A DNA stretch of 40,640 bases from Chiloscyllium plagiosum. Lineage: Eukaryota. The stretch spans positions 28,819,309 through 28,859,948 of the forward strand of contig NC_057719.1 of the NCBI RefSeq assembly GCF_004010195.1. The letters run 5' to 3'. Shown here in pieces: positions 1 through 40,640 of the stretch. The notes beneath the pieces are model-generated. The model saw only the letters and a list, made by a program, of their open reading frames with translations. It searched no databases and was not told the DNA's origin. Both the position numbers and the translations under genes were made by a program. Positions within the stretch are counted from its first letter, which is position 1. Each line of letters opens with the position of its first letter.

Positions 1-417
1 GAAGGGATGGTAGGGTGAAAGAACCTTGGGTGACAAGAGATGTGGAACATCTAGTCAAGAGGAAGAAGGAAGCTTACTTAAAGTTGGGGAGGCAAGGATC
101 AGACAGGGCTGTAGAGGGTTACAAGGTAGCCAGGAAGGAACTGAAGAATGGATTTAGGACAACTAGAAGGGGGCATGGAAAAGCTTTAGCGGTAGGATTA
201 AGGAAAACTCTAAGGCATTCTACACTAATGTGAGGAATAAGAGGGTGGGCAGAGTGAGGGTAGGGCCAATCAGAAATAGTGGAGGGAACTTGAGCCTACA
301 GTCAGAAGAGGTAGGGGAGGTCCTTAACGAATACGTTGCTTCAGTATTCAGTCATGAAAGGGACCATGTCGTTTGTGAGGACAGTTCAAAACAGGCTGAT
401 ATGCTAGAACAGGTTTA
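1..417 (+). mobile_element. CR1 LINE ORF2 fragment (region between endonuclease and RT)
   Basis: EPWVTRDVEHLVKRKKEAY and RNKRVGRVRVGPIR...EEVGEVLNEYVASVF, frameshifted. Confidence 0.85.
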
Positions 418-739
418 ATGGGAGTGAAGCTCTTGGAGCTCATGGCTGTCACTCTTCTTCACTGTGGGAGCCTGCTGGTACCACTCTGTTTCCTTGAGAA
501 ACTAGGACACCTGGAGTGAGGCTGAGGCATCTTGTTCACTTTCATTTTATCATAGATGCTGTGCACCCTTGACTAGAGTGATGGAGTGTAGGCTTGAGAA
601 CAAATATGTAGCCACTAAGGATTCTGATCAATCTGACTCTCCTACACAGCCACCATCCTTTCCATGAAGGCAGCCAAGTGCTCACATCCTGGAGCCATGA
701 TAGTGATTGAATGGACTCAGCCATCTTCTGCACCAGACC

Positions 740-1748
740 AGCGCGGTAGATGTGATCTATGTGGACTTCAGTAAGGCGTTCGACAAGGTTCCCCATGGGA
801 GACTGGTTAGCAAGGTTAGATCTCACGGAATACAGGGAGAACTAGCCATTTGGATACAGAACTGGCTCGAAGGTAGAAGACAGAGGGTGGTGGTGGAAGG
901 TTGTTTTTCAGACTAGAGGCCTGTAACCAGTGGAGTGCCACAAGGATCGGTGCTGGGTCCTCTACTTTTTGTCATATACATAAATGATTTGGATGAGAAC
1001 ATAAGAGGTACAGCTAGTAAGTTTGTAAATGTCACCAAAATTGGAGGTGTAGTGAACAGTGAAGAAAGTTATCTCAGATTACAACAGGGTCTTGATCAGA
1101 TGGGCCAATGGGCTGAGAAGTGGCAGATGGAGTTTAATTCAAACAAATGTGAGGTGCTGCATTTTGGGAAAGCAAATCTTAGCAGGACTTATACACTTAG
1201 TGGTAAGGTCGTGCAATTCTGCTCTCCTTCCTATTGGAAAGATGTTGTGAAATTTGAAAGGGTTCAGAAAATATTTACAAGGATGTTGCCAGGGTTGGAG
1301 GATTTGAGCTATAGGGAGAGGCTGAACAGGCTGGGGCTGTTTTCCCTGGAGCGTCAGAAGCTGATGGGTGACCTTATAGAGGTTTACAAAATTATGAGGG
1401 GCATGGATAGGGTAAGTAGACAAAGTCTTTTCCCTGGCGTGGGGGAGTCCAGAACTAGAGGACATAGGTTTAGGGTGAGAGGGGAAAGATATAAAAGACA
1501 CCTAAGGGGCATTTTTTCGCACAGAGGATGGTATGTGTATGGAGTGAGCTGCCAGAGGAAATGGTGGAGGCTGGTACAATTGCAACATTTAAGAGGCATT
1601 TGGATGGGTATATGAATAGGAAGGGTTTGGAGGGATGTGGGCTGGGTGTTGGCAGGTGAGACTAGATTGAGTTGGGATATCTGGTCGGTGTGGATGGGTT
1701 GCACTGAAGGGTCTGTTTCCGTGCTGTACATTTCTATGAATCTATGAG
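740..1748 (+). mobile_element. CR1 LINE 3' fragment (RT to 3' tail), internally deleted
   Basis: VDVIYVDFSKAFDKVPH, VPQGSVLGPLLFVIYINDLD, WAEKWQMEFN, SYRERLNRLGLFSLE. In-frame stop near 914; ends in TCTATGA-type tail repeats. Confidence 0.95.
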
Positions 1749-1819
1749 TGTATGTGCCTATCCCTTCTCACAGACTCTTTGCAAGCTGTTCACCACCTAC
1801 TCATCCTCAGATCTGCAGG

Positions 1820-2700
1820 TCCAGTTCCCAACCCCCTGACAAATTAGTTTAAACCTCCCAAAGAGCTCTGGCAATCATCCCGCCCAGGATATTGGTGCCC
1901 CTCCAGTTCAGGTGCAACCAGTCCATTTTGTACAGGTCCCAGCTTCCCCAGAAGGTATCCCAATGATCCATTGGGGTGGCACGGTGGCTCAGTGGTTAGC
2001 ACTGCTGCCTCACAGCACCAGGGACCCGGGTTTAATTCCCACCTTGGGCAACTGTCTGTGTGAGTTTGCACATTCTCCCCATCTCTGCGTGGGTTTCCTC
2101 TGGGTGTTGGTTTCCTCCCACAGTCCAGTGCAGGTTAGATGAATTGCCCATGCTAAATTGCCTGGAGTGTTAGGTGGATTAGTCAGGGGTAAATATAGGG
2201 GGTGGGTTTCTCTTCGGAGGGTCGGTGTGGACTTGTTGGGCCGAAGGGCCTGTTTTTACACTGTAGGTAATCTAATCTAACTCTGAAGCTCTCCCTCCAA
2301 CACCAGCCCTGCAGCCACGTGTTCATCTGCACTAGCCCATGGTACCGGTAGCAAACCTGAGATTACTACTCTGCTTATCCTGCCTTTTGGCTTCCAACCT
2401 AACTCCCTATATTCACTTTTCAGGTCCTCATCCCTTTTCCTACCTATGTTATTGGTACTGATGTGTACCACGACTTCTGGCTGCTCTCCTTCCCACTTAA
2501 GAATCCTGTAGACCCCCTGACCCTGCCACCCAGGAGGCAACATACCATCCGGGGGTTTCATTCGCAACCACAGAATCTCCTATCTGTTCCTCTCACCATT
2601 GAAGCTCCTATCATTATCACTGTCCTGCTCCCCCCCTTCTCATTCTAAGCCACAGAGCCAGGCTCAGTGCCAGAGACCTGGCCGCTGTGTCTTTCCCCGG
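1820..2700 (-). mobile_element. CR1 ORF1 (SGNH esterase-like) fragment interrupted by a SINE
   Basis: Minus-strand EGEQPEVVVHISTNNIGRKRDE...SRVVISGLLPVP (2277-2567) continues below 1970 as WDLYKMDWLHLNWRGTNIL, a DGLHLN-like motif. Confidence 0.8.
1973..2280 (+). mobile_element. tRNA-derived SINE with CR1-like 3' tail (HE1-like)
   Basis: Box A GTGGCTCAGTGG and box B GGTTTAATTCC; tail GGCCGAAGGGCCTGTTT resembles the CR1 3' ends in this window; ends in (TAATC)n. A second copy lies at 30779. Confidence 0.9.
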
Positions 2701-2714
2701 TAGATCATTATGAC

Positions 2715-2872
2715 AATTGATTATAGTCTCATGGTCACCATTATTGAGATGAACTTTCAATTCCAAATGTAGAAATTGAATTTAAATTTCATCTGCTGCC
2801 TTGGTGAGATTTCAACCATGCTCCCTAGGTTTCTGGATTATTAATCCAGGAACATTACCAAGATGCCACCGT
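2715..2872 (-). mobile_element. Short decayed tRNA-type SINE
   Basis: Reverse complement begins GGTGGCATCTTGGTAATGTTCCTGGATT...GGTTGAAATCTCACC, resembling box A and box B. Confidence 0.5.
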
Positions 2873-2949
2873 CACTCTTTGCATCCAGGACAACTGACTT
2901 TATCCGATGAGTTCAAACAAGGGTGTAAGGCCCAGGAATGTGATTGTCC

Positions 2950-3540
2950 TTGTCCTTGTAGACATAGATGCACATCCAACATCTGGTGGATATAGGGTGC
3001 AACTTCCCAGGTTATCCTGGAGCATCTTCAGCATTGCCTGTCTGTCAGCTACAATGGACTCTGTTTCAGTCCAACACTTACTGTCTATATTTGTCCTCTT
3101 GCACACGCTGCTGTGCCTCTACTGATGGCTTGCAACTACTGCGGGTTCATGCTCCTGCTGTCAGAAAAATCATTTTTGTTTCTTCTGAGAAGCCAGATGA
3201 CGAGATGAATGGCAGTGTTGACAAATTGCTTCCTGCTGTATTCATGAAGGTAGTTGTTTAATGCTTGCAGTCACCTTTCTCTAAGATGCTTGCCCTGTCA
3301 GTCTGCCCCATCATGTCTCAGAAACTGTGCCACCTCACAATGTTTTCCACCCGGCCTCCTGTCCAATCACCATGCATTCCATGGAAAGCTGCATCCTCTG
3401 TAATTTCAAATTCAGTTCCTTGTGACCAATCATACAGATGCAAAGAGACAATTGCATTGTCTAGGTTTCTTAAAACATGCCAGTGCACATGCCCACTGAG
3501 AATAGACAGCCCCTTCCTTCAGGGAGGTTGCAGTAGAACA
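2950..3540 (-). mobile_element. Heavily decayed RTE-like LINE remnants
   Basis: Minus-strand CKRTNIDSKCWTETESIVADRQA resembles the RTE ORF C-terminus; a KGDC-like motif lies near 3270-3290. Confidence 0.4.
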
Positions 3541-4414
3541 CTTCTAATCTTGCCTTTGCTCGATTAAGATGCCAGCAATTGCCCCTCCCCCAGCTCCATA
3601 TTTTCTGTCAGTTTTTCTGTTGTAACAGAATATTCCTGTCAGGCTGACAGAGTTCGTAGTCTTTGTGATGATTGGCTTGCAACAAAGGGAGCCGCTTAAG
3701 TATTTAATGGTCCTCCCTTGCTGCATTGCTTCCTGCATACCTGAGATTTTGTAAAATGGCAATCAGGTCACAATGGACTTTGGCTCCATGAATTCATGAG
3801 ATCTCATTGGGATGTGTGCCATGAGTGCTGTGGATCTGCTGGTTATGTGGGAAATGAAAGCAGGTGATCATGATTCTCCATTCACTGGACTCATAATTAA
3901 TAAAGTGCCTCTTCAGTCAGCCGGCAAATCTAAACTGCAACTTGGCATTCCTCCTTCACTTTGGATGTAGCCTTTTGAATTCAAAAGAAAATTGTACAGT
4001 TCGTTTCAGAAGCAACGATAAGCTTCACTATGTCCAATGTTTTGAATTCAAGTCTCCCCCTGTCAGTCACCAAATCACCCCCATTCTGCTCCTTCCTCAC
4101 TGGCTTCCTACCTCTGTTGCCCCACCATACTCCTCATGCTTCTGTTGAGCCGCTCAATGACATCATTGCTGCCCTCTTACTCACACCCCACTGTAAGCCC
4201 TTCACCATTTCCTGCTGACTGTCATACTTCCCTCATCAAGGACACATGCACAGTGACTTTCCTTGACCCACTTCTATGACACCTGGTTCTCCTCTTTTTC
4301 ACATTAAACTGACCACTGTTAATGTGACCATTCTTTCCACTGCACAGTACCAATGTATAAATCCTCAGTTGTCAACCATCTGCATTGGGATGCTGTCCTG
4401 GTCAAGTGGAGGTC

Positions 4415-4812
4415 AAACTGAGACTGACTGAAGTCCAAGCCTCAACCTCAGTGCTGCCCAAGCCCCAGACTGACTGTGACCCAAACCCCCAAACCAGACT
4501 AACTGTGACCCAAACCCCTGAACCCCCCAAGACTGACAAGTGACCCAAACCCCCAAACCGCCAGACCGACTGTGACCCAAACCCCTGACCCCCAGACTGA
4601 CAGTGACCCAAACCTCAGAATGCCCAGACTGACTATGACCCAAACCCCTGACCCCCAGACTGACTACAATCCAAGCCCAGACTGACTGTGACCCAAAACC
4701 CTGACACTCAACTGACTGCAATCCAGCCCCTGGACTGATGGTGGCCCAAACCTCAGACCGACAGCGGCTAAGCCTCAACTGACTGTGGCCCAAACTACAA
4801 ACTAACTGTAAA
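4415..4812. repeat. Imperfect minisatellite, ~27-28 bp unit
   Basis: Repeated CAGACTGACTGTGACCCAAACCCC(TGACCCC), about 14 degenerate copies. Confidence 0.92.
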
Positions 4813-5689
4813 CCACCCTGGAACTTCTATAACCCAAGTGCCGGGTCACTGTCACTGCACTGGACCGACTAGAGATTACCCTATTCCATTAATTCTTCCT
4901 TACTTTAACCATTAATTTGGTTCAATGCTCTTCAACCACACTGACTCCTTGTTTGCCACTTATGCGAGTCCAAGCCCTTTAGCTACATGCTGGCTACTTT
5001 TGCACAATACCCTGCCCTTCTGCCAGAAGCTTTGTTTGGTTTTTGCCAGTTGGAATTTACGATGGTTCAGGGACATAATCTTTACTTTGACATGATGACT
5101 GTACTTGGAAAGCTCAAAGCACATGTGACTGTAAGCATCTTTTAAAGCTGTATTGGTGTAAGGTCAAAGCAGCAAATACTTATCCCGGAGTCCAGGAAGA
5201 AGCACCAGTTGCCAGGTGCATGCCTGCGATATGCAGTGCAATAACTGTTTTGCAAAAGGTAGAGGTTAATTGGGATGACCAACTTCATTACAGTGAGCTA
5301 TGGTCTTGATGAGATTTTAATATATGCCGATAAACATCTCAATTCCTCCTGCCTTTTAAGGGAGTGAATTTAATCTCTAAACTTTATCTTGACAGCAAGA
5401 ATCTGATTTTTTGCCTTACACCTCATAAAGTTCACCCATTTTTCTTGTCATTTCTGGGACTGGAAAATCCCACTCATATTCTTTGTTTTTCATACACCAG
5501 GATCTTTAATAGTATTAATTAAAATAGAAGAAAAGTTTGATAATTTCTGTTATATTGTCTATAAGGGAGGAAGGTTAATTACATTTTGTTTTGATTTTGA
5601 CACTGAAATACTGCTTTAGGACTTAACAAGATTGATGTGAATGTGTTGTAAAAATTAGACAACAGATAAAAAAACCCACCAGTCTCTCT

Positions 5690-6730
5690 ATTCCTTAGCT
5701 GTGAACTAAAAGGGAGTAGAGACTGATTGTTTTTATCCTGTTGATAGAGTGGGGAAAGGAACAAGTGGAAGAGGTTATGAGGGTACCCAAAGCAAAAGAC
5801 ATAAGGATTGCTAATGTAAAGGAGAGATAGAAATGTAAAATGGGTATAAATGAAAAAGAGAACCTGGGTATGATCTGCTGAGAGCAAACTAAACGTGCCG
5901 CATACAAGACACAGTCCAGAGTGGAGTTGATGTAAGAGAATTGCGGGTCATACTCTGAAGTTGTAGAATTCAATATTGGGTCATTGAGGGTATAAAGTGC
6001 CTGAATGGAAAATGAGGTGCTGCTTCTCCAGCTTGTTTTGAGCTTTGTTGGAACACTGTAGCAGGCCCAAGGTGGAAATTTTAGCACAGAAGCAAGAGGA
6101 TTTATTGAAATAGCAAGCAGCTGGAAGATTGGGTAATTTTTGCAGACAGGGTAGAGATATTTCATAAAGCCATCAGCCAGTCTGAGTTTGGTCTCACCAA
6201 TTTTCAAGAGGCCATATTGTGACCAACAAATAAAGTAGGTGAGATTGAAAGAAGTAAACTACAATCCCACAGGACCATAGGACTACAAATAAAAGAATAA
6301 ACCAAGATGTCCCTGCAGAATGTCAGGGAGGGGAAGATGTTCTTGCTGGTGATATCCTGCTGGAGGTGTCAAAAATGGCAAAGGCTGGTCTTTTGAACGC
6401 AGATACTGTTGGAGAGTGAAGACAAAGGAATCCGATCGCTCTTCTGAAAGGAATGATGAGGGCAGATATGCAAGAGATGGTTCAGGCATAATTGAGGACC
6501 CTGTCAACCATGGTGAGAGAGAATCCTCTTTGAGCAAGAGAAAGCCATGTCAGAGGCACCAAGGTGGAAAGTGATATCATCAGAATAGATGTGTTGGAAA
6601 CAGAGAAACTGGGAGAATAGAATAGAATCCTTGCAGGAAGCAGGGTAAAAGGACATGTAATAAGATAACTGTGGGAGTTCATGGGTTTGTAGTGGTTAAA
6701 AGTGAACAGTCTATTCCCACACTTGCCCAT
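5690..6730 (-). mobile_element. Decayed Penelope-like retroelement 3' portion (RT end + GIY-YIG endonuclease)
   Basis: Minus-strand IGETKLRLADGF resembles the YIGETKR motif. HYKPMNSHSYL and PWLTGS-like segments present; 5980-6040 is homologous to 21900-21965. Confidence 0.75.
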
Positions 6731-7259
6731 TCTTCATCATACAAGGCCTGAAATACTAATCTGCTTTAAAATTACTGAGCAAAAATGATATTCTGTTTGG
6801 AGAGAGAACCTTCCATGTTTTCTACCAAATTATCAGTGTGTTCTGAACAGCAAAGAGAACCTCTGGCTGACCCAATCCCCTTGCAATTAACTTTCTATTT
6901 ACCTTTTGCTCCTTCGTCTTCATCCCCTTATCAGCTTCAGGTTACATGGTATTTCTTGGAACTTACTGATGTCATAAACATGAAACTAATTAACCTGTTT
7001 CAGATCATTCCTCAGACCACTTTGGCTTTAAATAATACCACACAAAATATAATACAGACTGTTTCCAACTCATGTGTCCTCACATAAGAAAGAAAACTGG
7101 CAAAGGGCAGAGGAAATCTATACAGAAAAACAAATGGAAATAAACATCATACCTGGGCATTACACGTTAAAGAAATGTATATCCCCTAAAATAAATATGG
7201 GGAGCTAGTTAATTTCTTCTCATCCAGTTTCTTAACAATTTGGGATATTCCAACGATAA

Positions 7260-7510
7260 CCATGCTAACTCGTGGAACCTCAACTGGGATCTGCTCATAA
7301 CACCGGGCACTGGAAGAACTCTCCTGCTCTGCTTCAAATAATGCCACAAATATTTTAGGTCCTCTTAAATAGTCAGATAGGATGTTTTTCTAAGATCTCA
7401 TCTGGGAATGCAGCATTTCCTCAATAGTATACATGTCAGTCCAGACTAAGTATGTGATCAAGACTCTGAACTCTGGTTGTTTGGAGTGCTATCATTGAGC
7501 CATGCTAACA
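7260..7510 (-). mobile_element. Old Deu-domain SINE copy (SacSINE/AmnSINE-like)
   Basis: Reverse complement begins TGTTAGCATGGCTCAATG, like the head at 9839, and includes GTGGCATTATTTGAAGCAGAGCAGGAGAGTTCT, like 12442-12470. Confidence 0.55.
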
Positions 7511-9139
7511 CTTAGTATGATAATGGACACCACAATTGATGCATAGATCAATAGGTTAACCAAAAGATATGAAGTGATTTTGCCAATTTTTAAATTAACA
7601 TTGGTACCTGAGAAGATCTGATGAATGCCTGCATTAACTGAAGTACACATCTTCAGGTCAGTGTTCAGAAGAAGCAAGTGTCTTTTTTCTAGTCTCTTTG
7701 TCAATGACTGCAAAGACCTGATGGTGGTTACATTTATGTCGTTAAAAATAGTCCAGTTAGTTCAGAACTTTTGAGGCATAAAGCAAAGAGATTTCTCTGA
7801 ATGAGGTATGAAATACGCACAACGCAGTGACAACACGTATAAAAGTCTTAAAGGCAGGGCAGTCTTTGGGTTGCATGGGGCTGTAACTGAATGCCCTAAA
7901 GGAAGACACAGCTTCTAAACAAGCACAACATTTTGTTAAAACCCACAAATGCGCTTTGTTGACTGATAACTTACAATCATCCTCTTTGGAAAGGAGGGAA
8001 GTAGATTCTCTTTGGAATAATTGTTGATTCAAGATAACACGTGATGAAGCCTCAGAAGAAAGTCAATCAATTTTGGATGAAGGCCTGCAATTGAATATGA
8101 ATTACATCCAGATACCTGCTAGGCAATCTGTCCTCATAGGTCCTTCTGCCACATTAGAATGGCTGTGCGTCTTACAGCTGGAAAGAAAATTTAGAACCTT
8201 GAAACATTAGCTGTTTGAAAGTTTTATTTGGATGCCAGTAGTGAGAAAGTGCAGTCTACAAATGAATGCATGTTATAGTTGAATTAAAAAAATACAAACA
8301 CTGATGAAACACCAGACTTCAGACTGATTATGTCACTATTAAATTAATTAAGATAGTTGCATACATTGTAATCAGGAAGTTGGTGGTAATGCACTCAAAG
8401 TTAATAGTATATTCATCATGCCACTGGGAGAATTTATTGATGGCAAATGTGTGAGTTATCTGACAGTTTTTGAAGAAAAGATAAGCAGACTCCTGTTGGA
8501 AATGTGAAAGTGCAAATTTAGAACTGGGCCATTTGTGTGAGCCAGATTTGGCATTTGATATTTGAGCCCTGCGAGCCCACAGTATGTCTAAGGTGCTGTA
8601 AGGTTTGGTCCAATTGGGAGCAAAGATCAATCACTGCAACAGGACTCTTCCAATCCACCTCCAAATAATCTTGTCAGACAATGTCTGAATGGATATAATG
8701 CTCTGGGCTGACCAAATAGAGTGAGGTTTTCATGTTCTCCACATGGATGAACATTTTGATGTGTTAAACTCAAGAAAGTACCACTACTCATACTGAGGGG
8801 GGATCACTTTATCAGCTTGATGAAATATTAAATGCAAAATGACACTTAAATGCACAGAGTAATATAAAAGATCCAAGATTATTCAAGTGAAAGCAGGCAG
8901 CTCTCCTCATTTTCCAGTCAAAATTAAACTCTGAGTTATTACTGCCGAAATTAAATGCAGGTGCAATGGAACATCAACTCCTCATTTCTCTCTAGGTTGT
9001 ACTTATAATGTAATTCCTTCATTGTTGCTAAGTCAAATTCCTGAAGCTCCTTACTGAACAGCATTGTGATGTTCCCTCACATTATGGACCAGCAGCTTAA
9101 ACAGGTACCATTATGTTCTGGTCCCACCCACAAATGGAA

Positions 9140-9830
9140 GTTCATCAGTGTAGTTCATAATTTCTAATCTGTTATTCTCCATTGTAATTTTAAAGATGTC
9201 TAATTTATTTTTTCTCAATTTTACCTTTGGAAAGAAGAGCCCTACACATTCAATTTTTCCTGATAGGTGCACATCCTTAATTCTGGTAAATATTTTGTTA
9301 TGCTTTTCTGCATTACTTTGGTAGACATTTTATAGTATGGAAATCAGAAATTCAGTTTTCAAAGAGGATCTAGCCAAGACTGACAGAAATTTAGCATTAC
9401 TACATTGCTTTTGTGCGGTCCACTGGAAGGTAACTTCAGTCTGTTGTCTTTTCTTTCCAGTCTCATCAATTTCTGTTACCTTTTGTAATTTATGTATATG
9501 TAGTCATAGATTTATTTTATTATTTTCCAATTTAGGTTATTACTTCCAAGGAACAAGAAGCCTCTTTATTCTTTCTCCCAGAGTAACCACTTCCTCACTA
9601 ATGGTATTGAATTTCATATGTCATTGTTCTGCCTAATATATAAGCTTGTATTTTGGTGCATGCCTTTATATTTTTAACTATATCAAATTTGGTAACGTTT
9701 GCAATGTTTTACAACATATATTCAGAGTCAAAATGATGTATTTATATGGTGAATAATAGAGGTCCTAGCAATGTTCTCTGCAAGACTTCTCATTTTCTGC
9801 CAGTCTGAGAAATTTCTAACTCCTATACCC
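9140..9830 (-). mobile_element. Old, highly decayed CR1 fragment
   Basis: Recognisable only as degenerate antisense CR1 RT-type sequence; no ORF. Confidence 0.4.
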
Positions 9831-9838
9831 AATTAATT

Positions 9839-9992
9839 GTGTCAGCCATGGCTCAGTTGGGAACACTCACATCCTTTGAGCCTTTAGGTTCAGGGCCTGG
9901 ATTTAAGCATAAAATTTAAGGCTGGCACTCCAATGTTGTATTCAGGGAGTTCTGCACTGTTGGAGGTGCCATCTTACAGATTAGACAATAAA
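9839..9992 (+). mobile_element. Deu-domain SINE 5' half
   Basis: tRNA-like head GTCAGCCATGGCTCAGTTGG followed by GGGAGTTCTGCACTGTTGGAGGTGCCATCTT, recalled as Deu-domain core. Confidence 0.65.
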
Positions 9993-10009
9993 TCATAATT
10001 CACCAAAAA

Positions 10010-10980
10010 ATTAGATCAGTGAATGTGGAACTGAGGAAAAGTTGTTAGCTTTCTTTTAAGACAGAAAGCAGAGAGTAGGAATAGAGGACAGTTATTCAGA
10101 GTGGCAGTAGTTGGGAAGTAGTGTTCTACAAGGATCAGACCTGAGATCATTGCAGTTTACATTTACATAAAAAATTTGGACAGTGGAATCAACAGCAAAA
10201 TTTCTAAATTTCTGGCTGATAACACACTCTTGTGATAAATGTACTCCTTTATCCTGTTGCAGTCTTTAAGTTTTGTAATTTGTTGCAGTCCATAATATGA
10301 AGGAAGTCATGATATTAAAATATTTTAGCATGAGCAAGTACTTGGCAAATTAAGTTCAACACATTTAAATGTGAGGTAGTACAACTTGATAGGGGGAATG
10401 GAGGGGGTTCACTTATTACTTCGAAAGTGCCAGTCTAAATGACGATAGAGGAACAAAATGATCTCAAAATACAAATATGTCAATCACAAAAGATATGCCA
10501 CACATTGTAAGATCATTAAAAAAAACAAAACTCCAGACTTTATTTCTAGAGAGATCAAATTGAAAAACAGGAAAGTTATGCGACACTTGTGTCAATAAAA
10601 CTGTGGTTAGATTGCAATTACATTACTGCATCCAGTTCTGTTCATCATATTATAAAAATGACAGAGAGGTGGTGGGGAGGGTGCAGGGAGATTTACAAAG
10701 TTGAAACCAGAAATGTTTGAGTACACATATCCAGAAGGGATTAACAGGCAGGGTCGCAGCTCATGTTAAAAATAAGAAAAAGATGACTGATAGGTGACAG
10801 AATGGATGAAGAACTAATGTTTCCTCTTGTGGCAAAGAGCATAACAAGAGGTCATCAATATAAGATAATCACCTAAGAATATGGAATTCAGAAGAAACTT
10901 CTTTACCGCAAAAGTTGTGAGAATGCAGAACTCTCTATGTCAGGAAGTGGTTGAAGTAAATAGTATAGTATTGCTGAAAA
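10010..10980 (+). mobile_element. Old CR1 LINE 3' fragment
   Basis: Decayed equivalents of GVPQGS (GTGTTCTACAAGGATCAG), AAATGTGAGGT and AGAAACTTCTTTAC, colinear with the younger CR1 copies in the window. Confidence 0.7.
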
Positions 10981-11345
10981 TAAGAATATATTTTGTCAAA
11001 GAATATATCTAATCTTGAACTCACCAGGACAATTTGCAAGAATACAAAAGTAAATGGAAAACCGTCTTTATACAGTATGAGAAGAAAACGCTGACTGTTT
11101 GGCAAGTGGACTCTGATTGGTAGAGATGTTGCCACAGAGAATATATCAGTTAATAATGATTGGTAGTTAACTGCCAAGCTTTGTTTAAATCTTAAAACAG
11201 GAAGGTTGACTATGATTCGTCAAGAAACTGTCCTGAGAAATGATAATGGTTTTCAACTATTCTGCTCAATTAAAACAGGTGCAGTGTGAAACAGAACCCT
11301 GCAAAGAACAGGGTCTTTTGTATTAATATACATAGTTCTAGTATA

Positions 11346-11990
11346 CAGAGGAACCTCAATTATCTGAATATTGATTATCCAAATATCAGAATTTCTGATG
11401 AAGATTTCAAGGTCCTGCAAAAATGTTACATCAAAGAGGTAGGTGTACACAATTTAGCTGTACTGAAGAAGATGCGCAAATGCTGGCTAAAACAAAGAAA
11501 CACAAGCAGCTCAAGCATCAACGACTGAAAATCTTTTAGGTAAGGGTTGTTACACAGCCCTTTGCAAAAGTTAAGTGTTTTACAGTATTCCCGGCACTTT
11601 ACCAGGCCAGTCATTTTGAAAAAAAGGCTGAGAATGTAAACACATGCACGAGGCGGGGCTTCCATCTTTCTATCGTGAAACTGAGATCCCGGAAACTGAT
11701 ACTGTAAATGGTCTTGTGATCGTAGAAGCTCTTTGGGACCTTGTTAACTGCTGGGATTTCATGGTAAGGGTTTAGTTCTTTTTATCTTAACCTGTAATTT
11801 GCAGACTGCAACGAAATTTGTTTAAATGGCTGACTTACTAAAATTGTCGATTTAAACAAATTCTCCGTTAGAGCACAGCAGTAGATCAGTATGGCTTCCC
11901 CTGTTTAAGCTAAAACCGATTATCTGAACAATCAAATATCCGAACGAAATAGAGCCTGTCCATCTCATTCGGATAATTGAGGTTCCACTG
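11346..11990. mobile_element. Non-autonomous Tc1/mariner (Tigger/pogo-like) MITE, 645 bp
   Basis: TIRs CAGAGGAACCTCAATTATCTGAA (11346-11368) and TTCGGATAATTGAGGTTCCACTG (11968-11990) match at 21/23 and are flanked by TA on both sides. No transposase ORF. Confidence 0.88.
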
Positions 11991-12184
11991 TACACACATG
12001 CACCACACTGAGTCTGACTGACAATAGTTAATTGGTTATCAACATAATTCATGGGACACTCAGGATCATTTCACATAGATGATTTTGAACACATTATTTA
12101 AGGAGAATCTAGACAAGAATATAAGTGAGGGGATTACGTGTGATTCTGTTGGGAGAATTAAATGAAAAGGAGATGGAAAGGGAC

Positions 12185-12285
12185 TTTTGTGGTGCAGTGG
12201 TAGTATCCTTTGAGGCCTGGGTTCAAGTCCCACCTGTTCCAGAGATCTGTAATAATATTTCTGAACAGGCTGATTAGAAAATAGT
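12185..12285 (+). mobile_element. Short tRNA-derived SINE
   Basis: GTGGTGCAGTGGTAG (box A) and GGTTCAAGTCC (box B). Confidence 0.65.
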
Positions 12286-12392
12286 TTAAATAAATTTAGA
12301 AAAGAAGATAAAGGAAGGAGGCTAGTGTGGATTAAAAACACTGGAATGAACTGCTTGGCTTATTTTGATGCATTATATTCTATACAATCCTA

Positions 12393-12530
12393 CTTAAACT
12401 GAAGATCTGTCTGCCCTCTCAGATAGACTTACAAAATCCCATGGCATTATTTCTAATAAGAATGTGGGAGAAGGAGATTGTGCTTTTTGCCTCCCACCCT
12501 TTTAGAATAAAGGTGTTACATTTGCTGTCT
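12393..12530 (+). mobile_element. Deu-domain SINE 3' half
   Basis: TTAAACTGAAGATCTGTCTGCCCTCTCAG...AAAATCCCATGGCATTATTT, the recalled continuation of 9839-9992. Confidence 0.6.
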
Positions 12531-12655
12531 GCAAAGTAAGATTTCCTGAATCAAGGTAGTTGTGGAAAATTTAAACCAATGCATCAACAATCTCATTAGC
12601 TACTTCTCTTACAAGCATAGAATGAAATCAATCAGGACCTGGACTCTTGTCAACC

Positions 12656-13217
12656 TAGGAGTCATGTTGGAGCTGTACAGAACTTTGGTTAGGCCACAAC
12701 TGGAGTACTGTGTGCAGGTCTGGTCACCACACTATAAGAAAGATGTGATAGTACATGAGGGGGTGCAAATAAGATTCACCAGGATGTTGCCTAGGATGGA
12801 GCATTTGGCTGGATAAGCTTGGGCTGTTTATTTACAGCAGAGAAATTTAAGTGGGGATCTAATAGAGGTGTACAAGATTATGATGGGCATGGCCAGGGTA
12901 AATAAAAAGCAGTGGTTCCCATTAATCAATGGCCAGTAACAAGAGAACATAATTTTATCATGAAAAGCAGTAGGTTTAGGGGAAATATGAGGAAATATTC
13001 TTTCTCCCAGAGGATGGTGGGGTTTCTGGAATGCATTGCCTGGGATGGTAGTTGAGGCAGAAAGCCTCACAACCTTTAAGTAGTACTTGAATAAGCACTT
13101 GAAGTGTCATGTATTCCTAGGGATGGAAAACGTGATGAATGTAGGCAATAGTGTATTTTTGATGATACAGATCTGTTGTGCCAATGGGCCTCTTCTGTAT
13201 TGTATGATTCTATGATT
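12656..13217 (+). mobile_element. CR1 LINE 3' end
   Basis: VMLELYRTLVRPQLEYCVQVWSPHYKKD...VQIRFTRMLP; ends in ATGATTCTATGATT. Confidence 0.92.
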
Positions 13218-13342
13218 TGCAGCTCGAAGAATTTATCAGTAATTGCTTCTCTGGTGATTCTAATTTTTTCTAAGTTCTACCCTCCTTCCATTTTGTGATG
13301 TGTAGCTGCTTTTTAGATGTTAATGGTCTCCTAAATAATGAA

Positions 13343-13542
13343 GGGCAAAAGTGAGGACTGCAGATGCTGGAAATCAGAGTCTAGATTAGAGTGGTGCTGG
13401 AAAAGCACAGCAGGTCAGGCAGCATCCGAGAAGCAGGAAAATCAACATTTTGGGCAAAAGCCCTTCATCAGGAATTTGATTTTCCTGCTCCTTGGATGCT
13501 GCCTGACCTGCTGTGCTTTTCCAGCACCACTTTAATCTAGAC
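13343..13542. mobile_element. Penelope-like terminal repeat remnant arranged as an inverted repeat
   Basis: 67-bp arms at 13379-13445 and 13476-13542. Same family as 18510-18603 and 21751-21808, the latter adjoining a GIY-YIG fragment across the gap. Confidence 0.8.
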
Positions 13543-14549
13543 ACCTAAATATTGAAGACCAATGCAAAACACAGGTTCAATTCATTTGTCATGTCCCTAT
13601 TTTTATTAATTTCCCAGGTATATTTTCTCTGGTACCAACAGTCACTTTGTTATCTCTTTTTAAAATATTTTTCAAAACTCTTACTATCTGTTTTTATATT
13701 TCTGTCTAGCTTTCTCTTCCACTGTACTTTTTCTTTCTTTATACATTGGTCAGGAAAAATAAAACAAATACAACTTTTTATTTCGCAGTGACATACAGTA
13801 TGTGGAAGATGTGTATGTCAGCAACAATATAATGGCAATATAAAGCTAAGAACTAACCTATAGAACCAAAGTCCATGTAGACTGAATGAAATGATAGCAA
13901 ATGACCCGTCTCTCTATTGGGGTGCCATTGAAGACATTCAAACAGCCTATGTTTGTGTACAGGAAAATATATGAAATGTGAAAAATATCAATATAACGGG
14001 AAACAACAAGGAAAATATACCGCCAAAGAGAATATCATGTGAATAGAGGAGGGGACAACGTTTTTTTTTGTTATGTGCAAGATTCTTTTCCGATCCTTTA
14101 TATAATAAACCTAACGAGGAAGCAAACACTGTTAAACTTGCTAATCGCAAATAACCTGTCGCAGATAAGTGAAGCGTGCGAGATCTTCAATGGAGAAGTA
14201 ATCACAATTTAATGCGATTTATGACTCTATGACTGCGAAAGGTGTACAAAAGACCAAAGTAATAGATTATCCCTTTTTTTAAAAAAAAAGCCGTCTGAGG
14301 GAATGAGGGTAAATTGATCAAAAGTATTGTGAGCGTACAATATTTCAAGTGGGTCGGGAAATACAGGTACATCCCATTAAAAAGAACATGCAAGCCAAGA
14401 GGGAGATTTTATGGCAAAATAAGGATATGATAAAAGAAAGATGGGGGAGATATTTAGAAAGTTCTTAAATTATGGGAAAAAAAGACAAAAGACACTAAAA
14501 TAACTTTGGGAAGGAAGTTAAAAGACAATTAGGAAGACAATGCGAAAAG

Positions 14550-14720
14550 ATTCCGACATTTAAAATGCAGCTGGATGGGTATATGAATAGAAAGGATTTA
14601 AAGGAATATGGGCCAAAATCTGGCAACTGGGACTAGATTTGTTTATTTGGGATATCTGGTGGCATGGATAAGTTGGACCGAAGGGTCTGTTTCCCTGCTG
14701 TATATCTCAATGTTTCTATG
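14550..14720 (+). mobile_element. CR1 3' tail fragment
   Basis: ACATTTAAAATGCAGCTGGATGGGTATATGAATAG...GGACCGAAGGGTCTGTTTCC, homologous to 1584-1740. Confidence 0.9.
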
Positions 14721-15949
14721 AAAAGGATAAAAGAAAATAAATAGAAATAGCAGTTTATTCCATCGACACACAAAAAACAAATGAACACTTAGAATTGGTA
14801 GGAGCCACTGACAAACTCGACAAATGGTTCTGAAATAACGAACAGATTTTAAAGAATCCTTTTTTTATTAATGATGCTGCAACGATTATTTCCGATTCCT
14901 CTGTTTTCTTTGATTTTTTTAAAAAATGTGCTTTTCGGTTTTGTTCTGAAGGACACTATCCTGAATTTTCAGCGGGCTTTTCACCATCGAAACTGACTGT
15001 TCTCAGCATGCTTGTTCGATTCCAAAATTTTCAAGCTTTCTTTTGTTTTTGTTTTAAATTGGGGCATGTAAGAAGGTTCTGAAGGAATGCACCAAGTCCC
15101 ACTTCATAACGTTATTAAAGAGTTAAACTAAACCCATTCATCAACCAGCAGAGAAAGTAACTCTTCAAATCCAAATCACATAAAAATCTGGATGAAATCC
15201 TGCGTGCTCATTAATGGAATCCTGCTGAGGAGCCGCTGTCTTAGGCATTTGCTGTATGTTTATGCACAGATTGTTTACTCTTGACATGCTGATGACACAA
15301 AAACCACCAATACCCCGCCGAACTTAGCAAAGGCTCGGAGAGTAAAACTCACTTAAAGCTCAGCTCCTACGTAATTGTGTTTAGTGTTACCTTCCAAGGC
15401 ATTGCAGCGAGCAACGAAAATCACTAAGTTTAATTACATTCCAAAAATCGCACAACTCATCTGACAAATTCCCCGCATGGTTGAACACTTTGGCTTGTTG
15501 GTTGCTGCCTGAATTTGGGGAGGATGGCTAAACCTCACGTTTTAGGGTTCGTTACAAAAAAGTTTTCTTGTCACAAGAACAGAGAAATTTGGACCCGCCC
15601 AACACAAACGATGGAAAACCTATAAACTATGTGTGTACTTTACATGTGCATATGGGTAGACATTGAGGGAGAACTATACAAACAACCCAACTTGATTTAC
15701 AAACTTAAATAAAGTTAAACTGATTTACAACTACTTCTTTCATTTGAGTGACAATATTGATAGGTGTAGAGTTTTCAGATATCCGAAAAATAATGCATCG
15801 TTACGTTTTTAAAATGTTCTATAATAAAATATTTATTTTAATGTTTTGATAAGAACTCGTAACTATAGACTACTGGAGACAGAAAAAGGATACTAAACAG
15901 GGTTCAGTGTATTCTAGTACTTTCCCTGCCAAAAAAAGTGTAAGGAAAT

Positions 15950-16247
15950 TTAATTTCGGTTGATTGACAGTGTCTATGGAAACGGCCAGGTCTTAATCCG
16001 TCTGGACCCGCCCTCTGGTGTAGTTTGACCAATCATTCGGGAAGAGAACGACCCGAATCTGCTGCAGACTGGGTCGCCGTCACGTTGAAAACAGACAGAA
16101 CCATCCCGGGAGATAGCTTTCTGCATGAGGTGTAAAAAACTTGATCGGCAGGATCCAGCCGAAAAGACAATTCTTTGGGGCATTAGGAGCAGAAAGAGGG
16201 AAGGGGGGGGGGGGGGGGGGTTGGAAATTAGGAGAGAAAAGAGAAAC
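15950..16247 (+). promoter_or_regulatory. Putative SIX4 promoter / 5' UTR at the start of a CpG-rich island
   Basis: TGATTGACAG (PBX-MEIS/PREP decamer) at 15961-15970, GC box CCCGCCC at 16007-16013, CCAAT at 16029-16033. CpG density rises here and stays high through exon 1 and proximal intron 1. Confidence 0.55.
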
Positions 16248-16981
16248 ATGTCTTCCGCTTCAAACGAAATCACGAGCACAATTGAGGTTAAAGAAGAAAA
16301 CGACAGCTTGCAACCAAAGATCAACACACTGGGTTCTGCAGCCACTCTGGAGCCTGAAGTGAGTGCACTTTCTACAAGCCCGGAGATTTCCGATCAGGTA
16401 CCCGTGGAACTGTTAACCAACCCCGCCGCGGCGCTGACTTTTTCGCCGGAGCAAGTGGCGTGTGTGTGCGAGGCTTTGCAACAAGGAGGGAACCTGGATC
16501 GCTTAGCCCAGTTCTTGTGGTCCCTGCCTCCCAGCGATCTGCTACGTGGCAACGAAAGCATCCTGAAAGCCCGGGCTCTGGTGGCTTTCCACCAGAGTCG
16601 CTACAAAGAGCTGTACAGCATTCTGGAGAGTCATAACTTCGACGCGTCCTGCCACACTTCCCTGCAGGATCTATGGTACAAAGCCCGGTACACAGAAGCC
16701 GAGAAAGTCCGCGGCCGGCCCCTGGGGGCTGTGGATAAGTACAGGCTGCGCAGGAAATTCCCCTTGCCCAGGACCATATGGGACGGCGAGGAGAGGGTCT
16801 ACTGCTTCAAGGAGAAATCGCGGAATGCGCTCAAAGAGTTGTACAAACAGAATCGCTACCCATCGCCGGCCGAGAAGCGGAATCTGGCCAAGATCACAGG
16901 GCTTTCCCTCACCCAGGTCAGCAACTGGTTCAAAAATAGGCGCCAGCGAGACCGTAATCCATCGGAAAACCAGTCGAAAAG
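16248..16981 (+). CDS. SIX4: SIX4 coding exon 1 (SIX domain + K50 homeodomain)
   Basis: Translation contains [30 protein letters not shown]...[27 protein letters not shown] and [38 protein letters not shown], near-identical to vertebrate SIX4. ATG at 16248 (AAACATGT) gives [18 protein letters not shown], resembling the human N-terminus. Donor AG|GTGAGG at 16982 (phase 2). Confidence 0.97.
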
Positions 16982-18491
16982 GTGAGGCGCCCAAACTTCC
17001 CAAGTCTTCTGTTTCCCGAGGGCGCTTCTAAATGCCACAAAATGGCGCTTATCTAGTCCTTTATTTCCTACTTTAAAGTTGCAGTGGATCATGAGGCATC
17101 GTAGAACCTTTTTTTTCCTTGTTTATGTTCCACCACCACCCCCTCTCTCACCGGGTCAGTGGTCCGTCCGCTGCTGTTTCGGAGGGGGGGGGGGGGGGTG
17201 GCAGCGGGAGGAGAATCTCTTTTGGGGTTGGGGGGTTGTGCAGTTTTGTTTTGAAACGAGATCGAAGGGCAGCAGAACAGTTCTTCTGAGCGTGTATTTT
17301 AATTTTTTTTAAAAGAAAATTCCAGCACTTGTGTGTTTGAGGGGAGCGATGCTTTTTTTTCGGGTTTCTTTCAGCTGCTTTGCAGCATGGCCGTATACTC
17401 GCTTTGTTTTGAAACTTGAGTCTTTCCCATTCAGCTCGAATTTCAGAGGAGTGCACTTCACCAAAGCAAAGTTTGCTGCTATTCTCTCTCCCAACCCCCT
17501 CTTGGCCATATCTCACACGCACACACAAATGCTTTTGGTGAATTCACTTCAGGTCTGGGATGAGAAAAAGGAATGATTCTTCTTCCTCTTTTTTTTCGAA
17601 AGAAAATCCTGCGGTGGATTTACTTATTTGTCCTGTGCTATAAAGGGAATTAAATGTTTTGTGTTTAAAGGGGGAGTGCGCACCTGGTGGAGGTAGTGTC
17701 GAGCGACAAGCTGGCACTGTATGCATTTCAAATGGTGATGTAAGAAACTGCTGGAGGGCATTTGTAAAGTAAACGACGTGAAGGACGCCTTTGTACTTGG
17801 CCAGCGCACCATGCAGTTGTAAAGGAAAAGTCAGATTCCACAAATAGAACCAATGTTTCTGACTCATGGGCCATCCTTGTCTCCTTTTTTAATCATCCTT
17901 TTTCGTAAAAGTAAAACGAGGCACCTTCAATGCAAAAAAAACCACACACATACAATTTATAATGCGGCTAATAATGATTTGGTTGCAACTTTGAGTGTAA
18001 TCCCTAAAGGTCAGAGGATTCCAGGGAGTTGCACTATTGGGAGTGGGTCCGGTCGAGATGGCGGGAGAAAGACACCTCTGGGGCATGCTCAGCGTTTAAG
18101 ATAATAGAATATGCCATTTGCAGTTAAAATTCAAATTGAACGTTCAGACTTTTTTTGGGGGGGTAGCCGCTGGATAAAGAAAAACCGAGATCCGACTGTG
18201 GTCGGTCACCTTCGAAACTGTATTTTAAAACATGCATTCTATTGACAAAACACAAGCGGTGTGTAACAGCTCAAGATGACGGCTGCGAATCTGTAATGAA
18301 CCAGATATTGCTGAAAATGCGAAACACGCGTCTCTACAGAGAAACTATGTACTAACACTCAAAGATATCGCCCCTGAACCCAGGTAAACTTCACACAATA
18401 AGGAAGTTTAGTTAATTGCAAGCCCCTGCACCTCTTTAGATTAACGCACAAGATAGATATTTTACGTTGTACAATACAACCACGCATATTA

Positions 18492-18603
18492 AGTATTCCT
18501 GAAGGAATACTGAAGAAGGGCTTATGCCCGAAACGTCGATTCTCCTGTTCCCTGGATGCTGCCTGACCTGCTGCGCTTTTCCAGCAACACATTTTCAGCT
18601 CTG
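18492..18603. mobile_element. Penelope-like terminal repeat fragment in SIX4 intron 1
   Basis: CTGAAGAAGGGCTTATGCCCGAAACGTCGATTCTCCTG...TTTCCAGCAACACATTTTCAGCTCTG; its 3' end is the reverse complement of 21783-21808. Confidence 0.8.
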
Positions 18604-19249
18604 CATTTTTGGGAGGTCAAAGTAAGTATTTCTGGGCAAAGCCGAGGAGTTGATTAGGGCTTCTACATGAAGATAACTTTATATATTTTAAATGAGTCTG
18701 GCAGCATCAGTGGAGAGAAAGCAGAATTAACGATTTGAGTCCAATCACTCTTCTTCTGACAAACCTGCTGAGTTTTTTCTGTTTTTGTTTCTGATTTCCA
18801 TCGTCCGCAGTTCTTTGTTTATTTATAAGTGAGTTCATAACTCCACAAAAGTAGCTGAAAATCTGTATCTGGGAATAGAGAAAACAATCATTTCATTTCC
18901 GTCTCCGAATTAAAATTTACATTGTAGCAGGAAAAAAAGCGGGTATACAAATTATTGTATCACTAAATGGCACCTGCAGATTTTGATACAAGATGGATGG
19001 TATTCAATGTATAATAGTGTAGCCTTTCGTCCCATGGAGCCTGCATCGGATCTTTCAAAGAGAAGTCAGATTATTCTTAGTCTCCATATCACTATAAATG
19101 TTTCCCTCTTTATCCATCCTATTGTAATGGTTACCATTGAATTCATATCCAACAACCTGTTAGGAAGTCCTTTCAAAATTCGATCCACTCTTTTTTTTAA
19201 AGTGCTTCTGATATTTTGTTGTCAGCCATGTTAAATCTGTGCTGTCTGA

Positions 19250-20585
19250 AAGGCAAATCAGGGCAGGACTTATACACTTAATGGAAAGGTCCTGGGGAGT
19301 GTTGCTGAACAAAGAGACCTTGCAGTGCAGGTGCATAGTTCCCTGAAAGTGCAGTCACAGGTAGATAGGATAGTGAAGAAGGCATTTAGTTTGCTTTCCT
19401 TTATTGGTCAGAGCATTGAGTAAAGGGGTTGGGTGGTTATGTTACAACTGTACAGGACTTTGGTTAGGCCACTTTTGAAATATTGCATGCAGTTCTGGTC
19501 TCCCTTGTATAGAAAGAATGTTGTGAAACTTGAAATGGTTCAGAAAAGATTTATAAGGATGTTGCCAGGATTGGAGGTTTGAGCTATAGGGAGAAACTGA
19601 ATAGGCTGGGGCTGTTTCTTCTGGAGTGTCAGAGGCTTTCCTTTATTGATCAGAGTATTGAGTACAGAATTTGGGAAGTCATGTTGTGGCTGTACACGAC
19701 ATTGGTTAGGCTGCTGTGGAATATTGCGAGCAATTCTGGTCTTCCTATCAGAAAGATGTTGTAAAACTTCAAAGGATTCAGAAAAGATTTCAAGGATGTT
19801 GCCATGGTTGGAGGATTTGAGCTACAGGGAGAGGCTGAATAGGCTAGGGCTGTTTTCCCTGGAGCGTCGGAGGCTGAGGGGTGACTTTATAGAGGTTTAC
19901 AAAATTAAGAGGGGCATGGATAGGATAAATAGACAAAGTCTTTTCCCTGGGGTCAGGGAGTCCAGAACTAGAGGGCATAGGTTTAGGGTGAGAGGGGAAA
20001 GATACAAGAGACCTAAGGGGCAACGTTTTCACAGAGGGTGGTATGTGTATGGAATGAGATGCCCACGGAAGTGGTGCAGGCTGGTACAATTGCAACATTT
20101 AAAAGGCATCTGGATGGGTATATGAATAGGAAGGATTTGGAGGGATATAGGCCGGGTGCTGGCAGGTGGGACTAGATTGGGTTGAGATATCTGATCGGCA
20201 TGGACGGGTTGGACTGAAGGGTTTGTTTTGTCTCTATGACTCTATGAGGGCTTAAGATAGGATAAATAGACAAGGTCTTTTCCCTGGGTTGGGGGAGTCT
20301 AGAATTAGAGGGCATAGGTTTAGTGTGAGAGGGGAAAGATTTAAAAAGGACCTCCTAAGGGGCAAATTTTCATTCAGAGGGTGGTGCGTGTATGAAATAA
20401 ACTGCCAGAGGAAGTGGTGGAGGCTGGTACAATTTAAAAGGCATTTGGATGGGTATATGAGTAGGAAGGGCTTTGAGGGATATGGGCCAAATGCTGGCAA
20501 AGGAGACTAGATTAATTTAGGATTTAACACAGACGAGTTGGACCAATGGTTCTGTTTCCGTGCTGTACATCTCTACAACTCTATG
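19250..20585 (+). mobile_element. Three tandem, overlapping CR1 3' fragments
   Basis: Copy A ~19250-19636, copy B ~19637-20247 (with tail), copy C ~20255-20585 (with tail); SYRERLNRLGLFSLERRRLRGD. Confidence 0.93.
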
Positions 20586-20959
20586 GTTATTCACTCTTCA
20601 GCCATTGGAATTAATTTTTCCAGGATATAAATTTCTTATAATGTTTAAAAAAATACTTATGAAATTTCCTCTTAGACTTCTGTGCTGTAAAAACATATCA
20701 ATATTTCTATAACTCCCCCAACTGTGAAACAATTCTAGTAAATCATTGCTGTACCCTTTCGAAGGACTTCATGTCTTTCCGAAAATGTGATCCTCAAAAT
20801 TATAGCCTACAGTGTGGCTGGGGCTGAACTAGTGTCTTATGAAGACTGATATGACCTCATTGGCTTTGCACCCTCTGTCTCTATTTATAGAGTTGAAAGT
20901 TTCAATACTGGGAACATATCTATTACAATTGGAATGTCCAGGAAATTCTGTTTTGGGTT

Positions 20960-21422
20960 GGCAGTGCAGAGGAGCTTGACCAAGTTGATTCCTGGGATGG
21001 TGCAGTTGTCGTGTGTGGAGAGATTGAGCAGTATGGGCCGATATTCTCTTCAGGTTAGAAGAATGAGAGGCAATCTCTTAGAAATTTAAAAAAATCATAA
21101 GAGACAGATTGTTCCATCCAGTTATGCAGTTTAGAATCAGAGGATACAGTCTCTGAAAAGAGATACGCCTTAAGGACTGAGATGAGGTAGAAACTCTTCA
21201 CTCAAAGGGTAGTGAATCTTTGAAATTCTCTACCTCAGAGCAGTCTGGAAGCTCAGTCGTCGTAATGTTTGTTCAAGAGAGAGAAATTGATAGCTTTCTA
21301 GTTACTAATGAAATCAACTGATATGGTATTATGAGGGTAATATAATGTTGAGTTGATGATTAGCCATGATGTAAAAGAGTGGAGCAGGCTGAAGAGGCTG
21401 AATGGCTTCTTCTGCCTATGTT
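20960..21422 (+). mobile_element. Older CR1 subfamily 3' fragment
   Basis: TTGATTCCTGGGATGG...TTAGAAGAATGAGAGG...AAACTCTTCACTCAAAGGGTAGTGAATCT...GGCTGAATGGCTT. Confidence 0.75.
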
Positions 21423-21750
21423 CCACCAACCAGATCAAATGCTGGTCCTGACCCCACACCTTGTTGGGAGCAGCAACCTGACTGCAATTTCTGCTGGATT
21501 GGCCAATTAGTGAACAGGTCCTTGAAGCTAGAGGACTAATAGGTCCTCCACCAAGGAGCTGCTCCCTACCAGTACAGTTGAAAGGAAGTGTCCATTCTGA
21601 GATGCACTCCCGCCACTTGTAAAGTATTAAAATTCACCACAACTGCTAGACTCCCCATTTGTGGAGGGGAATACCATGGAGGCCTGCAGGCCAACTGGTA
21701 AATTTTAGTCAGCCTGTGATCAATGGCCTTCATTGGTTATTTCAATTAAT

Positions 21751-22085
21751 AGGAGAAAGTGAGGACTGCAGATGCTGGAGATCAGAGCTGAAAATGTGTT
21801 GCTGGAAANNNNNNNNNNNNNNNNNNNNNNNNNNNNNNNNNNNNNNNNNNNNNNNNNNNNNNNNNNNNNNNNNGGGAGGGGAAATGAGGAAACTGGAGAA
21901 ATCTGAGTTCATCCCTTGTGGTTGGAGGGTTCCTAGGCAGAAGATGAGACGCTCTTCCTCCAACCGTCGTGTTGCTATGGTCTGGCGATGGAGGAGTCCA
22001 AGGACCTGCATGTCCTTGATGGAGTGGGAGGGGGAGTTGAAGTGTTGAGCCACGGGGTGGTTGGGTTGGTTGGTCCGGGTGTCCC
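21751..22085 (-). mobile_element. Young Penelope-like element 3' end spanning an assembly gap
   Basis: Minus-strand HPVAQHFNSPSHSIKDMQVLGLLHRQTIATRRLEEERLIFCLGTLQPQGMN (GIY-YIG endonuclease C-terminal part), plus terminal repeat at 21751-21808. Confidence 0.85.
21809..21873. other. Assembly gap (65 N)
   Basis: Run of N bases. Confidence 1.
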
Positions 22086-23234
22086 ACGTTTCAGAGAACA
22101 CCTCTTTTCCGCTTCCAAATCAGGACCAAAACCCTGCTTCTAGTCTTGGCATTTACTCAGCATTGGGAATCCATTGTGACTGTGGCCTCTGAAAGACAAC
22201 TCTCTTCTATGCTACTTGTGCTCCCTTTTTCAATGTTGTCTGTTGCTGTGTGAAAAATTGCCTCAAATTTCTGGTTTTACCATGTGTCCACTGGGAACTG
22301 AAATGTCACAAGCATTATGCTACCCAAGGTCAAGTACATTTCATACGGGATTTGTTGAGATGGCAAAAGACGAAAACTTCACCTTATCAGTCTGATCTCG
22401 ATTAAGTACTGATCCCACACTTGTAGATTAATGCTCAAGTCAATTGGACAGTACACCATCCCTCCTTCCTGAGGACAGCTGCAAGTCTGAACGTCACTGT
22501 AATAATGTTTCAGTGATTATGATACCAATTTATACTGATGTTTATTCTGATGTTATGTAGCTGTGTTCAAACAGATGGGCTGAGATAACCTGGACTTTTA
22601 TGTCTTGCAGTTTTGATACAGTATAACCAGTGGATTTTGGTTCAATGTCACTGTTTACATTTAATATCATGCCTTTTAGAGGACTTAAATATTTGATTTA
22701 TTTCTCTTACTGTTCCTTTCACTTTCCAATATCTGTCAGGTACATCAAACTGAAAGCTGAAAATGTTCTGTGTGTTATTGCGATCGGTTATAATTTTTAT
22801 GTAATGTATCATTTTTAAAAATCGAACACTTCAACTTAGTCATCCGTTAACCAGTTAGCAATAAACATATTTTATTGTGCGAGCTATTTAAGTCATCTTC
22901 AGTGCAATATTTTATATTCTGTAATATCTAATGTTATGCTTTTCCCGTTTTTATGAGATCATAAGTGAGTGTCAGCCATTCAACCCAACAAGAGTGCTGT
23001 TTAATAAAATCATGACTGATGTATCATTTTAACTCTATTTTCTCACCTGACCCCATTAATACTTAAGGCTTGTTTGTGAATTACGCACATACTACCATTT
23101 TTGTTTAATCCAGGATAGTCGTTAGTGGATTAATTCCATGCATTCCTATTACATAAAATTTGATAATTTTCAAGATGTAAGTTAAGCATTATACAGTAAT
23201 GAGTGTTTTTGTATTTTTAAACTTCTTTCTGCAG

Positions 23235-23593
23235 TGAGTCAGATGGTAATCACAGCACTGAAGATGAGTCCAGCAAGGGTCAAGAAGACATGTCGCCTCG
23301 TCCATTGTCAAATCCATCTGATGGGATGAACCACTCCAACGTCCATAGTCCTCCAGAAGGCATGTTCATGCATCATATCGGGGAGCTGAAGCCTTCCCAG
23401 AATTCCTCTGGCATACTACTGAATGGAAATCTTGTAACTACAAATGGCTCTCCTGTGTTTTACAGTGGAAGTTCTTTCATCCAAGGTCCTAATGGAGTCC
23501 TTGTTAATGGATTGTCTTTAGGAAATGCCCAGACAATAAGTTTAAGCCCAATAGGAACCACTCCCAGCGTGCTGGTTAATGGTATTTCAAATG
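23235..23593 (+). CDS. SIX4: SIX4 coding exon 2 (5' part of the human exon 2 equivalent)
   Basis: Acceptor CTTCTTTCTGCAG ends at 23234. AG+T completes Ser, then ESDGNHSTEDESSKGQEDMSPRPLS...SFIQGPNGVLVNGL matches SIX4. The 3' end is inferred from donor ATG|GTGAGT at 23594. Confidence 0.9.
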
Positions 23594-23699
23594 GTGAGTC
23601 ATTAGTTAATTCTGCTGCATCAAATAAGTATTTTAAAAATGTGACTGTCCTGTTCAACTGTGTATCTTTTCAATTCTAATTCATACTTTCCCTTCCCAG

Positions 23700-23921
23700 G
23701 GTCTACTGGTGGCACTGAACTTAAAACTGAAAGTGTACACATGCTTACTTCTGAAGAAGCAGTGTCCTCCGGATCTGCTGAAATTAGTAGAGGCCCAGCC
23801 CAAATAAACCAGTATAGCCTTGTGCAGCTGCAAAATACAGAAAATAACATTCATTTGGTAAATGGAAATATTGGGTTACCTCCACTTCAGCTGCCTTCTG
23901 GTTCTGCTGCATCATCACAGG
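23700..23921 (+). CDS. SIX4: SIX4 coding exon 3 (3' part of the human exon 2 equivalent)
   Basis: TELKTES...PAQINQYSLVQ...NGNIGLPPLQLPSGSAASSQG matches SIX4 but lies in a different frame from the preceding segment. Acceptor TACTTTCCCTTCCCAG ends at 23699; donor CAGG|GTAAGT at 23922 (phase 1). Confidence 0.85.
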
Positions 23922-26499
23922 GTAAGTTGCTTTCTGATTTATTTTTGAGAGATTAGCCCACATATCGGGTAAATTCATTACTTAGTTGATTCATTTATTA
24001 ATGTTGGATACTCATTCCAAATTAAAAACGTTCAAACATACTGACAGGGTTAAGTTTATTTGTGTTACACCAAAGAAAACGTATAAAAAGAATATATTGG
24101 TGTTGCATTTTAGTTTTCATCATAGGTGGAATTGAAGAGTTGACTGTTTAAGACTATACTCATGTTAGGAAGAACTATGCCTGACAAATGTATGCCTGTT
24201 CAGTCCACAATGGCACACCAGCTGCACACAGACATCATGAGCTTACTTAACTGGATTGGTATTTAGCCTGGCAGAGTTGTACATATTGTGAAAATCCCCA
24301 TTGAATCTTAGAGTAGTTTAGGACCTGTTTTGCAACTTTCTCTCTGACTCTCATTCCCTACAAAAGAGAAATGCATTTCAAAATTAACCCTTGCAGTGTG
24401 AATTCAGCTGCAATAAGAGCAAATGTCTAACATATGCTAAAGATGTGACAATTGCAATATTTGCTGAGTGACTATCAATTACCATATAAAATCCTCTGCA
24501 GAACTAAACCGCCCTGTATGATTTAGCAAGGTGACTGGGTGAAAGTTACAGGTAATTTGCAAGACAACATACCCTTTGAAAATTGGCTTCATAGATCTTT
24601 TCAATTTCAGTTGTGAGCTTTAACACCATTTCTTCATCTCTCTTTATTAAAGAGTTTTTAATAGTAGGAGATTGCTTATTTGAAAATTGGAATTGCTTTC
24701 CCTTGGCAAAACCTTTGAGTAACCTTTCCATGACTATCTTAAGTCCGTTGTATTCTGCCTTCTGGTAATGTGGAGATAGTAAATAATCAGTAGCTTTTTA
24801 CAATATAGCACTGCTGCTGATGTCAGCCTTGACTTTAGTATATACTCAGTGATCCACTCAGTGGTGGCAGTTTTGCATAACTTCCTGAGAAGCAGCCATG
24901 CTCCCATTTAGCAAATGCAAAAGCAGTGGCTGAATGTAGCCCGTCAGTACAAGCCAACAATGGTGTTTTCATTCAACAGGTTTGGATTCCCCTTTCTCAG
25001 TCGACAAAGAAGTACTATTGACAGAAAATAAATGCAGTAATTTTTAATAAGAGAACACACATGCTTGTAATGTACATTTACCACACTTTAGTAGCTGCCA
25101 AAACTGAAAATAATTCTGCAGCATTAAGTGTGTCACTTTATGGACGAACTTCTCTGAGAGGAATCTCCCTAATAAGAGAAGTGTAAACATTTTATTTCCT
25201 AGACTATTTATATCACCTAGCCTACTGCTAGGTTAATGCAATCTTAAAGCATAGAATTAATAATAAATTTTTAAAAAATACTATTACTGTCCTTGGCAGA
25301 CTGTCAGTGGTCAACATTAATCAATTTAAATATTTCCCTGCATGTACAATTCACAACCAGATTCAACATAAAGCATGGTTAATTTATTCCTAAGTTATTT
25401 TAAGATCAGGTCTGTTTCCTGGACTGTACATAAATAATGCATGGGAAACATGAATAAGTTGGTTTACAGGAGCCACTGTAATCAATAAGATTAAGTTAAA
25501 GTTCCAGCATCTTTCAACATATATCCACCTTGGATATCCTTAAAATAAGCTGCAAGATCAGTTTTGTCAGAGTTAAATTTTATTTAGCTCTACCTTTATT
25601 TCTGTCAGAGACAGAGTACTAATTTGGAATAGTACAGCCAGTTCTACAGACCAGTATGTCAAAAGACATTCTAACTCCTGAGGCACGAGGCAAGGTATCA
25701 TCCCTGTTTGGAGTTCATGTTTAGTTCAGTTTTCTATTCCTCCCTTTCTTGTATGTTCTCTTTATTTTATCTTTTCCTCTCCAAGAAAATTTGAGCCTTT
25801 GGAAAAAGTGTCAAGGATATTCAAGACCCCATTCCTCTGTGTCCCTGTTGCTGATATCTCTCCTTTCATTCAATCTTGTTTTCTTATTTCCTTTCTTGCC
25901 TATCCATGCTCCATTTCATTGTTTTCTGCTCTGTCGTTCAGTCCTTTGTCTTTGCTGTCTTCCTTATTTCCTTCCTTCTGTCCTTCCTTCTGATACAAGA
26001 TATTAGGGAAAGGCATTCATTCAATGACCTCTGAACAAAAATCACATTGGAGTTGAGCCATTAACTTTGTTTCTCCTTACATAGTTGCTGTCAGATCTGC
26101 TGAGCTTTTCAAGCATTATTGTTTTGATTAGAGATTGGCGTTCTTTCTGTTTAAAATGTTGCATATTTCAATATACATCCTCAGAGAGGACAGCTAAGTG
26201 TAAGGTACTCATTGGGTAAAGTTATCAAAAGATGGATTGTCGTTGGCTTTTTTCTCTTTTCATCCAGTTTTCATTTTGTTTGCAATCGCAGTATTCAATT
26301 TGATATTGTGTTGAACTTTGAACCTAATATTCTGTCTACCCTAAAAAGTGTTTTCTTTCATCTCTCGCATCTGTTGCTTCACCTCTAGTTCATCCCATCT
26401 GCTCTCAGATCCTCATCTGGGCATTAATACTTAAGCAGAAAGTGGAGGTACCTCCCATTCTCACTTTACTGTACAATTTAGTTCATCCAAAAGAATCTG

Positions 26500-27520
26500 C
26501 CTTTATCTGTTCCTGTTAAGACCTATTTCTGTACATGCCTGTCCTTACAGACCTACACGGATATCATTCCCAACACTTTCTTTCTCTTAGACTTTTCAGT
26601 ACCCTTCTTTTTTCAGCTGAGGCTGGGCCATTACCAAGCATTATCCAGTCTTGTTCTCCTCTACCAAAATTGTTCACTACTCCGGGATCATCTTGGCATT
26701 GAAGAGATTTCTCTGATTCCATCTCCTTTACCATCTGAGCACTGAAAATCCTCTTGCATGTCTCCAGTAAATGTTATATAAATTTTATGAAAAGTTTTGA
26801 GTTTCTTTGGCACCAATCATTTCAGCTGGCTCTGCCACATTCCTCCACTCTATTCCCACTGCCATCCACATCAAGATCTGTTCTCCTCCACCAGGCTCCA
26901 CACAAGCCCTGAACCACATCCTTCCCTACTTTCTCTTCGGTCTACTGGTTTAGTCCATTAGCTCATCTTGTTCATGACACCTGCTTCTATGTTAATCTTG
27001 ATCCTACTAAGCAGCTGACATGACCACCATGCTAGTTGACAGGTTAGTTAGTTTTGTTATTCAGAGCAGATCAATTCCTTATCTGACATCATCTTACCTC
27101 CATTACTGGCCCTTTCCTAGTGTAATAACGTCGTTGTCTTCGAAAGCAAAGACTCCTTTCCTTGCAAACAAGTGTCTCACTGCCAACCTCAGTTGCCTCA
27201 TCAAATTGCAATCTTTCAAATCTGTGTCTCTTAGTCATGCAACTCTGTATGTTCGAGCCTTGACAATTGGGTTTTCACCCTTACCATGGCATTTGAACAT
27301 TAAAGTTAAATGCCATTCATCACCATTCTGAAACCTCTGACACATTCTTTACATCACTTCCATCATCCAGTTGTATGGGACAGCCATTCCCGGATTCTAT
27401 TGTCTTTCCAGTTATATCCAGAGAATCTCCTCCAGTGGTTTGTCCCCGCTTTCTGCTTCTACATCATTAGTTTCAGAGTGCCTCAAGGATTTATCATTTG
27501 CTGTCTGTTATGCTGTCTTT
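26500..27520 (+). mobile_element. Highly decayed L2-like LINE fragment
   Basis: CT-rich; VPQGFIICCLL resembles VPQGSILGPLL; FLANKCLTANL resembles LANYRPISNL. Confidence 0.45.
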
Positions 27521-27524
27521 TGTT

Positions 27525-30500
27525 GACTTCAACCAAAAGCAATGTGGTTGACTCTTAACCGCCCCTGAAATGGCCTAGCAAGTCAGTCAGTTGTATCAAT
27601 CCCTGCGAAGTCTCAACAAAGAAAAGAAACTGGACGGACCACCTGGCATCAACATAGGCACCGGAAATATCAATGACAAAGACATGCTGACTTTGCAGAG
27701 TCCGCCTTATGAATATCTTGGGGGGGGGGGGGGGGGACTGTCTTACTGACTAGTCAAGCAACAATCTGACGTAGTCATACTCTCAAAATCATACCCGACA
27801 GATGATGTCACACACACTATAATCACCATTATCCAGTTCACCTGCAGAGGTGGCTACACAGTGGTATACAGTCGGAAGGAATAGCCCTGGGAGTCCACAA
27901 CATTGACGCTGGATCTCATGGCTTCAGGTTAAACACGGGCTAAGAAACCTCCTGCTGATTACTATGTACTGTCCTCCTTGGTTGATGAATAAGTATTACT
28001 TCATGTTGAAAAACACTTGGAGGAAGCACCAAAGTGGCAAAGGTGCAAAATGTACTTTGAGGTGAGATTTCAATGTCTACCATCCAGAGTGGCTCAGCAA
28101 CAGCACTACCAACCAAGCTGGTCGGGTCCTAAAGAACATAGCTGCTAGACGAGTCTGCACAGGTGGTGAGCGACCAATGAGGGAAAACCGTACTTGACCT
28201 CATCCTTACAAATCTGCCAGGTGCAGGTGCATCTACCCATCACAGTATCGGTAAGAGCAACCACCGCGCTGTCCTTGTGGAGACAATGTCCTACCTTCAC
28301 ATTGAGAATGCCCTCTGTCATGTATTGTGGCACTATCGTTGTGCTAAATGGCATAGACTTTGAAAATATCTAGCAACTCAAGACTGTTAATAGCAGCAGA
28401 ATGGTGCTCTCTGCAACCTCATGGTCCAGCATATCTCCCACTCAACCACTGCCATCAAGCTAGAAGATCACCTCTGATTCAGTGCAGTAGGGTATAATAG
28501 GAAGCATACCTGAAAATGAGGTGTCAAACTGGTGAAGCTACCAAGCAGGACTACTTGTGTGCCAAGCAACAAGTGGTAAACACAAGTGAACAATCCCACA
28601 TGAACAGATCACATCTAAGCTTTGCAGTCCTGCCATACCCAGTCATGAATGGCAGTGGACAATTAAATAATTCACTGGAGGAGGAGGATGCTCCACAAAT
28701 GATGGAAGAGCTCAACACACCAGTACAAAACAAAACAAAAACAGAAATTGCTGGAGGAACTCAGCAGTTCTGGCAATCACTGGACCCGAAACATTAACTG
28801 TACTTTCTGTCCACAGATGCTGAGCTTTTCCAGGAATTTCTGTTTTTGTTATTGTTTCTGATTTCCAGCATCTGTAGTTCTTTGTTTTTTTTTAATCAGT
28901 GTTAAAGATAAGGCTGTAGCATTTGCAGCCATCTTCATTCAGAAGTGCTAAGTGGATGATTCATCTTGGCCTCTTTCAGTGGTCCCCAGCATCACAGATC
29001 CCAGTCTTCAGCCACTCAATTCACTCCACATGATATCAAGAAATGGTTAGAGGCACTCATTGCAGGGATGGCTATGGGGCCTGACAACATTCTATCAATA
29101 GTACTGAAAATTGGTACTCTAGAATTTGAAGCTTCCATAGCCAAGCTCTTCCAGTGTAGTTGCAACATTGGCATCTACCCAACAAAGTGGAAAATTGTCC
29201 AGGTACATCCTGTGCACAAAAAAGCAGGACAAATCCAACCCTGACAATTACTGTCCCATCAGTCTACTCTCGATCATCAGTAAAGTGATGGAAGGTGTCA
29301 TCAACAGTGCTATCAAGCAGTACCTGCTCAGCAATAACCTGCTCAGTGATACTCTGGGTTCCACCAGGGCCATTCTGCTCCTGACCTCATTACAGTCTTG
29401 GTTCAGCATGGACAAAAGAGCTGAATTCCAGAGGTGAGGTGAGAGTAACAGCCCTTGATATCAAGGCTGCGCTCAAGTGAGTGTGGTATCAAGAAGCCCT
29501 GGCAAAATTAGAGTCAATGTATACTGGGGACGAACTCTCTGCTGGTTAGTGACTTTTCTGGCACATAGAAAAATGGTTGTTAGAGATCAGTCATCTCTGC
29601 AGGAGTTCCTCAAGGTAGTTTCCTAGCCCAAACCACCTTCATCTGCTTCCTTAATGATTTTCCCTCTGTCATAAGGTTGGCAGTAGGGAAGTCTGCAGAT
29701 CTTTGCACAATGCTCAGCACCATTCACTACACCATCCACAACAACTGCAACTGGCACTCCAGCTACAAATCTTTACACAAACCTTGACTGTTCACTACTC
29801 CTCAGGTACTGAAGCAGCACATATTCAAATGCAACAAATCCTAGAAAATACCCAGGCTTGGACTGATGAGTGGCAAATAACATTTGCACTGCTCAAATGC
29901 AAGACAATAACCAACTCCAGTAAGAGACAATCTAACCACCACCCCATGACATTCAAAGATGTTGTCATCACTGAATCCTCCACTATCAACATCCTGGGGG
30001 TTGACCTGAAACTCAACTGGACTCTCCACGTAATCACTGCCTACAAGAGCAAGTCAGGAGCAAGGAAAACTGCAATGAGTAACTCACTCCCTGACTCCTC
30101 TATCCACCAACTACAAGGCACCAGTCAGGAGTGTGATGGAATACTCCCCACTTGCCTGGTTGAATGCATCTCCAACAACATTCAAGAAGCTTGACACCAC
30201 CCAGGTCAAAGCTGCCCGCTTGATTGGAACCATAACCACAAGCATCCACTCCTTCCACTACCAAGGCATAGTAACAACAGTGTGTACTATCTACAAGGTG
30301 CACTGCAGAAATTCAACAAGATCCTTAGATAGCACCTTCCAAACCCATGGTGACTACCTTCTAGAAGGACAAGGGCAACAGATACATGGGAACACCTCAA
30401 CCTATAAGTTCCTCTCCAAGATACTCATCATCTTGACTTGGAAATGTATGTTTCTTCATTGTTACTGGGTAAAAGAATTCCTTCTCTGAGGATATTATAG

Positions 30501-30632
30501 TCCATGTTCTGTGGGATGATCCACAGTGGTCCAAAAGGCAGCTTGCCACCACTTTCTCAAGATCAACTACAGACTGACAATAAATGCTCACCAGCCAGTG
30601 ATGCCCACATCCCACGAGTGAGTTTTAAAAAA
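27525..30632 (+). mobile_element. Near full-length decayed ORF2 of a CR1-group LINE (APE endonuclease + RT), a different family from the other CR1 copies
   Basis: DFNVYHPEWL and LDLILTNLP (APE); AMGPDNILSIVLK, KQDKSNPDNYCPISLLSIISKVMEGVIN, WTDEWQITF and MEYSPLAW (RT and downstream). Many frameshifts; A-rich end. Confidence 0.85.
28725..28895. mobile_element. Short inverted Penelope-like terminal repeat remnant inserted in the LINE
   Basis: AACAAAAACAGAAATTGCTGGA...TCCAGGAATTTCTGTTTTTGTT inverted pair; related to 18695-18822. Confidence 0.6.
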
Positions 30633-30778
30633 AAGACACTTGTGTTCACAACATCAGCTCTGTCATCGCCATGGTTGTGTAGCACAACGGTTAGCACTTC
30701 TGCCTCACAGTGCCAGGGATAGATTGGCAGGGGAGATTAGACAACCTTGATAATGCTGTTTAAGTTACTATATTTTTG

Positions 30779-31097
30779 TGGCGGCATGGTGGCTCAGTGG
30801 TTAGCACTGCTGCCTCCCAGCACCAGGGTCCAAGGTTCAATTCCAGTCTTGGGCAACTGTCTGTGTGGAGTTTGCACATTCTCCCCATGTCTGCGTGGGT
30901 TTCCTCCGGGTGGTCTGGTTTCCTCCCACAGTCCAAAGATGTACAGGTCAGGTGAATTGGCCATGGTAAATTGCCCATAGTGTTAGGTGCATTAGTCAGA
31001 GGGAAATGGGTCTGGGAGGGTTACTCTTCGGAGGGTCGGTGTGGACTGGTTGGGGCAAAGGGCCTGTTTCCACACTGTAGGGAATCTAATCTAATCA
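30779..31097 (+). mobile_element. tRNA-derived SINE with CR1-like tail (HE1-like)
   Basis: Colinear with 1973-2280; boxes A and B; ends in AATCTAATCTAATC. Confidence 0.9.
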
Positions 31098-31994
31098 ATT
31101 ACTTCCCCTGACTGCTCCAGCGCTTTTGAGTTGTTGGAGAATATGTTAACAATTGAGGCTGGATTTAGATGTGCCATACGCACAAGTTTGAGATATCAGC
31201 AGGGCATGGCGAACAGTTTGCAGTAAGTGGTGTGGGATAGCTGGGTATCAGAGACCAGTATGGGTAGTGTTGGAGGACTGGCCGAGGGAGTCATATTGGG
31301 TTGGTGCCTCTGATGGTAAGCATATGCTCCCCACCCACCCACCCACTAAATAATAGTTCCCAGGCTATCTGCTAGGTGTGGGCCATTCCTGCCACAGGCG
31401 AAGTCACAGTGGAAGGCCATTCAGGCACCATTTGGCTGTTTATTAGCCAATAGGTGGATAGGCAGCTAGCTGTCCAACACCATCACCACCACCTTACATG
31501 AAATGGGAATGAGGTTGGGGTGACAAGTAGGTAGTGGCCAGGCCACGCTCTGCATTTTATGAGACCCCCTGCCTTCCAACGTATCAACATGAGGCTGGAA
31601 GTCTAGCTCCTAGTTATGTATAAGTGCAATTTTATTTATTAATCATTGCATAGATCAATGTTCAGTGTTTTCAGGCCTAAATATGAGCTCCATTCTCCTC
31701 ATTGATTCTTTCTTATTCCTTGGCCAGGGCTTCAGGCTGAACTGCACCATTCATAACTACATGACCGTGAACTGAGTTTCATACCCTAAATTGCCTCGTT
31801 CAACATGACCATCACCTCCATAATCTCACCTTTTTTTAAATTTTGCTGCTCCCCAAACATTCATCCTTGCTTTTACTTAACCTTTGCCTTGATATTTCAA
31901 GATTCCTGAAGCCAGTTTCTCGTCAAATGCTGCCCCCCATCTTAATTCTCATTAAGTCCTGCTCATCCTTCCTTCATTACCATTGATCTATCAA

Positions 31995-33010
31995 CTACAA
32001 ACAACATGTATTTAACAACAAGTTTCTTTTAAGTCATAGGTTGATGGTTATAAGCCATTCCAATGCACTTTACAGATGCATTATTTTTTTTAAAATGACT
32101 GAGACACACAGAAATATTAAGAAGATGGTAAGTCTTAAAAAGAGTAAAAGAGTTAGGTTTTAAGGAGAGTCTTGATGGAGAGAAATGAGTTGGAGAGGGG
32201 CTCTCAGAGTTTATGGCCTATGAAGCTGAATGTATAGCCACCAATTATAGAGAATTAAGGCCAGCCATGCTCAAGAGACCAAAGTTAGTCTGGCTTGTAG
32301 GGCTGGAGAACATCACAAAAATGGGAACAGGCAAAATCATGGCGAAATTTGAAAATTATGAAGAGATTTTTAACATTGAGATGTTTTTAATTGGGAATGA
32401 AAGGAGCTCAATGAACAGAAGGATGATATGTGAAAAAATAATGGTGAAAGTTAGAACACATTAGAGTTTTTGGATGACCTCAATTTTACTTTGGGTAGGA
32501 TGTGGGAAGTCAACCATGAATACGTTGGAATAGTCAAGTCGAAAACTAACACAGGCATTGATGAGGCCTTCAGCAACAGAAGAGCTGAGACTGGAGCTAA
32601 GTAGAACATTGTTATGGCAAGTGAAGTAGGCAGTCTTGATGACAACACAAAGTGTGGTTGAATGTCGTCTTGAAGTGAAGGTGTTCAGAAACTTGGTGTC
32701 AAATTAGGAAATAGAATAATGTCCATGGCAAAGTTTGCAGCTGAAGACCGGGGTTTTAGTGTTCCAATATACAGTTAGAGGGAATTTCTGATGACCTAAC
32801 ACAATGTCAGATAAATAATCTGACAGTTTAAAGACAGTGGAGATGCCATGAGTGGTGGTAGTGATGTAAAGCTTCGTAAAATTAGGCTTCATGTGGAAAC
32901 CAGTGTGTTTTCAGATGATGTGGCTGAGGGGCAGTGTGCAGATTTGATAAAGCATAGGCCAAGGATAGATTCTTGAAGGTACATCTGAGTTAACTGAGGA
33001 ACTGGAGGTG
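31995..33010 (-). mobile_element. Decayed L2 LINE 3' portion
   Basis: Purine-rich plus strand with TAGGTTTTAAGGAGAGTCTT and GTTGGAATAGTCAAGTC (antisense of RLDYSN-like); minus-strand KLSDYLSDI segment. Confidence 0.65.
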
Positions 33011-33665
33011 CGAATGTAAGATGCTGCAGGACCAACATGCATGAGAATTTAATTGTGTATAAGTTTGTATTGTTACTTTGGGCATATTAAATTTTTCATG
33101 ATGATTCCTAATGGAAAATAAGATTTTTTTGGACAGTAAGTGGACACTGAATTAAGATTTTATACATACAGATTTCACTTCTATCATTCTGCTATTACCA
33201 ATGTCTGCATGAATTTATTTTGTTTTCCTCCCTTGCTTCGCTACTATATGAGCTGTACAACTGAACATATGTGCAACAGCAATGTGGGATGAAAGTGGAT
33301 TTTTTCTATTTTTCTATTGGCATCAACTTTGTTTCTGCTAACATACCAATTTAACAGCAATTTAATCCTCAAATTAGAAAAACAGCATTGACAAACAATG
33401 AGAACAAGTAATGTCGCTACTAAGTTATAGTGGTTCACACAAACAGTATCTCTAGAACAATTGATTAAACATACAAATTAAGTGATCTTCTCATTGGCAT
33501 AATTTCTACAGATTTATAGATAGTTTTCAGCTTGTTATTTTGTGTGCTAATTTATGAAGATATATTATTGATATTTGCTGACTAAATTTTGTTGGCCGAT
33601 TGTAGAATGATATGTACAATTAAATTTGCACTTCAGTAAAAGTCGTACTATTTTCTGACTAATAG

Positions 33666-34486
33666 GAAACATTTTGATAACAAACACATCAGATGGAGGA
33701 ACATTCCTAAGTGGTACAGCAGCCAGTCTTCAGCAAGGTAAGGTCTTCTTGGCTGCCACACTCCCACCAAATGCAGTAATGTGCACATTACCTAATTCAG
33801 GGCAGGCTGTTGCCCCAGTAAAACAGGATGCGTTGGAAGGAGGTCTTGTTTTTTCTCAATTAATGTCAGTGAGTGGAAACAATCATATGAATATTAACAC
33901 ATCTCCTGGGAGCCAACCTGGAAATACCCTACAAACTCAAAGCTCAACGCTGGTGAACACAGGGCTGCCTCAAAACCTGCCTTTAACTTCATCAAATTTG
34001 CTGAACACATCAAGTACTTTGAGCTTCAGCCTCACAGTGAGTTTGCCACTGTCAACTACTGCATCTCTGAATTGTGATCAACAGTTGTCTACTGCTGTCA
34101 CGAATGCAGTACCTGTAGTGTCAATGGCCAACAGTCAGTATGCTACACTCCAGAACTGTAATCTGCTTACAAGCTCTGGCCAAGAGACTATAACTGAAAC
34201 TGGTCTTGATTCTTCTGACACTGAGGATAAGCCTAGAAATCCTATTACAGAAGAAACGCATGAATACAGTAGTGGACATGTGTCTGTACTTCATCCCCCA
34301 GTAAAGGAAAACTACTTGGTAGTTCTAGAAAACAAATCTAGCAACCACCTAACAATGATGGACTCTAAATCCAAATATGTGATAAATGATGTGGTTAACA
34401 ATGTCTGCAAGGAATTAGAAACTGAGGAAAAGGAACTAGCAAAACTTCAAAATGTTCCTATGGATGAAGATCTCAGTGATATATAA
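33666..34486 (+). CDS. SIX4: SIX4 terminal coding exon (C-terminal activation region)
   Basis: Acceptor TAG ends at 33665. G+GA completes Gly, then NILITNTSDGGTF...QQGKVFL...YATLQNC...MMDSKSKYV...LETEEKELAKLQNVPMDEDLSDI*, the SIX4-type C-terminus. TAA at 34484-34486. Confidence 0.96.
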
Positions 34487-37400
34487 CTGCCTACAAATAT
34501 GCAGCAGGCTTTTGAAAATGGGACTGTTTGATATTTTCCGTCCTCTTGTTTAGGTAACCAAAGACTGAAGTGTTTCTATTATATTTTATCTACTTCATAA
34601 TTTAAAGGAAAGAACTGTTAGGAGATGACTGAGGTAGTCAACCATTATCTGTTACACTTTTTTTTTTACTGGAATCTAGATTCTTAGCCGTAAGTTGGTA
34701 TTTATTTTTAACACTCCTGGTATAGTCAGTCATAACACATAAATAAGGACTGGTTAGCATCTTAAAGGTATATGTCTGTATTGATGGGCTTTTCTTCCTG
34801 TATATGCATGGTTTGATATCAATGTACCATTAGCAAATGTAAGCATTACATTATGATATTTTGGGTACACCAGTCACAAAATGGCCCAGAGGCATATGAC
34901 CACAAATTTAGTTTTATTGCTTTTATTAAACACTACCCAAAATAACACACACTAATACTTTTCAAATGTAACACTTTATCAAAAGATTTTCCGACTTAGT
35001 GAATGCATACTTTCTGGACAGTGTTTTGTATGACCAATAGCTGACAATCAAGATGGAATGTACAGTCCAGGATCATTAGAATTACCATTGGAATGTACAG
35101 TTTTTTTTTTGTTTTAAATGTCCTGAAGTCCAAGTACTGTGAATTATGGCTGGAAGTGTCCCATTCCCTTCCTGTTTCCTACCTGCACAAAATACTAACT
35201 TAGATGGAATGTGGAAGCAAGAGAATATCTCAATTTGGTACTACTCCACAATATTAGTATAAATAGAGAAACTTTATTTTTTTGATCTTATTGATCGACT
35301 TCTTTCATGCAGTTAGTTTATTGAAGTGCTTTAATCTTTGCCAGCAATTATGTAAATGGTAGAGAGCTCCTGTGCATTGATTGAGTGCCTTGGCATTTTA
35401 TCAGAATCAGAGATGCAAAGTTTAGTATTCACCAGGACAAGTCGCCCATTCCACACCGCTGCCCAAGATTAAATTTTACCCTGTATCACATTTTAAAGTA
35501 ACAAATGTATCACTTCAGCCTCTGTTGAGTTTCAGTGGAAATCTGTTCTGTGACTATGGTACTCAGCTGCCACCAAAGTTCACTGTTTGCAGTCAGTTCC
35601 TACCATCATCAAGATTTAATGGTGGATCCATTTCTGCGTTAGCTGATTTTGTTTTTTAACAGAAGATATATATATTAGAAATGATTAAAAGTTTCTTTTT
35701 CTGGTTACGGTTAATATATGTACAATACTAAACAAGGAACTTAAAATACATTATGCACATTTGGGTTATGATTAATCAAGCATTTCAGTTTACGATCATC
35801 ATCTGTTTGAGCTTCCATGGTTTATGATATATTTTGCACTCCATAACAAGTGACAAGCTTGAAGCATGCTCCTGAAGGAAACTGTGGTCATCATTACATC
35901 AGCAAGATAAATCTAGATATCGCATATGTCACTTCAATTGTTATTTTTTGCATCTTTGACATTGCCTGTCATTGTCATACTGCAAAGCAAAAATAGCAAA
36001 TAGGAAAAAAAAACAATATATTAAATAGAACCAAATTTTGGATATATTCCATGATAGTAACAATTTAATCGTGAGATGATAATGAACAACTTGGGATTTG
36101 TTCTAGCATTTTATAATGTCCTTTCAATTGTTTGAAATGGTATTACTTTGCAAACTTACCCACAGACCCTGAATGTAATACATGTTTAATCTTTCCCATC
36201 AAAGAAGCATCTTAATTTTAATCAGATTTCATGAAGTAAACAATTTCCATTTAAAATTTATCATGCACATTGCTAAAATCAAGTGTAACTTTTCTTTGAG
36301 CCATTTACTGTGCATCCCTATTAGTGTTAAAATATTATAATGTCTGTTAGAATGTGCTATAAAATGTCTGTGTCACTGCACATAAGAAACATGTTTCTTA
36401 TAAAGTTCAACTTCCCTTGATCTGTTACTATTAGTTTTCAATGCTTAATGTTTGAAGTGTTGAAACTTATCCCCCTCCCCCAACAACCATTTTCCCCTTC
36501 TTTGGCTTGTGTGCCTTCCAGGAATCTTTTCCAAAAGTGGAAACAAATGCTGTGTTTTGTGAAATGAAAATTCAGTTACTCTTTTATGTATACATCTTGC
36601 ATCTGCTTGTGCAAGTTTGCTCATTATCTTAATGTGTCTTCTTGCATTCAGTGCCTCTTATGCTTTCAATATATTTTAATCACTGTGAGGCATTTGAAAA
36701 CTGGTCCAACCCAGTGCAGTTATTAAAAAAAAAACCATGGCCTTCGACACACGAGAATGAAGTGCAGCCAAGTGCTTATGAAGTGTAGCCAACTATGATC
36801 TTTTTCTGGTATGTGAAAGCCTGCCTGTATGTTGAGACAATCCTTCATATTATTTGAATAAGAAGTATTTTTATACGATCATTAAATTCCCCAAATTGAA
36901 TTATGTCAACAGGAGGTTTGAGTAAAATTTTTCGTGATCCTCGCAACTAAGTTTCTATCATGCAAAAAAATCAAAAGCTTTATCGAAATGTTGGTGGAAA
37001 TTATTGAAGTTTTTTTTTTCAACTACTTCCTAAGGAGGGAGCTGAACCGTTATTCAATGTGACACTCTGCATTAATGTTGGGTTTGTGTGCTCTAATGTT
37101 AACCTGACAGCTGGAAAATAATGTGCCTGATCTGCATAAAATATTGATTACCATTTTTATTTAATTTCTTTGGAATTGCTAAGCTTTGACCTGTGCAAGG
37201 TCTAAGGCATTAAGTGGTGTGTTGTGAATTTTCTACATTCGGTACTTCTAAATGTTTTATGGATAAACTTTTTTTTTGTTGATTCCTAGAAATGGTGTGT
37301 TGAGTAGTTATATTACACTGTTCCACCTCCTTATCTGACTGCACAAGAGGAATTTTTTTTCTATCTCTATATCAATATGTTAGTAAGAATTGTTCTATAG

Positions 37401-37840
37401 CTTGCTTTTAAAGGGGTTTTAATATAAAGGGAAGCTTTTATTAGCCAGTGCAAGTTATATGCATTGATTAAAATCTATTTTACTGTACTGTAGATTTGGC
37501 ATGAAACTTTATAAACATTTTACATTGATTTTTGAATGTGTCTGTATACATACTGTGTGAGGGATATGGGTAGCGAAAACATCTATACTGCACTAACTTC
37601 TTGGTGATGGTACGTTGAGCATGTATTAGTGTTTTGTGTTCACCCTTGGTATACCAAAGATATTTTAAATACTAGATTTAAAGTATAATCTAGATTGTCT
37701 GTACTGTTACATGACCTTTTGTTTTATATTCTGAAATGATCTGAGCTTATTTTTCTAAACACTATACTCAATGAACTTTATATTTATACATTTTTGTGCT
37801 GGCTTTTGTTTTATTAAATTGTATGGTATGAATGCTATTG
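34487..37840 (+). other. SIX4: Putative long SIX4 3' UTR
   Basis: AT-rich and free of recognisable repeats after the stop codon. ATTAAA at 37813-37818 is followed by a GT-rich tract near 37868-37892. The end point is inferred. Confidence 0.5.
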
Positions 37841-39959
37841 ATGAATGAACTCAGAGTTTGGCTAGAATGTTGGTTGTTTGGCTGGTTGGTTTAACTTGTG
37901 CACAGCAAGCAAATTATTTTTGTTATCATAACCTGCCATAAAACAAATGGCTCTCTCCTTTCCTCATGTGGCATTTGATTGCATTGACAACTGAAGTTCT
38001 CCAACATTTTGCTAACCTTACATCGGTTAACAAGCTAATTAGTTATGCAGGCATTATCTCAATAGCTAACTTATTCTGTCTTCTCAAATTCGGCCAATGC
38101 AGTGGGGATCATTTAAGTCATAATGTGGAGCAGGGTATTGGGTTGTTTTTGCTTCTTGGCCCATGTGCCAAATTTGCTGTTTTGACCTCATCACCACTGC
38201 TGTAATTGAAGTAAAGTTAAACAATGCAGAGCAATATTGTGCCCAAGAACTGTGCCAGGTAGTCACTGAACTATTGGTACTGAAGAGGGGCTTATTAAAC
38301 CTGAAATGCTAAGCACATTGTAAGATTCTGTTCTATACAACTAACTGGATAAGTCATCACATCTCATTATTTTTATTATATCTCTTCTGATGCAGGCCAA
38401 ACTAATTGTCTTAGGCTCTGAGTTACCTAATTATGGTTTGAAGTGTTCCTGTTGACCATTTGCTAGGATGGGTTGGGAGAAAGTTCTATTGTTACTGAAC
38501 ATATTAAATTTGAGCTCTTCATGCTTGTACTGACATTAGTAGCCCAAAACAATTAATAACATGGGGTGAGATTTGAATATATCTTTTGATAAAGACAATT
38601 TATAGAAAGCTCTGTTTAAAAAATTAATATCATAATGTCTAATTAATTGTGATTTTGAATGTAATGTATTACTTTTAATTATGGTAGTTTCTAGTTTTTA
38701 AAACAACACTCCTGTACTGTTGTTCCTTAACTGAGATTAACATGGCTTTTAGCTGCAGAAGAACAAATAATTTAATATTGCCTCAGTGCTGATACAAACG
38801 GTAATTCAGGTTGTGGTGTTTTTCATACTAAACCATGCAGCAACATTATATGCTTTGCAGCACACACATTTCAAGTTCACACCAGGATAGAAACACCTTT
38901 CTCTCATGATCTTCAAGTTAACTTTATTGAATTTAGAGCAATCTGCTTTCTGCTGCTTCAAAGAAATGTCAGAACTCTGTTCCTTGTAAGTTCCGATAGG
39001 TGTTGCTGAGTGAAAAGCTTTCCGCTATTGCTTGCAAATTGGATTTGTGCCTGAAATATCGATATTAGTCTGTGATATTGACACAACTAAAACAATATTC
39101 AGTAGAGTCTTGTTGTGAGGCCTTAAGCTCATTTTGCAACTTAGTTTTAACATTTTCAAAAAAATGACCACTATCTCTCTCAAGAAAATTCAAAATCTAA
39201 TTATCTGTAAAGATCTGCAGAGAGGAGAAAGCAGGTTTTTACCATGTTTACCTTGTGACCAGTGGCTTAAACCTTCCTGTTTGGCTCCGGACGCTCAACA
39301 TTAGCAAATTATGGCAAAATAATGTGAGTAGATCCATTTCAGAATACTGCTGTATGCTTTATTATACTGAAGAAAATTTTGTAATGCTTTATTTGAGAGA
39401 GAATTTCTAGTGAGGCAATGTGCCTGCAGTTAAGATACCAGAGCAGTGGAACGAAAATAAGTATTAAAATTTTACATGGAGAACATTTTTTAAACCAGGA
39501 TAGTTATATTAACATTACTCCTTCTGGTGACTTGCTTATTGCTTCATTTTCCAGTTTCTTCAAATCCAGTGTCTCAGGATAAATTATTTTTGACCACATG
39601 TATAAACTGGAAAGTTTAGAAATATGATTGAACTGTTTCAAATTCTGTAGAAACAAAATTAGTGGCATTACAATGGAGATGTTTTAACAGTGAAGAAAAT
39701 TGAAGATTATTGACATTATGCTATAAGAAATTGCTGTGACATTTCATGTAATCTTATTGAATAGGCAAGTGACATAGCTGAATAAAATAGTTTCAAAACG
39801 TTTGCAATGGAACAGACTCGTATGGAGAATGTTCAAAGCCAGGGGATATAAATTTGATTATGCAAATAGGTAATCAAGATCAAATGTTGCCTTCAGGTTA
39901 AAGGACAACATTTTGGATCAAGGCAGGGGAATGGGGAAGAACTTTATATATGTAGTGTG

Positions 39960-40296
39960 GGTTTCTGCCTTTATCATCCTTTCATGCAGGGTGTTTCACA
40001 GCCTATCACTCTCCAGGTGGGGGGAAAAAATCCTCCTCAACTATCCTCCTCTTCCTACCAATATTGATCTCAGTTATTGATGTCTGCAAAAAGAAGTGCC
40101 CTTCCTATTCATTCAAACTGGGGCCTCTGTTTTATATCCTCACATTAAATCTCCTCCGCCTCCTCTCCCAATGAAAACAACCCACCAATGTATCCAAACC
40201 TTCTGGTGGCGACAGTTCTTTATTCCACAGAACAACTTTCTACATCTCCCCTGCACTGTCTGTCCAGTGCAACACAGCCTTTGTGTAATGCAGTGA
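39960..40296 (-). mobile_element. Old CR1 fragment
   Basis: Degenerate antisense CR1 3' region (ATCACTCTCCAGGTGG...AAAAAATCCTCCTC...TTTTATATCCTCACATTAAATCTCCTC). Confidence 0.55.
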
Positions 40297-40297
40297 C

Positions 40298-40640
40298 CAT
40301 AGAGTCATAGAGATGTACAGCATGGAAACAGACCCTTCGGTCCAACCCGTCCATGCCAACCAGATATCCCAACCCAATCTAGTCCCACCTGCCAGCACCC
40401 GGCTCATATTCCTCCAAACCCTTCCTATTCATATACCCATCCAAATGCCTCTTAAATGTTGCAATTGTACCAGCCTCCACCACATCCTCTGGCAGCTCAT
40501 TCCATACACGTACCACCCTCTGCCTGAAACAGTTGACCCTTAGGTCTCTTTTATATCTATCCCCTCTCACCCTAAACCTATGCCCTCTCGTTCTGGACTC
40601 CCTGGGAAAAGACTTTGTCTATTTATCCTATCCATGCCCC
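40298..40640 (-). mobile_element. Young CR1 3' end, truncated by the window edge
   Basis: Begins CATAGAGTCATAGAG (antisense tail); reverse complement of 1405-1745 and 19910-20247; RGDRYKRDLR...RVVRVWNELPEDVVEAGT. Confidence 0.95.

What the first reader, a model, noticed from the sequence alone, without database searches (positions are those of the whole stretch)
23594..23699. Extra 106-nt intron inside SIX4 'exon 2' that still resembles coding sequence (candidate intronization)
Seen: the SIX4 frame stops at TAA 23677-23679 while homology resumes in another frame. A consensus donor (ATG|GTGAGT, 23594), a branch-like TTCTAAT (23674-23680), a pyrimidine tract and a CAG acceptor (23699) define a 106-nt phase-1 intron. 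Removing it restores the frame exactly (...NGISN-G-STGGTELK..., total CDS 2136 nt). Recalled: human SIX4 has three coding exons and about 40 aa here (...KEFKVLQSS...PVSFPG). The intron translates in two frames as ...KYFKNV... and ...SYFPFPG, echoing that peptide. Inference: either coding sequence became an intron in this lineage, or an ancestral intron was exonized in bony vertebrates. Retention would give a truncated SIX+homeodomain product or an NMD target.
Basis: partly seen in the sequence, partly recalled or inferred. Interest (0 to 1): 0.85.

Follow-up and report, generated by a model that had tools for sequence, protein, structure and literature searches.

The report
Shark SIX4 intron born from exon
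In a bamboo shark, a short piece of the developmental gene SIX4 that codes for protein in bony vertebrates, and appears optionally spliced in chimaera and several other sharks, has lost its reading frame and become a true intron, giving a rare staged view of how an intron can arise from an exon.

Summary
Confirmed. 23594-23699 is a real 106-nt GT..AG intron in shark SIX4. Removing it gives a 711-aa protein identical to the last 711 aa of the RefSeq Chiloscyllium plagiosum model. One sequencing run holds both the exact junction and the unspliced 106 nt; a near relative has the same length, without gaps. It is decayed coding sequence. The homologous peptide is present in 107 of 107 tetrapod and 22 of 22 non-teleost ray-finned SIX4 proteins viewed. 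In 7 of 22 cartilaginous fishes (chimaera, six sharks) it is an open 111-nt segment annotated both retained and spliced, i.e. an exitron. Here it has a net 5-nt loss, a stop on retention, and changes faster than its exons (p = 0.005). A skate-like fragment stops right after the donor, suggesting a second, independent completion. Best reading: intronization through a long-lived exitron stage. RefSeq already models the intron; six literature searches found no description. The scan found this before on other DNA (manta ray, e1-7809306). Not shown: real retention in other sharks, NMD, cyclostome polarity.

The parts
16248..16981 (+). SIX4 coding exon 1 (SIX domain and homeodomain); an in-frame upstream ATG lies at 16125
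   Evidence: 244/244 to P0125; PF16878, PF00046
16982..23234 (+). intron 1 (GT..AG)
23235..23593 (+). exon 2a: 5' part of the ancestral single exon 2
   Evidence: (100% to carpet-shark protein over this part)
23594..23699 (+). 106-nt phase-1 intron derived from coding sequence (111-nt open exitron in seven other cartilaginous fishes)
23591..23599 (+). 5' splice site ATG|GTGAGT, formed by the codons for Asn-Gly-Glu and the next base
23593..23646 (+). first coding remnant, still in the upstream frame (18 codons, 12 of 18 equal to the majority residue of seven open-frame relatives)
23644..23648 (+). frame break: about 8 nt lost relative to other sharks (inferred from peptide alignment; their DNA was not seen)
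23648..23698 (+). second coding remnant, in the downstream frame (17 codons, one codon more than relatives near 23663-23668)
23674..23680 (+). branch-point-like TTCTAAT; its TAA (23677-23679) is the stop met if the intron is retained
   Evidence: branch use inferred from consensus only
23686..23699 (+). pyrimidine tract and CAG acceptor, overlapping the old Pro-Phe-Pro-Gly codons
23700..23921 (+). exon 2b: 3' part of the ancestral exon 2
   Evidence: 73/73 to P0125
23922..33665 (+). last intron (GT..AG)
33666..34486 (+). last coding exon with stop
   Evidence: (272/272 to P0125)

Best explanation
This is an intron made from coding sequence, in three steps. Step 1 (inferred): in the jawed-vertebrate ancestor the segment encoded about 37 residues of the unstructured C-terminal region of SIX4; its Asn-Gly-Glu codons could spell a G|GTGAG donor and its Ser/Pro-Phe-Pro-Gly codons a pyrimidine tract with CAG|G. 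Step 2 (shown at the level of protein models): before chimaeras and sharks split, the spliceosome began to excise it as an in-frame 111-nt exitron, giving proteins that differ by 37 aa; this open state persists in chimaera, sevengill, horn, white, basking and two catsharks. Step 3 (shown for this genome and one near relative): in the bamboo-shark line a net 5-nt loss broke the frame, so retention now reads the branch-point TAA as a stop (392-aa product without the C-terminal part, a predicted NMD target). Only the spliced mRNA gives full-length SIX4, so the segment is now an obligatory U2-type intron that drifts like one. Skates appear to have reached the same end by a different mutation (inferred from one fragment).
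For: Splicing: junction contig skipping exactly 106 nt at GT..AG; spliced CDS identical to the RefSeq protein tail; strong sites. Coding origin: 18 of 20 comparisons between two retained chondrichthyan segments and ten bony-vertebrate peptides give p <= 0.006 against shuffles (ends were anchored by eye, which helps the score); clear column-wise match; peptide present in 107 of 107 tetrapod proteins viewed out of 110 listed and 22 of 22 non-teleost ray-finned proteins, three of them full-length assembly-derived sturgeon-type proteins. Exitron stage: 7 retained/spliced pairs differ by exactly 37 aa at the same junction, with no indel or stop, 19 of 37 columns invariant, chimaera-to-shark identity 64-75%. 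Frame loss is derived: the carpet-shark clade (100/99) is nested among open-frame lineages in the SIX4 tree. Intron-like drift: 6 differences in 106 nt against 6 in 580 exon nt versus organism B (Fisher p = 0.005), not different from flanking introns (6 in 220, p = 0.21); same stop kept; GC 33% against 44-45% in the exons. Dispensability: pLDDT about 26-31 over residues 365-401 of the retained form, no Pfam domain. Polarity: all 8 SIX5-type paralogs have 28-50 residues between the same anchors (retained shark form 46, spliced 9).
Against: The retained isoforms are database models; none was checked against reads here, and they can only be annotated where the frame is open (ascertainment). The test for conservative substitutions in the seven open segments was not significant (9 of 23, p = 0.17). 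SIX5 similarity reached significance in only 3 of 8 proteins. No lamprey, hagfish, coelacanth or lungfish SIX4 was retrieved. Bichir, sturgeon, paddlefish and gar keep Asn-Gly-Glu, so the donor may be older than cartilaginous fishes. Junction evidence is one 58-nt contig from one run of unrecorded library type. DNA of the segment was seen for only two organisms; the state in other carpet sharks, Mustelus and most rays is unknown.
Confidence: 0.72

Rival explanations
1. Same process, older start: the segment was already an optional exitron in the jawed-vertebrate ancestor; bony vertebrates lost the splicing and cartilaginous fishes kept and extended it.
For: Asn-Gly-Glu, which can spell the donor, is kept in bichir, sturgeon, paddlefish and gar; several frogs and bowfin have Asn-Gly-Asp. 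The Phe-Pro end is kept widely.
Against: No spliced form among 22 non-teleost ray-finned proteins or 107 tetrapod proteins viewed. Segment length varies freely there (30-40 aa) but is fixed at 37 in the seven cartilaginous fishes. Codons in these fishes were not seen.
Confidence: 0.12
2. The segment became a constitutive intron once, in the chondrichthyan ancestor. The retained 'X1' models are pre-mRNA artefacts, and the open frame survives only through slow evolution and splice-signal constraint.
For: All 22 cartilaginous fishes have a model using the donor; 14 have only the spliced form. Assembly-derived skate-type proteins are spliced. The conservative-substitution test was not significant.
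Against: Exactly 37 codons without stop or indel in 7 lineages that include chimaera, split 300-420 million years ago (PMC6238376, passages), with 64-75% identity, while the bamboo-shark copy has two indels and 10 changes in 34 compared residues.
Confidence: 0.08
3. Not exclusive of the best reading: the frame break was kept because retention now serves as a regulated off-switch (poison or detained intron) that lowers SIX4 through NMD, or makes a truncated SIX+homeodomain protein lacking the activation region.
For: Stop lies 242 nt before the last junction; product would be 392 aa. SIX4 has a C-terminal activation domain (PMC2978361, passages). An unspliced contig exists in run X1.
Against: The same run also covers both flanking introns, so the unspliced contig can be pre-mRNA or DNA. 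Splice sites are as strong as the constitutive ones. The segment diverges at an intron-like rate.
Confidence: 0.12
4. Reverse direction: an ancestral intron was exonized, partly in cartilaginous fishes and fully in bony vertebrates.
For: No cyclostome outgroup was obtained; the two gnathostome lineages alone cannot root the change.
Against: SIX5-type paralogs carry coding sequence of similar length here, weakly similar in 3 of 8. The frame-broken state is nested within open-frame lineages, so at least the last step runs from coding to non-coding.
Confidence: 0.04
5. Assembly error: the frame is really open and the segment is ordinary exon.
For: The genome is fragmented (101,977 contigs) and the window has an N run in intron 1.
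Against: Run X1 reproduces the 106 nt with 0 differences and 0 gaps, organism B has the same length and stop, and the junction is seen. The difference from other sharks is two indels, not one base.
Confidence: 0.01

Closest known systems
Intronization Model, phases 1-3 (Ryll, Rothering and Catania 2022, PMC9612004; introduction and passages read)
   Same: Short 3n coding sequence with latent splice sites becomes alternatively spliced, then gains a premature stop so that the unspliced form is lost to NMD.
   Different: That paper infers the phases from genome-wide statistics in Paramecium. Here the phases sit side by side in living vertebrate lineages at one locus, the middle phase appears to have lasted 300-420 million years, and the stop came by a frameshift that exposes the branch-point TAA.
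Exitrons (Marquez et al. 2015, PMC4484396; passages read)
   Same: Internal piece of a coding exon, often 3n, often in a disordered region, descended from ancestral coding sequence. Fits the 111-nt state in seven relatives.
   Different: The window's copy is no longer an exitron: retention gives a stop, length is 3n+1, GC is intron-like and the sites are strong. [quoted passage not shown]
Human intronization cases CYP21A2, RPGR, HELZ2 (Hoh and Salzberg 2025, PMC12124190; first half of the text read)
   Same: Intron in one lineage, exon of matching length in others, in an unstructured region; translated intron still similar to the orthologous peptide (their CYP21A2 case).
   Different: They found 3 among 342 human intron gains and say they met no study reporting intronization across vertebrate subgroups. 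The text read gives no alternatively spliced intermediate or parallel completion. Their scan starts from human introns, so it could not see this one.
Type B retained introns (Braunschweig et al. 2014, PMC4216919; passages read)
   Same: Defined as arising by intronization of ancestral exon; short. 327 in human and 141 in mouse, so the class is not rare.
   Different: Type B introns have the highest GC, weakest sites and highest retention; this one has low GC and strong sites, i.e. it looks further along.

Membership tests
U2-type spliceosomal intron | GT..AG ends with consensus donor, pyrimidine tract and YAG|G | tested here: met
   (tables approximate and recalled)
U2-type spliceosomal intron | Excised precisely in sequence reads | tested here: met
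   one contig of run X1 skips 106 nt at GT..AG; 28 and 30 letters on the sides; one run, library type not on record
U2-type spliceosomal intron | Removal restores the conserved protein | tested here: met
   711 aa, identical to the tail of P0125
U2-type spliceosomal intron | Branch point used (lariat) | not testable with these tools
   CTAAT with its A 20 nt from the end is consensus only
Exitron (window's copy) | Retention introduces no stop codon | tested here: not met
   TAA 23677-23679 in the upstream frame, also in organism B
Exitron (window's copy) | Exon-like GC and weak splice sites (typical feature) | tested here: not met
   GC 33% against 44-45%; site scores equal to the gene's constitutive sites
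Exitron (orthologous segment in seven relatives) | Open, 3n, internal to a coding exon, both forms annotated | tested here: met
   7 pairs differing by exactly 37 aa with equal flanks
Exitron (orthologous segment in seven relatives) | Both forms are mature, translated mRNAs | tested here: inconclusive
   Only protein models seen; frame and length conserved, conservative-change test p = 0.17
Exitron (orthologous segment in seven relatives) | Lies in a disordered region (typical feature) | tested here: met
   pLDDT about 26-31 at residues 365-401 of P0123; low confidence is only a proxy for disorder
Intron gained by intronization | Orthologous stretch is exon of matching length in several outgroup species | tested here: met
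   30-40 aa in ten bony vertebrates against 36 here; 107 of 107 and 22 of 22 proteins viewed
Intron gained by intronization | Translated intron still resembles the orthologous peptide | tested here: met
   Two-frame tblastn match to all 7 retained peptides; weak or partial direct match to 3 tetrapod peptides
Intron gained by intronization | Coding state is ancestral (rooted by an outgroup to jawed vertebrates) | tested here: inconclusive
   SIX5-type paralogs coding at this place, significant in 3 of 8; no cyclostome sequence retrieved
Intron gained by intronization | Unspliced form carries a premature stop and is removed by NMD | not testable with these tools
   Stop present, 242 nt before the last junction; decay not measured
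Regulated poison or detained intron | Retention varies by tissue or stage and controls protein level | not testable with these tools
   Contigs give no levels

The most novel reading that the evidence does not exclude
SIX4 exon 2 preserves the whole birth of a vertebrate intron as a living series: plain coding sequence in bony vertebrates, a translated in-frame exitron kept for 300-420 million years in chimaera and most shark orders, and completion into an obligatory intron at least twice independently (a frameshift in bamboo sharks that turns the branch-point TAA into the stop; a stop two codons after the donor in skates), with splice signals written by the codons of the old peptide.
Probability: 0.55. 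Interest if true: 0.72.

Novelty: new member of a known kind. Interest (0 to 1): 0.56.

Why it matters
How new introns arise in vertebrates is an open question, and documented intronizations are few and mostly show only the start and end states (3 of 342 human gains in PMC12124190). The Intronization Model predicts an order: latent sites, then alternative splicing of a 3n piece, then a stop and NMD. This locus appears to hold each stage in different living animals of one clade, several of them laboratory species, so retention level, splice-site strength, GC decay and NMD sensitivity can be compared stage by stage. It also means that carpet sharks and rays, on their current protein models, make a SIX4 that lacks a 37-residue piece found in tetrapod SIX4. 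The mechanism class is known and RefSeq already models the isoforms, so this is a good example, not a new kind of thing.

Tried and rejected
One spurious base in the assembly: rejected. Retrocopy as the source of the junction: the 761-nt region has one match in G000, though that search is a lower bound. Runs X9 and X17 laid nothing; no conclusion drawn. Contig depths (junction 43.9, through-segment 27.2, flanks 22.1 and 38.6) were not used as a retention level. Search for short genomic-frame proteins from other sharks and rays: 6 candidates, none at E <= 0.001. SIX5 in the own genome as a same-species outgroup: not found, under a stricter first look. Profile search of 1.84 billion representatives: 34 hits; the 10 looked up by name were gnathostome SIX4 or SIX5, none was recognised as cyclostome. 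Protein-level selection by conservative substitutions: not significant. A frame slip in the codon table was corrected; the counts and Fisher tests are unaffected (exon 2a taken as 358 instead of 359 nt). Three tetrapod proteins (P0106, P0109, P0117) were not viewed. Literature: SIX4 + exitron, 0 papers; Six4 + shark + splicing, 7; intronization / intron gain / cartilaginous fish, 93, 20 listed; Six4 isoform terms, 91, 20 listed; Six4 / cartilaginous / exon / catshark, 135, 20 listed; intronization + shark, 5. No listed title or abstract start describes this intron; these were seen as listings only, subscription papers are not covered, and no supplements were opened (those of PMC12124190 and PMC4216919 list intron cases, but start from human or mouse introns).

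Full report
What the window is. The window holds a shark SIX4 gene. Exon 1 encodes the SIX domain and homeodomain. Compared exon by exon, the window matches RefSeq XP_043553188.1 of Chiloscyllium plagiosum at 244/244, 73/73 and 272/272 residues, and the four-exon CDS of 2136 nt translates to the last 711 aa of that protein. The region is single-copy in G000 at the sensitivity of the search.

The observation. The 106-nt stretch 23594-23699 starts GTGAGT and ends in a pyrimidine tract and CAG, with TTCTAAT at 23674-23680. Its donor and acceptor score as well as the gene's other sites and in the top 0.35% and 0.22% of + strand GT and AG sites, using approximate recalled tables. Four runs were laid on 23120-24050. 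X1 (organism A, library not on record) gives a 58-nt contig that skips exactly these 106 nt at GT..AG, and a 164-nt contig through them with no difference. The junction contig has 28 and 30 letters on its sides, under the tool's bridging bar of 31. X1 also covers both flanking introns without a break, so its unspliced contig may be pre-mRNA or DNA and says nothing about retention. If X1 were DNA, the junction would be an allele without the intron, which this call does not exclude. X16 (organism B) spans 23122-23801 in one contig with 13 substitutions and no gap. X9 and X17 laid nothing. An assembly error is therefore rejected.

What relatives show. Among 22 named cartilaginous fishes, 7 have two forms: Callorhinchus, Heptranchias, Heterodontus, Carcharodon, Cetorhinus, Scyliorhinus canicula and S. 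torazame. In each, the long form has exactly 37 more residues at this junction and the flanks are equal. Fourteen have only the spliced form: five carpet sharks, Mustelus and eight rays and skates. One, Pristiophorus, has a 388-aa model that appears to use the same donor and a later AG. The seven retained peptides have no indel, 19 of 37 invariant columns and 64-75% identity between chimaera and sharks, lineages that split 300-420 million years ago (PMC6238376, passages). A test for excess conservative change was not significant (9 of 23, p = 0.17), and these long forms are models that I could not check against reads.

The segment is old coding sequence. The window's intron matches all seven retained peptides in two frames, first half upstream, second half downstream. 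The overlap of the two matches implies about 8 nt lost near 23645 and one codon gained near 23663, net 5 nt shorter than 111; this is inferred from peptides, as the relatives' DNA was not seen. The retained peptides in turn align with bony-vertebrate SIX4; 18 of 20 comparisons beat composition-preserving shuffles at p <= 0.006, both exceptions being reedfish (the ends were anchored by eye). The peptide is present in 107 of 107 tetrapod-type proteins viewed, of 110 listed, and in 22 of 22 non-teleost ray-finned proteins. Of 20 teleost rows, 16 carry a shortened version, 2 are gappy and 2 lack most of it with other breakpoints. For the root, 8 SIX5-type proteins (4 named by a source) have 28-50 residues between the same anchors, against 46 in the retained and 9 in the spliced shark form; similarity is significant in 3 of 8. 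No cyclostome, coelacanth or lungfish SIX4 was retrieved, so polarity rests on this weaker evidence.

It now behaves as an intron. Against organism B the segment has 6 differences in 106 nt, the two exons 6 in 580 (p = 0.005) and the flanking intron pieces 6 in 220 (p = 0.21). Both exon-2a differences are silent. GC is 33% against 44-45% in the exons. Against the majority of the seven open peptides, the remnants differ at 10 of 34 compared residues, 2 of them conservative. The stop at 23677 is present in both organisms, so the break is older than their split. In a tree of 24 SIX4 proteins (spliced forms for the 20 cartilaginous fishes; Rhincodon and Pristiophorus left out as partial), carpet sharks form a clade (100/99) nested among open-frame lineages, and rays form a separate clade (100/100). 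An unnamed 103-aa fragment, 102/103 identical to skate SIX4, ends two codons after the donor position; read as an unspliced frame, this is a different lesion and so a second completion. That rests on one fragment.

How it most likely works. Shown: strong U2-type signals, excision at these ends, full-length protein only on splicing, stop on retention 242 nt before the last junction with a 392-aa product. Inferred: the signals come from the old codons. Asn-Gly-Glu can spell G|GTGAG and is seen in the seven open forms and in bichir, sturgeon, paddlefish and gar, while tetrapods have Asp or other residues there. The Phe-Pro-Gly end gives the pyrimidine tract and CAG|G; the only change at the last residue among the seven is Pro to Ser, which is compatible with keeping YCAG. 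The piece lies in a region predicted without structure (pLDDT 26-31), between the homeodomain and the C-terminus, where SIX4 has its activation domain (PMC2978361, passages), so its loss is probably tolerated. After the frameshift, the TAA inside the branch-like CTAAT became the first stop; by the usual 50-55 nt rule (recalled) the retained RNA would go to NMD, which removes any remaining coding constraint.

Comparison with what is known. It works like the Intronization Model of PMC9612004. The window's copy fails the exitron definition of PMC4484396 (stop on retention), while the seven relatives' copies meet it at the level of models. It meets the criteria that PMC12124190 used for its 3 human intronizations among 342 gains; that paper says it met no study of intronization across vertebrate subgroups. 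PMC4216919 counts 327 human and 141 mouse retained introns of exonic origin, so the class is not rare; a resolved series with a completed end is the less common part. Six searches found no listed paper on this intron, within the limits given under Tried and rejected. RefSeq already models both isoforms.

Verdict. New member of a known kind; interest 0.56; best explanation 0.72.

Noticed in passing
P0132 (unnamed, 103 aa); equivalent to window 23290-23598: Skate-like fragment (102/103 to Leucoraja and Amblyraja) ends Gly-Lys-stop at the donor position, as expected if skates have a GTAAGT-type donor with an immediate stop: an independent loss of frame.
   Followed up: partly
P0143; equivalent to window 23733: The Pristiophorus model appears to join the same donor to an AG 34 nt past the usual acceptor, shifting the frame and ending at 388 aa. 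The matching AG in the window scores poorly.
   Followed up: partly
P0166 (naked mole-rat isoform X3): Joins an Asn-Gly site earlier in exon 2 directly to the last exon, suggesting that the many Asn-Gly codon pairs of this exon are a recurring source of latent donors.
   Followed up: no
P0223 (moray) and P0185 (unnamed teleost-like): Lack most of the homologous peptide with breakpoints different from the shark junction: separate deletions or separate splicing.
   Followed up: no
window 16125-16247: In-frame upstream ATG; RefSeq Chiloscyllium and Hemiscyllium models start upstream (41 extra aa in P0125), most other shark models start at the position equal to 16248.
   Followed up: no
G000, L002-L008: A coelacanth SIX5 query found this SIX4 and five other SIX-type homeobox matches (two more on C10, two on C9, one on small contig C101551) but no SIX5-like C-terminal exons; SIX5 may be missing from the assembly (stricter first look).
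   Followed up: partly
window 917-1612, 19601-20122, 21650-22119, 29658-30486: Repeat-like open frames; 917-1612 has a reverse-transcriptase match (PF00078), three others tested had no Pfam hit. A 65-nt N run lies at 21809-21873.
   Followed up: partly
window 24075-24095: A-rich stretch early in the last intron. Internal oligo-dT priming there could explain why run X1 shows the short intron spliced while the long last intron is not; this is a guess.
   Followed up: no
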